Shown here one piece after another: positions 1 through 64,000 of a stretch of 64,000 nucleotides of DNA; positions within the stretch are counted from its first letter, which is position 1, and the number at the start of each line of letters is the position of its first letter. A program made the translations under genes and the position numbers. The notes below the pieces were generated by a model. It was given only the letters and a program-made list of their open reading frames with translations, searched no databases and was not told the origin of the DNA. The stretch is from NCBI GenBank assembly GCA_035084275.1, contig CM068769.1, positions 558,001 through 622,000 of the forward strand, read 5' to 3'. This stretch comes from Hydrolagus colliei (Eukaryota).

Positions 1-287
1 TCGCCTTACAAGCACTTTGCCTGCGTTTGATGCCTGCTAGAGCAACACGTTGGTCAAGTTTACTTACTCCACACACCGACCGAGGTTTACCGAGAGTAAG
101 TAGGATTACGGTTGATAATCGCTTAAAGAGCAGCTTTCCAGGGAAACAATCTCTCCCAGCATAGGGAACTCGATCCGCGTCTGTTTACAGGACAGTGCTG
201 TGCCGAACTGAATGCGTCGTTTCGCCAGCAAAACGAAAACTAAGTACATTTTACGTTGTACACTGTGAAGTGATTTATATCTAGCTA

Positions 288-352
288 GCTATATATATAC
301 ATATATATATATATATGTACATCTATATATATATAATCTATATATATATATA
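288..352. repeat. (AT)n microsatellite
   Basis: Long, slightly interrupted TA dinucleotide run. Confidence 0.9.
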
Positions 353-439
353 AACTATATGTATCTTACAAAATAGGTAGGAGGAGGTGCTCAGAGGAAC
401 TCCCTCAGTGTGTGTGTATGGGGTTAGATAATTCCTTTA

Positions 440-660
440 TTTGTGTTGATCTCGGTCCTCACATCAAAACACTCAAGAATCTCGCACCATCCTACATTCG
501 TGACTTCCTATCCCTCCCATCTCTTTACCAACCTGCCCGCCCCCTTCGTTCGGCTGGATCTGACCTGCTCTACGTCCCCCGATCGACCCTCCCAACCAAT
601 CGCGGGCGAACCTTCAACCACTCTGCCCCCAACATCTGGAAATCCATCCCGAATTCATTC
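440..660 (+). mobile_element. L2 LINE 3' fragment
   Basis: Translates LAPSYIRDFLSL...PARPLRSAGSDLLYVPRS, similar to the C-terminal end of the L2 copy at 14.3-18.2 kb. Boundaries approximate. Confidence 0.65.
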
Positions 661-772
661 CGCCACAGTTTGTACTGAGAAGTGAATTGACTGTATGCGC
701 TACTGTATAAACGTGGCAAGCCACTTCCTCTATTTTGCAACCCTAGTACTCTAACCATTGGACTGCAGTCAC

Positions 773-1593
773 CTGGGCAGACACATGGCAGATGAAGTTT
801 AATGCAGAGAAGAGTGAGGTGATGCATTTTGGGAGAAGAAATGAAGGGAGGCAATATAGGCTAGATAGTACAATTTTAAATGATGTGAAGGAACAGAGAT
901 ACCTGGGGATATGTGTTAGTGACTCGTTGAAGGTGGCAGGACAGGTAGACAAGGCTGTTAAGAAGGTATATGCGATACTAGGCTTTATAAATAGGGGTAT
1001 AGAGTACAAAAGTCAGGAAGTGCTGACTAACCTCTATAAGACTTTGGTGAGGCCTCAGCTGAAATACTGTGTTCAATTCTGGTCACCACACTACAGAAAG
1101 GATGTGAAGGCATTGGAAAGGGTACAACGAAGATGTACTAGGATGGTGCCAGGTTTGAGGGACTTCAGCTATGAGGAGAGGCTAGATAGGCTATGGTTGT
1201 TCTCTCTGGGGCAGAGAAGACTGAGGGGAGACCTAATAGAGGTTTATAAGATCATGAGGGGTTACGACAGGGCAAATAGAGAAAAACTATTTCCACTCGT
1301 GGGCGAATCTGTGACTCGTGGTGACATATTTAAAATAGTTTCAAGGCGAAGTAGAGGGGTGCTGAGGAGAAATCGTTTCACTCAGCGAGTTGTTCGAATC
1401 TGGAATGCATTGCCTGAAAAGGTGGTGGAGGCTGATTCGATAACAACTTTTAAAAGGGAATTAGATCTTTATTTAGGGAGAACATGTCTATTAGGCTATG
1501 GGGAGCGGGCAGGGCAGTGGGATTGAATCGCTCTTTTCAAAGAGCCGGCACAGACTAGATGGGCCGAATGGCCTCCTTTTGTGCCGTAAAATT
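773..1593 (+). mobile_element. CR1 LINE, 5'-truncated (RT C-terminus and 3' UTR)
   Basis: ORF 792-1526 (WQMKFNAEK, YCVQFWSPHY, RRLRGDLIEVYKI) is typical CR1 ORF2. Highly similar to the copy at 57470-58225. Confidence 0.92.
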
Positions 1594-1652
1594 CCTGTAC
1601 AAAAACCTTAGCATGTTTTTGTACAGGTCCTTCGTAAACACACATCACTGTG

Positions 1653-2096
1653 CTCTCCGCACAGAAGTAAGTGGCGGAGTCAGACACTCGCACGTCTTGG
1701 ATCGATAACGTGCTGTTTTTTCCAACAGTCAAAGCATTTATCCTCTCCTTCTGCTTCATCTCTCTCGATCCCAACACCAAGTAAGTGATGGAGCCGTTTC
1801 CATGCTGTTTGTACCATTGAAACCCTGGGCTGGACACTGTGGTGCTGCACTCCATAATTACATTCCGATTTTCATTCTCTGTCACAGCCTGAGGTCTCTG
1901 TGACACTTCACTTTCAGCCAAGACACCTGGGAACATAGAATATTCTTGGATAGTATTTCATAAAGTGTCTGCAATAGAATTTATAATTATGTACCAGGAA
2001 AACCAGGATGCGTGTGTCCATTCTGATACTCTACTTACACAAGATTGTGGCAAGTAAATAAAAAATTATATATGGTGCATTAAAATCCTGCTTCAT
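1653..2096 (-). CDS. TCR alpha/delta V segment V1 (family B), apparently functional
   Basis: Leader 2096-2039 (MKQDFNAPYIIFYLLATIL, 58 nt, phase 1, GTAAGT donor). V exon 1926-1653 (VLAESEVSQRP...MEC...FQWYKQ...DSATYFCAES). RSS CACAGTG (1652-1646)/23 bp/ACAAAAACA (1622-1614). Confidence 0.92.
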
Positions 2097-2657
2097 TCTC
2101 AAGTCTTTTCTATTCGCGTCAAAATGTCTTATTGATGTACAGTGGGAAATCAGCTACAGGCTGATAAATGGTTGCAAATTTTTGTGGAACGCAGTTAGCC
2201 ATGCAGATTATAAGTAGATTCTCAGTGACACCTTCACACACTTCTCACTTCCTGTATGTTTGCTTCTGCAGAATTCATTCGCCAATTGGCTAGCCACTTG
2301 CTGCTGGTTAGCGGAGGTTTGCATGTGTGTGAAGTTAGCAAACGTGACTAATGTTTCTCCCACCCTAATTGGTTCCCAATCAGGCGAGATTTTGGGCAAA
2401 TATACTTACTCCATACACATACACCTCATTTTAGTTTAGAATAAGGAGGAAAACGCAGCTTAGTCCATTGGTGGTTTACTTTGCTGGGGATAATATTCCC
2501 CATCTCCAAAATGTTCTACATCAAAGGCAAGCAACACTAAAATAATCATTAATATTGATAGTATAATTACTACCATTATTATTAATATCGCTGTCCAGTC
2601 ATCTATGTAATTATTTGTACGCCTTGAAGCATGTGAACAATATAATTCTTCTGCACC

Positions 2658-3223
2658 TGTGAAACTAAAAAATCGTCTCAGTACCTTGGTTGGGGTTTCT
2701 GTTCACAAATATGTGACTCGGGTGTGTGATTCAAACAAGTTTATTTAGCATTCATGAAGCGGTGCACTAGGTTGCTACAGACTCTCGTCCGTCTACTACT
2801 AGTGCGCACTTAGAACAACCTTTACATGGGTAGTTATACACTTTTAGTTACATGACTCATGCTGGGTTACAAACAACATGGTCTTGCAGCTGTATTACAA
2901 AAACATCGTGGCCTTGGAATAGGCCGGCTACAGCTTTCAATAATAAGATAGCCTAGAAGCAAGATAAGATAACCAAGCCTAGAGCTTTACAATTATATCA
3001 TAGCCTTGGTATGCCTGCCAGACACCCTTATGGCCCCTGTTATTCGCATCTTTCTGTAACAGGCTCACGGGTGTCGGCTAGAGGTTAAATCAAAGCGTAC
3101 GTACAGGTTTGCAAGTAACTATTATGCGTAACGTATGTACAGGTTTGCAAGCAACTATTATGCGTAACGTAGCAGACGAGCAAATAACCACTATTCGTAC
3201 ATGGCAGACGAGCTGACTTCTCA
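2658..3223 (-). repeat. ERV 3' LTR
   Basis: Matches 8651-9216 except T3136 vs C9129. AATAAA on minus at 2745-2740. Two 36-bp tandem repeats in U3. Confidence 0.96.
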
Positions 3224-3236
3224 TTCCTTCCTTTTT
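3224..3236 (-). promoter_or_regulatory. Polypurine tract
   Basis: AAAAAGGAAGGAA immediately before the 3' LTR on the minus strand. Confidence 0.85.
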
Positions 3237-3255
3237 GTCATTCCATGACAACCTG

Positions 3256-4714
3256 CTACTCGAATGCTGAGAAATCATCGTCAGGAGCCATGTACAACAT
3301 TGCTGCCGGGGCATCCCAGCCTGTCATCATAGATAGTATAAGTTTTTTGAATAAGGGTATACAACAACATAATACAACTACCAGGATTATAACAATTATG
3401 ATAATAAATGTCAAAATTTTAGTCATCCAACCGCTAATCGACCAATCGGTCAACCAACCCCATATACCAGGGCTTACGTTAGTCCGATGCAATTCTCTGA
3501 CTTGTTGTCGGATGTGTTGTACAATATTAGTAATATTCTCAGAAGCATCCGGAATATAGGTGCAACATTCAGAGCCAATCAAGGCACAAGTGCCTCCCTT
3601 TTCAGCAAGCAATATATCCAGAGCCATCCGGTTTTGGAGGGTTACAGTGCGAATAGCCACCATTTCAGCGGATATGTCTTGTAAGGCATCCGCGGTTTCA
3701 TTCGCAACAGCCTCCAAAACCGTTTGTAAAGCCCCCAATGCTTGATTAGTACGGAGCAGACCATATGGTGGCACGAACATACCAAAAATCTGTTCATACC
3801 ATCCTACAGCTCTACGTTTGACATGATTTGTGATGTGCGGGTGTTCCGAAAGTTTTGTAATATGTAGGTGTGGGACAACGTATCCGAGGTAGCATGTACC
3901 GCTCCAGTTGGTTGGTAACCATGGGTATGCCAATGTCCCACACACCCAGTATGTCCTATTAGGGCTTTATAGAGGACCCGTGGTGTTCAGAAACATCCAA
4001 CAACTGGAACCAAAGTTATCTGCCCCTTCACTCCAACCAGCACTGAAGTCTACTGACAAGGTGATCGTAGTGTTACATATACTTTCCCCCATCCGGGTCC
4101 CATTACCGGATCTTTGGAGACACCATTGCCCATGCGAGAGTGACACGTGTATGAAGGGGGGGGTCGTTCTTAAAGTTATACTGGCGCGTATACCAATCCC
4201 GAGTTTCCCTTAACATAACGAGACATGCGGTATCATTATTCCCTGAGACGCTAATCATATTGAAACCCGACGTTCTTAGAGCCTGCATTTTACTAAAAGG
4301 GACTATCAACGTGGAAAAAACCCCTCCCGCACTGTGTGGAAGGGCCGCACACACCCAACAGCTTGATCCTCCCAGCGTCACCGTTGTTTTGTACGCAGTG
4401 AGGAGAAAAGTATTTGCTACCATGGAGCATTCTACTTCTGTGTCCAGCATCATCCCCAATATCATCAGAATCCCTGTCCATTTTGCAAGGCTGAAATGTG
4501 GATATCGTAGGCCCTGCCCAAGCAGTCTCTGTTTTTCTGATCGTGTCGGCCCACTTCGTCTCCCGAAGGCATCGAACGTCTTCCACCAGAGTGACAGGTA
4601 GTTCTTCATCGCCGACGTCCACAACGTCTTCGAGCTTCTTTCCACGACTTCTTCGAGCCTGTAGGAACAAAATTGTGCACTAGGACGGGACAATGGTGAA
4701 GGCAGTAGCATCAT
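3256..4714 (-). pseudogene. env: ERV envelope (SU-TM), disrupted
   Basis: SU has CWVC (CXXC). TM has furin site VKRR, ISD LQNRMALDILLAEKGGTC, CX6CC (CALIGSECC) and a membrane anchor. One frameshift lies in the 4106-4209 overlap (probably the C8 run at 4156-4163), and one in-frame TAA is at 3969-3967. Confidence 0.93.
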
Positions 4715-4726
4715 GTTGTTTACACT

Positions 4727-6343
4727 TCATGATTGTTTACACTCAAGTCGTTTACAATCATGTATGTGAACCCAATGATCTCTCCCCTCTAATTTAACCG
4801 CAGTTGGAGTTGAGAGGAGAACTTGGAAGGGACCTATCCACCGGGGGTCCAGGCATTTCCTGACCCAATTGCGAATCATAACATAATCACCGGGGTGTAA
4901 AGGAGGATCAGGTAAACTAATATTGTTAGAGGGACTGGAAACTGTTGTTTGATTAATACGGAGAATGGTAGAAAGAGTTTTGATATACTCCACCATGTCA
5001 GCAGACATATGAGTAAGCGAAGAGGAAGCCGAAGCCGACCAAGGGCCTATTAAAGAGCGCCCATAAATAATTTCTGCTGGAGATAACCGGGCAGTTCCAG
5101 TGGGGGCCGAGTGAATCTGAAACAATACAAGAGGCAAAAAGCGGACCCATGAAGAGCCATGCCCCCTTGTAAGTTTAGCCAGTTTTGTCTTAATCGTCTG
5201 ATTGACTCGTTCCACTACGCCCGCCGCTTTGGGATGATAAACACAATGAAACGACTGTTTAATGTCTAAATGGGAACAGAGAGAGCGGTTAACAGAGGCA
5301 ATAAAGTGAGGGCCGTTGTCGGAAACTAAACGACCAGGCACCCCAAAACGAGGAATTATTACCCGTAACAACAATCGCACAACCGTCTCAGCAGTATTGT
5401 TTACCGTTGGAAATGCTTCAACCCAACGGGAAAATACATCAATGATAACCAATACATAGTTGAAATTCTGACATTTAGGTAACTGAATAAAATCCATCTG
5501 AAGCACCTCAAATGGAAGTTGAGGTACAGGGGTATCACCGGTGACCACTGGGAACCCTTTCCCATGATTGTGCTCAGAGCACAACAGGCACCGGAGGACA
5601 GCTTTCTCAGACAGCTGCATCATGCGTGGGTGCCACCAGGTCTGAAGGAGCCACTCAGAGAGCTGTTTACCCCCCGAATGAGTCTGTTGGTGACCGCAGG
5701 CGACTACCCATCCTGCCAGCTCATCAGTCATGCAGGTCTGACCGACAGGGGTCAACCAGACCCCTTCCTCGGATAGGGCACAGCCTTCTTCAACCCATGA
5801 CTGACGAGTTGCCACCGGAGCGTCCTCCTGGAGTAACACAATATCATAAACAGAGGGCATGTTAGTACGTTGTTTGGGAATAATGGGAACCACAGTTTTA
5901 ACTGGATAGGTACCAAGTGGGGCCTCAGCCACTAGTTTGGCACATCTATCCGCATGTCCATTTCCAAGTGAGACCGGATCCTGGGCCAACGTGTGGGCAG
6001 AACATTTCACAACCGCTAACTGAGCAGGTTGCAGAGCAGATTGTAGGAGGTTGACAACTTCAGTACCGTTAGAAATGGGATGACCCGATGAAGTTAAAAA
6101 TCCACGGTTTTCCCACAACCTCCCAAAATCATGAACCACGCCAAAGGCGTAGCGAGAGTCAGTATATATGGTAACCGGTTTTCCCACAGCGTGTTTACAA
6201 GCCTCCGCAAGGGCAATTAGTTCACAGGCTTGGGCAGATTTAGGAGGAACCAGTTTCTTCATACAAACTGGGGTTCCATCCTGTAAGGAGCTGGAGCGAA
6301 AAGTATAAGTTATCCCAGAAGAAGTGGCTGCATGAAATGCCAT
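4727..6343 (-). CDS. pol: Truncated pol: degenerate RNase H plus intact integrase (538 aa)
   Basis: SAQACEL and IYTDSRYAFG RNase H motifs, with the first motif changed to YTFRS instead of TDGS. Integrase has HHCC (HQQTH...CLLC), DDE (MDF / SDNG / VERVN) and C-terminal GPFQV. No RT or protease motif found in the provirus. Confidence 0.92.
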   Translation of the reverse strand: MAFHAATSSGITYTFRSSSLQDGTPVCMKKLVPPKSAQACELIALAEACKHAVGKPVTIYTDSRYAFGVVHDFGRLWENRGFLTSSGHPISNGTEVVNLLQSALQPAQLAVVKCSAHTLAQDPVSLGNGHADRCAKLVAEAPLGTYPVKTVVPIIPKQRTNMPSVYDIVLLQEDAPVATRQSWVEEGCALSEEGVWLTPVGQTCMTDELAGWVVACGHQQTHSGGKQLSEWLLQTWWHPRMMQLSEKAVLRCLLCSEHNHGKGFPVVTGDTPVPQLPFEVLQMDFIQLPKCQNFNYVLVIIDVFSRWVEAFPTVNNTAETVVRLLLRVIIPRFGVPGRLVSDNGPHFIASVNRSLCSHLDIKQSFHCVYHPKAAGVVERVNQTIKTKLAKLTRGHGSSWVRFLPLVLFQIHSAPTGTARLSPAEIIYGRSLIGPWSASASSSLTHMSADMVEYIKTLSTILRINQTTVSSPSNNISLPDPPLHPGDYVMIRNWVRKCLDPRWIGPFQVLLSTPTAVKLEGRDHWVHIHDCKRLECKQS

Positions 6344-7749
6344 TCTTGTCAGTATCTGTGAGAACTAAATTACAAGGTGAAATCTCATGTTTCTTTAAAC
6401 ATTTTCAGTTGTTAACATGACATTATCATTACCTACAGAAACACTTTCAGCTGATGTGGAAACCAAAGGGTTACGTAAAGTCATTTTGTCCACATAAACC
6501 AGAGTGCCTGCAGTCAGTGAATTTAAACTGCCCACAGTCAATGGCTGCAGGAAATTCTAACTGCTGCAAGTTAACTGCCACAAGCTAATTTATCCATATT
6601 TAATTTCTACAAACATTTTAAGTAAATGCTAGAATACACAAAATAACGTTTACTCTACTTTATCGCTTCGTTCTTGCGTCAAATATTCCAAATTATTGGT
6701 TGTATTTTTACTTTGCTATTACTCAGTACATATGGAACGTGGGTAGTGTCTGGCTTATACTCTGCGTCCAGAGAAAAGTCAGGCCTATCACGGTCCGGTA
6801 CTTTTTAAAGAATCGAAACCTATGGAACATGGATGAAATCTGGCCATACTCTGCGTCCAGAGCAAAGTCAGACCCACCAATGTCCTCTTTAAATGCATAC
6901 ACTACATAAACCATACAACAAAAGCTTCTCTTCAATTTGCTTTCTTTTTTTTTAATTACTGCTCATTCAAGCTAAACCATATACAGGTACAAACATTTTT
7001 TTTTACACATCTTTTACACAAAAAAAAGGTAACACATTGAGCTCAAGTTTTCTTAAGGACCGTACAGTCACAACTTCCTTCGGGGAAAACTTTCAATTAG
7101 GAGTATTGTGACTGTTCGGATTGCTCTTTTTAAAGAATAGTTAGGGAGGCACAAGTCTATCAATAATATGCAGAGTGGCCTCAAACTCATGCTGTGACTT
7201 TTGGCCTTCCCCAAATACTCATTCAAAGGGTCGCAACATACCCCATAGAGACCGTAAATTCAGGTAGCAATTGCTTAAAATTTGTTTTTTTTTCACCTGA
7301 CATTTTGTCATCACACTTTCTTTTTAATCAGAACAAGTGGTGTTATTGGAACATCAAATCCAAATTGTTTTCATTTCAATTTTATGTGTTTTTACGTATT
7401 AAAAAAACGTATTCTCAGTCAGGTTAATTTAAAAAATATGCCTGACTTGTTGGAATTTTCGAACGTAAGTCTCTACATTTAATTTTTTTAATCAATTTTT
7501 TTTTAATCAATATACATTTGGTTTTCGACTGTCTGGTCTTTGACTTTCATTTATCTGTTGTAGCATAACATAGTTAAATATATAAAACAATTGTATTAAT
7601 TACCCATACTTTTTAAATTCTTATACTTTAATAATAAAAAAAATTACAACCTTTTGCTTTAAACAAAAATCACAACCTTATGCTTTAAACTAAAAATTAT
7701 TATACTTTAAATCTTATTCCTTACAACCTTAAACTTTAATTCTTATACT

Positions 7750-8210
7750 TTAAATCTTATTCCTTACAACCTTAAACTTTAATGTTCTTATTCTACTTTT
7801 AAATAAACAATTGGGACCATCCTCAGGGGAGGGAACGGGTACAGGTTTCTGGCGCATTTTCACTCGCGTCCGAAACCGAGTGTTTTCGGCCGGTCCCCCT
7901 GAAAACCTAGTTGCCTCCTCTCTCTCTCTCTTTCTACATACTTCTTCCTTCAACCTGTCCAGTGGTTTATACACTCCATCGCGGGTCACACATATACCGT
8001 GTCTTTCAGCAGTGTTTTGCCAACTGGATAACGTTTCTTTTGCCTGTTTTCTCATAGCTTCCTCTAACCATACTCTCACCAGTTTTCTACATGGCTTATA
8101 TTTATCTTTCTTCCATACCAACTCTTGCACCTTCTTTAGTACTGTCACATCATTTGAGCCTCCCAGAGGCCATACTGTCTCTCCCAATTGTTTATTTAAC
8201 ATTACCCATA
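7750..8210 (-). pseudogene. gag: gag matrix remnant
   Basis: ATGGGTAAT (MGN) at 8210 is out of frame with ORF 8202-7750, which contains VWPLGGS, resembling the gamma-type MA WPxxG motif. No capsid or nucleocapsid follows. Confidence 0.6.
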
Positions 8211-8630
8211 CTTTTTTAATTAACCTTAAACTTTAAACTAAATTAACCTTAAACTTTAAACTAAACCTCGTGCACTTTGGAACCTGCTGCACCCAGCTTG
8301 TACGCCTTTTTTATTCCGTCGACGGTCCTTACCCAGTAAGATTTGAACCTGCTGCACCCAGCTTGTACGCCTTTTTTATCCCGTTAACGGTCCTTACCTT
8401 AGTAAGTTTTTAACTGAATACACACCCACCAACCTTTTCTTATCCCGATCTCATTAACGACTATCAGTTACGCATACGGTTGGTGCATCCCCGGAAGCCT
8501 ATTACGTAGGTGAAAAACACTGAGAGTATTCAAAAATAGATGATATACTCACTGGGCTGCGCAATTTCACTTAGGCAAAAAAAACTCAGGGATTGTCCCG
8601 CCGTCTACGCACTGTCTTAGTCGTCACGAG

Positions 8631-8648
8631 ATCCCATCCTCGTCGCCA
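8631..8648 (-). promoter_or_regulatory. Primer binding site complementary to tRNA-Ser(GCT) 3' end
   Basis: TGGCGACGAGGATGGGAT, 2 nt after the 5' LTR. It is the reverse complement of ATCCCATCCTCGTCGCCA, the vertebrate tRNA-Ser(GCU) 3' end as recalled from knowledge. Confidence 0.88.
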
Positions 8649-8650
8649 AA

Positions 8651-9216
8651 TGTGAAACTAAAAAATCGTCTCAGTACCTTGGTTGGGGTTTCTGTTCACA
8701 AATATGTGACTCGGGTGTGTGATTCAAACAAGTTTATTTAGCATTCATGAAGCGGTGCACTAGGTTGCTACAGACTCTCGTCCGTCTACTACTAGTGCGC
8801 ACTTAGAACAACCTTTACATGGGTAGTTATACACTTTTAGTTACATGACTCATGCTGGGTTACAAACAACATGGTCTTGCAGCTGTATTACAAAAACATC
8901 GTGGCCTTGGAATAGGCCGGCTACAGCTTTCAATAATAAGATAGCCTAGAAGCAAGATAAGATAACCAAGCCTAGAGCTTTACAATTATATCATAGCCTT
9001 GGTATGCCTGCCAGACACCCTTATGGCCCCTGTTATTCGCATCTTTCTGTAACAGGCTCACGGGTGTCGGCTAGAGGTTAAATCAAAGCGTACGTACAGG
9101 TTTGCAAGTAACTATTATGCGTAACGTACGTACAGGTTTGCAAGCAACTATTATGCGTAACGTAGCAGACGAGCAAATAACCACTATTCGTACATGGCAG
9201 ACGAGCTGACTTCTCA
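8651..9216 (-). repeat. ERV 5' LTR
   Basis: 565/566 identical to 2658-3223 by manual comparison. Followed by the PBS on the minus strand. Confidence 0.96.
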
Positions 9217-10079
9217 CACCTAAGTTTAATTAATTGTTGTCAGTTTTATCGTGTTGCCAATCTACACTGAAACAATCTACCTTACTGTAGTTACCAAAAT
9301 CTAATGCAATTGTTAACAAAGTGAGATCCGCTAGAATGCGGATGCTTATGTTGGAGAAAGACAACAACATGAATATATGACATCCCCATTACCTTTTCGA
9401 GCAACCTAAGCCTTGCGATTGTCATGGTTACGATTTAGACAAACCTTTGAACATTTCAGCAGAAGCAGCAATAATACGTAGGAGTTAACCAATGTGGACT
9501 GTAATAGGAAGCACCTGTTATAGCTGTCAAGGTAGATTGACACAGAATGGAACGTGGCAAGCTATGTCAATTGCAGATGGTGTTATATGTGTGGTTTGTC
9601 TGCCATCTGCTGGCGGACTGTAGCTACTGCAAGAGCATAATTTAAAAGCAAGAGTTTTTTTGGGGGCCCTACATAAAGTTCCTGGTCCTATTGTCTCCAA
9701 TGGAAATTGATAGCTTGGTTCCATTTACTTGCTTTTTCCTCGTATTGTCTGTGCTTTAATGGGACACTCGAATTCATTCTCATTCACAGTCTCTTACTAT
9801 GACATATCCCTGATAATTGTTTCTCCACTTTAATTCTATTCCTTGCTCTGATCCTGTAAACGTTGATTATATTCTGCTTCACCTTGAGCTGGCATTCACC
9901 GTTTACATGACAGCAGCACAATAGTTACATGTGTTGGCACTATTCATTTGGCGATGATGTCACAATGCAGTGTATTTACTACTACATCAACACAAGAATC
10001 ACATTTGGGACGTCCTCCCGACGTGACAGGCGCTATGTAAGTACAATGTTGTTGCTGTTGTTCACGTCGGATGGACGTC

Positions 10080-10520
10080 CGAAGCCGCTAACCAGTCAGC
10101 TCGGGAACTGAGCAATGAAGAGGGCAGGGTAGTGGGGAGGGTCGTGAGGGAGGTGACAGTGGAGGGCGAGTGTTAGCAGCGAATGGACAGAGTGAGCAGG
10201 GCAGGAGAAGGCACGGTCGAAGTGTAGCGTCTTGAGACCGACATTGAAGGAGGCTATGGAGGCAGGCAGGTAGTCAGTCGAAGGGACTGTGGGAAGGAGA
10301 TCCAGAGAGCAGCGAATTAAAATCCTTCCAACGATAATAGGGCGGGTCAGGCGGGGGACAAGGAGCAGATCGGATCCCGCTGAACGGAGGGGGAGTGGAG
10401 ATTAATGGTACGACAGCAGATCGGAGAGCTGGTGGTTGGTAGGGGTGGCGAGGGGTTGGATCACGGGGCTGGCAAGGCCGTGCATGGCCTTAAAGGTGTG
10501 GAGGAGGATTTTGAATTGGA
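10080..10520 (-). mobile_element. L2 LINE 3' fragment
   Basis: Reverse complement resembles the L2 RT C-terminus (FKILLHTFKAMHGLAS...). Boundaries approximate. Confidence 0.65.
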
Positions 10521-11067
10521 AAACTGCATGAGAATTGACAAACAATCTGCAGTTTTATTTTTGTCACATAAATAATAAACTTTGTCCTCAATTCCTATTG
10601 CGTCATGGACCAACACAATCATGTCTTCAGTCTCTGTTTTTTTTCGAACCATTGATTGAACCTGTTGTATCTGCACATCCAGAACTGGTGTCACCTCTAA
10701 GCCACAGATGTCAAGCAGAGCATTGTTCATCGAACAGCCCAACAAACCAGGACCTTTGAATTTATGTCAGTGACAATAATATGATTATGTTTTATACACA
10801 AATTAATACTAGCGTTTGACTAAGCACCATATCACATATTTTACAGTAATTTGTACCAATGGAAAACGAATGTACAAATCAACTCACAAACAGGTTTGAA
10901 TTTAATACTGGGTAAACGGTGAAGATTAAGAAAACTTCAACACAGATTCGTTCTGCATGGAATTGAACCCAGGTTCCTCGCTGGCGATATGAGTGCTCTA
11001 CAAACTGAGCTATATAACTACACTTGGCAGTTGTTGTAGGGCGGAAGCGCTGATCTGTGTCTCTGTA

Positions 11068-11907
11068 GGGCTCATTTCACAGTAATACAGCGCCGAGTCA
11101 TTAACTCTCACTTCAGTTATATTTATCGGGACAGTTCTTCCCACTTTATCCACCATCGTTGAGAATCGTTTGTTTGTAAAGTCGGCGTATTGTGGTCTAT
11201 TGCTAGTGGACGTCGAAAGGATATTTTCTGGGGCTGTGTTTGGATAATGGCGCTACCAGAACAGATAAAGAATGCTTGTGCCTGTAGCTGTATAATTACA
11301 CCTCTGATACACATCCTCCCCTTCCTTCACTGTCACGGTAGATAGGAGCTGCGTCACAGAGTCTCCTCCACAATGTCCTGGAAATCAGACACATGTCAGC
11401 GTTCCGTAGAATAACACCAATAACAAGAATAATGTAGGCATATGACAAAACTACATCTTGCGTCTTCATGTTAATTAAACGTTTACTACTGAATGTAGTT
11501 TAACGCATACTGTCGGTTTACTTTACGGTCGAAACGTAGTAGACATTTGTACACAATAGTGTTCCACAAACAGGCGTGGATTGAGTAACTGTATTAACAT
11601 TATCAGTATCACAAATTGACAGATAATTACCCCCCAATAAAGCAATCGGCCAACGGACCATATTCGAAATTACTTCCCAGGAATCACAGCAATGCGTGAT
11701 GAGTGACAAAACTTGCCTAATGTTTCGCGCTGTCCGTGCCGTGGAAGGATCCCAGATAATCTCGATTGTGACAGCTCTATAAAGCTTGTTGTGTATTCAT
11801 TATGTTAACCAATATACACTGGATAATAAGTTCAGTTGGCTGACTACACAATGAGTGTATGGCTTACCTGACAAGGCAGTGATGGCTGCTGCCACATATA
11901 TATACAT
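11068..11907 (-). pseudogene. TCR V segment V2 (family A), pseudogene
   Basis: Leader 11907-11868 (MYIYVAAAITALS, GTAAGC donor). V exon 11377-11068 GHCGGDSVTQ...RCNY...YLFW*RHYP...DSALYYCEMS with TAG at 11255-11253. RSS heptamer TACAGAG has lost the CAC; 23 bp; ACAACAACT. Confidence 0.9.
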
Positions 11908-13105
11908 TGCCGTGTATATGTAAAGGGCGCTGATAGTTTAGTTGGAGAATGTAGGCCGGGAAGCGGTAATATACCGTGAGGAGAGCTGAACACTAAATGA
12001 CAAAGAGGGAGCAGGTCTGAGGTTATGTACACACCTTACGTTTCTGTCAATGTGCGTCATCCTCTCTGCTCTGCCATCTCGCTTCTCCATTGGTTCTCTG
12101 CCATCACTGACGTGTCTTTGATCCACCGGGTGTCTGACACGTAGCAATATGGTTATTAGTCAACCAGTGAGTACGAGACACTTTAACTCCATGCTTCAAC
12201 TCGGTGTTCAGAGCACTAGATTTTCAAGTGTGTTCGAGTGCACGCAGATCAGGGCGAAAGCTTGGACAAGTTTCATTACACCACACACATGCCTACTACT
12301 AATCCGTGCAACAAAACCCATCACAATAATAGAATTGGTGATTTCAATCCACGATTGTTTGTGGGTCTGGCAGCCGCGTTTCGCCCACAAATATACAGTC
12401 AATTCACTTTACAGTGTACTCTGTGAAGCGCTTTAAGACTTCGATAAGATGTGAAAAGCGCTGTATCAAGTGCAAGAATTATTCTTCTTCTTATTAATTA
12501 ATGTTTGTTTCCAGGGGCATCATTCTATTGTTAAATGAGTAACTGAAAACACGTTTGTCTGTGGGACAATGCTGTTGTGTATGTTTGGTTGACAATCGAG
12601 TGATAATGTTTCTTGAATGGATTACCATCCTGCAAAAGGCGACATGCTAATTGACTATTAAATGGGTCCCTACTCACACTTCGGCAAACAGACAACAATA
12701 CTAATAATCTATGCGTTCGATATAGTGCCTTACCACGTCATCGAGACGTCGAGGAGCACTTCCCTGGTTGCAATGTGCTTTGCGTTTTACTTTATATGTT
12801 ATCGGATAAATGCGGCACATACCTGCGCACAGCAGTGTCTCGCAAAATGTCGGAGATTGAAGTGATCATTTTAATTTGGAATTATGACACGCGGAAAAGC
12901 CATCCACTATTGGAATAATAAACTGATTCCTATTAACTCCTATCTACTCAGAAGCGTGTGGTGCTAGAAAATAATGACCGAGTTTTGTGCCTGCTGGGAT
13001 ACGAACCAGCAATTTTATCGTTTGTGAAAAGCGTGCTTTAATCATTGAGCTACAGCAGCCTCAGCATGTTTTTTTACAGGCTCCTCTCAGACACGCAGCA
13101 CTGTG

Positions 13106-13568
13106 CTCTCTGCTGCACAGAAGTAAGTTGCCGTGTCTGTCACTCGCACGTCTATGATTGTCAGTGTGCTGTTCTTTGCTTTTGTATCAGCCAAAGCACT
13201 TATCCTCTGCTCCGCCTTTACCTCTCTTTTTCCCAACACCAATAACGCTATGGAGCCGTTTCCATACTGTTTGTACCATTGGAAGTTGCGGACTTCTACA
13301 TTGGTCCTGCATTCTATAAATACATTTCCAGTTTCGTTCGCTGCCATGGACAGAGGTCTCTGTGTCACTTCGCTTTCAGCCAAAACACCTGCGAAATACA
13401 AATGAAGAATCTAGGAGAGAAATTTGGGGAAAACAAACACCACCATCGACAAATTTTATGATTTCACAGTAAAGCAAAGATGTGATTCTCCCAATAAATA
13501 GTTTGCTTACATAGCAGTGTTGTCATTAACTTTACAAATATATATATTGGATTCAAATTCGGTTTCAT
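13106..13568 (-). CDS. TCR alpha/delta V segment V3 (family B), apparently functional
   Basis: Leader 13568-13511 (MKPNLNPIYIFVKLMTTLL). V exon 13388-13106 with C, W and C intact (IEC...FQWYKQ...YFCAAES). RSS CACAGTG/23/AAAAAAACA (nonamer variant). Confidence 0.9.
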
Positions 13569-14280
13569 TCTCTGGTTGGAACGTTACGAGCATTCAGCAA
13601 GGTTGACTGGAGTCTTTAGCTGTGCAGATGGTAATTATATTCTCGATCACGCCTTCACCCACAGCTCACTTCCGGCATGTTTGCTTGTGGTAAATTGTGC
13701 ATTCATTAGTAGACTTTCATCAGTGCTCATGCTTACTGCTGGGTAAACAGTGCCATGTGTATGGATGAAAGTAACCGTGCCCAGACTTTCTGCTTAGTCG
13801 AGCAGGGAATACAAGTCCATATCTGCACTTACCAAAGCCAATTTCTGGGTGAGCGTCACGACAGTTGGAACTCAAAACATTCCTATTGCTATAACCACCC
13901 CATTCGTCAGGGTTTTGGCTTGCAGGATTAATAGGAGCAGAGTGGAATGACTCCACTTTAACCGTGACTTGTCTGCTCTTCTAGGTTCTACTGATGAACC
14001 AGCCTGGTCTACCCTGTCATCCGCAGTTTCGTGAAATAATGCGAACTTGTCTACCTAAACAACATATCTACCACTGCAACTGGATTAGAGACCGTCGCAG
14101 ATAGATGGATAAATTCTGATATTCCGTTACAAAATTCAAGATAATCTGCCGTGAGAACTGCTTCCCTCCCATAAGTAGGAGAAGTGATTTTGCTCAGACT
14201 ATTGTGGACATTTACATAGTACAACGGCACCCTCTTTCGGCAGTAAAGCGCTACTGCGGTTTTTCATTTTTTATTGAGTA

Positions 14281-17200
14281 ACAACAACAACAACAAATTA
14301 CATTTATAAAGCGCATTTGACGTCGGTGGGACGTCCCAAGGCGCAGCACAGGAGGCGTGTGATCCGAGCTGGGAGGTGAGTGTACGCGGAGGGGTGAAAC
14401 ACGTAGGGGAGGTCGAAAAGTTCTGAGTGGAACAAAAGGCACGGTCGAAGAGGAAAGTCTTCAAACCGGCCTTGAAATTGGAAAGGGAAGAAACGAGACG
14501 GAGCGATTGAGGGATGGAATTCCATAAGCTGGGAGCGGTAAAACTGAAGGCCCGTCCTCTGATGGTGGGGCGGTTCGGGCGGGGGTTTTAGAGCAGGTCA
14601 AGTACTGCTGAACGGAGGGTCCGAGTGGGCTTGTAGCGGGAGAGTAGATTGGTTAAGTAGGGCGGGGCAAGGCCATGTAAGGCATTGAAGGTGAGGACGA
14701 GGATCTTGAATTCGATCCTCTGGAGGATGGGGAGCCAGGGGAGACGGGCTAGTGTGGGAGTTATATGGTCGCGAAAGCGGGTGCGGGATAATACACGGGC
14801 TGCAGAGATTTGGATAACGTGCAGCCTATGAATGGAGGAGATGGGGAGGCCGACGAGGAGAGCGTTTCCGTAGTCCAGCCTTGAGGTAGTGTATTTGTGC
14901 ACGAGTGTTTCGGTAGCGTGGGGGGTAAGATAATTGCGGAGCCTGGCAATATTGCGCAGGTGGAAATAAGCTGTGCCGGTCAAGGCACGGATGTGGGGGA
15001 GGAAGGAGAATTTTTGGTCGAACGTGATGCCGAGGTTCCTGACTGGCTTGATGAGGTGGAGAGTACAGCCTTGGATGTTGATGCTGGCAGCGCCCGATGT
15101 ACGGAGGAGCTGGCTTCTGCCAATCAGGAGGGCCGCGGTCTTACTCACGTTCAATTGCAGGAAGTTTTCCCTCGTCCAGGACTCGATGTCGGACAGACAC
15201 ACTGTCAGAAAATCGATGGCCTGGGGGTTGAGGTATGAGGCAGAAAGGTACAACTGGGTGTCGTCCGCATACATGTGGAAATTTACCCCATGTTTGCGGA
15301 TGGCATCGCCCAGAGGGAGCGTATAAATGGTGAAAAGGAGGCGGCCGAGGACAGAGCCCTGAGGGACGCCGTGAGAAACTGTGCGGAGGTTTGAGGAAAA
15401 ACACATTGGAAGATACAACGTGTAAACGGTGGGTGAAATAAAAATGGAACAATTCAAGGACTGTGCCTTGAAAGTTGAGGTGGGAGGAAAGACGTTGGAG
15501 GAGGATGGTGTGATCGACTGCGTCGAACGCAGCAGATAGGTCAAGGAGGACGAGGAGGCAAAGGGAGCCTGGTCACAGGCGGTTAGGATATCATTTGTAA
15601 CCTTAACTAGGGCAGTTTCTGTGCTGTGAGTGGGGCGGAAACCTGATTGGAGGGGTTCAAGGAGTGAGTGAGTTGAAAGGAAAGAGCGGAGCTGGGAGGC
15701 AACCACTCTTTCAAGGACCTTGGATAAAAACGGGAGGTGGGAAATGGGTCGATAGCTTGATGGTTGCGACGCATCAAGGGAGGGTTTCTTCAGGATAGGC
15801 GTGATGGTGGCGGTTTTAAGGGTGATAGCGACGGTACCTGAGGAGAGGGAATTGCTGATGATGTCAGAAATGAACGGGTCCAAAACGTGCAGCTGGGTGT
15901 GGAGTCGGGGGGGTGGATATGGGTTCCACTGAGCATGTGGTGGGTTTCATGGAGGTGATTATTTTTGTGATTAAAGACGGGTTAGTGGGGTTGAAAGTAT
16001 GAAATGGGGTGTGGGTGGGGGTTGATGAAACGGATGGAGGTGCGGAGGTGGAGAAGAGGTCGAGGGAGGAATCCGCGGAGCGGAGTTTCTCTATTTTGGA
16101 CTCGAGGAAGTCCAACATCTCCTCACAAAGTTCGTTTGAGGAGAGAATCTGCGAAGCGAGACAGGGGGGCGGAGGAGCTGGTTGGTCGTGGCGAAAAGGA
16201 GGCGGTGGTTGTCCTTCGCTTCCAGGATTATCGTGGAATATAAAGCTGATTTGGCGGTGGCTAGGTCGGAGCGGTAAAATTTTATGCGGTCCAGCCAGAT
16301 TTGCCGGTGGACCGTGAGGCCAGATTTGAGCCAGGTGAGTTCAGCTGCTCTCACTTGGCTTTTGAGGGAGCGGAGGTTAGTTGTGTACCACGTTGATTAT
16401 CGGGAGTGGGAGACGGTTCTGGAGGTGAGGGGGGCCAGGTGTCGAGGCTGGTGGAGAGGGTGTTATGGAGGGCGGTGGTGGCGGATGATCGGTCGGTGCA
16501 TAAAGAGTGCCACTTTGGGAGGAGGTCGGAGGTTTCGAGGGCAGAGTTGAAAGTTTGAGGGGGAATCTTCTTCCAGGGATGGTAGAAGATGGTGGTCGGT
16601 TTGGAAGTGGAGGGGGGATGGATAGAGTTGTTGAAAGAAATGAAAAAATGGTCTGAAATGGCCTTGTCGATGATGGTGACTCCAGAGACGTTGAGGCCTC
16701 GGGTGATCACCAGATCGAGCGGATGTTCGTGGGCGCGGGTGGCACTGTTAATGTGAAGGGAGAAGTTGAAAGACCAAAGTAAAGAGGAGAATTCAGAGGA
16801 AATGGGGTCAGGAGGGAGTGAAATGGAGGTTGACGTCGCCAAGAATGATGAGGCGATCAGAGGAAACGCAAAGGGAGGTTAAAAGTGAAGAGAAATCTGA
16901 AATGAAAGTGGGGGAGGGTTTGGGGGGGCCATGAACTAATAGGATTTTGAAGGAATTGTGGGAGGAGTGAGAGAGGGTGAACTGTTCTAAAGAGGGGAAA
17001 AAACCGGAGGAGTAGAGGGATAGGGCGAGGGATGAATTTGAAATGAGGGCCACACCACCGCCTCGACGGTTGGGTCGAGCGGCATGGACGAATTTGTAAT
17101 TGGGTGGTGTTGCATCTACGAGTGCGAAAGTGTCGCCTAGGGTAATCCCGGTCTCCGTCAGGGCCATGATGTCAACGTTCTCATCAAGAATGTGATCGTT

Positions 17201-18184
17201 GATGGCCAGGGTCTTGTTGCAGACAGAGCGGACATTTTGGAGGCCGATGCGGAAAAAGCAGTTGGCCGAGGGTTGAGAGGGGGGGGCTGGGATGGTCGGC
17301 GGGGAGGGGGGGGATCTGGATAAGGGAGGAGAGGTTGACCGCCCGGGTTTGTATCCGGTGGGGCTGGCGGTGATGGTGGGGGACAGGACACGTGGGGTGG
17401 CTGTTGTTGGACAGCCAGCGCCGAATGCCACGGTGAGCCCAACGGAGAACTCCAAAACTGGAACAAAGGGAAGCGGTGGGAGGGTCGAGCAGGGACAGTA
17501 GTCGACGAGGGCGAAGAGAAAGAAGGGTAGAGAAGGAATAACGGAGAGGGGGGATTGGGGTGAAAGAATTGAGGAGAGGAGGGAAGCTCGGGTCATGGCG
17601 GCAGCCATATTGCGCAAGCGGGAGATCAGGAGGGAGGGATCAATGGGGCGGCATCATCCAAAGCGATGTGAGGCCGTGACAGGGGGATGCAGCGGCGTTG
17701 CGGTCTGGTGCCTGGCCGGGACTGAGGCGGAAGCTGGGGCTGTGGGTTTCAGGGCCGGTTGCCGTGTCTGCGTGGGCCCGGGCCACGGGGCGACGAGTCA
17801 AGGCTGGAGCCGGGACCGGGGTAGAGAATCTCGGGGCTGTGTGCCTTGAAGCCGGTCATGGAACCGGCGATGCGGGTCACGGAGCTGTTGGTCGCGGGGC
17901 TGGAACCGGTGGCTGTGGGTCCTGGGTCTGTGAGTCTCGGGGCTGGAGCCGGGGCTGCGGGTCCTGGGGCTGTGGCTGGAGTCGGTGCTGTGGGTCCTGT
18001 GGCTGGGGCTGTGGCTGGGGCCGGGTCTGTGGGTCTCGGGGCTGGAGCCAGTTCGAGCAATCTCTGCTATGTGGACTTCTTAATCTCATGCTGCACAGAG
18101 ACAGCTGTGAGTCTCGGGGGACAGAAGGGACACATAGAGGACAGCCTAGACATGTCCTCTATGTGTCCCTCTCGCCGCCATTTT
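14281..18184 (-). mobile_element. L2 LINE, near full length, frameshifted
   Basis: APE domain (IGLQNVRS, DIMALTET, LGDVNLH) at 16.8-17.3 kb. RT (VPQGSVLG, YADDTQLY) in ORF 14588-15883. (GTT)n tail at 14281-14294. GC-rich repeats at the 5' end. Confidence 0.93.
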
Positions 18185-18185
18185 T

Positions 18186-18989
18186 AAAAGCTGCAGCATC
18201 ATGCCAGTTTGCCAAATAATGTACCAAGGATCTCTGTAGCCTGAGAAGTTTATTGACTCTGAATTTCTCCGGTACAAGAAAAATAATACATATGTCATCC
18301 ATAATATTGCGAAATTTACCGGAATCGCAAACAGTAAAATAATGGCTTTCTTTGGTTCTTCATCTCTGGATCACTGTCTCCCTCACCTCTATTCCTGTCA
18401 CCATCACTGTGTCCCCGCAATCTGCTGCGGGCTCGACTGGCCACCAGGTTGTGCCTGACAGTCAGGGCGTTCAACAGCAAAATCCCAACGAATGGGAGAA
18501 TTTGGGTTAAAACAAGGTCGAGGAGGTCAAACACATTCCATGGGATAAACGAGTAAACGCTTGCTTTGGCCACGCAAATCCACGATATGCTGTTAAATAT
18601 GAACTCTGGTTCATAGACAAAGTTCCAGGGAATGTTTAGCCCAATGAAGAACACACTGAGCCCCGCTATCACTGCAGCAGCTGTTTTTTCGGTGCAATAT
18701 TTAGTTTTCAGTTGTTGGCAGCAGATGGCGACATATCGATCGAAGGTTAAAGCTACAGTTAGCCAGACAGAGATTGCCGATGCTGCAGTTCTCAGCGCCT
18801 CTAGCAACGAGCAAACATGGGTGACGTTCACGAATGAATATGGGAAGTAGAAAGGAACAATGCGATAGAAAATCACCACAAAAATTACCATAATCAGATC
18901 AGGCACTGACATGGCCAGCAGAGAGTGGGAGACACATTTTGAAAGACCGCACCTCCCTCGGGACAGGATCAGAATGGCTACCATGTTAG
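18186..18989 (-). pseudogene. Rhodopsin-class orphan GPCR pseudogene, GPR139/GPR142-like
   Basis: Acceptor TCTCTGCAG|CT at 18990/18989, then NMVAILILSRGRCGLSKC...FDRYVAIC...PFVGILLLNALTVRH. A 1-nt deletion near 18345 shifts TM6 (restored: RKSIILLFAI...WMT). Ends at MLQLL in TM7 where the L2 begins. Confidence 0.85.
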
Positions 18990-19149
18990 CTGCAGAGAGG
19001 GTGAACGTAAAATGACCAGTTATAATAATCAATTTCTACAGTTCATTTTCTGCTGGTAGAGTAATATTTTCTGCTGCGCTTTCTGTTGGGTACTTTTCGC
19101 TTCTCACACATGAATTCACTATTTTTGCGACATCAAAGTGCGATGGAGA

Positions 19150-22100
19150 GAAGTCTGGCTCGCTGCCCATCGCCAGGAGTCACATTCGCACGCACATGCA
19201 GAGGCAGAAAAAGATGCACAGACAGCGGGAAATGCACTGACATGAAGACAGGGAAAAAGAGCAAGAAACAAATACGGAACACGCAGGACGATGTAGAGAA
19301 AAGTAAATTCAGGCCGAAATGCAGAAATACACTTTTATGTATATCGGCAGAAAGACCTCTACCTGTTCTGAGAGAGAGAGACCGTCACAGACAAAGGGGG
19401 AATGGGAGATACAGAGATACAACTACACAGAGAGTTAAACACAGACACAATGAGTTTGGTACAGAGATACAGCGAGTCAGATAGATGCACTCAGACTGAC
19501 AGATAGAGGGTTATTCAAAGACAGAGGGAGAGAATCACTGATACAAAGAGAAATGCACAGAGACAGATTCATATAGATATATATGCACACAGGCAGAGAG
19601 AGCGACACATCGCCTAAATACACGTACACAAACATACAGATGAATTAGACAGATATGCACACAGATAGAGATAAAATTACATACAAGGTGAGAAAGATTC
19701 ACCGACAAGTAGAGACAATTCCACACACAGGCAATGGTAGTAAATATTTGAAGCAGATGTGGATGTAGATCGATACATAGATAGACACACACACGCAACT
19801 AGAGAATGAGAACAGAGAGGGGGGGGGGGGGGGAGACGCAGAAACAAACAGAAGAACAGCCACATGCAGAGAGATATACAAAGAAGTACAGAATGAGACA
19901 GGGAGACCTACATAGGTCTTGTGGGGTCAGTCTAGAACGAGACACATGTAAAAACGTTTCACCTGCACAGCAGTAAACAAACCCAACTAAGACTTCCATG
20001 AATCTCAATTTTACATGTAAATCCCATAGATAGATTGTTGGAAAATAATGCAGAGAGAAGCTATCTCTACATATGTCTGCTGATCTGTTTGTCCATGCGT
20101 ATCTCTTCCTCTCTCCCCCCCTCTCTCTCTCCATAGGCCGTGGTGTTCATGTCCGTATTTCAATATATAGCTCTATTTCGGTATCACTGCAAATCTCCCT
20201 CTCACTGCCTGTGGGCAATATGCTTTACTTTCATATTCTTATGGATGGCGATATGATTCCTTAAGACTCAAGCCCCCCAGCTGACCAAACTAAATCTATA
20301 TGAACAATTATGTGTGGAGCAAAGAAACTTGCCTTATGTTTCCCACTACTTCATAATGAAACCCGGTCTTCCGGCTTGACAGTTCAATGCTGTAGTAATG
20401 GAGAGAGGGGAATACGGATAGCGGAAAGACAGCTCACAAAATACGTGGAGAAGGGGATTGATATCAATGGAAAGAGAGAGGGACACGCATACATAGAGAA
20501 ATAGGTACTCACAGTCACATATAGAGCGAGAGAGATAGACACAGATCAATACATGAAGAGACAGCGAGATGTAAACAGGTAAAAATGTTGACGTACAATG
20601 TGCAATAAACACGGTCAGAGAGTATGTAGCACGCAGTTTGGGACAGTGCCGCAGGACTCTGGATCCTCAGCAGCCTGGGGAGGGAGTAGTTGGGAAAACC
20701 GTCCAACAGAGTATTTGCATTGCCAAGCCGGAATGTAATGAAGACATGAATGAGGCTATCAGCGGCTTTGAAGTGGTGCGTTATTGGCGGAGTCAGGCAA
20801 TGTGGGTTAGATGAGGAAAGTAAGTTGGTGGCATTGCTTGGATGTGACGGAGGCAAGACACGTGAGTGTCGAACAAGACAACAAGGTATCTGAGTGGCTT
20901 GATGAGGTCAAGTGAGCAACGATGGAGGTTGACACTACCAGCGACGGATGCTTCAAGACGCTGGCGAGAGCTAATCAACAGTGAATGTATAGAAATAGCT
21001 GGAGAATAACAGAGAGATGAAGGGATGCAATGCGACAGCGAGAGTGCTAACCACGCAGAAAGAAAAGGACAGATAGACACGGATAGAAATGGACACAACG
21101 AGGCACAATTACACAGATATACCGAGAAAGAAAGAGAAAGATGCAAATAAACAGAGATAATAATATTAAATCTTGCTTTTCATGTAGCGCTTTTTGCGTC
21201 TTCCAGAAGTCTCAAAGTGCATCACAGAATAGAGTGAGTATAAGTGAATTGACTGTCTATTTGTGAGCGAAATGTAGCAAGTCAGTGTCACACAAGCAGT
21301 GATGGAGTGAAATCAACATTTTTTGTCAGGCATTATTAATAGGCGAGTAAAGTAAGGAAACCTGCCCAAGATTTCACACTAACCTGCCAGGAATTGAAGA
21401 CAGATCTCTTGCTATTAAGTCTAGTGCTCTAACAACTGAGCTACGGTAGAAGGGGAGGTACAGGGGATGGCGATTTTCAAAGTATTGCAGAGACAGCGGC
21501 AGACACACAGAGGCACAGCTTGAGATACTAGACAGACGGAAGCAGATCGGGAAAGACACACACAACGCGTACTTAAGGAGAAAAAGTTAAGCACGTATAA
21601 ATGAATAGAGGGCGAGAGAGCCGCACACGGTCAGAGAGAGGGAGTTACAGACAGCGGAGGAAGAAAGTGCATGATATATGCAGACATACGGTGATACACG
21701 AGCAAAGAGACTGAGAGGTAAACACACAACAAGAGAATGATACACACAGACACAGAGAATAAATACATACCAACAGAGAGATTCACACACACAAAGTGAA
21801 AGCAACACACACTGTATTTAGATGTGTAGAGATACAGATACAACATTAGATACATAGAAATATGTACACGCTGACGGAGAATAATGGACAAACAGAAAGA
21901 GAGAAAAAGAGAGGCAGAGACGTGCTCACAGACAGTCAGAGTGCTACACATAGTGTGAGACAGGGGGTTAACGGGACAGCAAGAGATAAGCAGAGAAATT
22001 GAGAGAAAGGGATGGAGATATACATAAACAACATGAGTAAAAACAACAGCTTACATGTATGTAGCGCCTTTCACACCGGGTAGCTAACACAGAGAGAGAC

Positions 22101-22330
22101 AAATACAGAATCATATCCAGCACACTGCGAGAAAAGAAACAGAGAGAGCGCGCAACAGCTATAGAAACTCAAACAGATATAAACCCAGCCACACAGGGAG
22201 AAAAAGTAAGACAAATGAGTAGGATACAGAAACAAAGGCATTCAGATAGATTCAGAATCATGCACAGCCAGAGGGATCCGGAGAGTCACGGAGACACAAA
22301 GAGACAGAGAGAGCACAAATATACATAATA
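19150..22330. repeat. Degenerate (AG/AC)-rich low-complexity tracts with embedded SINE/L2 fragments
   Basis: Long GA/CA dinucleotide-biased stretches. The ORFs here are compositional artefacts. Confidence 0.75.
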
Positions 22331-23557
22331 AGAATCCTGGTATTTTTAAGTAGCACTCTTCGAGTCTTGTAGGCTTCTCATGCGCTCGACCGAATCTACA
22401 CTGACGTGAATTGACTGTAAATTTGTGCAGGAAATACAGCAGCCAATGGCGCATAAATTTGTTATCCATTGTAGTGATCAATGTGATATTAGTTTTTTCT
22501 TTCTTGGGGGATTAATCACAGGTGTATGACGTAAGGTAACTTGTAAGGATGCTATCACACTGCCAGGAAATGAAATTCCGTCTATCGACTCCACAAATTA
22601 TTTTGCTCTTAATTTATCAATCAAACAATGAATCAAAACTTAAATCTACATAGCGTCGTTCACGTCGAAAGGACGTCCAAGGCGCTGTAGTGTCAGGAGT
22701 GGACAAGGGCAGTGGGGAGACGCCGTGGCAGGATGAAGAAGAGTAGGAAAATTGACTATATTTCTGGGATCAAAGCGGAAGACAGATTGCGCAGAGCAGT
22801 GTCGCACAATCAGCCATGGCAGTGGGATTAAGAGAGAAAGGGGGGAAAGATGGCAAGGGGAGGTGGCGGGGGAGTCAGCGTAGGGGGAAGCAGAGCAGGA
22901 AAGCCGACGTTTTGTAGGCGAAACCCCACCCCATCGCAGCAGACAAATTGTGCTCAGCAGCGTCCCACAGACGGTCACTGAAATTGGGACAGGGAGGAAA
23001 TGTGGAAAAGAGGGTATAGGGGGAGAGGGATGTCAACGGGGCAGATTGAAGGTAAAATGGGGTGGGGTAAAGTAAGAGAGGAAGAGCGGGAAGCAACGAG
23101 GTTAAGTGGAAACTAAAACGGGTTAAAATACACAATTGCCTGATTCAGAGGGACAGTGGTAAACCGGTCGAGCTGCAAGCCTTAATGCATATTAATAAAG
23201 AAATTAACTTTGGTAAAACACTTGCCGGGAAAACCGAATGCAGCGAGAATCGAGTGGTAAATGTCTTTCTATTCTGAGAATAATCGGAGTTGTCATCTTC
23301 AAATCGGAAATTATTACGTCTTCTCTCGGCAGAGGCAGCTGCTGACGGCTGAACGATGATGCTAGAAAGTCTCAAACGGATTCTTATACAAACCAACAGT
23401 GATCGCTTTGTTGAGCAATGTTACCACGGGGTCGTCGATGAATTTGAGCCGCATGCAAAACAGTTACTCAACGTGTGTAATGTCATTAACCTCAAGGATT
23501 TAATTTTGGGGGGCAGCCCATTGTTTCATCAAAGCTGAATTATTGCGAACTCCCTTT

Positions 23558-23875
23558 AGCTCAGAGGTTAGAGCACTCGCCTTGCAAGCGTGAAACATGT
23601 GTTCGAATCCAGGCAAGTCGGCGTGAAACCTTGAGTAAATGTCCTTGCTCCACAAGGCTGAAAATAATCCTCCCAATAAAAACACAACAATAAAAATTGG
23701 TCTTGTGAACCCACGACTGTTTGTGGGGGGGGGACGCTGCTGTGCGCAATTAGCTGCCGCGTTTTGCCTATAAATATACAGTCACTTCACTTTACAGTAT
23801 ATATTGTGAAGCACTTTGATACATTGATCAGATGCGAAACGCGCTACAGCAAATGCAAGGTTTATTATTATTATC
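23558..23875 (+). mobile_element. tRNA-derived SINE with L2-like tail (representative of a family)
   Basis: Box A AGCTCAGAGGTTAGAGC, box B GTTCGAATCC, body CACGACTGTTTGT...AATTAGCTGCCGCGTTT, tail TTCACTTTACAGT...GTGAAGCACTTTG...(ATT)n. Related copies near 12200-12495, 28370-28810(-), 39355-39640, 42520-43100, 60000-60320 and 62510-62820. Confidence 0.85.
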
Positions 23876-26299
23876 ATCTCCAGTTACGCACTTAATTCCC
23901 CAGAGTGTAAATTAAAGCAACTTCGCTCCATACCGACAAGCTCCCATCTTCATTTATTACAGAGAGTGTGGAGAAGTGCATGGGAAGAACCAAGGTTTTG
24001 TGATCCCAGTGTGCGTCCTGAGGTTCCTGTTGAAATGTAACAAACCAAAGCTGAAATGCTTCTCAATAGAACGAATCTATTTAGAATCTATTTCAATAAC
24101 CGTGTGTATTGTATTGTCACAGACGCACCTGACATAAAGCTCTAGAAGAGAAACGAAGTGATAAACAGTCGCATTGTTGCTGCTCGCTAAATACCTTTGC
24201 ACCAGAATATCATTATACATATTGCTTGTCGACGTAGAGATGTTTCAACATTACTTCCGTGACAGAACAGCAGTGCTTCATGTCACGACCTCCTGTGGCC
24301 TTGTTGGCTAGACTAAGCAAATTCCCTGCTGGTCGACCTTCGTAATTCCCCCCTCTGTAGGCTGCAGATAATCCAGAACTCTACAGCCCGTGTCCTCCAC
24401 GGTTCCCAACTCCGTGACCCCTTTTCCCCTATTCGTGCCCGACATCAATGGCTCCCCATCATTCAGAGGATCCAGTTCAAGATCCTGGTCCTCACATTTC
24501 ACGCAATCCACAACCTTGCCCCACCCTTTATCCGTGACCTCCTATCCCATTACCAAACTGCCCGTCCCCTCCGCTCAGCTGTCTCTGGCCTGTTCCACGT
24601 CCTCCGACCCTCCCGCCCAACGATTGGCAGGTGAGCCTTTAGTCACTCTGCTCCCAACCTCTGGAACACCATTGTGATGCCACTCCTCCTCGCCACCTCC
24701 CTGGCCACCTTCACGTATCTAACCATGGCTCTCCTCTTCGTACCCACAAGGGTTGCAATGCGCAACTGGCTGTTGAGTTTCATCAACAAACATACAGTTA
24801 GTTAATTTATGTTAATTATTCTGTTATTATTTTTGCATCATTACTGAGTGACGACGTTATTATAAATGGACCAAAAACAAGTACTACGATAAGAACGCCA
24901 TTTGAGAAAAAATATACATGAATCAATACTGAATAAAACTGAATCCCTTTGCACAACAACACAATCTCTCTCGAAAGTAATCTGTTTTTTAGTTTAATGA
25001 ACATATAATTTCATAGGTTGAAATGGCTAATTTTATCAGCGTGTTTTTCTTGGCGAGATTATTATCAGGTGTGTGTGTATATTTACGTGTATATATCTCT
25101 GTGTGTGCTTGCGTTCGTGGAATAGGAAAGCTTGTCCAAGGTTCCACCCTTAACTGCCTGGATTCGAACACATTTCTCACGCTTGTGAAGCGAGTGCTCT
25201 AACCACTGAGATACAGGATCTCCGCAGTGTGTGGAACAGATCCATATGAAGTGCTTTTGTGACACTCGAGTATGTGTTATATCAATGGTAAAGAGCATTA
25301 TTATTATTTCTATGACTTTCCCTCTTTCCATACATGAATGTATCCACCACTTTGGTTTGCAGTTGAGATATTGTCACATATTTCCACTGCGAGCGACAGC
25401 AGCAAAGTCAGTAATTGTCAAATATGTCATTAGTCATTACTAATATATGTGCAGCGATTAAAGCATTTGTCTGCCCGTGGGTGTTTTAATATCAGTGGTA
25501 TAATGTGACGGTAACACAGTGTGTGAAAGAATAATAATAACAAATCTTATTTATCAAAAGTATAAAATGTAAGGTTTATTAGTTTTAGTTTCACTCTTTC
25601 CTTACATGAACCACACTATCACTACTTCTGCTTCTGGTTGGAAATCAGTCACGAGTTTCCTCTGAGACACAGCAGCAGAGTCAACAAATTGTCAAACAGG
25701 TCAACAGTCATTCCAGGCCTCTGAGCTGAGATTAAACCTTTTCTCTCCTATTAGCAGGTTATTGTAAAGTGGGGGCAAGCTGACAGCAGTCTGATTCTAA
25801 CATGGCTTGTGTGATCGCATGTTTACTGTGGCTGTGCTGGATGCAGCCACAGTGACAGTCAACCACTTCAATGGACTTCCCGACGTGAGAGGCGCTCTGC
25901 ACACGTCATTGTGTTGTTCTTGATGTTGGGTTCGATACCAGGACAGTGCAACACATTGGGCAGATATCCATACTCCACAGGCCTCAGTTTAAAATACATC
26001 CATTAGGAAAACTGTTCTATTGAAATAGCGGTGTGCTATTCCTTGGGTATTTTTACTTTGATAAAAACTAAATATTACTTTACAACATTCGCCTTATTTA
26101 CGAAGTCTTCATAAGAGTAGATTCCAAATACAGTGAGAACTGTGTTTGGAATACACACAGGGCGAATCCTTCGGCAAATTTATTTAATCCACACGCCCAA
26201 TAGTAATCCGTCCCATACCAAAAAATGTATCACCAATCATAAATTGGTCATTTACATCCACTACTGTGTTTGGGGACGTTGCTGCGCGCAATTGGCTGC

Positions 26300-27122
26300 C
26301 CGACATCGGGCGCTGCCAGCCTCAATATACAAGGCTGTACTCTCCACCGCACAAATTCAGTCAGGAACCTCGGCATCACATTCGACCAAAAGCTCTCCTT
26401 CCTCCCCCACATTCGTGCATTGACCGGCGTCGCTTACTTCCACCTGCGCAATATTGTCAGGCTCCGCAATTATCTCACCCACCACGCTGCCGAAACACTC
26501 CTGCACGCGTACATCACCTCAAGGCTGGACTACGGAAACGCTCGCCTCGTCGGCCTACCCAGCTCCTCCATTCACAGGCTGCAGGTCATCCAAAATTCTG
26601 CAGCCCGTGTATTATCCCGCACCAGCCTCCGCGATCATATAACCCCCACCCTGGCCCGACTCCACTGAATCCCCATCCTCCAGAGGATCGAGTTCAAGAT
26701 CCTCGTCTTCACCTTCAAGGCCTTACACGGCCTTGCCCCGCCCTATTTAACCGAATTACTCTCCCCCTACAAGCGCACCCGGAACCCCCGTTAAGCAGGA
26801 CTTGGCCTGCTCCAAGCCCCCCGCCCGAACCGCCCCACCATCGGAGGCCGGGCCTTCAGTTTTTATGCTCCGACCCTATGGAATTCCATCCCCTAATCTC
26901 TCCGTCTCGTTTCTTCCCTTTCCTCTTTCAAGGAAGGTTTGAAGACTTTCCTCCTCGACCGTGCCTATTGTTCCACCCCGAATTCTTCGACCTCCCCTAA
27001 TTGTTTCACCCTTTTCCGTACACTACCTTCCCAGATCGGGTCACACGCCTCCTGTGCAGCGCCGTGGAACGTCTTCCCGACGTGAAAGGCGCTTTATAAG
27101 TGTAATTTGTTATTGTTGTTGA
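26300..27122 (+). mobile_element. L2 LINE 3' portion
   Basis: Closely matches the reverse complement of 14290-15085 (NSVRNLGITFDQKLSFLPHI...). Ends in a TTG-rich tail. Confidence 0.92.
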
Positions 27123-27505
27123 TGTTTCTCTCTCCCATAAACAAACAGTCAAATCACTTGACAATGTATTCTATGAAGCGCTGTGAGTCGCTTAGAGTAG
27201 TCGTGAAAAGCGATAAAGCGAATGCAAGTATTATTATCATTACTGCTGTTATTATCCACTTGTCTTAATTCCAACAAACATGTATCACAATCTTCTATCG
27301 GTTGATTAATCAACACATATAATACAGAGCTAGTGATGCATTTCCTTTTCTTTAATTGACTTGATATGAAGTAAATCAAGTGTAAGCTGTGGGGACAGAT
27401 AACTGATGGCTTGTTACATGGTGTCTCACTGCTCTTTACTGATTCCCAGCGTTTGGTTGTGATTAGGGTTATTGTACGAGGCTTCCTATGATGTGTATCA
27501 CTGTG

Positions 27506-27798
27506 GTGCAGACTGACTGCACAGTGATACATAGCGGAGTCTGGCAGCTGCAGGCTGGCGATGGATAAATAGCTGATTTTCTTGGCAGTGTCAAGAGAAG
27601 CAGAAATATGATCTCCAGTGGGGTTTCCTCCCTCTCCTGTAGTGTTTCTGTGGAGAAGGTATTTCGGTGCCTCACCAAGGGACTGACGGTACCAGGAGAC
27701 AATGAAATTCTGTCCGCAGAATCCTGAGTATTGGCATTGTAAATCCACTCTCTCTCCAGCAATAGACTTTGTTTCAGGCGGTGACTGGTGTATCGATC
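27506..27798 (-). CDS. Leaderless supporting V-delta segment of a NAR-TCR cassette
   Basis: Acceptor CCCTCCACGTAG|GA directly before SIHQSPPETK, with no convincing leader exon. LQCQYSGFCGQNFIVSWYRQ has an extra CDR1 Cys (27718-27716). Ends DSAMYHCAVSLH. RSS CACAGTG (27505-27499)/23/ACAATAACC. Confidence 0.85.
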
Positions 27799-29164
27799 CT
27801 ACGTGGAGGGAATCACAGGATAGTGAGCATTTCAATGGCATAGCGTTGTACAGCAATTAAGGAGGACATTAGGACAATTATTTATTTGCCAGCTGTTTGG
27901 GGCAATTGTCCAACTCATCCCACTTCCATTGTTGCCCCACATTCTTGACACATTTTGCTTCTGCATTACTCCACCGGTCCATTTCCACTTTAAAATGGAT
28001 AGTTTAACAGGCTTATGCAAGAATATCAGGCAGCGGATTGCAGATTATCATAACTTTGAAATTTATAACAAATTCTCTTTTTCTCCCGTTTGCTTCTTTT
28101 TTTAAAAAAACTTTAAAACACATGTCCTTTGATTACTGACCCACTGGCCAATGGAAACAGTTTCTATGCTCCCCTTTTATCAGATACTATTTTAACATTC
28201 ATTGCACTCATGAAAAGTTGATCTCTTTGTATGTGTCAATTGCTTCTTTGCTGTAACCATTCTATTAAATCGTCTTTCAATAATAACCAATACTTTAATA
28301 TCCTTCTTATCCTGTCAATAAAAGACACTTTAGATACACTTTTCACCTAAACCATAAAGTTACTCTAATAATAATACTTGCATTTGTTTTTGCGCTTTTC
28401 ATGTCCTCTAGCAGCCTCAAAAACCTTCAAAGAATATACTGTAAAGTGAATTGACTATATGTGAGTGGACGAAGCGCGGCACCCGAACAATAATAACACT
28501 ATTATTACTGTTTTAATATAGGCGATTTTCCCAATTTATCGACGTCGCAAAGCGCTTCACAGAATATACTGTAAATTGGAATGATTCTATATTTGTGGGA
28601 CAAACGCGGCAGCGAATTGCGCACAGCAGTGTTCCTCACAAACAGTCGTGGATTGGTTTGACCAATGTAGATTATTGTGGGATTTTTTCACGGATTATTA
28701 TTAGAAGTGTGGAGAAAGGTAACTTGCCCAAGGTTTCGCCCTATTCTTGCTGGATTCGAACACGGGTCTCACGCTTGTAAGTGATTGCGATATCCACTGA
28801 GCTATAATCCACAATAAAATAGTTTAACTGATTCTATACGGGTTTGCTGTTGTAGATTGCCCCCACTGAAGACCTGGTTGTCTGTGATCATGGGAATGTT
28901 TAGCAGAGAATCAGATGTCGGTGTACACAGTTAACTCCGTTGAATTAAAGTTGAGTAAAATGGAATTCCCCTCTGTAAATGTCGTGACATTAACATCGCT
29001 GCTGGAGGAGGTGAATTAAGTCTCTGGCTTGTTTCCAAAATCAGTTTTGTCTCAGTCTGTTAGCCTCTAAATGCAGTTTCATTTTTGCCAGAAGAAAACT
29101 GCTTTCCATAAAAAGTGTTAAATAATTGCTTAAATATGTTTGTTTCTTTGTTTGTGCATTTGTT

Positions 29165-29430
29165 TATTTATTTGTTTCCTTCTTTGATTCTTTCCTTGTT
29201 TCTATCCTTGTGTCTTTCCTTGTGTCTTTCCTTGTGTCTTTCCTCGTGTCTTTCCTCGTGTCTTTCCTCGTGTCTTTGCTCGTGTCTTTCCTAGTGCCTT
29301 TCCTCGTGCCTTTCCTCGTGCCTTTCCTCGTGCCTTTCCTTGTGTCTTTCCTTGTTCCTTTCCTTGTTTCTTTCCTCGTGCCTTTCCTTGTGTCTTTCCT
29401 TGTTTCTTTCCTTGTTTCTTTCCTTGTTCC
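29165..29430. repeat. 12-bp unit tandem repeat (TTTCCTYGTGYC)n
   Basis: About 20 degenerate copies running into the assembly gap. Confidence 0.9.
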
Positions 29431-29752
29431 NNNNNNNNNNNNNNNNNNNNNNNNNNNNNNNNNNNNNNNNNNNNNNNNNNNNNNNNNNNNNNNNNNNNNN
29501 NNNNNNNNNNNNNNNNNNNNNNNNNNNNNNNNNNNNNNNNNNNNNNNNNNNNNNNNNNNNNNNNNNNNNNNNNNNNNNNNNNNNNNNNNNNNNNNNNNNN
29601 NNNNNNNNNNNNNNNNNNNNNNNNNNNNNNNNNNNNNNNNNNNNNNNNNNNNNNNNNNNNNNNNNNNNNNNNNNNNNNNNNNNNNNNNNNNNNNNNNNNN
29701 NNNNNNNNNNNNNNNNNNNNNNNNNNNNNNNNNNNNNNNNNNNNNNNNNNNN
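29431..29752. other. Assembly gap (322 N)
   Basis: Run of N. Confidence 0.99.
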
Positions 29753-30420
29753 TCCAATCTATCTCTCCCCCTTTCCCCTTCATCTCTCTCTAATTTACCT
29801 GAGATGCTTCCTACACGTGTATTTGCTTACATATTGGCAACATACCGTGTTTTCGTGTTAATGAATAGTTAGTTGCTTGTTTCTGTAGAATATGATATAG
29901 TTCAGTTGGAACACTCAACTTCCATACAGAGGGGAAATTGGTGAACATTTCAAGTTATCGACCTCGCTTCAGACAATCCTTGGTTTGAATAGAACAATTT
30001 AAAGCATGTTTCATATTGGAGACATTTCATTGAGAGTTGACTTCTCGATGGATTCGCGGCAGAGAGTGTCTATAATATGCCACTGGAACTCACATATCCT
30101 GCGTCAATCATTTGTCTGAATTTACAGTTAAATTATGTATCTAGGCATGTTCCTTTGTAAACCATCTCCAGAAAAAGTGCAATGGCATAAAACCAAAAAG
30201 GGAGTAGATGCAGTTAATCAGAGGAAAAAGCCTATTAGCGGAAGCTGTCTAGTCTTTTAAAATCACAAGCATATCTTTTATTTTTCAAACGGCGGTCAAG
30301 GGGAATGTTGGCATGACACATTTGAAATTAACTAGGCAATTTGTTAAAATAAGCAGTGCATTTTAGAAATTCAAGTAACTCATGTTTCGTTTTATTTCAG
30401 TAGAATTTATTATCACTTAC

Positions 30421-30476
30421 TTTTTGTTACTGTGACATTGGTTCCTGATCCATCTAAGGTATATTCCTCCCAAGGA
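30421..30476 (-). CDS. NAR-TCR J segment
   Basis: PWEEYTLDGSGTNVTVTK+A, then a GTAAGT donor (phase 1). Preceded by RSS heptamer CACAGTA (30477-30483 on +)/23/GCAAAATAT. DGxGT matches IgNAR-type J. Splices in frame to the V at 27798 (TK-R-SIHQ). Confidence 0.88.
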
Positions 30477-30858
30477 CACAGTAACCCAGCGCTCGTAATA
30501 CAAGGCGCAAAATATATTCTACCTGATTATGATTGAATACTGCCACGAAGTAAATATAAATGATAACAAGTTAGTTGTTAGTTTCTACATTTCTACCACT
30601 TTTTCATCACAATACATGCATCGTGTCCAAATTTGGTTTGATTTCAATGTAATTTCCACCCATCATGAACAAATTGCCTCGCCCAGAAAACATATAACAG
30701 TAAATAATTCTAGAGTTGTCTGCTTCAAATGGCTAATCCAGAAAGCAAACTTCTGACAAATACAGCGCAATAAAACATGGCACAGCAATTAGTGTTGATC
30801 TGCAATGTAATTCCATGTAAACAGCCGCACGGTATTTGTGCTCATGGATTCCAATGTG

Positions 30859-30875
30859 GCTTTCCAAAAAGCCAG
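30859..30875 (-). CDS. NAR-TCR D segment (17 nt, 12-RSS on both sides)
   Basis: On +: GGTATTTGT-12-CAATGTG [GCTTTCCAAAAAGCCAG] CACAGTA-12-ACAAATATA (30831-30903). Minus-strand frames read LAFWK / WLFGK / GFLES. Confidence 0.88.
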
Positions 30876-31266
30876 CACAGTATTTGCTGTCAACACAAAT
30901 ATAGTATTTTGCAAAAACAGTGTAACACTATCTGGTCAAGTACAATTTATCAATAAATGATATCACGTGTACAAATATTTTGAAGATATTCCTATTCAGA
31001 TTTGATATGTCGTCTATTCGATATACATAAACTGCGATATATGCCAATTGCACTCACATTCAACGTCTTTTAACACTACCTACATTTTCCTAAGTGTTCA
31101 CCAATAATGCTTGTTAATCGAAGAGAATGTTATGAAACACAATTCACATCTCAACACACTGGAAAATGTGCATTGAATTCATTGACAACGTCACATTGAC
31201 TGTGTGTTGTCTTTGAATTGACGAAGAAGCTTTTTGTATTGTTGGAAGCCTGGATGCAGCATTGTG

Positions 31267-31971
31267 TTGTACCACAGATATTGAGATACACATCTGTAGG
31301 TAGCGCTGTCTGCTACTTGCAAATCATTAATTTCCAGCGTGGATGTCTTTGTTCCCACTTTGATAACATCAAACCGTCTTTCGCGAGGGATGGACATCCA
31401 ATCTCCACCATTTGGAAACTGCCTTTGAAGTGCCAATCTAATGGATCTGTACTTCCCACGATTCCCTTCTGCAAACACGCAGTTGATGGTCAAAGAATCA
31501 CATTCTTCGTTGGTAACAGAAGTTGGTGTCTGTGTTAGGGTCTGACTGAAAACATCTGAAACATACACAACATGACGTCAGGTTAATACAGGCACAACTT
31601 TGACCTGTACCATTAGCAGCAAATCCTGATGCTTGGCATGAGTTGAATTGATTTCAATTAATACAATAATAATATAATTATAATATCATGTTTAATTAAT
31701 AAAATACAAGCAGAACAGTTTAATCGATAGCAATCGGCTGCTACTTTTCGCCCGCAAAATAAAAATAAGTACGGTCACTTCGACATACAATATACACTGT
31801 GAAGCGCTTTAAGACGTTTCATCGATGTGACAAGCCTCTGTATCAAAGCAAGCAATAATGTAAATTATTGTAAGGCACAGGGTGACGATGGTATTCACTC
31901 GTGCCGTGTAATTGGAACAAAAACTCACGTTGTAAGAAGTGGAAGGCGATGGAGACAGAGATGAGATGCAT
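31267..31971 (-). CDS. NAR-TCR (IgNAR-like) V segment with leader
   Basis: Leader 31971-31929 gives MHLISVSIAFHFLQ(H)VFS. V exon 31555-31267 QTLTQTPTSVTNEECDSLTINCVF...LEINDLQVADSATYRC aligns by eye to IgNAR V FR1/FR3, with short FR2 and no true CDR2. Extra FR1 Cys at 31502-31500. RSS CACAATG/22/ACAAAAAGC. Confidence 0.9.
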
Positions 31972-34900
31972 TCTTTCCTCGCTGGACAACTGAATGACTG
32001 TGTGTAACAGCGGGATGTTCTGCGTCAGCTTTAGAGACTAAATTATACTTGTACAGACTCTTTCCCGTCAGGAGAATCACATTAGCGTGTGACGTGATGG
32101 CCGGTGATAGCGGAATTGGGGTTGGAGGAGGGCGGGGCGAGAAACGATTTAAGGAAAGGGAGTGACAAACTGTGCAAGTGAGCAGGGGGCAGAAGGGGAT
32201 GATTTGGGTGTGACTGTTGAACAAAATGGGCAATTGGCGAGGGCAGTGATAGGAAAGAAAGTGAAGAGACTTCCAGAGGGCAAACGGCAGCGTAATGTAG
32301 AGAGGGCCTCTGTTGTGAGTTGGTAAAGACAAATTAGCAACGACAGCAACAAAATTAGACTGATCGAGCGCTCTTCACGTCGGTAGGAGGTCACAATGCG
32401 CTGTACATCGAAGTCGGGACCAGCGAATTAGGGCAAAGTATCAGTGTACTTGTTAGCGGAAGAAGAGTAGGAATGAGGGGGATTGAGGAGGGGGAGTTGG
32501 AGAGAGTTGAGACGGGAGAGAGAGAGTCATGTGGCTTGTGAGACAGTTGAAAGAATTGGTAGAGATTTGGGAAGTGAGGGAGAGAGTTGGCAGCGGAGGG
32601 AGAGAGTATGCAGGAGGAGAGATTTGGAAATGAGGGAGAGAATTGAGACGATGAGAGAGTTGGAGGGAGGAGAAGAAAGTTGGGAGCGGAAGAAGAGTGT
32701 TGAGCGGGATGGGAGAGAGTTGTGAGTGGGAGGGAAAGAATTGGGAGGGCAGAGAGCAGGGATGGGAGGGAATTGGTAGGTGAGGTAGAGAATTGTAGAG
32801 CAGAGAGAGAGTACGGCATGGAGGCAGAGAGTTGGGAGGGGAGAGTAAGATATTTGGGAGGGGAGGGGGATTGTTTGCAGGGTAGCGCGAAAGAGTTGAG
32901 AGGGCAGATGATGTGTGAGGAGGTGCAACTAGAAACTAGGGTAAAGGCATTGTGTGTGCGTTCAGTGGCTGGAGTCGTATGTCGGAGAGAGTAATGGAGG
33001 GCTGCAGTGGGACACAGTGAAAGAAGATTTGACAGCTAATGGATCAATTGAAACGTTTCAAAACTTCCCAGCTGCTGTACCAAGTTAGAGCGTTTGTAGC
33101 ATAAATATTTATATTAAATCTCGGCCAGTCCATCTCTCTGCCTAAGTCTCTGCCTTTCAAATGGAGGGCAGTTGTGGCGAAAATTATTAACTGATTTACC
33201 TAGCTGCAATTAGGAAACCGCTTATTCGTCGTTTGTCCAGTGGCTTTGGACGGTAAAACGCGTCTTCAAATTAATATTAATAATTGTGTGATCGCTGATT
33301 CCACGATTGAGTGCTGGACTTCGATGTTCATAATAGACTGCAAATTTTGTCCACGAAACACACAACAGCGACTTATATTTATTTAGCGCCCTTCAAGCCG
33401 GATGGAGTCTCAGAGCGCTTCAGAATAAAGGTATAAGTCAAGGACAGCGGGAGAAAGGTGACCGAATGTGACACATTCAATACTCCTGTAACCTGTCAAG
33501 CGCTTGGAGCCCTCTCGATCAAGCAATCAGCTGGTATATAAAATGTCAGTATTAGGGCTATCATGTTGTTTATCCAAACAGAGTGTAATCCACTTTCCAA
33601 CTGGCATTTGTAATAAGTATGGAGATGGTTGAGGGCATGTGAGCAGGAGACGATCCCTTATGGACATAGACGTTTCACGTCATTTTTGGTTTCATGATGA
33701 AGAGTGAGGAGAATGCAGTTTGTGTGTGAAAGTGGTGATATTATCGATCATTCTGGAGACAATTTATTGATGATACTCATAATAATCATTAGATGTCATA
33801 TTGTGATTTATCACGTACTCGAGATGCCTCCAAGCGCTTCACAGAATGTGCGGTACAACGGAGTGACTTTGTGTTTTGGGGGTGAAACATTACGCAATGA
33901 TGGACTGCAGCATCTCACGGACAGCAGTATTTGGAATGATCAAGTTATTGGATAATATATATTGATTGCATTTTTTGTAGCAAATTATTATTTCATTTAT
34001 TTTCATTGAAATATTTATTTATTTTTGTTAAATTCTTACTTAATTATTCAGAATTGTTGTTGTATTTTGGTTCACATACACTTATTATTTATTATTTCAT
34101 GTATTTTTGTCACGTCTGTCTGTAATTATATTTGTAGTTATGAAACAACGACTTTGTTTCTGTGTTTATTCGCCTGATTCGTTTGTTCGCTTGTTTACTT
34201 TCCAAGGATAATTTCCAGTGGAACAAGACTCGCCAATCGAGTAAATAGGAACACCAGGTTCCTATTTACTGTTTAGTAAAGAAAGGCACATGTCATAAAG
34301 AAACTTTCTCTAGGTTTCGTGTAGACTGTGAATCAAAAGCAGGACCTCTCGCTTGTGAGATTGGACCTCTCGCCATCAAATTAGAGCACTCCACATTATT
34401 TGTTAGATGGCGGCATCTAGTGGTGGTTCAGGAGAATGACAGGCGAATGGTTTGAGTTGATTTAGGAAACATGCAAGTTGGTTTTCAGTTAACCGAGTAA
34501 CCATTGAATGCGGGATAAGTCGTACAACATTAATATTAATATTCCGCTCACACCAACACTCTCCTCCACAACCACACCTTCCATACAGACTGATTCGCCG
34601 GAGCAACTCTCCGCCTCCCACGCCCTCGCATCCCGTGTCTCTCCCACGAATCCACCCAACCCCACAAAGCTCTCCTCTCTCCATAGCTCTCGCCTCTCCA
34701 CATAACTACCACACTTCTAAAAGCGCAACCCCACCCACACTCCCCCCAACCCCCCCCCCCCCCTCTACACACTCCTCAATCTCGCAGAGAGGTTCAAAAA
34801 ATGAATCTGTTGCACCATTGAAGACTCAAATTTGCTCTCCGCCGAAAGGACGGAAAATAAACTCAAGTTGTTTTATTTGTTCTTGTCGTTAAAGACGCAA

Positions 34901-35596
34901 TATATCACAACCTATTTTGCTGTGAAGTAACCCAACTGTGTATACATTGGGGAGCGTGACAGCCAGATAGCACTGTTCAAGTGCGGATGGGTTCCAGATA
35001 CCCTTGTGAATGGAACCAACAACTAGAACACAGTACACTTCTTGCAGCTTCCTTCACTATGTAACGTAGTCCAGGGGCGCTGGGCTATGAGGGATTTTGT
35101 ATTCCAGACAAAAGTTGGCTTCTCAGTTGGGGTGGAGTGCTGGGGTAGTGCCGATGGAATGGTGACTAACTCCACGGTCAAGGAGGAGAATTATAACATG
35201 ATAATCTCATTTTTCTGGAAAATTTCACATCGGGCAGAGTTCCCAGTTTGCTGGACAGTTAGTGTTTCGAACCACAGTTTGGGCTCGGAATCGGGAAGGT
35301 TGAATGGCAGTGGGAGTTGGAGGTTGACGAGAAGCACATTCGATATAGAGTGACTCAGATGGGTCTTGAGGGAAGTGGAAGAGAGAGAGGTCGAGACAAA
35401 CGGAGAGCAATATAGAGCTCCATGGAGTGGGGTCGGAGAATCAGCCGACCATCAATGATTTCTTTGGTTTATTGGATCATTTAATCGATTCCCTGCGAAT
35501 CCTCCAGGCCTGACTAAGATTCCACATCCTTTCCAACAAGTTGTACAAAATGAAAGCAGTTTCTGTTCGAGCCCTGCAGTGTAATCAACCACTGTG

Positions 35597-35911
35597 GTGA
35601 GACTGAAGGCACGGTGATACACTGCGCTCTCAGATACTAGCAGCTCAGAGATGGAAAAACTGGTGAAAGAACTAGATTCCTGCAGCTGAGCAGCGCAACG
35701 TTTTCGAAATCCTGTTCGTTTCACCAGATCGCCATCACCAGAATATATCTCCGGACTGTAAACTCTGGGTGTTTGTCTGGGTAATGTCTGTACCAGAAGA
35801 GATAGTAATTGCTTGCAGTAGTGGTGTGGGTACACACAATATTGACAGCTTCTCCTTCTTTCGTAACCACCGTGGCAGCTTTCTGACTGACATAATCAGC
35901 GTCACAGACTT
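35597..35911 (-). pseudogene. TCR V segment V5 (family C), pseudogene
   Basis: VCDADYVSQK...IVC...YLFWYRHYP. Frameshift near 35745-35755 and second Cys changed to Arg (VYHR). RSS still good: CACAGTG/23/ACAGAAACT. Confidence 0.9.
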
Positions 35912-36449
35912 CTGGAATAAACCAGGAAAAGCACGGCGAAATATTATTTACCAAATTCACAGTTTATTTGTCAGCAGTGGAACAATAGTTAGCAATGCGT
36001 TTTGCACAGCGTGTTATAGCATTGTTGAGACTCACTAATGCGTTGTCCAGAATATACAATCAAGTGATAAACTGTAGGTTTTGTCGCCAGAACATGTCAG
36101 CCAGTTTTGCACATCAATGCCTCACAAAGACTTGTGGTATGAGTTACTAAACTATTATTGAAACATACATAAGGCATTATTACCTTCGGAAAATATATCT
36201 GTCTGTCTGGTAAACAAAGGTTAAAATCGATAAATAAATTTTATTTTGAATATCAAGGCAAGGGTTCAACCCGGTGATAAATCCACTGCATTCCTACGTT
36301 CAAAATCCTGAATGTAGGATCTTGAATGCTCCTCACATTTAACGACCTCCACAACCTCGCACCGACATGTGTTACGTCATATCCCTTTACAAACCTGAAC
36401 TCCCGATAAATCCGCTCAGCAGGCTCTGGCCTGCTCCACCTACTCCAAC

Positions 36450-36775
36450 CAAGGGACTGTTTCCCCTGGTACGAGAATCTATAACCAGGGGTCAGTGTCT
36501 TAGAATTAAGGGTCAGCCTTTTAGAACAGATTTGAGGAAACATTTCTTCACTTAGAGGTTAGTGAATTGATGGAAGGCTGTGGATGCTGAGTCCTTGAAC
36601 ATTTGCAAGGCTGAGACTGATAGATTTTTCAAAAATAAAGGAATTGGGAGAAATAGTGATAGGCCAGTTAATCAGAGTTAGGTGAGAAGATCAGCCATGA
36701 TCTTATTGAATGACGGAACAGGCTCGATGAGCTGAATGGCCTACTCCTGCTCCCATTTGTTATGTTCTTATGTTC
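36450..36775 (+). mobile_element. CR1 LINE 3' fragment
   Basis: LFPLVRESITRG...KGQPFRTDLRKHFFT, CR1-type 3' UTR and a TTATGTTC tail. Confidence 0.8.
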
Positions 36776-37501
36776 AAATCTATCCGCACAGCCGTTCACG
36801 GCCGAATCTTCAGCCACTTTCGCCCCAAAATCTGGAAATCTGTCCTGCAGTCCTCCACGTCGCCCACGCTCCGGCCTCCTTGAAGTCTAGCCTCAAGACT
36901 CTCCACTTCGACAGCAACTGATAAGCCTCCCCTTCCAGCCCACCTCCCAGTCCTCAACATGGGTTTGAAACTGTAACTGTCCAGCGCCTTGAGACACCCT
37001 ACTGACGGTAAATGAGCTATAAAAGTGCAATTTTGGTAGGGTTGCTGTTGTTTGTTGCACAGTTTCTATAATGCGGGATAGACGGCTGTTTCGTTTTGGA
37101 AGACGGTTGAGCTCGAGGTGAAGCTTTGGAGGGGTCTGCAGCACACTACTGCAAGTCTTGCTTGTTACACTATTGACTATTGGTCCAACAAAATAATAAA
37201 TGGAAAGAAACATGGTATTTGCAAACTGATATGAGTGAATTGCATCTGGATGTGTAGCGCTCAACTCGTTCACTAATTGCTGTCTGCGTTTAGTGAACGT
37301 GTAATGATGTGAGGGTTTAGCTGACAAGCTGATGGGAGGGGAATGTGGTTTGCGCTGTGTCTGTCTGCTGAAGTATCTGCTCCCCGCTGGGCCTCAAAGC
37401 CAGACCAAAATTCCGCACACGCTTCAAACACACGTATCGTCCCCTATGTATAAAATGAAGACAGTTTTTGTACGAGCTCTGCAGTGTAGTCAACCACAGT
37501 G

Positions 37502-38280
37502 GTGCGTCTAAAGGCACAGTAATACAGTGCGCTGTCAGATACCAGCAGCTCAGAGATGGATAACCTGATGGAAGAACTAGATTTCTGTAGGTGCGCAGAG
37601 AAACGGTTTCCAAATCCTGTGCCTTTGACTGGATCATTAGTCGAAGATTTACTCAGGACTATAAACTCTGGGTGTTTGTCTGGGTACTGTCTGTACCAGT
37701 AGAGATAGTAACTGCTAGCAGTCGTGGAGTATGTGCAAAGCAAATCGACAATATCTCCTTCTTGCTTAATCTCGGTAGCTTTCTGGTTGACAGAATCGGC
37801 GTCACAGAGTTCTGCAATAAAGCAAGCAAATAACAGTTAACATTCATAGAATCATAGAATCTTATGGCACAATGGGAGGCCATTCGGCCAATCGAGTCTG
37901 TGCCGGCTCTTTGAAGAGAGGAATTCTATCCCACTCCCCAGCTCTCTCTCCCGATAACTGTGCAAAACTGTCCTCCAAAAATATACGTCTACATCTCTTG
38001 TAAAATATGCATCAGCCTCTCCAACCGTTTCCGGCAATGCATTCAAAATCCCAACAACGGGATGAATGAAAAAACGTTTCCTCAACTTCTCTCTAAATCT
38101 TTAGAAACTATTAAAGCATCTCGATTGCGGAATGATTTCTCTGTCCACTCAGCTACAGGTCTCCCTCCAACAATTGTTGTTGAAATGGAGCTGACCATCA
38201 GCAGCGACACTGAATTAGCTCAAGACGACCTCACCTGCTGTAAAGGTTCCCAGCACTAGACAGAAAACAAACAGCCTCAT
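37502..38280 (-). CDS. TCR alpha/delta V segment V6 (family C), apparently functional
   Basis: Leader 38280-38235 MRLFVFCLVLGTFTA (GTGAGG donor). V exon 37811-37502 ELCDADSVNQK...LLC...YLYWYRQ...DSALYYCAFRR is open. RSS CACTGTG/23/ACAAAAACT. Confidence 0.87.
37843..38110 (-). mobile_element. CR1 3' fragment inside the V6 leader intron
   Basis: ATTCTATG-type tail at 37845-37862. Body similar to the reverse complement of the 3' end of the CR1 at 773-1593. Confidence 0.8.
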
Positions 38281-41200
38281 TGCTGCTTCTCAGCCTTTGC
38301 GGTTGTGTCTGTGACATCAGTTTGCTGGGAACCATCCGCAATATTCGTCACTGGCAAATCCCACAGTCCCACGTCACCTCATTGACATCTCACACTTGCT
38401 TCAACAATAGGAACCGATTGGTTTAACACAGCGCAATACGAAATTGACTGTGTGTATGGCTGTGGGGGTGGGGGGTGGAGAATTGGGGTGAGGGGGTGCT
38501 GGAGGGCAGGGAATCCTCATACACAGCTCCTGTTAACTCTATAATTAAAACGCAGCATATGGGATGGTGATAGTAAAAATAGAACAGCGAAAACGTAAAT
38601 TTATATACCGCTCTCTAATGCAGGATGGCATCTCAGAGCTCTTCTCAATGACAGATCCTAGGCCCGTGCGAGGGACTGGAGTAGAAAAGTAACCAAATTC
38701 TCGGTCAAAACAAACATCTTCATCTGATTCCCCAAAGTAGTAAGAGAGGGGGCGAGGTGAAGCTATTCCTGAGACTCGGGGCGAAGTGGCTGACGGCACG
38801 GCCGCCGACAGTGGAGCGGATGATTTAGGGGACAAGGAGGAGGCCAGAAACGTAGGACTCAAGGCAAAAGTTGCTGTGCTGGGGAGAGAGGTAGGTCAGA
38901 GAGGCAGGGGAGGTGGATGCAGAGGAGTGTAGAGACTTGAAAACTAGAGTGAGGATCTTGAAATCGATCCTCTCCGAGACAGAGAGCCAGTGGAGTCTGG
39001 CAAGTGCTGGGGTAATCTAAAGGAAATGCAAGAATTATTATTTGTACTATTATTACCATTATCATTATTACTATTATTAATCGCACACACAAGTGCCGTT
39101 TGTGTTGACGATCGAGATAATGCAGGGAGACTGGAGAGGGGCTGGCCAAAACAGAATATTGGGTGTATTTCTGACTTCCACTTCAAATTTCGCAAAGCCG
39201 TGTCTCACAAACAGTCCTTGAATCTGTGACCTAATTAATAATTCGCTTCTCTACATATTGGCTTTCTTTTACACTTTAGTTTACCTAATTTTGAATGTAA
39301 TATTACCACCGCCACCGGAATGTGCTCTGCCAATCGACTAACTATTGTGGAGATTGTAGCTGAATGGTAAGAGCATTAGCCTTACAAGTGAGAGACCTGG
39401 GTTCTTTTCAGGCTGGGCAAAAGCATGCGCAGGATACATTATTGTACCCACCAGATAAAAATCCATTTAAAAAAATGATAATTTCAATCCACGACTGTTT
39501 GGGGGACACTGCTTTGTGAAATGAGCGATAGAATTTCGCCCGCAAATATACAGTCACTTAACAGTCTATACTGTGAAGTGCTTTGTGCTAACTGGATGTC
39601 GTGAAAAGCGCTACAGATAATGCAAGAATTACTGTTATTTTCAATGTTAAATTGAATACTCCTTGGTGCTAGTTAAAAAGAGGTTTCTGTAGGAATTAAA
39701 ATGACTCGTGGTTTGACCCACCCAGGAACCGTATCCAGCTCTGCTCGCTTTCGAGGCTTGTGATGTAACTATTTAGCTATAGAACTCCACGGTATTTGCT
39801 GTACAACGCAGTAACGCGGCTTCATATTGATGTGAATGTTGCTATAAATATTTGTTGTATTGTATATTATATAGCGCCATCTAGCTTCCTTTCAGGCAAG
39901 TGTCAGTTGATGGGTTGTGTGATGATGATTTGATTTAGATTTACCCGTGTATCCAATGGGATAATTAGTACATCATCAATATTCTTTTCGACAGCTCCCT
40001 GTTGAACAAGTCCTTGCAAAAGCTTTCCAACACTTCCATGTATTTACACCTATATCTCCCATCACAGGACATCCACGACCGACCCCCCCCTCCCCTAGCT
40101 CCCGCAACAACCCCCTCACCCCCCACCAAGAGAAGCACCCATCTTCCCAGCTCATACCCTAACTCCCTCCCTCTCCAAACCCTCCACTACGACTTACCAT
40201 CAGTGTACAGGCTTTCAGCCTCTCTCCTACCGCTCTCTTGAATTACATCCCAGAGTCATTTCGCTACCCTATCTCGCTTGACAAACTACGGCCGGTCTCA
40301 AGACCCTCTGCTTCGATCTTGCCTGCTGCTGCCCTCCCAACTCCCTCCCACCCCACTCGAACTTTCTTCCCTACCCTTCCATATCTCTCCCCTACCCTTC
40401 CAACTCTCTGCCCTTCTCCTGCCAAATCTAGACTTTTCCTCTCCGAACTCTCTACCCCTCCATTCCCAACACTCTCCGTCGATGCCAACACTCTACCTCC
40501 CGCACAAATCTCTCCCTCTCCTCCCAACACTCTCCCCATCTTCCACAATCTCTCTTTCCCCTTCCAACTCTTTCCCTACCCTGCCAGCTGTCCACCACCG
40601 CATTTGGATGTACTGCCATCGTCAAATGCGCTATATCAATTTAGTTAATTCGTTTTCGTTGCTTTATTCTAATAACAACAGCAGTGCATGACAAAGATGC
40701 ATTACTGCTTCTATTTGTTGGAACGCCATACCAAGTATTTCATTTCATCCACAATATAATATAATATACTTGTGATTCACTACATTTTGTCTGGAAATGC
40801 GGCAACGAACAGACTACAGCTGTGTTCCACAAGTAGTCTTGGATATGGTGACTAACGCTTTTGTAAGGGAATGACAAATCTTGCATTTGATATAACGCTT
40901 TTCACGTCTAATCGACGTCTCAAAGCGCTCACGGAATATACAGTCAAGTGAATTGAAGACATCTTTGTGGGGGACACACGGCAGCCAATTGTGCACAGTA
41001 GTGTCGCACAATTAGTCGTGGGTTGAAATGACCAAATTAATTATTGTGGTTGTTAACTAGTTATTAAGTCTCCCTGAAAAGAAATGCACAGTTTGACTAC
41101 CAACAGGCGGCCAATATATTCCTTGTTAAACAGAGTAATTTGGAAGATGGAAACATGCCGAAAGTTTCTCCTTGACGGTTATCAAAAAAGGTGTCCTCTC

Positions 41201-42166
41201 TACGGAATCATTTTTCCACAAATATACAGTCAATTCGCTTTACGGTGTGTACTATGTGAAGTGATTCCAGACGTCGGTAAGATGTGAAACGCGCTACATC
41301 AAATGAAAGGATTATTCTTACATTATTATAACTTTGTCTCACATTCCATTCTACACAGATGGAGCTTGACTTGTTGAGTTCAAGCGATGTCAGTATTTGT
41401 TTCCGTTTAAATTGTGTTTCACTCACAAAACATTAACCTCAACACAATATGTCGTTGCGTATAATCAACATCCATTGGGATCACTGGCTTGAAATTATTT
41501 TGCCAAAAGAGCAAAGCCATTGACAAAGTGAGACATCTCAATAAAGCTGCACATGATACAGTGTGATATCTAAAAGAGGGACATCTACAAGTGCTGGACA
41601 AGATATAGTGTGATGTGTACTGACAGTTTCTGTCTGCCAACTCGCTGTTAACTCACTTTACAGTATATTCACTGACACGTTGAGACGTCCAGCAGCATCA
41701 ACAACACAATTACAGTTGTACGGCGTCTTGGATATCAGGAGAACGTCCCAAGATGCTGCCTAGTTACTGCTAAGGACCCGAGCTGAGGAGAGGTGGCGAT
41801 GTGGGAAGCTGGGGGGTTGTGGCCGAGGAGTTCAGATGGATCCATCGAAGAGGAGAGTCTTGGGGCGAGACTCGAGGAAGGCCAGGGAGATATGATAATG
41901 CTCCCATAACCAAAATTAAAGATGATTATTGCTAATCTTTCTTCCACTCTTCTCCTATGTATTCTATCAGTTGTTCGCCTGTGGTTGGAAATGTTGTCAC
42001 ATGTTTCCTCTGAGAGACACAGCAACAAATGTAGGATACGTCAAATAGTTCAACCGTCAGCAATGACAGCTTTGCTGTGATTAAACCCATTAACTCCCTT
42101 TGCAGGTTTATGTTCGGTGGTGTAGAGTGTTTTTGTACGAGTCACAGGCTGGTTCGCATCACTGTG

Positions 42167-43241
42167 TGGACAGAGAGCACAGTAATACACAGCGCTGTCA
42201 GACAGCTCCAGCTGGGAGATAGTTAAACTGCTGAGTTTTGTCGAGGTCTGGAGTTCCACAGAGAATCGTTTATCAATAAAATCTGCTCTGTATGCACTCA
42301 CACTGGAATGCTTCGTGAGTATATACTGCGGTTGATATCCCAGCAGTTCTCGATACCATTGCAAATAATATCTGCTGAGAGATGTGTCATATTGACATTC
42401 CATGGTTACACTTCCTCCTTCTTTCTCGGTCACTGGAGACGCCTTCTGTGTCACAGAGTCCCCTTGGGCCAGGCCTGGAATACACAAACACGCAGTCATG
42501 TAGATCAAGATTTCGCGCTCGCTTCACAACCGAGAAGACCTGGGTTAGATTCCCGGTCAGGACACAATAAATCGTCAGGTACGTTTCCCAACAAGCATGC
42601 GTTTGTTTGCGTAGCATCAACTTGAAACCCAGTTGTTCGTCGATCGGCGGATTGAGTTTACCAAGGGTAATGATCCGTTTGAAAATACAGAAATTATTTA
42701 GTCATTCAATCAAAGACTGTTTTTGCGACACTTCTGTGAGATCATGGCTTTCCCGTTTCTTCCACAGATTACATTACTCTTTACACAATATTCTGTGAAG
42801 TGACTCTAGTATCTCTAACTGATGCTTGACCCAATGCGTCGATTGTTAGTGTTGTTATGAACCCTTTGGCAAGATTTCTTAATCCACACGCCTACTAATA
42901 ATCCCTCAACAAATACACAGTAATAAAATTGGTCATTTCAATCCACGACTGTTTGTGGGACACTGCTTGCGCAATTGGCTGCCGCGTTTCGCCCACATAT
43001 ATACAGTCAATTCACTTTGCAGTTTATTCTTCGAATCGCTTTGGGACGTTGATAATATGTGAAAAGCGATTCATAAAATGCAAGGATTAGTATTATTAAT
43101 AGTATTATCATAATGAAGAGAATATATTCACGTAAACAAATCAACGGTTTTGAAAATTGATTAAAATGACCACTGTTACACCATATTACCTATTAAAATG
43201 GCAACCAGAGGCAGACGCCCATTGAATCTCCATATTGTCAT
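42167..43241 (-). CDS. TCR alpha/delta V segment V7, apparently functional
   Basis: Leader 43241-43190 MTIWRFNGRLPLVAILI (GTAAT donor, phase 1). V exon 42474-42167 LAQGDSVTQK...MEC...LQWYRE...DSAVYYCALCP. RSS CACAGTG/23/ACAAAAACA. SINE in the intron. Confidence 0.87.
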
Positions 43242-46200
43242 CACTCACTGCAAAATTACGATGTTATGTGTGAAGGTATTGTTGTTGTTCTGAGACATAC
43301 AGCTCTGACACAGGTGACGCTTGATGGCGATGACCTCACTTCCAAATCCTGTGACGTGGACAACAACTGATCAGTGTGCTAGCGATGTCAATAAGTCACA
43401 GATTATCGTCTGGGGAAAGAGATGGGGGAGCGTATCTTAATAGATTTAATTCAGTTTGGCGACAGACATAGCGGCGATACTTAACATTAATAATATATCT
43501 GATATTTGCTATTCCTTCCTGTTTTAACGATGAGGAAACATTAAGCGTTCCACACAATATACTGTCAGGTTTAATGACTTTAGAACATATTTGTGTGTTG
43601 TCATATGTTATATTGAACGACTATCAATTGAGGAACATACGCACGACGACATGTGGACTGGATACCAATGGATCCGGGCTGGAATCAGAGCAAAAACCGG
43701 TAGAGTCGCGAAACGCGGCAGCCAAATTGCGCACAGTCGTGTCTCACAAACAGTCATGGCAGTGGGTTTAGGGGAAAATGGGGGCGCAAATGGCAAGGGG
43801 AGGGGTCGGGGTAGGGAGAATGAGAGCAAGACCCGAAATCTTGACTCGATTTTCTTTACTCCATAGTTGATGCCTGGTCTGCTGATTGTTCCCAGCCATT
43901 TCTGTTTTCGTTTCAGATTTCCAGCGTCTGCAATATTTTGCGTGTTTATTCAGGCAGAATCTATTGATGGAAGTTCAGCTAGTTGGTCACGCATATTGTG
44001 TAGCTATTACTGAATATAATCTGCTACGACTTAAGCGCTCGAGACATCGTCTGACGTGAAGGACGCTATGTAGATTCTTGTTGTTGTTGTTGATCTCTTC
44101 ATTCATGTCAATTGTGGTCAGCCTCAACTGGGATCTTGGACGTATGTGGAAACCCATGAAATTGCTTAAGCATATCCAAACTAGATAGAGCATTCAATTT
44201 ATACCATCATTACTGAAGGATTACTCGACAGTTATTAAGAGGCATGGGTTTGCGTCAGAGCAACGCAAAGGTTGGACAAGTTGATTTACTCCCCTGTTTT
44301 TGCCTCTGTTTAATCAGCAATAAATTGGAACCAGGTTGTTAGTCGATTGGCCGATCACTCATTACGGATTAATAACCACTCAATATAGAACAATGATGGA
44401 AGCACTGAATCCATAATTGCTCATGGCACACTGCTATCCTCATTTGGCTGCTGCGTTTCGCTCAAAAAAATTGCAATCAATTCATATTATTGTGTATTCC
44501 GTGTTCCGTTTTGGTGGGTGCCGAAGACGTTATCAGTCGCTATTCTAAACACAAGGATCATTATAGTTGTCATCAATTCTGCGAGACGTCTCAATCGACT
44601 TCGCAAAATACAATGTAATGTGCATCGACAATATCAGTTTTAAAGTGGTGTGAAGTAAGAAAATCTACATGGAGCATTGTCGCCTTCTAGTGGCCAGTAT
44701 ATGAAAATTCAACTCTATCATAATATTTGATGCATAACGTGAAATAATGCAATCATTGAAACAATAATATTGTGTAGTTGCCCGTGTCTTATGCCAGCTC
44801 AGAATAAGTAGAGTAGTAGCCTGTATATTTGTTGGACGAAACTCGGCAGCCAATTGTGTAGACTACTGACAAGCAAAGTTTAAGGGATGGAGTGATCATT
44901 TATTATTTTTTATTTCGTGGCGAATTCTCTGCTCTGAAAAACTAGTCGACGTACAAATGGATTCCAGCTTCCAGCTAGACACACTGAACATTGAGGAGTA
45001 AGACAATTGGGCCAACGTTTCCTCTAATCAGAGACTCAAGTCTCGGTCCCATTATTGAGGTGAAAGTGGCAGAGTTCTCCTTCAGATTGGAGAGAGCGAA
45101 GAGGTTGACGTAGGTTTAACGTTTCAGAGCACAAAAATTGGGAGAAAGTATAGCACGGAGGACTTTGAAACTGATAATGAGGATTTCGAATTCTGGAGAA
45201 TGGGTAAGCAAAAGAGAGGGCGAGTTTCCAATGATAGGTTTATGGAAATTGCTTTGTGGAAAAACATCAGCTGTAGAGTTCTGGATGAATCACATTTTGT
45301 GCACGAAAGAGTTCGGAAGGCCGACACCCATTGAGATAACCGAGCTGTAAATAGATGGGATGAACATGTAGGCGTAACGTAAGAAATCTAAAATAATTAT
45401 TCGTTTTATTATATTAGCAAACCCCAATCAAATAATAGCAACTGGACCTGCAGCGAATAATTATTGTCTGCGTTGATCGTGACAGCTAATGAATATCTGA
45501 CGTGATTCAGGGAGGTGAATGTGGACTCCTCTGGGGCGCCATTGGCTTCCTGCAGCTCACAGAGCTCGAAGTCGTTATCAAGCATCCACTTGGTATTCAA
45601 CCAGTGGATCAACCCATGTAAAATGCGTAGGCAGTTTCTGTGAGAATTGCTACGACATCTGTCACTGTGGTGAGTTTACAACAACAACAACAACAACAAC
45701 ATTACATTTGTAAAACGACTTTCCCGTCAAGAGGACGTCTCAAGGCGCTTGACAGTAATTGGTTCAGATCCGAACTGAGGAAAAGTTGAGTGGTGGGAGG
45801 AGATGCCGATGGGTTCTTCGAAGAGGAGAGTCTTCAGGCGGATTCTTGAAGGACGCTAGGGAGCGGTCGACGGTGGTGCCTGCGAAATGGATTTCCAGAG
45901 TTTGGGGGGGCAGAGTGGCTGACGGCTAGCTCGCCAACGCTTGTGCGGATGGGTCGTGGGTGGTGGAGCAGATTAGAGTTAGCTGAGTGGATGCGTCGGG
46001 CAGTTTGCTAGTGGGATAAGAGGTCAGGGATGTAGGGTGGGGCGAGATTTTAGGGGACTTTAAATGCCACAGTGTTTCGCAGCAGTGTCAGATCGCAGCG
46101 GATCAGAGATAACAAAAGTAAGTGTTGGAAGTATCAGAGATGTATAACTGAGCACAGAAACAATTTCGAAATCGCATTGCATTAACTTGATTGTTTCCTC

Positions 46201-46907
46201 GCAGAATATCCACGAATTGTAAATTCCTGCAGCTTTTCTCGCTACCAAAATAGATTTTAATAGCTAACAGGAGTAGAATAAAAAATATTAGTAGTAACAC
46301 CAAATATTATCCACTCCAGAAAGAAACGCAATAATCAAATTGGTCATTTAAATCCGTGACAGTCTGTGGGACGCTGCTGTGCAAAACTAGCTGCTGCGTT
46401 TCACCCACAAATTTAGTCATAAAACTACACAATACATTATGTGAAGCGCGTTTTGACGTTACAGAAGAGGTGAAAACTGCTATTGCAAATGCAAGAAATA
46501 TTACTACAATGTCTGCGTTAACAGTCATGGCACGGCTAACGAAAATTCTGTTCCAGAGCGTATGTATAAGGGAGTTGACTCGATGGTCTTGTACAACATG
46601 CGAGCATTGTCTCACAAACGAAGTTTCTTGGTGGAATTATTAATTCGGAAAAAAAGCAGCAAAGTTTTGTTATTCTGTATTATTCATCTACAACATGTAC
46701 ATTCAAGTCACTTTAAGTAGATACTTTGCAGCCCTTTGGGACGTTTCTGGAAGTCATAGGCGGTATATTAAATCCAAGTATAATTACCGTTTTAGAAATG
46801 CGGATTACTTTTCTCTTTCGCTTGACGCAACGGCGCCTCTTGTGGTTTAACTGCATTGGTACAGTTGACGTACTTGTACGAAGCCCCCATGCCATACCTA
46901 CACCGTG

Positions 46908-47211
46908 GGAAGCTTGGCGCAGTAATACAGGGCACTGTCACCGATCAGGACGGTGTCAATTCTCAGTTCAAAATATTCTCTTATTCTATGGACGGTGGAG
47001 TGAAACCGAGCTGGAAAGTCAGGATTCCTGTCATCCTTCCCTGCAATGGGAGACAGTATGTAGACAGGAGCGTTCCTTGATGCTTGTCTGTACCAGAAGA
47101 GGCTATAGGGATCACTTATTTTCTTCAAGGTGCAGGATATTGTCACGTCTTCTCCCTCTCGTATCAACAGATCAGCAAACGAATGTTTCCCCGTGTTCTG
47201 CAGGCTGTTAC
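46908..47211 (-). pseudogene. TCR V segment V8, open exon but no valid acceptor or leader found
   Basis: GNSLQNTGKHSF...ISC...LFWYRQ...DSALYYCAKLP. The expected AG reads CG (47213-47212). RSS CACGGTG/23/ACAAGTACG. Confidence 0.72.
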
Positions 47212-48219
47212 CGGTGGCGAAATTGAACAGCCTAGTTGAGCCGCAATCTTATATTAGTTGATATCCTGCATTATATTTCTCAGAGCTCTAGATTCTCAAG
47301 CGAGAGGACCTGGGTTCATTTCTCTGGCATGGCTAACTATAGCTAAATTACCATGCAACCGTTGCCTCAAGCAGTAAGTAGAAATTATTTGTGTCAAGCA
47401 GTAAGTAGAATTTTTTTTGTCAGATTGTCTTCCTGGAGCAATTATCCCTTCAGCAATCAATCAATTGCTGCCCCGCCCACAATAAAATAGATACTAATGC
47501 AGTTACTAATTCCAAGATTATTCTTGCAATACTGCTCTACACAGTTGGCTGTTGTGATTCAACCCTGAGTTATACAGCCAATCAATTTCTTCAATGTAAT
47601 ACACTTGAAGACATTTGAGACGTCTTGAATAGGTGGTCACCTGGCTCCACACTCTGGAACTCCATCCCTCAATCCCTTGGCCTAGCTTCCTCCCTTTCCT
47701 CCTTCAATGCCGGTCTCAAAATCTTCCTCTTCGACCTTGCCTTCTGCTCCCATCCTAGCTCTTCACCCTTTCCTACTCACTTTCTCCCTACCTGACATTT
47801 GCCCCCACCCCCACACGGTTCCCGACATAACGTTTCAGCACCAAGGGACGTCCTGCCGACCTCAATGGCGCTATTTTCACTTAATGTTGTTGTTTTTCTC
47901 GTGATAAAGAACGATACGTCATGCAACGATTATTAACATGATACTTTTGTAAAAAGAATAAATAAGGTATTACAAAATCAATTTTTTGAAATGTCTTACG
48001 GCAAAGCAAAGCGAGCGTTATTGAAAGCATAGCCCACATCTCCCAGATAATCATTGTGATTCTTTGTCTCACACTAACTATCTAGCTCACGGCTGTTCAT
48101 TGTGAATGTTGATGAAATGGAGAGACTTGCAGACATTGCTCCTCCCACACGCAGCCTCGCTTACCCAATCACTGCTACGACCATGCAAAGTCACGCCCAG
48201 AAAGTCATTGTACCAAACA

Positions 48220-48490
48220 CACAGAGCCCGGCCCACTCAGACACTTCCCCGCCCACACAGCGCCCCGCCCATCAGTCACTGCCCCTCACACACAGAGCCC
48301 CGCCCGCTCAGTCACTGCCCCACCTACACAGAATCCAGCCCACACAGCAACTTCACCGCCCACACAGAGTCCCGCCGACTCAGTCACAGCCCCGCCTACA
48401 CAGAGCCCCGCTCACTGAGTCGCTACCCCGCCTACACAGAGTCCAGCCTACTAAGCAACTTCCCCTCCCACACAAAGCCCCGCCCACCTA
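48220..48490. repeat. About 33-bp GC-rich minisatellite (CACACAGAGCCCCGCCCRCTCAGTCACTGCCCC-like)
   Basis: About 8 degenerate tandem copies. They generate the repetitive ORFs 48102-48491 and 48106-48579. Confidence 0.85.
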
Positions 48491-48927
48491 AAACCTCGCC
48501 CACCCTCTCACTACCAGATGCAGAGAAAGCCCTTCCCACCCAGAGCCACTCCCACAGTCTCTGCGCTAAAATCACGTAGCGCCGCCCACCCAGTCAGGGC
48601 CACGCTCTCACAGACCCCCGGCAACAGACTCGGTTCCTCACAGGGCCTGCCCAATAAATTGCTGCCACGCCCACAATACGTTGAGCGCCTTCTGTTGTTT
48701 CCTCAGACCTGACTAACACCAATTGCAGGTTTTTTGCGAAACCTGCGGTTTATTGACACGTCCTCTCCGCTGCCCCGGGTTCTCTTCGTTTTCCTTGCCC
48801 TCTCTCCCCGCATTTCTGGCAGAGCAGCCTCTCCCTCGCAACACGCTACATTTCTCACAATGCGTGGCTGACATGCAATGCAGGCTCACATTCCTTAGCT
48901 CCTCAGATGTTGCCTGATTGTTATTAT

Positions 48928-49187
48928 TATTAAACTGGTGGAAGTGTTGCTTTTGTGTATCTGAGCAGACAATCGATTGCCAAACCCCAATACTTTGATT
49001 AGATTACCAATCCCAGCAGAGAATATCCGAACTATAAACCCCGGTTGGCTGTTTGGGTGATGTACGTACCAGTAAATATAATAACTGTTTCCAGTGTTGG
49101 GATAGGGAATCTCTAAAGTTGCGGAGTCTCCTTCTTTCTAAACCATCGCAGCAGCTTTGTGACCGACAGTGTCGCCAGCCGAGAGTT
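48928..49187 (-). pseudogene. TCR V segment V9 (family C), truncated pseudogene
   Basis: Not in the ORF track. TTACAG|AA ELSAGDTVGHKAAAMV*KEG...YIYWYVHHP...FGNRLSAQIHKS. TAG at 49140-49138, first Cys lost, and cut in FR3 with no RSS. Confidence 0.82.
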
Positions 49188-51143
49188 CTGTAATAGAAAA
49201 TGAAGAGTAGGTCAATATATTATCCACTACTTGCCTCAATTATTTTTCCGTAGTTTGGGAAACTGACCCCACTTGAACGGTTCTATGAAAAAATCATTGA
49301 TTAAAAATGAAATAATTATTAATGTTGAATTATATGTAGCGTATTTTTACGAATTTGTATCGTCTGAATTTGCAGCAGGGAATATGCTGTCGAGTGAATT
49401 CCAAAGTATTATTGAGTAGGAAACACGGCAGCCAATTTTTTACAGCAATCAACCGTGGATTGAGTATTCAATTATTTTTCAAATTTGTTGAAGGGTTGAT
49501 TGCTCTAGGAAATCACAGCTGCCAATGGACTCAAAGTATTCGAGTGGACAATTTATTATTAATAATCTTTTTATACAGCGAATAAAGGAACCGTATTCCT
49601 ACTTACCGCTGGTAATCTTGCCTACAGTAACCCCCCCCCCCCCCCCCCTACCCAATAATCAAAATCAGTTTCCCTCGCTTGTGAGACGAGGACATTTATC
49701 ACTCGACTACATTTGTCCATTAATTGTTCAAGTTTAGTTGGCAATCCGCTAGGAACAGTATCTCAGCCAAACAGGACCTCATCTGAAATAAAGGTTGCCA
49801 GCATTAGACAGACAGCAAACATCCCCATTGTTGGTCTCCAGCCTCTGTGGTTATGTGTGAGGCCTCAGCTGGATGATACCGCACCATGCCTTGTCGACAT
49901 TGGTAGAGCCCATCCACTCACGTCATCTCATTGACTTCTCACACACTTTGTACACGAACAATGACCTAATGCTTTCACACAGCGCCAGCGGCTGGAGAGG
50001 GGAATCCTTACACTCTGATCCAAATTACAATGCAAAGCATAGCCTCAACGTGCAGGCTGGCCATGTTAGTAATATCATCACAATCCTTCCAGTTCTGATA
50101 GCGCCTTTTTTTGTGTGGTCCAGACATCACAAAATGCAGTGGGGTCAGTTACCTCTATGTTGTGAGCGGATTGCCAGACAATTGATGCACAGCAGTGTCT
50201 GGTGAACAATCATGGATCCAGCGTTGTCAACCAAATGGCCAGATTATCGCCATTGTGCTTCTTGAAGGAATTACTTCATGTGGAAATGGGTGTCCACCTA
50301 ACGCTAGATAAACAAACTTCTGTAGGGGACGGAAACTTGCCCAACAATTTCCCCTTCTGGAAATCGAACCCAGGATACTCAATTGCGGGTCAAGTGCTTT
50401 TTTAAACTACTATTGTGTAATAGGTTTTGCTTTGCTTGTTTCCCTCATGGGATCATCGATCTGATTGTTTGACTGTTAGATCATAGGTCAATGTGATGTT
50501 CACATCGTGTCTTTGTCTCCTATCCAACAGGAAAGCGCTGCTGCCAACTCTGTAGAGATACAAAATCCATTCCATTGGACACTATTCGTTTGCGTAGTAG
50601 TTTCTCACTGTTACCCAGGCTGTTGTTGTTGTACAGTATTGTACAGCGTTAAAGGAATATTAGCATATTGTCGACAACAGAATCGAATACATTTGTTTTA
50701 CCGAAGTGAGATCCATCAAATGGCAGCTGCTGTTTGGGAGACAAAATGAGTAATAAAAATGGACAGATAGATTATTTTTTGAAAGCAATAGGTTAGTCCT
50801 GCTTGAGAAATACTGGTAAATTTGTGACTGGATCAGATTATGAGCAAGAATGGTGATTGCCAGAGCATTGAACTGTTTCTTCAAGTCGTGGATCCACGTG
50901 TCCATGTCAGAAACAAGTGTGAATATTTTTGAATATTGTCCCAGTGAACTGATATGCAAAGCGACCACCAAAGTATGTTCCTTGCTGTTAATACAGAGGC
51001 GTGTGTATGAACGAACGGATGTTTTGTTCTGCCATGACTGAACCCAGGTGCTCTCACATGTAAGGCAACTGCTGTTACCACTGAGATTCAGGCCTCAGTC
51101 TGTGAGTTTGTGTATGGCAGAAACGCTGATCTGTGCCTTTGTG

Positions 51144-51830
51144 GGGCTCAGTGCACAGTAATACACAGCAGAATCTGGAAGTCTCACTTGGGATATAATT
51201 AATGGCACGGTTCTCTCCGCTTTATCCACCTTCGTTGAAAAACTTTCTTTTGGAAAATCTGCATGACGATGGTCTTTGCTTCTGGAGTGTATCTGAACGA
51301 TATATCCTGGAATTTGTTTGGGATAGAGACGACACCATATCAGGTAAGGATTGCTGTCGCTTGTCGTAAAATTACGCTGCAGATGCACATCTTCGCCTTC
51401 GTCCATTGCTACAGTTGATTGGGGCTGTGTTACACTATCTCCTACACACTGCCCCGGAAACCAGACACACTTGAACGTTCAGCAAAATAAGAACAATAAT
51501 AAAATTTGAACACGTGGATGTGGTGTCTCACTTCTTCTAGACCACTCAAACTCGCGGTTCAGTAAAAACAACAATGAGTGGGGGGTAAGTAAACTCGCCT
51601 CACGTATCACCTTGTTTGACCCGTGAATCGAACCCACATAATCACGCTTGTGAGGCGAATACTCTAACTTTTTACGTACAGGTCTCGACAAATCCATGAG
51701 TAATGACACGTATTGGTTACTTTGTACAAGAGAAGATGGGGTGGATAATATATATTGTCAGCAACATTCTATAATTCGTGTGTGTCTTACCTGACAAGGT
51801 ATTGAAGACTGATACCATGTACATTGCCAT
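51144..51830 (-). pseudogene. TCR V segment V10 (family A), pseudogene
   Basis: Leader 51830-51791. Acceptor mutated to TTTCCGG. First Cys changed to Arg (LQRNF). DSAVYYCALS retained. RSS CACAAAG/23/ACACAAACT. Confidence 0.87.
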
Positions 51831-53980
51831 ATGTATTTAATGCCCGGAGTGATAAGAGATTCATGATGCTGCAGTTGCAAATGTTGGTCGGGAAGCAGTG
51901 AGATGCTGTGAGGAGGGCTGAACAGTAAATTACTTACACAAGTTCCCATACACCGTGAAGGAGCAGGTCTGCGGTTTATGTGTAACAAGGTTTTCTATGT
52001 CATTAAGCGTCATTTGCTCTGCTCTGCCATCTCGCTCCTCCATTGGTTCTCCACCAACCCTGACATGTCTTTGATCAACCAGGTGTCTGACACATGCACC
52101 AACTTACTCCAATAATCTTGTTACAATTCGTCCAAACACATATATGATATTAACGCAATTGTACTTCCTGCGGATTCCTATATTTTAGTGGTGTCAACAC
52201 CCACCCCACAAGCAACGTGTCTGTGTTAGATTATTGCAGGGCGAATTCTTAGATAAGTTTCCTATCTCTACCCACACAATTCTATTTGCACTGCAATCAG
52301 TAGCATTTCGATTATTTCTCGATTGATCTGGTTGTGTTTCATTGTTAATAATCATTCATAAAATAAGCTATTGAATACAACACTGTTTGTGTGACATTTC
52401 TGTGCAGATTTGGTAGCCTGGTTTCGCCTGCAAATCGCCGAGTCACAATATTTTACAATGTAGTATGAAGCGATTAGTGATGTCTCAAGTTGGACATGGT
52501 ATTCAGTGGAATACACTGAGTGTATACACAAGGCTAGATAGTGAAGTAATCTGTGATGGTTTCACATTCCCTGGGACAGCTGGCGATTTGGTAAAGAGGT
52601 GAAACAATCCTTTGGGTGTGAGTTTGGTGGTGGTGGGGGGTTCAAAGCCAACGGGGAGGAGCCATGTGGCGTCAGCAGTTTCTCAGATGTCTCTGCCCCA
52701 GTTAGTTGAACTATCATTCGTGCCCCGTTTCCGCTCCAAGCTTCTGGGTTTGGGCAATAAACAAATGTTTCTAGCATAACTCGTGCGTGCAAGATAGGTT
52801 CTGTGTATTTTAATTCGCTGAATTCAGCTTCATATATTAACATCACCATTTGCAAACCGTGGCGATGAAGCATTGGGAAAACCATCCAGATACTTGTGAG
52901 TATTCAGATCAAACTGTGTTCTGTATTTATGACTGTATTTGCTAAAGCAGCTTATTAAGGAAGAGTCTCTAAGTGTTTGATTTGATGTAACATAAAGTCT
53001 ACCGATGGTGTATTTTGTACCAGAGAATTCCACATCACATCATCTTGCAAATATTAATGCATAGAAGGGCATCCACCAATCGATTATCAACCAGAATCCA
53101 ACTTGCTTCTCGGCAGAGAAACCCCAATCATGCTAATCATTGCTTTTTATATAGTGCTTTTGACATCATATTAACGTCCAAAAGCGCTTCTCAGTGTATA
53201 CCGTTAAGTGAAATGAACACAGAAGTTACTGGGAAACGCAGTAGGTTAGGAACATCAATGGAGAAAGGAAAATGAGTCGAGCTTTCGGGTCCACGATGCT
53301 TCGGCTGAATTTTGCAGTTTTGTTTGTTTGTATACAGTAAAGTGAATTGACTGCATATTTGTGGGCGAAACCCGGCAGCTGATTGAACACAGAAATGTCC
53401 CTCGAAGCGTCGTCGTTTGCAAATGACCAATATATATTATTTGTCGGCCGGATTATTATTGGGCAATTAGGACAAGGAAGTTTGCCCCAGGTATCTCCGT
53501 GTTCAGCCTAGTCTCACGCTTGTAAGGTGAGTGTTCTAACCGCAGAGCTCAAGGAGTAGTTGGAACTAATCACGTCTTCCACATGCTACTAAATCTGTAC
53601 TGGTTGTACAGTGATGTGGAATGACTGTGTATGTTTCCTGCTGAATGTAGCAGCCACACTTGCACAGCAGTGTCCCACAAACAGTCATCGACTGAAGAGG
53701 AACACTTTTTAAAATCAATAATTATTCCCACGAAAGCGATCCGCCATTCGATGAAAAACTGTATTCCTACTTAATGCTATGTAAATATATGTATGTGTTT
53801 GTATGTGTGTGTGTGTGTATGTGTATGTTTGTGTGTGGAGTAATGTAGCACGTCTAGTAGGTCGCCATGTGGCGAATGAAAATAAGGTCCGCTTGTTTAC
53901 GAGGCGAGTGATCTGAATGTTGAGCTACAGTAACCTCAGCATGTTTTTGTACAGGATCCTCTTAGACACGCAGCACTGTG

Positions 53981-54437
53981 CTCTCTGCTGCACAGAAGTA
54001 CGTGGCGGTATCTGTCACTCGCGCGTCTCTCATTGTCAGTGTGCTGTTCTTCTCTTTTCTATCAGCCAAAGCACTTATCCTCTCTTCCGCCTTGATCTCT
54101 CTGTTTCCCTTCACCAGCAAATGGATGGAGCCGTTTTCATACTGTTTGTACCATTGGAAGGCTGGGCTGAGCAGAGTCGTGTTGCAATCGATGGATACAT
54201 TTTCGTTTTCATTCGCTGTCAGTATCTGAGGCCTCTGTGACACTTCTCTTTCAGCCAGGACACCTGGGGAAAAGACATGGACATTCTTGGAAACAAATTC
54301 GGAAAATACCTAGAACAAAACTTGTCATTATTTAGTAGGAAAACAAGGATGCGTTTATCCAAACTTGCACTCAACTTACAGAAGAGCGAAATCATGAAAT
54401 TAAAAGTAATATGTGTTGCTTGGCAACTTGGCTTCAT
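53981..54437 (-). CDS. TCR alpha/delta V segment V11 (family B), apparently functional
   Basis: Leader 54437-54380 MKPSCQATHITFNFMISLF (GTAAGT). V exon 54263-53981 with C, W and C intact. RSS CACAGTG/23/ACAAAAACA. Confidence 0.92.
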
Positions 54438-55374
54438 TCTCAATCCTCGTCGTTTCATGTCAGAATCTCCGGGTGAAATGCAAGGAGACACCAGCTAACT
54501 GCTGATATACGTTCATGAATGTTTGTCGAGTGCCGCTAACTGTGTAGTTTGTAACTATACTTTGGGTGACGCCAGGACTGACGTCTCATTTCCTGTATGT
54601 TTGCTTGCGTGACATTCATTCCCCAATCGACTACAAGCAGCGTTCGTTTATTCCAGAAGATAGGAAGTGATTGCACTTTTCAATATAGTCTTGCAATCAC
54701 TTTGAATCAGTTGAATTACGTAATCTGTTGCTGCATCTCATGCAGCAACAGATTCACCCATAATTTATACAGTCAATTCACTTTACATTGTATTCTGTGA
54801 AGCGCTTTGGGACGCTGATAAGATGTGGAAAGCGCTATATCAAATGCAAGGATTATTATATTATATATTATATAAGCAAACATAGCTATTACTGTTCGTA
54901 ATATTATTATAGGTTCTAATTGGAATGTCTTATCGGAAGAACTTTCAAAAGGCATTTGATAAAGTGCCACATGAGAGACTTATTATGAAATTAAAGGCCA
55001 ATGGCGTAAAAGGGACAGTGGCAGCGTGGATCCACAACTGGCTGCGAGACAGAAAGCAGGGAGTTGTAGTGAGCGGCTGTTTTTCAGATTGGAGGGAAGT
55101 GAGCAGTGGTGTGCCACAGGGATCGGTTTTGGGACCATTGCTGTTTGTAATCTACATCAATGATCTGGACTTGGGTGTACGGAGTACAGTTTCCAAGGTT
55201 GCAGATGACACTAAGTTAGGGAGAATAGTAAACAGTGAGGAGGATAGTAGCCATCTGCAAGAGGATATAGACCAATTGGTAAAGTGGGCAGACACATGGC
55301 AGATGAAGTGTAATGCAGAGAAGTGTGAGGTGATGCATTTTGGGAGAAGAAATGTAGGGAGGCAATATAGGCTA

Positions 55375-57469
55375 CAGGGCCGTACGCAGGATTTTTTATG
55401 GGGGGGTGCGAATTGCTAGTGATGGGACCAACAATGGCCGGCGGCTTGGGGGCTGCCCCCGAAGCCCCCTCGAGGCTCCGACGTTTTACACAGTTTGAGG
55501 TCTTATTTAATCGGTTCAGAAGATCCAATATGAACGGTAAATGTTTCATGCCCTTGGTGTTTAAGAGCATCATTATTTATTCCGTGTTTTTATTTTCCCC
55601 GGTAGTCCGTGTCTAATTGGGAAGGTAGAATGTGTTCGCCGATAAAAGCCAACACGATTGTTGACTCGATGATGTAAGGAATGCGAACGATAAAGTAAAT
55701 TACAATCCAATTAACACAGTACAATGACGAATGCTTGATAAATGTATGCGTATAGAGAAAATGATCATAAACTACAGATTGACGGTAATTAATAAGTTGT
55801 TCTGCATTGTTATCCTAAGACTAAATTTCTTTCGGACTGTAATGAACAATAATGTAAGAGTAAAGTATGAATATTGTGCTCAGATATTCCAGCAAAGCAA
55901 ATTTTATAAAAGACAAGAAAATATACAGAAACTGAAAATCAGTGTCAAACAGTTAATTCACACGTGTTACAAGCCTGTTATCAGCATTATCCTGAAAATA
56001 TCGTTGAACTGTGAGCAATAGTGCAGTTAGTTTTTATTTATTTATTTAGAATCAAAATTAAAGGAAGTGACCCATCAAGCAATACTGATCTGACGAAAAA
56101 ATACTTGAAAAAATAAGGGAGGGGAAATTCATTATTTAATAGCGTTCCGTATTCGAGACGCCTCGGTCGCTTTGAAGCGAATACGTCAACCGCTCTACCA
56201 ATATCGATTTCCATATTATAATGAATGTGCATTAACGCGAGGGCTGAAAGTCGCTCCTATACGGAGCAGAATGCTGGACACTTAGGCAAACCTCGACCAG
56301 CAGATTAGGTGACTCGTGAGGTATATACCAGGCTTCTAAGAGACGCCCTGAACGTTTACTGGCGACAGCATCTGACGAATAGTGAGCTATATGGTACACT
56401 ACCACACTGGTATCACAGACATTACTGCAGAGGCGTCTTAGGTTTAGCGGACATAGCTGGAGAAGCCGGGAGGAAACTGTTCATAGTGCTATGGGCAATG
56501 CCAGAGTTCGCTCGATCAGCTTTTTTTATGCCAAATTCGTGCGACATTGATGTTTTTTCACTCTGGGTACAAAACTGAAAGTGAAATAAAGTAGCACTGT
56601 TTATCTTTGCGGTCATATGTTTTTTGCACGCCAGTGGACGTCTCTAAAAGCAATTTTTAATTACCGGAATACATTTTTAATAATATAAATCAAATGTGAT
56701 AATCAAGACAAAACAAGAAACGTGATGTTTCAGAAACACGCCTATCAAAACTTAAGTCATTTTTACTTACATTTATCAGATTAAAATACGATTTCAGCTT
56801 CCACAAAGTGGTGCTACCTTTTTATGTAGTGACTGTATACGGGATGATTTCCGATTGACACACCACGTGGAATAGGCGCTAAAGCATAGGTCTACGTCCA
56901 TGAGTATTTTTGTTAAAGATAGGCATTCCCGTCCAGACACATATAACTTTTTTGTTGGGTTCTCAAAAGCTTTAAGTTCTCAGAAGCTTGTAAAGATGTT
57001 GTCATTGTTTGCTAGCATTACAGTCACACCTCTCAAAACTTGAGTAATTTTTACTTACGGTGATCAGTTGAAAAGATGATTTAACTTCCAGTAGTGATGC
57101 TACCCTTGTGGCTGTTTACGGGATGATTTCCAAACGAGGATTTGAGTCTTGGCGCCTATGTTTATCCAATCACGAGTCACAGACTCGCCGCGTCATGGAC
57201 TGGTCTATCGACGCGGTATGTTTTGGGTAGACGCCGATTCTGGTGTGTGACTCGATAATTTTATATTGATACTAAATCATTCAAAGATGCGTGTTTATAA
57301 TTTATACATAGTTTTGAAGAACTGATTGTTACAGAAATGTTCAATAAATATACTTGTTATTTAAATTTGATAAAAAATACAATTCTCTACCCCGGAAAAT
57401 GTGGACCTTTTATAATTGGGGGGGGGGGGTGCGTACGCACCCGTCGCTCCCCCCCTGCGTACGGCCTTG
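55375..57469. mobile_element. Non-autonomous TIR DNA transposon, hAT-like ends
   Basis: 16-bp TIR CAGGGCCGTACGCAGG / CCTGCGTACGGCCTTG (1 mismatch), G-rich subterminal blocks and flanking GGCTA duplication. No transposase ORF seen. Confidence 0.8.
56300..56475 (+). mobile_element. RTE-like non-LTR retrotransposon fragment within the TIR element
   Basis: YTRLLRDALNVYWRQHLTNSELYG, then after a frameshift QRRLRFSGHSWRS. This is the conserved post-RT motif of RTE-type elements. Confidence 0.65.
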
Positions 57470-58883
57470 GGCTAGATAGTACAATTTTAAATGGTGTAAA
57501 GGAACAGAGAGACATGGGGATTTGTGTTAGTGACTCGTTGAAGGTGGCAGGCCAGGTAGACAAGGCTGTTAAGAAGGCATATGGGATACTATGCTTTATA
57601 AATAGGGGTATAGAGTACAAAAGTCAGGAAGTGCAGACTAACCTCTATAGGACTTTGTTGAGGCCTCAGCTGGAATACTGTGTTCAATTCTGGTCACCAC
57701 ACTACAGAAAGGATGCGAAGGCATTGGAAAGGGTACAACGAAGATTTACTAGGATGGTGCCAGGATTGAGGGACTTCAGCTATGAGGAGAGGCTAGATAG
57801 GCTAGGGTTATTCTCTCTGGAGCAGAGAAGATTGAGGGGAGACCTAATAGAGGTTTATAAGATCATGAGGGGTTTCGGCAGGGCAAATAGAGAAAAACTA
57901 TTTCCACTCGTGGGTGAATCTGTGACTCGTGGTCACAGATTTAAAATAGTTTCAAGGCGCAGTAGAGGGGAGCTGAGGAGAATTTTTTTCACTCAGCGAG
58001 TTGTTCGAATCTGGAATGCATTGCCTGAAAAGGTGGTGGAGGCTGATTCGATAACAACTTTTAAAAGGGAATTAGATCTTTATTTAGGGAGAACGGGTCT
58101 ATTAGGCTATGGGGAGCGGGCAGGGCAGTGAGATTGAATCGCTCTTTTCAAAGATCCGGCACAGACTAGATGGGCCGAATGGCCTCCTTTTGTGCCGTAA
58201 AATTCTATGATTCTATGATTCTATGAACTGTCCATATATGTATTTATTTAGCTATAAAAGTTACTTCCATGCATTATTATGTCAAGTCATTGAAGCGTCT
58301 CATAGGTCGACATAGATGTTACTCCCGAGGGCAGACACAGAATATTTGGCAATCTCAGTATTTAATTTGTGTAACACAATGTCCCACGATCACATGTGAA
58401 GTGACCGCACAATTGTGCTGGTACAATGTGTGCCAAAGCACCAGTAGAAACTCTGTTCACCCTGGAGCAAATCATTATTGCTTCTTGCTTCAAGTCACGT
58501 GAAACTCCCTTTCGTGTCTCCATAGATTGACAGCTTCTCCGACACTGCAGCCACCGCCAGGACAAGCGACCCACTAACTGGCTAACAGACAGGTTGCAAT
58601 GTACTGCTGTAACCTGCTGTAAACGTGTATTTTTATGCCGAGTATGGGACCATGCATAAGGATTTGGGACTCGGACTGAGAATCCAACTCAGGTCCACAC
58701 GGTTGCAAGGTGAATACTCAATCCACTGTCCTGCTGGACTCCTCAGACTCTGCACAACATCCCCTCTGTTGTACTCTTGTAATCACATAAAATTACTGAA
58801 AGCGCCAAGTTCAATGTGTGAGAGGAACTCATGACTATCTAGTGAGTTTTTGTACGAGGACTCTGCCCTTCTGTAACAGTGTG

Positions 58884-59181
58884 GGCTCCACGGCACAGAG
58901 ATACACGGCGCTGTCACTCACAACCACCCTGAGAATCTGCAAGTTAATTAGTTTCTTCCCCTTGTTCACCTCGGCAGTGAAACGGTCAGCAATTCCAATA
59001 GCTTTATCTACCTTTCCCGAGGCATATATCCTGAGGACATACTGAAGAGCTCCATCGGGATATTGCCTGTAGCAGAAGATAATGTCTATGCTTGAAACGT
59101 TCATTCTGATTGTCACGTTTTGTCCTTCAAGTTCTGTTATCTCAGGGGGGGTCTGGTATATGACACCACTCCCATTGGCCA
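58884..59181 (-). pseudogene. TCR V segment V12, open frame but lacks first Cys and Trp
   Basis: TTTTCCAG|TG ANGSGVIYQTPP...TIRMNVSSIDIIFCYRQ...DSAVYLCAVEP. RSS CACACTG/23/ACAAAAACT. No leader found. Confidence 0.8.
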
Positions 59182-62105
59182 CTGGAAAAACAATACATTT
59201 CTAATTAAAAATATGAGTCAATTCTCTTTACTCTGTATATTATGGAGAGCTTTTGCACGTCTAAAATGTCAATATGAAACGCAAGAGTTGCTGTTTTTAC
59301 TGTAAGTTTGCTGGGGAACGCTAAACGATCAATAGTGTTTTGGTGCTGATAGATTTTCTGTCTGTGTTTGTAAATGTTAGAACTGCTTATAAGTGCGAAG
59401 TTGTTCCATTCAACCTTTATCCTTGATTTTCTGTAGCTCGTGAAATAATTCATTAAAAGCTACTTCCAAGTTAAAAATACAGATCTCTTGGGTTTGTGTG
59501 TTTGCATTATCTCGTCTTGTCGCCGTCTCCAATCGCTTCAGTGATCTGAAGCTAATTTAAGGTATGTTCTGTTGGAGGAAACGTGGCATTCCACTGTGGG
59601 TAACCGTATCCCAAAGTCATTTGTGGATTGATCGATCAAACTAAAATCAGGTAAATATTATTTTTAGAAAGCGATTCGTTAATTAAATAACAACAATGAC
59701 AACATTAAACCCATGTGCGCAGCATGCATTGGTCATGTCCAAACATACTTACTGGTTAGAGTGAGAATTACTATCAGTAACTGGCAGTGGGTTGCCATGC
59801 TGGCTGCTGAGTTGTGGACAGATAATAGAGTCTCTTCATGTATAAATGGCTGCTTTGCTGCTTCAGTTGAATGTTGTGAGGCAGCGGTGGGTCTGACGTG
59901 TGCAGTGAGCTATTGTCTGCATATGTAGGCGTTGCCCACCAACCAGTGGATCTTGAACTTGATCCACCGCAACTTGGGACTTCCTCCCGACGTACGACTT
60001 TTGCTACACAGTGGTTAGAGCTGTCTGCTTATAAGCGTGAGGCATTTGTCTGAATCTAGGCACATGAGGGCAAAACCTTGGGCAAGTCTCCTTACTCCAC
60101 ACACACATAACTAATAATATTCCGTTCAAAAATACACAATAATAAAAATGGGTCTTTTCAAGCCACGACTGTTTGTGAGGACGATGCTTGGTGTGTGCAA
60201 TTGTCTACTGTGGTTTGCCCACAAATACACAGTCACTTGCTTGGCAGTATATTCTGTGAAACGCTTTGAGACGTCGAGAAAATGTGAAAAGCGCTAAATC
60301 AAATATAAATATTATTACTTGTAAATATGTAATGTTTTTTTTGCTGCTGTACCGGTGATTGGAAGCTGATGTATCTGGGAAAAGAATGGAGAGTGCACTT
60401 GCAGTTAGCACACAATCAAACTGATATAGATGAACGTAACTCACAAGTGAGCCGACTTGTGTTTGATTCCCAGGCAGGACGACACTTTGGGCAAATCTTC
60501 TTAATCTACACACGCAACTGCGTGTCGCTGACACTGAATCGGATCGTGTAAATTAGTATATTGGTGGATCGCGTTGATGTCGTCATCAACCCTTCAAAGA
60601 TAATTAATAATAATAATAGTGATTTTGAATTTCCTCCCCTGTCTGTTTTCGGGAACATGTAGCGTCCGCGGTGTTTCCAACACAAAATATACAGTTACTA
60701 ATTGATGCAGCAGATCGAGTGTTGTACTATCAATTGTCTTGGTGATGTGATAATACACTAAATCTAAATCACAAATTATAATTTTTTATAACTCAAGAGT
60801 GTAATCTGTAAGCACTTTGAGAAGTGTGGAAGATTCGAAACTGTATTCCCCTTTGTTGGGAATACATCTAAGCAAATAAGCTGTGAGCTATGATTTCTAA
60901 CATGAGAAAAATAGGCCAGTATTAAACGTGTTCCCAAATGAACCCAATAAAGAAAAACAGATTGCTGTTATCGAAATCTAACACCTTGATCAAACCAATA
61001 AGTTCCACGGAAGGGCGGATGCTTGTTTGTGAGAAGTACAACAAAAAAAATGGATACATTGTTCATTAGTCAACCGAAGCCTTGCGTTAATCAGGCTTTA
61101 GACAAACCTTTGTACTTTTCAGCTGAGCCAGCTAAAGTGTATAGCAGGGAAACAGTATCAACTGTAACAGGAAGCACCTGCTGTGGCTGCCAAGTAAGTT
61201 GTTTCAGAAAGCAACGTGGGAAGTTATGTCAGTTGCTGCTGATGTTATAGGTGTGTTTATATCCCCATCTGTTGGTTGATTGCAGCTAGAACACGTGTAC
61301 TGCAGAGACAAATGATTGCAAATTGATTTCTACCCACCATATCTGTCCTGTTCCTATCGTATCCTTTGGATATTTACACCTTATTCTCATTTCCCTGCTC
61401 GTTTCTCATATTGCCTATGACTTAATGGGACATTCGACTCCAACCTCATTCACAAGCTCGTATTGCGGCATGTCTCTGCTCGTATTGCGGCACAGACTAT
61501 TTAAGTTTTTTCCCTTGCACTTCTCTTGTATTTGGTAATGTTACATTTCGTAACCTTGACATTAAGAATTTACATTACTGAATCATAAGCTTTATATGCA
61601 TATACATTTGTATTACTTTTATACAGCGACTCTCGCATTGATGTCTCAAGGTGCTTTTCGCTAGAGGAAAAGTGACAACTAATCTGGGTACTTGTTAAAT
61701 ATAACCCTCTCTTCTCACTGTCCCATGGAACAACATTTATGGTGGTTGAAGGTGTGTTTTGCTTAAGCGTTGATTTAGTTTGTTCTAACTGCACACCCAG
61801 AAATCGGTTCAGCTATATGTTCGGCCGGATAAGTCGAGTGTTCTAACTACTGAGCTACAGGAGCTAATTATAATCGCATCAAAAGCGGGTTCACATTTAC
61901 AGCAAGTTAATCAGAGATGTGTGGATTAAGGAAACTTGCCAAACTACAAACACTTGTAATTAAATAGCGCCTTCTACGCATCTTAGAAAGATTCTCCCTC
62001 AAAAGGAATCGAACCCTGTTCCTACCGAGTTAAGTGCTGCAACCAATATGGCACATAACGCCACAAGGGTTTTTGTACGGGTGTCTCGGTGATGCCTTCG
62101 CTGTG

Positions 62106-62400
62106 GGCCTCATTGCACAAACATGGGCAGCGGTGTCGCTGAGCTGGAGGTTGTCGATCTTGAACTGGAAATGTTTCTTAGAGGAATCCATCAGGGCAGA
62201 GAAGCGTTCCTAACTGATATTCTTCCCGTAGGAATGCCTTTGGATGAGGAAAGCGGGCCCTTCACTGCGGCGCTGGCGGTAAAGCAGCACTGAGATGCTG
62301 TCACTAGTCGTGGAGACATTACAGCTGATAGTCAGTGAGGCGCCTTCGAAACGCCAGGCTGCTTTCGGGCTCTGCCTCACCGAATCTCCATCACGGATTC
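62106..62400 (-). pseudogene. TCR V segment V13, pseudogene
   Basis: CTGTAG|GA IRDGDSVRQSP...ISC...VLLYRQ (Trp to Leu). TAG at 62212-62210. DTAAHVCAMR. RSS CACAGCG/22/ACAAAAACC. Confidence 0.87.
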
Positions 62401-63624
62401 CTACAGGAAACAATTGTGTAATTCAGTGTTGAAACGATTAATACTAAGTTAGAAAACAAACGCTATTATGGGCCACATTTCATAGAGTATATGTCGTTCC
62501 TGTAGCTCACAGGTTGGAGCACTCGCCTTACAAACGTGAGACCTTTGTTCACATGCAGGCAGATCAGGAAGAGACTTTGGGCGAGTTTCCTTACTCCACA
62601 TGCGCGACTAATAATAATCCCTCCGAAAAAACACAATATTGTGAGGAAATCTGGTCATTTGCAACGCACGACTGTTTGTGGGAACGCTGCTGTGTGCAAT
62701 TGGCTGCCACGTTTCGCCAACAACTATAAAGTCAATTCACTCTAATGTATAATCTGTGAAGCGCTTCGAGCCGCCGATAAGAGGTGAAAAGCGCTACATC
62801 AAATCAACGGATATAATTACTGTATACTATGACACACTTTGAGACGCTTTTAGAATGTCTTCACCCACGGGGATATTTTGTTCTACAAGATGAATGTCTG
62901 TAAGAATTTGTCAGTCATTTGAAAATTAAATTGCATCGTCCTTCAAATGAAAACGTCTACTAATAATCATCCTTAAAATTTATATAGCGCTTTGCACGTT
63001 TTCTAGACGTCATTAAGCTCTTCACAGAATATATTTTAAAGTGAATTAACTGCAGATTTGTGGGTAAATGTTGACAGCGAATTGGGCCCAGCAATGTTAA
63101 AGTGAGCAGGGTTAAAGGAGACTCTGTTTAGAGATGACCCGTGGTACTAGCGTTGACTGGATGGATGTCGGTAATGATATCTAGATTAATTAACCATGTA
63201 GTGAGAATGCGATGGCTGCGGAGAGCAAATATCCCAACTGCATTGCGTTCAGACACCACAATCAGCGTTTATGTCTCTGCTACTCTTGACACCGTGTGAC
63301 ACTGATGCCAAAGGTATAGCTGAGAATCTTTTGTGATGTTGTCTCTTATCTGTGCGTCAATATCTCGTACCTCGAGCTGCTGTGGGCGTGCAGGACTGCT
63401 CCTTTCAGATTCAGGCTTAATCGTGTACATTTGCTCCTGAGTATACACACCCACAAATTACACAGTCAATTCACTTTACAGTATAGTCATTGAGAAATAT
63501 TAATGGTAAGGCGATTGATCAGATGGAAGCATCATTATAATAACGAATTATTTCATCATCAAACGCTCTCGCCTTCAGTCTACATTACAAACTTGAAACT
63601 TTATATGATCTTATCTTCATTGTA

Positions 63625-63815
63625 ATATTTGTGCGTGTTCCTGTTTGATGTGCTGAGGGTGTATTCTGGGGGTTTGTAGGGGTATTGGCGGTAGCAAAAC
63701 AAATATGGATCGTCGCTTATTTTCACTGTATAATTGCACTGCAGATACACATTCTCCCCTTCATTCACTGTCACAGTCGCTGGGAGCTGTGTCACCGAGT
63801 CTCCTCCACAATGCC
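63625..63815 (-). pseudogene. TCR V segment V14 (family A), 3'-truncated
   Basis: GHCGGDSVTQLPATV...LQCNY...YLFCYRQYP. Homology stops after CDR2, with no FR3 or RSS. Confidence 0.85.
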
Positions 63816-64000
63816 CTGGGAAACACAAACACATCAGCGTTTAATGCAATAATAACATAAACATACTTGTGTTTGATATAGCATCGTACAGAGTGATCGT
63901 GCCATCTCCAAGCGTTTCACTGACTATATATTGACTCCATTTTGTGGGTGAAAGCGGCAGGCAGTTGAGTGCATCTTTCCAGCACAAACAGTCATGGAAT

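Follow-up and report, generated by a model that had tools for sequence, protein, structure and literature searches.

Background

The recombinant recKoRV1 of the koala is a product of KoRV and PhER, in which KoRV ends enclose a degraded PhER interior (PMC6112702). In the mouse, ETn/MusD elements belong to class II (beta-like) and have no env, and their mobilisation in trans has been proven by experiment (PMC6466679). The ERVK[2-1-LTR] elements of cattle, which are likewise beta-like and have had their activity measured in sperm, comprise a defective D-type of about 6.8 kb (85%) and a competent C-type of about 10 kb (15%) (PMC10924933). Swapping of LTRs between autonomous and non-autonomous partners is indicated for soybean by the title of Du et al. 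2010 (cited in PMC6894440), and the CmiERVs of the elephant shark (Han 2015, cited in PMC4977317) are epsilon-like and reported as three nearly complete insertions and fragments.

A stretch of 64,000 nucleotides (the window) contains, on the minus strand from 9216 to 2658, a provirus that in all probability is a young copy of a class I endogenous retrovirus (ERV) family without reverse transcriptase (RT), put together from three donors. The same reading, which we regard as well favoured overall, has the interior of an LTR family C passing first to a lineage B and then to a lineage A by template switching, with capture of the LTRs of A, likely spread in trans, and an integrase frame carried as a passenger.

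Like recKoRV1, this element combines ends and the 3' part of env from a young retrovirus with an interior from an older, degraded element with dissimilar LTRs; it also has many copies flanked by target site duplications (TSDs) and would likewise rely on an intact virus. As in recKoRV, reading frames are highly disrupted (env in 42/42 aligned family copies and the pol remnant in 38/42, the remnant in the window being open but truncated). Unlike recKoRV1, it has three donors and an extra SU allele, retains a 3' piece of pol with the crossover inside integrase, and has its B-wrapped and A-wrapped stages together in a single genome; the donor C is itself still young (LTRs 0-9 substitutions apart in 4 pairs), and the host is likely a cartilaginous fish instead of the koala (PMC6112702). 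With ETn/MusD it shares the state of a non-coding family with retroviral traces that outnumbers the coding-competent relatives presumably moving it in trans, but this family is class I and still has a broken env, the donor of the filler is found in the genome, and mobilisation in trans is deduced, not proven by experiment (PMC6466679). Defective copies exceed competent ones as in the cattle D-type, here by 105 to 13 junction matches, but the interior was captured from a third family, and no such capture is described for the cattle elements in the available part of PMC10924933. The partnership with a helper would have been changed by LTR exchange, as the soybean title implies for plant LTR retrotransposons (PMC6894440). 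As with the CmiERVs, these are ERVs in a chimaera that may be epsilon-like, but the family is a non-autonomous recombinant one, and none appears in the description of the CmiERVs available in PMC4977317. The element thus works like recKoRV1, ETn/MusD and the cattle D-type but belongs to none of those families. Recombinant and non-autonomous ERV parasites are known already; what is likely new is the set of three donors and the likely switch of helper, with the intermediates present. A search of the literature, in which coverage was partial and most subscription journals lay outside, found no paper describing this RT-less family.

Results and discussion

Insertion, classification and RT-bearing relatives

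The two LTRs of the provirus, with TG..CA termini on the minus strand, have a single mismatch (at 3136) over 566 sites, and the TSD is perfect (Table 1). The flanking DNA belongs to a segmental repeat, present in at least 18 long copies on C36 and C265, and in 5/5 paralogous flanks examined both sides are joined with one CACC and no provirus. This is thus a true insertion and not an assembly collapse, which the initial annotation had named as a possible cause of the LTR identity; its view that integration was recent agrees with all of these observations. A contig of run X1 joins 2653 to 9217 and was considered as an empty allele, a candidate that we rejected, since the flank recurs (18 copies or more) and the contig differs at 6 other letters, so that it may be a paralogue.

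Table 1. Features of the provirus and its insertion site in the window
Feature	Position	Strand	Basis
Left TSD copy, CACC	2654..2657	.	single CACC at 5/5 empty paralogous flanks
3' LTR, lineage A type, two 36-nt tandem units	2658..3223	-	566 nt, TG..CA
Polypurine tract	3224..3236	-	sequence reading; adjoins 3' LTR
Broken env; TLV_coat, CWVC, ISD and CX6CC motifs	3259..4726	-	TM part 97-98% to lineage A
Divergent SU patch, a further env allele	3962..4252	-	7/79 rows; 17 genomic matches
Integrase core and C-terminal domain, lineage A type	4727..5525	-	104/108 informative sites A-like; rve, MLVIN_C
B-to-A crossover within integrase	5525..5537	-	same interval in 40/42 rows
N-truncated RNase H and integrase zinc-binding part, lineage B type	5537..6287	-	76/82 informative sites B-like
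Family C interior ("filler"); in-frame ATG 6343, acceptor-like AG before it, YTFRS letters	6288..7598	-	DNA match
AT-rich repeat patch, 43-nt and 14-nt units	7599..7809	-	repeat analysis, DNA match
Short segment common to B-wrapped filler elements L063 and L032	7810..7920	-	weak gag-like match
gag N-terminal (matrix-region) fragment	7916..8200	-	92% to lineage B, 78% to lineage A
Leader, lineage A type (97%), with 65-nt tandem repeat	8217..8630	-	segment identity
Primer-binding site complementary to tRNA-Ser(GCT)	8631..8648	-	sequence and genomic tRNA matches
5' LTR, lineage A type	8651..9216	-	566 nt, TG..CA
Right TSD copy, CACC	9217..9220	.	perfect 4-bp TSD

The class I features of TG..CA LTRs, tRNA primer site (both genomic matches to the primer-site pattern are tRNA-Ser(GCT)), polypurine tract and short TSD are all present, together with MLVIN_C (E 5e-13), TLV_coat (E 3e-19) and the gamma-type env motifs CXXC, ISD and CX6CC; judged by its sequence, the provirus is a class I (gamma/epsilon-like) ERV. 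In a tree of pol proteins, the relatives group with skate and shark ERVs (100, starred), on the WEHV1 (epsilon) side (93, unstarred, in an unrooted tree with no outgroup). The best named match of the pol protein, at 53%, is from Leucoraja, and the host is likely a cartilaginous fish. For a possible 2H domain in the PR-RT spacer of the relatives there was no match in Pfam or PDB, none in Atlas and none in the literature.

Relatives with RT and with the LTR type and primer site of the window do exist, of the kind for which the initial annotation had suggested looking: three RT-bearing elements of lineage A were fetched, 97-99% identical to the window in U5 and 97% in the leader, with an identical primer site. 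Their LTRs differ from that of the window by 4-9 substitutions and one 36-nt unit. In each, gag and pro-pol share one frame with a single TGA between them, a further class I feature, and there is a frame for env; two of the three have no break in these frames beyond the TGA. In L021, 680 codons are followed by TGA and 1307 codons with RVP, RVT_1, RNase H and rve. Lineage B elements have the same primer site as well, with LTRs that match that of the window over partial length only, at 78-85%.

A mosaic of three donors

Searches with the gag and pol proteins of a relative (tblastn) found in the window only an N-terminal piece of gag and pol residues 789-1307; capsid, protease and RT are lacking, in line with the initial annotation. 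The gag piece at 8200-7916 had gone unmentioned there. It is 92% identical to B and 78% to A, and RNase H is 96-97% identical to B and 85% to A, whereas integrase 3' of the crossover is 97% identical to A and 86-87% to B, and the TM part of env 97-98% to A and 75-77% to B. At 190 informative sites in the window, the change is abrupt: 76 of the first 82 are B-like and 104 of the last 108 are A-like. The crossover falls into the same interval in 40/42 family copies, and at 5501-5483 in the remaining two, so one founding recombinant explains the family. By these identities and the DNA matches described below, LTRs, leader, integrase core and env TM match A, the gag piece, RNase H and the start of integrase match B, and the filler matches C.

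The same annotation held that env is kept. This is not so: in the window a frameshift near 4161-4142 and a stop at 3969-3967 break env, which is interrupted in every family copy aligned. The divergent SU patch has no DNA match among the RT-bearing elements fetched.

The filler matches the interior of LTR family C

The initial annotation described about 1.4 kb (6344-7750) as AT-rich, repetitive filler; the first part of this stands, with GC of 0.21-0.38 over 6300-7800, while strong repetition is confined to a patch at 7599-7782 (GC 0.20). Within the larger patch of Table 1, 7736-7599 matches the leader of lineage A (127/138 positions), and 7809-7737 matches family C and the A leader alike. The source of the segment at 7810-7920 was not found among the elements compared.

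The 22-nt motif directly upstream of the pol homology has 185 genomic matches (at most 2 mismatches), well above the 105 exact filler-pol junctions. These matches were listed for 100 of the 185. Of 20 extra matches fetched, two were junction variants and 18 run into non-pol sequence; 14 of these 18 have neither A nor B LTRs, and four have B-type LTR sequence. Filler elements with their own LTRs and their own primer site we name family C. In 7/7 of those examined the primer site is of tRNA-Ser(TGA) type, unlike that of the window, and four of the seven have TSDs; blastn finds no match of their LTRs to those of A or B, including the LTR of the window, and four LTR pairs are 0-9 substitutions apart. 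The interior is decayed at the protein level, with traces of gag and integrase only, the filler being continuous with the decayed integrase trace (E 5.6e-23), and the uninterrupted family C junction has 109 matches (at most 1 mismatch). Identity between the 1.3-kb filler of the window and the family C interior is mostly 95-98% (341/359 to L069 over 6646-6288, for example). A recombinant of the recKoRV type would have no reciprocal forms, in which donor LTRs surround helper genes; one element here, L065, has a C-type 5' part with a foreign integrase.

This origin disposes of a further claim, that in YTFRS (6307-6293) an RNase H motif is altered and has a short deletion: pol homology begins only at 6287-6285, and the letters run on without change in members of family C that lack pol at this place. 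The claim that decay predates integration survives in part. The interior is older than the insertion, but what looked like decay of the provirus's own gag-pol is a captured piece of family C with pieces of lineage B. Three other identities of the filler were tried and rejected. As decayed pol, it gave no match at E 1 to a profile of 41 pol proteins in six frames; as structured RNA, it had 0 Rfam matches at E 1; as a host intron or exon, which the acceptor-like AG had suggested, it is at odds with the 20 extra matches, all of retroelement type, with no single-copy source seen.

Intermediate forms are present. L063, L064, L070 and L073 have B ends and a C interior without pol; the first two are complete, having a gag piece and env TM, and their LTRs differ by one substitution. 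L031, L032 and L078 have B ends, C interior and a B-type 3' piece of pol with the junction of the window; the L031/L032 variant of that junction makes up 9/100 among the junction matches listed (hand count). In a filler tree of 34 rows (L076 was left out, the block being missing), the two most diverged rows belong to family C, the A family is placed with pol-bearing B rows in the midst of C rows (94/92, 87/88, unstarred), and a clade apart (97/100, starred) unites the pol-less B rows. The tree favours family C as the donor, with the order of events unproven.

We considered that the filler was first in a B-type virus, from some unknown host source, and reached C later, or that the A family took B and C parts directly with no stable B-wrapped intermediate. 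The unstarred nesting branches, the separate clade of pol-less B-wrapped rows and the unplaced segment 7810-7920 are what such histories would have in their favour. We nevertheless hold them to be unlikely: the filler rows that have diverged furthest, at 75-82% to the window, belong to the C side, the continuity with an integrase trace is found in C, and the A-family and pol-bearing B rows have one filler-pol junction in common. Passage from C through B to A is the order preferred below.

Size and age of the family

Of the candidates from the genome searches a part was scored (40 of 427 for the LTR, 81 of 866 for the pol remnant, 40 of 443 for the filler), and 60 stretches were fetched from the best-scoring matches, which biases the sample towards window-like copies. 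The exact filler-pol junction has 105 genomic matches, the copies being RT-less, so that the deletion and filler are common to many copies, as the initial annotation had foreseen; uncut RNase H at the same position has 13 RT-bearing matches, three with lineage A letters and 10 with lineage B letters. Among 40 RT-less A-type copies with both LTRs (window counted), 32 have a 4-bp TSD, representing 30 distinct sites, and at 16 of these 30 the LTRs are identical (mean 0.0027 substitutions per site). With many young, TSD-flanked copies that lack capsid, protease and RT, and with LTR and primer site in common with coding relatives, the family fits a non-autonomous ERV of the ETn or D-type kind.

These counts include duplicates, since 8/40 copies have no TSD and several share flanks: both flanks are common to L011/L012, to L036/L041 and to L050/L052/L058, and the flanks of L004 and L014 are brought together in L005. 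There are also tandem clusters on C20, C22, C34 and C42. DNA-level recombination, segmental duplication or assembly duplicates therefore inflate the copy numbers. It is a different and quite improbable matter that the mosaic and most of its copies arose in this way, by ectopic recombination, gene conversion, segmental duplication or duplicate assembly. The TSD-less copies, shared flanks and clusters would fit, but the 30 distinct sites each with its own TSD, over half of them with identical LTRs, the crossover common to nearly all copies, and the empty paralogous flanks of the window argue for retroviral insertion.

The integrase frame as a probable passenger

The frame 6364-4730 of the window is, as first noted, uninterrupted, with 545 codons, intact HHCC and DDE residues, and RNase_H, Integrase_H2C2 (below cut-off), rve and MLVIN_C domains. 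RNase H has its N end cut off and has no first catalytic Asp. The initial annotation went on to propose that the family may be under selection to keep supplying integrase. A developed form of this idea is that a working integrase is kept: an acceptor-like AG from C, together with the ATG at 6343, which is in frame, would yield a spliced RNA and an RNase H-integrase protein aiding insertion. The open frame itself speaks for it, and so do the presence of open frames in two parts of the tree and a raw within-family dN/dS of 0.61-0.74.

The comparison of copies tells otherwise. Codon 244 (5635-5633, in the B-derived part), a sense codon in the window, is a stop in 37/42 A-type copies, many of them with identical LTRs, and some stop is found in 38/42; the codon-244 stop occurs also in two RT-bearing B elements and in L033. 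Among rows scored in the genome search, 64/69 RT-less ones have a stop (hand count), despite a ranking that favours open frames. The frame is open in 4/42 copies (window, L001, L034, L035), which amount to three independent sites, L034 sharing the flank of L035; these fall into two or more parts of the tree, and a test did not reject one common clade for the five A-type copies that have no stop at codon 244 (p-AU 0.07). The rearranged L033 was left out of the pol tree.

A first count of 161 variant alleles gave omega 0.69 (p 0.026). This includes 37 alleles also present in RT-bearing or B elements, with omega 0.17, as expected if they were brought in by recombination, which is how we read them; RT-bearing relatives have omega 0.08-0.14. 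Only after these 37 are set aside does omega reach 1.11 (p 0.68), the 124 family-new alleles comprising 30 synonymous (32.5 expected) and 94 non-synonymous changes, with omega of 1.23 upstream of the codon-244 stop and 1.05 downstream. The family-new variants are thus neutral on either side of the stop, with dN/dS of about 1, the value that the initial annotation itself had set against selection. A selected or domesticated integrase would have omega well below 1 and a frame open in most copies, and neither is seen. The acceptor-ATG motif is likely inherited with the filler, as it is present in 15/20 filler loci, 18 of the 20 having no pol after the filler. Retroviral integrase enters the virion as part of Gag-Pol, and the 6364-4730 frame cannot make Gag-Pol. 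We regard a retained working integrase as very improbable indeed, and the best reading of the open RNase H-integrase frame is that of a neutral passenger. That integrase is open in a single copy lacking RT should not be taken as a sign of selection.

Proposed order of recombination and spread

The preferred history may be laid out as follows. RNA of family C would have been copackaged with that of B, and template switching would have placed the C interior between B ends. The B-wrapped form with the 3' piece of pol may then have recombined with A on both sides, gaining the LTRs of A, and amplification in trans would have followed the LTR capture. The patch at 7599-7809, common to the A leader and partly to C, could provide homology for template switching. 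The supplier of Gag, RT and integrase would be lineage A, and it is the LTR ends and primer site of A that the family carries. Mobilisation in trans by a helper, already suggested in the initial annotation, is the likely route, because LTR type and primer site are common to this family and its RT-bearing relatives. The element is likely a parasite of the recKoRV/ETn kind that changed its helper by LTR capture.

A process proposed from koalas, in which recombination with an older element already resident degrades a young retrovirus and the product goes on to spread at the cost of its helper, is thereby seen outside mammals. A single assembly contains the donor, the two helper lineages and the intermediates, which makes the order of events and the parasite-to-helper ratio testable with population data.

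It is conceivable, though we think it doubtful, that the interior of family C is a selfish cis-acting cargo, with an advantage in packaging, dimerisation or export, relayed from C to B to A, three unrelated LTR wrappers, each new one of which out-amplified its helper. If so, the switch of a retroviral parasite from helper to helper would be open to direct view, every stage still being young in one genome. Junction matches bearing the cargo number about 214, against 13 that bear RT.

Insertion site and mixed flanks

The provirus lies within a segmental repeat that continues on both of its sides, and at least 18 copies of this repeat, sharing 83–98% identity, are nearly all located on a single contig, C36. 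Some copies of the provirus family, in the two sets of loci L004, L005, L014 and L034, L035, unite flanks from two separate insertions; such copies are the products either of recombination between proviruses or of chimeric assembly. The 3' pattern of tRNA-Ser(TGA/CGA) has 28 matches in the searched genome, many of them on small contigs rich in copies of these ERVs (C36, C265, C357 and C506).

Coordinates of features in the window and in related loci
Feature	Location	Strand	Remarks
Segmental repeat holding the insertion site	window 1155-2657 and 9217-11450		both provirus flanks
Mixed element	L065:5788-6776 (element orientation)		5' part of family C and filler, then integrase
Protease-RT spacer	L021:5273-6022, pol residues about 110-350	-	about 240 residues separating the two domains
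LINE-type reverse transcriptase fragment	window 14591-15946	-	RVT_1, E 3.5e-22
Rhodopsin-family GPCR fragment	window 18319-19035	-	7tm_1, E 3.5e-13
Frame with immunoglobulin V-set domain	window 27152-27856	-	E 5.7e-14

Related elements

The mixed element at locus L065, which also retains traces of env, encodes an integrase 50% identical to that of RT-bearing lineage A and 65% identical to the skate (Leucoraja) protein, the best named pol match. This element is possibly a fourth donor, or else a coding relative of family C, the LTR family whose interior corresponds to the provirus filler.

In the pol of L021, an RT-bearing relative, the protease-RT spacer contains two H-x-T motifs 60 residues apart, an arrangement reminiscent of a 2H phosphoesterase; searches of Pfam and PDB with this spacer gave no match.

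Other features of the window

With its immunoglobulin V-set frame, the window may lie inside an antigen-receptor-like gene cluster. It also contains an inverted pair with 87% identity (14282-15100 and 26303-27121), and a segment (36452-36776) that matches at 84% part of the flank of L069, a locus with a filler match; the latter similarity is likely due to an unrelated interspersed repeat.

Follow-up and report, generated by a model that had tools for sequence, protein, structure and literature searches.

The 64,000-nucleotide window analysed here, taken as a whole, is a TCR V cluster, in which a cassette is flanked on both sides by V-type exons with 23-RSSs, at least 12 in number and all on its own strand; the best database matches of these exons are C. 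milii V-set proteins. The cassette occupies the minus strand and comprises a leader, a V exon (V1), a single D flanked by two 12-RSSs, a J, an intron and a second, leaderless V exon (V2), with all RSSs located. The first-pass annotation had proposed these elements on that strand, and each of them lies where it was placed. A window-wide RSS scan of both strands returned 33 matches, where shuffled sequence gave 10.6 +/- 4, and on the minus strand the high-scoring 22/23-RSSs are located at the 3' ends of V exons. The window itself contains no TRDD, TRDJ or TRDC.

The leader exon (31971-31929, minus strand) starts with an ATG at 31971 and spans 43 nt, encoding the hydrophobic, Met-initiated peptide MHLISVSIAFHFLQ of 14 aa plus 1 nt before a phase-1 donor, GTGAGT, at 31928; it is a typical split leader, as expected of a NAR-TcR V. 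Across a leader intron of 373 nt (31928-31556, minus strand, GT…AG) it joins the V1 exon (31555-31267, minus strand), an intact ORF in which MHLISVSIAFHFLQ is continued by HVFSQTLTQTPTSVTNEECDSLTINCVF…TYRCVSQYLWY, and which ends at an RSS (31266-31229, minus strand) composed of CACAATG, a 22-nt spacer and ACAAAAAGC. V1 is a V-set domain with Cys23 and Cys104, an additional cysteine in the a-b loop (NEECDSL; NEECDSLTINC) and no FR2 tryptophan, its LALQRQ aligning to the VNAR YWYRKK.

Phylogeny and structure matches agree on the affiliation of V1. It does not join the ordinary TRAV/TRDV segments: in the tree it falls within the NAR clade (support 96/96), apart from at least 11 conventional TCR Vs of the window, and the first 30 of its PDB matches are VNARs without exception (E about 1e-10), ordinary light chains appearing only from about 3e-5. 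Within the NAR clade V1 is nearest to the C. milii NAR-TcR Vs and lies outside both the elasmobranch NAR-TcR clade (95/95) and IgNAR proper (98/99). In an exhaustive HMMER scan the best matches spanning the whole V1 domain were two-V models of NAR-TcR type, and its identity to any protein in the collections searched is at most about 54%. On sequence grounds, V1 is therefore assigned to the NAR V family, and not to TRAV/TRDV or VH.

Two other known systems that carry comparable V domains were considered. IgNAR Vs belong to the same V-domain family as V1, being single-domain Vs without CDR2 and with motifs such as SLTINCV…INDL·V·DS·TYRC, and the best solved-structure matches of V1 are IgNAR V domains, which would favour an antibody gene cluster over a TCR element. 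However, IgNAR retains the FR2 Trp, has no a-b loop Cys and places three D segments before its constant exons, whereas the locus described here is a TCR V array with one D, a V exon rather than IgNAR constant exons after the J, and a V1 that has no FR2 Trp and stands outside the IgNAR clade. A 2007 survey assembly of the elephant shark, described as incomplete by its authors, also yielded no IgNAR (PMC1845163). An IgNAR cluster is thus an extremely improbable reading of the locus. TCR-mu of marsupials and monotremes is alike in being a TCR chain of three domains, whose N-terminal V, antibody-like and unpaired, sits atop a supporting V (PMC3457774), but its V is VH-related, it occupies a separate mammalian locus (the TRM cluster) and, in marsupials, its supporting V is germline-joined; V1 is of NAR type with relatives from cartilaginous fish, and the likeness is one of convergence, not homology.

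The single D lies downstream of V1 and is bounded on its 5' side by an RSS (30903-30876, minus strand) of TATATTTGT, a 12-nt spacer and TACTGTG, with a nonamer at 6/9 of the consensus, which appeared in the RSS scan as a plus-strand heptamer at 30876 with spacer 12. The D core (30875-30859, minus strand; 17 nt, CTGGCTTTTTGGAAAGC) is open in all three frames. Its 3' RSS (30858-30831, minus strand; CACATTG, 12-nt spacer, ACAAATACC) is the sole good 12-RSS of that orientation in the scan; Chiloscyllium and Heterodontus have exactly the same nonamer at this signal, and Hemiscyllium, Rhincodon and Mustelus have it with one base changed. The J RSS (30515-30477, minus strand; ATATTTTGC, 23-nt spacer, TACTGTG) keeps the heptamer CAC but has a weak nonamer, at five of nine consensus positions; this RSS scored under the threshold of the scan. 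The J itself (30476-30421, minus strand) encodes PWEEYTLDGSGTNVTVTK plus 1 nt and ends in a phase-1 donor, GTAAGT, at 30420; both its DGSGT·VT·T motif and its donor are conserved in sharks. The distance from the V1 heptamer to the D 5' heptamer is 384 bp and that from the D 3' heptamer to the J heptamer 375 bp, close to the approximately 390 and 380 bp of the first-pass annotation, and the RSS types comply with the 12/23 rule at both joining steps, V1 to D and D to J.

These signals bear directly on whether the copy may be of the right architecture yet silent or recently inactivated, a structural pseudogene with little or no rearrangement, perhaps owing to a weak J RSS or a defective promoter. 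The two imperfect nonamers of J and D, a promoter sequence without detectable conservation with sharks, the visible defects of at least four neighbouring V segments, which indicate that decay is common in the array, and the loss of the CDR1 Cys in some C. milii V2 paralogues are all compatible with such a fate. Against it, the three coding pieces are all open, none of the structural cysteines, hallmark residues, heptamer CAC triplets or the two splice sites is damaged, and the shark copies have a matching D 3' nonamer and matching distances between segments; moreover, functional genes often have degenerate J-segment nonamers. A pseudogene is consequently unlikely, and function of the cassette, as judged from its sequence, is plausible. 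The earlier statement that this copy is functional because every signal is intact was right about the presence of the signals and overstated as to function, given the weak J nonamer and an assembly gap in the following intron.

The J-to-V2 intron (30420-27799, minus strand) measures 2,622 nt including 322 N, and contains a tRNA-like element (28752-28804) and a 12-bp minisatellite (29160-29428) adjoining the wholly intronic N gap (29431-29752), whose length of 322 is an estimate. The phase-1 J donor and the V2 acceptor, which leaves 2 nt, together form the codon A/GA for arginine, so the splice from J (30421) to 27798 is predicted to be in frame (…TVTK-R-SIHQSPP…), as had been proposed. The gap has no effect on this frame, because the frame is set by the exon phases alone. 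What the gap could conceal is a scaffolding error, in which V1-D-J and V2 come from different paralogous cassettes or are non-adjacent and were joined by the assembler, and a multi-copy family, with at least eight V2-type models in C. milii, favours such mis-joins. However, strand and order of both gap flanks are as expected, and the minisatellite reaches the gap, on either side of which the same strand is rich in purines (0.88 and 0.71 versus 0.57 for the intron), consistent with a single unresolved low-complexity array. The scaffolded intron also lies within the span of elasmobranch introns, 1.9-2.8 kb over five loci (four sharks at 2.4-2.8 kb and Pristis at about 1.9 kb, an estimate), and if paralogues had been mis-joined the architecture would still be the same. 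A scaffolding error is accordingly quite improbable, and we infer that V1-D-J and V2 are physically continuous across the gap.

The V2 exon (27798-27506, minus strand) follows the acceptor …ccctccacgtag without a leader and opens with the junctional R and then SIHQSPPE…YHCAVSLH; its RSS (27505-27467, minus strand) consists of CACAGTG, a 23-nt spacer and ACAATAACC, with a heptamer of 7/7 and a nonamer of 8/9. V2 has a cysteine in CDR1 (SGFCGQN) and the canonical Trp (SWYRQ), and the SG·C in CDR1 is common to the second Vs of sharks and to most C. milii copies. Its identity is 46-56% to shark supporting Vs versus 25-34% to the other Vs of the window, and at most 76% to any protein in the collections searched; the tree does not resolve its deep placement with the shark supporting Vs, and this grouping rests on pairwise identity and shared motifs.

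Whether V2 could instead be an ordinary TRDV or TRAV, with a leader exon hidden in the gap and the neighbouring NAR V-D-J a coincidence, depends on the same intron. About 322 bp, 1.6 kb upstream of V2, are unread, and the C. milii model P0004 carries a Met-initiated N-terminus on a V2-type exon, although that N-terminus looks like translated intron. With the other Vs of the window as positive controls, no leader-like ORF with a phase-1 donor, and no leader exon of V2's own, was found in the sequenced part of the intron outside the 322 N. Most of the other V exons have 4-8 leader-tail residues after the acceptor, and where a leader exon is convincing it precedes the V by about 100-600 bp, whereas the V2 acceptor lies one codon ahead of the mature N-terminus. 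The CDR1 Cys is typical of supporting Vs, and the second V is likewise leaderless in the elasmobranch loci in which its exon was mapped, with a 23-RSS where examined. A hidden leader is very improbable, and V2 is best read as the leaderless partner of the upstream V-D-J.

The best matches of the cassette are all from Callorhinchus milii, at 50-76% identity, and none is near-identical, V1 reaching at most about 54%, V2 76% and a neighbouring conventional V 68%. The cassette is therefore either a paralogue missing from the C. milii annotation or, with greater likelihood, comes from a different holocephalan. The C. milii V2-type models share 66-76% identity with V2 and translate the RSS of these exons as …HHSDTHHRKPRTITLIT…, identical to the translated V2 RSS here. 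The C. milii NAR-TcR leader MSLL[GC]VSISFLFLQ, represented by MSLLGVSISFLFLQ and MSLLCVSISFLFLQ, is homologous to the leader MHLISVSIAFHFLQ of the cassette, as is the FR2-C' motif, FPNERDWKPIPREGRF in C. milii and FPNGGDWMSIPRERRF here. In both, the NAR V has a leader and an a-b loop Cys and lacks the WYRK Trp, and the supporting V-delta is leaderless with a CDR1 Cys.

The comparison extends to elasmobranchs through RefSeq models of Mustelus, Chiloscyllium, Hemiscyllium, Rhincodon, Heterodontus, Scyliorhinus, Pristis and Cetorhinus. Together with C. milii, these eight elasmobranchs supply ten independent models with two Vs, which have the motifs and the direct J-to-V2 junction in common; the a-b loop motif ·EC·[ST][LF] is present in 10/10, and at FR2 they read FFRQ, FFKQ or FHMQ. 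Seven elasmobranch genomic loci repeat the V-D-J-intron-V layout of the cassette with one 12-D-12 and a phase-1 J donor. The V RSS spacer is 22 nt in six of these seven and 23 nt in Chiloscyllium, hence 22 nt in 7/8 homologous loci, the J RSS spacers are 22-24 nt (23 here), the D cores 15-17 nt (17 here), and the J motif DGSGT·VT·T is found in most loci, with YGAGT in Pristis and EGSGT in Scyliorhinus. Differences are also evident: V1 is only 39-43% identical to the elasmobranch NAR-TcR Vs, the junction residue is R here and D in elasmobranchs, and FR2 reads LALQRQ here versus FFRQ. The full-length Mustelus two-V model ends in a constant and transmembrane region of TCR-delta type; in the PDB, the nine best matches of this region are without exception TCR delta chains or constant regions of delta, one being deposited as 'TRA@ protein'.

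Taken together, the cassette is very probably a germline, unrearranged NAR-TcR unit inside the V-gene array of a cartilaginous-fish TCR alpha/delta locus, the fish most likely being a chimaera (holocephalan). The hallmarks given for the NAR-TcR V (a leader, an a-b loop Cys and a missing WYRK Trp) and for the supporting V-delta (no leader, a CDR1 Cys) (PMC1845163) are all present in V1 and V2. The NAR-TCR architecture with two V domains on one chain, as first proposed for this DNA, is borne out by a V1 within the NAR clade, a leaderless V2 and the same layout in the seven elasmobranch loci. Such a unit, which splices an antibody-like NAR V-D-J to a V-delta without a leader, is a kind of gene known since 2006, when NAR-TcR was reportedly described in the nurse shark by Criscitiello et al. 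(PNAS 103:5036).

Apart from the signals and frames, the way in which the cassette would be used is inferred. In a developing thymocyte of the gamma-delta lineage, RAG would recombine V1 (22/23-RSS) with the single D and the D in turn with its dedicated J (23-RSS), each time at a 12-RSS of the D, giving an N-terminal antibody-like single V domain, while V2 (23-RSS) would rearrange independently to distant TCR-delta D/J segments outside the window. Transcription would start upstream of the V1 leader, and the phase-1 donor after J would be spliced to the leaderless V2 acceptor, yielding …TVTK-R-SIHQSPP… and, ultimately, one chain of leader, NAR V, supporting V-delta and C-delta, the attachment of V2 to C-delta being suggested by the homologues. 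The a-b loop Cys of V1 and the CDR1 Cys of V2 may form the inter-domain disulfide proposed in the literature, and a TCR-gamma V would pair with V2, leaving V1 free-standing as a single-domain binding site.

The geometry of the mini-cluster is of separate interest. Across eight cassettes, namely the holocephalan copy described here, six sharks from three orders and one sawfish, the V-to-D distance is 373-385 bp, the D-to-J distance 369-385 bp and the D core 15-17 nt, the seven elasmobranch loci spanning these same ranges. The intervening DNA of the window could not be aligned with that of the two hemiscylliid sharks compared, and the leader intron differs 2.5-fold in length (373 nt here versus about 148 nt, or 147-150 nt in all seven elasmobranch loci). 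A length kept to about 3% across the deepest living split of cartilaginous fish, without conservation of sequence, would suggest that short-range V(D)J recombination is physically constrained, possibly through a segment spacing close to two nucleosome repeats, or through the needs of looping or synapsis. It is tempting, if still tentative, to suppose that this geometry is itself under selection. If chimaerid, the copy would also extend NAR-TcR beyond Callorhinchus within Holocephali, a group in which it had not been detected on a ratfish Southern blot (PMC1845163). Set beside the elasmobranch cassettes, a holocephalan one provides evidence that segment spacing, and not the signals alone, has been maintained since chimaeras and sharks diverged.

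Natural examples of an antibody-like single domain carried on a T-cell receptor are few, and NAR-TcR, which is one of them, is central to the debate on whether the NAR V originated as a TCR or an Ig element. The cassette leaves existing knowledge of how the receptor works unchanged; V1 adds, as a scaffold, a single-domain V that belongs to the family's most divergent branch. At base resolution, the germline cassette also offers a clean annotation template for genes that automatic pipelines mislabel and mis-splice. The first-pass suggestion that this copy may be unannotated was overstated but applies to the family at large: not one of the homologous RefSeq or Ensembl models examined bears the name NAR-TcR, and the Hemiscyllium and Chiloscyllium models, when aligned to genomic DNA, skip the D and run from V straight into J.

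The minus-strand reading of 27300-32300, from which each piece was extracted, contains every element named in the first-pass annotation, and its interpretation as a NAR-TcR cassette, the doubly rearranging TCR delta unit of cartilaginous fish with two V domains on one chain, is correct. The leader exon starts at ATG 31971 (43 nt, encoding MHLISVSIAFHFLQ plus 1 nt, with a phase-1 donor GTGAGT) and is followed by a 373-nt intron and by the NAR-type V exon, V1 (31555-31267), whose open frame yields HVFSQTLTQTPTSVTNEECDSLTINCVFAEGNRGKYRSIRLALQRQFPNGGDWMSIPRERRFDVIKVGTKTSTLEINDLQVADSATYRCVSQYLWY and whose RSS reads CACAATG / 22 / ACAAAAAGC. The D core, 17 nt long (30875-30859) and free of stops in every frame, lies between a 5' RSS (TATATTTGT/12/TACTGTG) and a 3' RSS (CACATTG/12/ACAAATACC), and the J segment (30476-30421, PWEEYTLDGSGTNVTVTK) is bounded by its RSS (ATATTTTGC/23/TACTGTG) and a phase-1 donor GTAAGT. 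Beyond a 2,622-nt intron, the exon of the supporting V-delta, V2 (27798-27506), opens after an acceptor ending in ccctccacgtag and closes with its own RSS, CACAGTG / 23 / ACAATAACC; splicing from J creates the codon A|GA (R), followed by SIHQSPPETKSIAGERVDLQCQYSGFCGQNFIVSWYRQ…DSAMYHCAVSLH. All of these parts lie on the minus strand, the signals are compatible with the 12/23 rule, the frames are open, the splice phases agree and the unit belongs to the NAR-TcR family. An RSS scan of the whole window gave 33 hits with both strands counted, where shuffled sequence gave 10.6 +/- 4; the good minus-strand 22/23-RSSs adjoin V exons on their 3' side, and the D 3' signal is the sole good 12-RSS in its orientation. 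Two nonamers are weak, matching the consensus at 5/9 positions in J and at 6/9 on the 5' side of D.

The defining features of NAR-TcR were drawn from PMC1845163, PMC12227049, PMC3457774 and PMC3149040. The V domain of this type bears a cysteine in the a-b loop and lacks the tryptophan of the “WYRK” motif, and the TcR-delta Vs associated with it have no leader and a conserved CDR1 cysteine (PMC1845163). V1 reads NEECDSL in the a-b loop and LALQRQ in FR2, and V2, itself leaderless, reads SGFCGQN in CDR1. The absence of the FR2 tryptophan from V1, seen in alignment to VNARs, could be taken for a defect, a reading rejected because the missing residue is a hallmark in the literature and a feature of all homologues. 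An exhaustive HMMER scan recovered many proteins in which a V1-type domain is followed, about 115 residues on, by a V2-type domain, namely RefSeq or Ensembl models from Callorhinchus milii, Cetorhinus, Chiloscyllium, Hemiscyllium, Mustelus, Rhincodon, Pristis, Heterodontus and Scyliorhinus. In each of the ten two-V models examined the a-b loop has its cysteine, the tryptophan is missing and the junction to the second V is direct; most share a J of the form DGSGT·VT·T, and the CDR1 cysteine is kept in every one except a C. milii model.

V1 is a Pfam V-set domain. Shark VNARs take all of the first 30 places among its PDB matches (E 1e-10 to 1e-5), and ordinary light chains appear from about 3e-5. 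In a maximum-likelihood tree V1 falls within the NAR clade (96/96), apart from the window's conventional Vs, as had been proposed. The same tree places it outside both the IgNAR clade (98/99) and the clade of elasmobranch NAR-TcR Vs (95/95), with the NAR-TcR Vs of C. milii, the elephant shark, as its nearest neighbours; the best match is likewise from C. milii, at about 50% identity. A true IgNAR heavy chain, from Triakis, scored much lower than the two-V models in the HMMER scan.

V2 is also a Pfam V-set domain (E 1.5e-13). Its identity is 66-76% to the V2-type models of C. milii, which carry its RSS in translated form (HHSDTHHRKPRTITLIT), 46-56% to the second Vs of two-V models from sharks and 25-34% to the window's other Vs; the V2 tree, in its deep nodes, does not resolve whether the supporting Vs of chimaera and sharks form one clade. 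Two of the C. milii V2-type copies, the protein models P0004 and P0011, have lost the CDR1 cysteine (SGLYGQ, SGFWGQ), which suggests that such copies are degenerate or used without a NAR V.

The absence of a leader from V2 was assessed with the window's other Vs as controls. Most of these begin, past the acceptor, with 4-8 leader-tail residues; for several, an exon that starts with Met, is hydrophobic and ends in a GTAAG-type phase-1 donor lies about 100-600 bp upstream. Unlike them, V2 has neither leader-tail residues nor an upstream leader exon, in agreement with its original description as leaderless. No leader-type exon with a phase-1 donor was found in the J-V2 intron outside its 322 N. 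That a V2 leader lies within these 322 unread bases is a formal possibility, but the position of the V2 acceptor would not fit it. A local D segment for V2 was considered at 25515-25542, where a perfect heptamer, CACAGTG/CACTGTG (25515-25521), stands isolated with nonamer-like A/T-rich sequence at 12 nt to one side and at 24 nt to the other; because a second heptamer is absent, the site was rejected as a D segment and put down to chance.

The run of N (29431-29752) lies entirely within the J-V2 intron and therefore affects no reading frame, and the in-frame J-V2 splice is set by the exon phases alone. The gap was probably caused by the 12-bp minisatellite that abuts it, TTGTTTCTTTCC on the plus strand, with about 22 copies at 89% matches (29160-29428). 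The coding strand is rich in purines on both sides of the gap (0.88 and 0.71 versus 0.57 for the whole intron), and the intron as scaffolded, at 2,622 bp, is inside the 1.9-2.8 kb range of five elasmobranch loci. The minisatellite, the purine-rich flanks and the intron length are three indirect points that favour contiguity across the gap. The same intron holds a tRNA-like sequence (28752-28804, minus strand) with A-box and B-box motifs (TAGCTCAGTGG…GTTCGAATCC); it drew no tRNA call from ARAGORN or Rfam, occurs once in the window and probably represents a SINE head.

The NAR-TcR system is already well described, and the cassette is a further copy of it. Seven elasmobranch loci, from six sharks and the sawfish Pristis, were annotated by script and by eye, and in all seven a single 12-D-12 unit is followed by a J with a phase-1 donor and an RSS of 22-24-nt spacer, and further on by a second V exon; the V RSS spacer is 22 nt in six of them and 23 nt in Chiloscyllium. 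Over these seven and the cassette of the window (31266-30477), eight loci together, the V heptamer stands 373-385 bp from D (384 in the window), the D core measures 15-17 nt (17) and D stands 369-385 bp from the J heptamer (375). The leader intron differs 2.5-fold in length, being 147-150 nt in the elasmobranchs against 373 nt here. The D 3' nonamer ACAAATACC is the same in the window, Chiloscyllium and Heterodontus; in the comparison with two hemiscylliid sharks, Hemiscyllium and Chiloscyllium, the signals and J align and nothing of the DNA between them does, and alignment of the promoter with the shark loci gave no convincing conserved motif. Close spacing of segments is already known from shark immunoglobulin clusters. 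The V-D and D-J spacing stays nearly constant across the chimaera-elasmobranch split without conservation of sequence; this may go beyond the literature, and is the sole observation here that may do so.

The first-pass annotation had also held that D, J and leader are invisible to ORF-based annotation, and the homologues support the view that such cassettes escape it: the models examined are mislabelled, and both of those mapped on genomic DNA are mis-spliced. Names given to the homologous models, P0013-P0031 among them, include “immunoglobulin kappa light chain-like”, “TCR alpha chain MC.7.G5-like”, “immunoglobulin superfamily member 2-like” and “uncharacterized”. The RefSeq models of Hemiscyllium and Chiloscyllium (loci L001 and L002) skip D by splicing V directly onto J, and that of Hemiscyllium reads on into the V RSS and translates part of it. 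The apparent CDR3s of the RefSeq two-V models are not real junctions, since D is missing from both mapped models and, in Hemiscyllium, part of the V RSS is translated; they are artefacts and therefore no evidence of rearrangement or expression. The full-length Mustelus model includes a constant region with a transmembrane segment, best matched by TCR delta C (E about 1e-10). From the homologues and from PMC12227049, PMC3457774 and PMC6795676 we infer a mechanism in which each chain would require two independent V(D)J rearrangements, with J spliced onto V2. The product would consist of NAR V, V-delta and C-delta and pair with TCR gamma, V1 would serve as a free single-domain binding site, and the extra cysteines of V1 and V2 may form a putative inter-domain disulfide.

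Searching the window with V1 and V2 (tblastn) detected at least 12 V-type exons, all on the minus strand and on both sides of the cassette, so the window belongs to a TCR alpha/delta V array; V1 is its only NAR-type V, and no TCR delta D, J or C was found within it. The best matches of V2 and of a neighbouring conventional V (Vd) are both from C. milii, at about 76% and 68% identity. Together with the value of about 50% for V1, these identities point to a holocephalan source, more probably another chimaera than an unannotated block of C. milii paralogues. Several conventional Vs look defective (11375-11079, 62383-62111, 51397-51146, 59170-58889 and about 35643-35599): in-frame stops interrupt two, a third has Arg in place of Cys23 and Cys in place of the FR2 Trp, and another lacks Cys23. 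The short V remnant at about 35643-35599 retains a good 23-RSS at 35596. The interval that separates the cassette from the next V contains a decayed non-LTR retrotransposon (14588-17617, minus strand), whose ORFs for endonuclease (Exo_endo_phos) and for reverse transcriptase (RVT_1) are fragmented. A minus-strand ORF of 238 aa inside the array (18316-19032) matches rhodopsin-family 7TM receptors (7tm_1, E 3e-13), has a DRY-type motif, FDRYVAIC, and looks truncated. The region 14000-18000 has high GC content (0.52-0.58) and strong GC skew, and houses a GC-rich minisatellite of 33-43-bp units (17859-18049).
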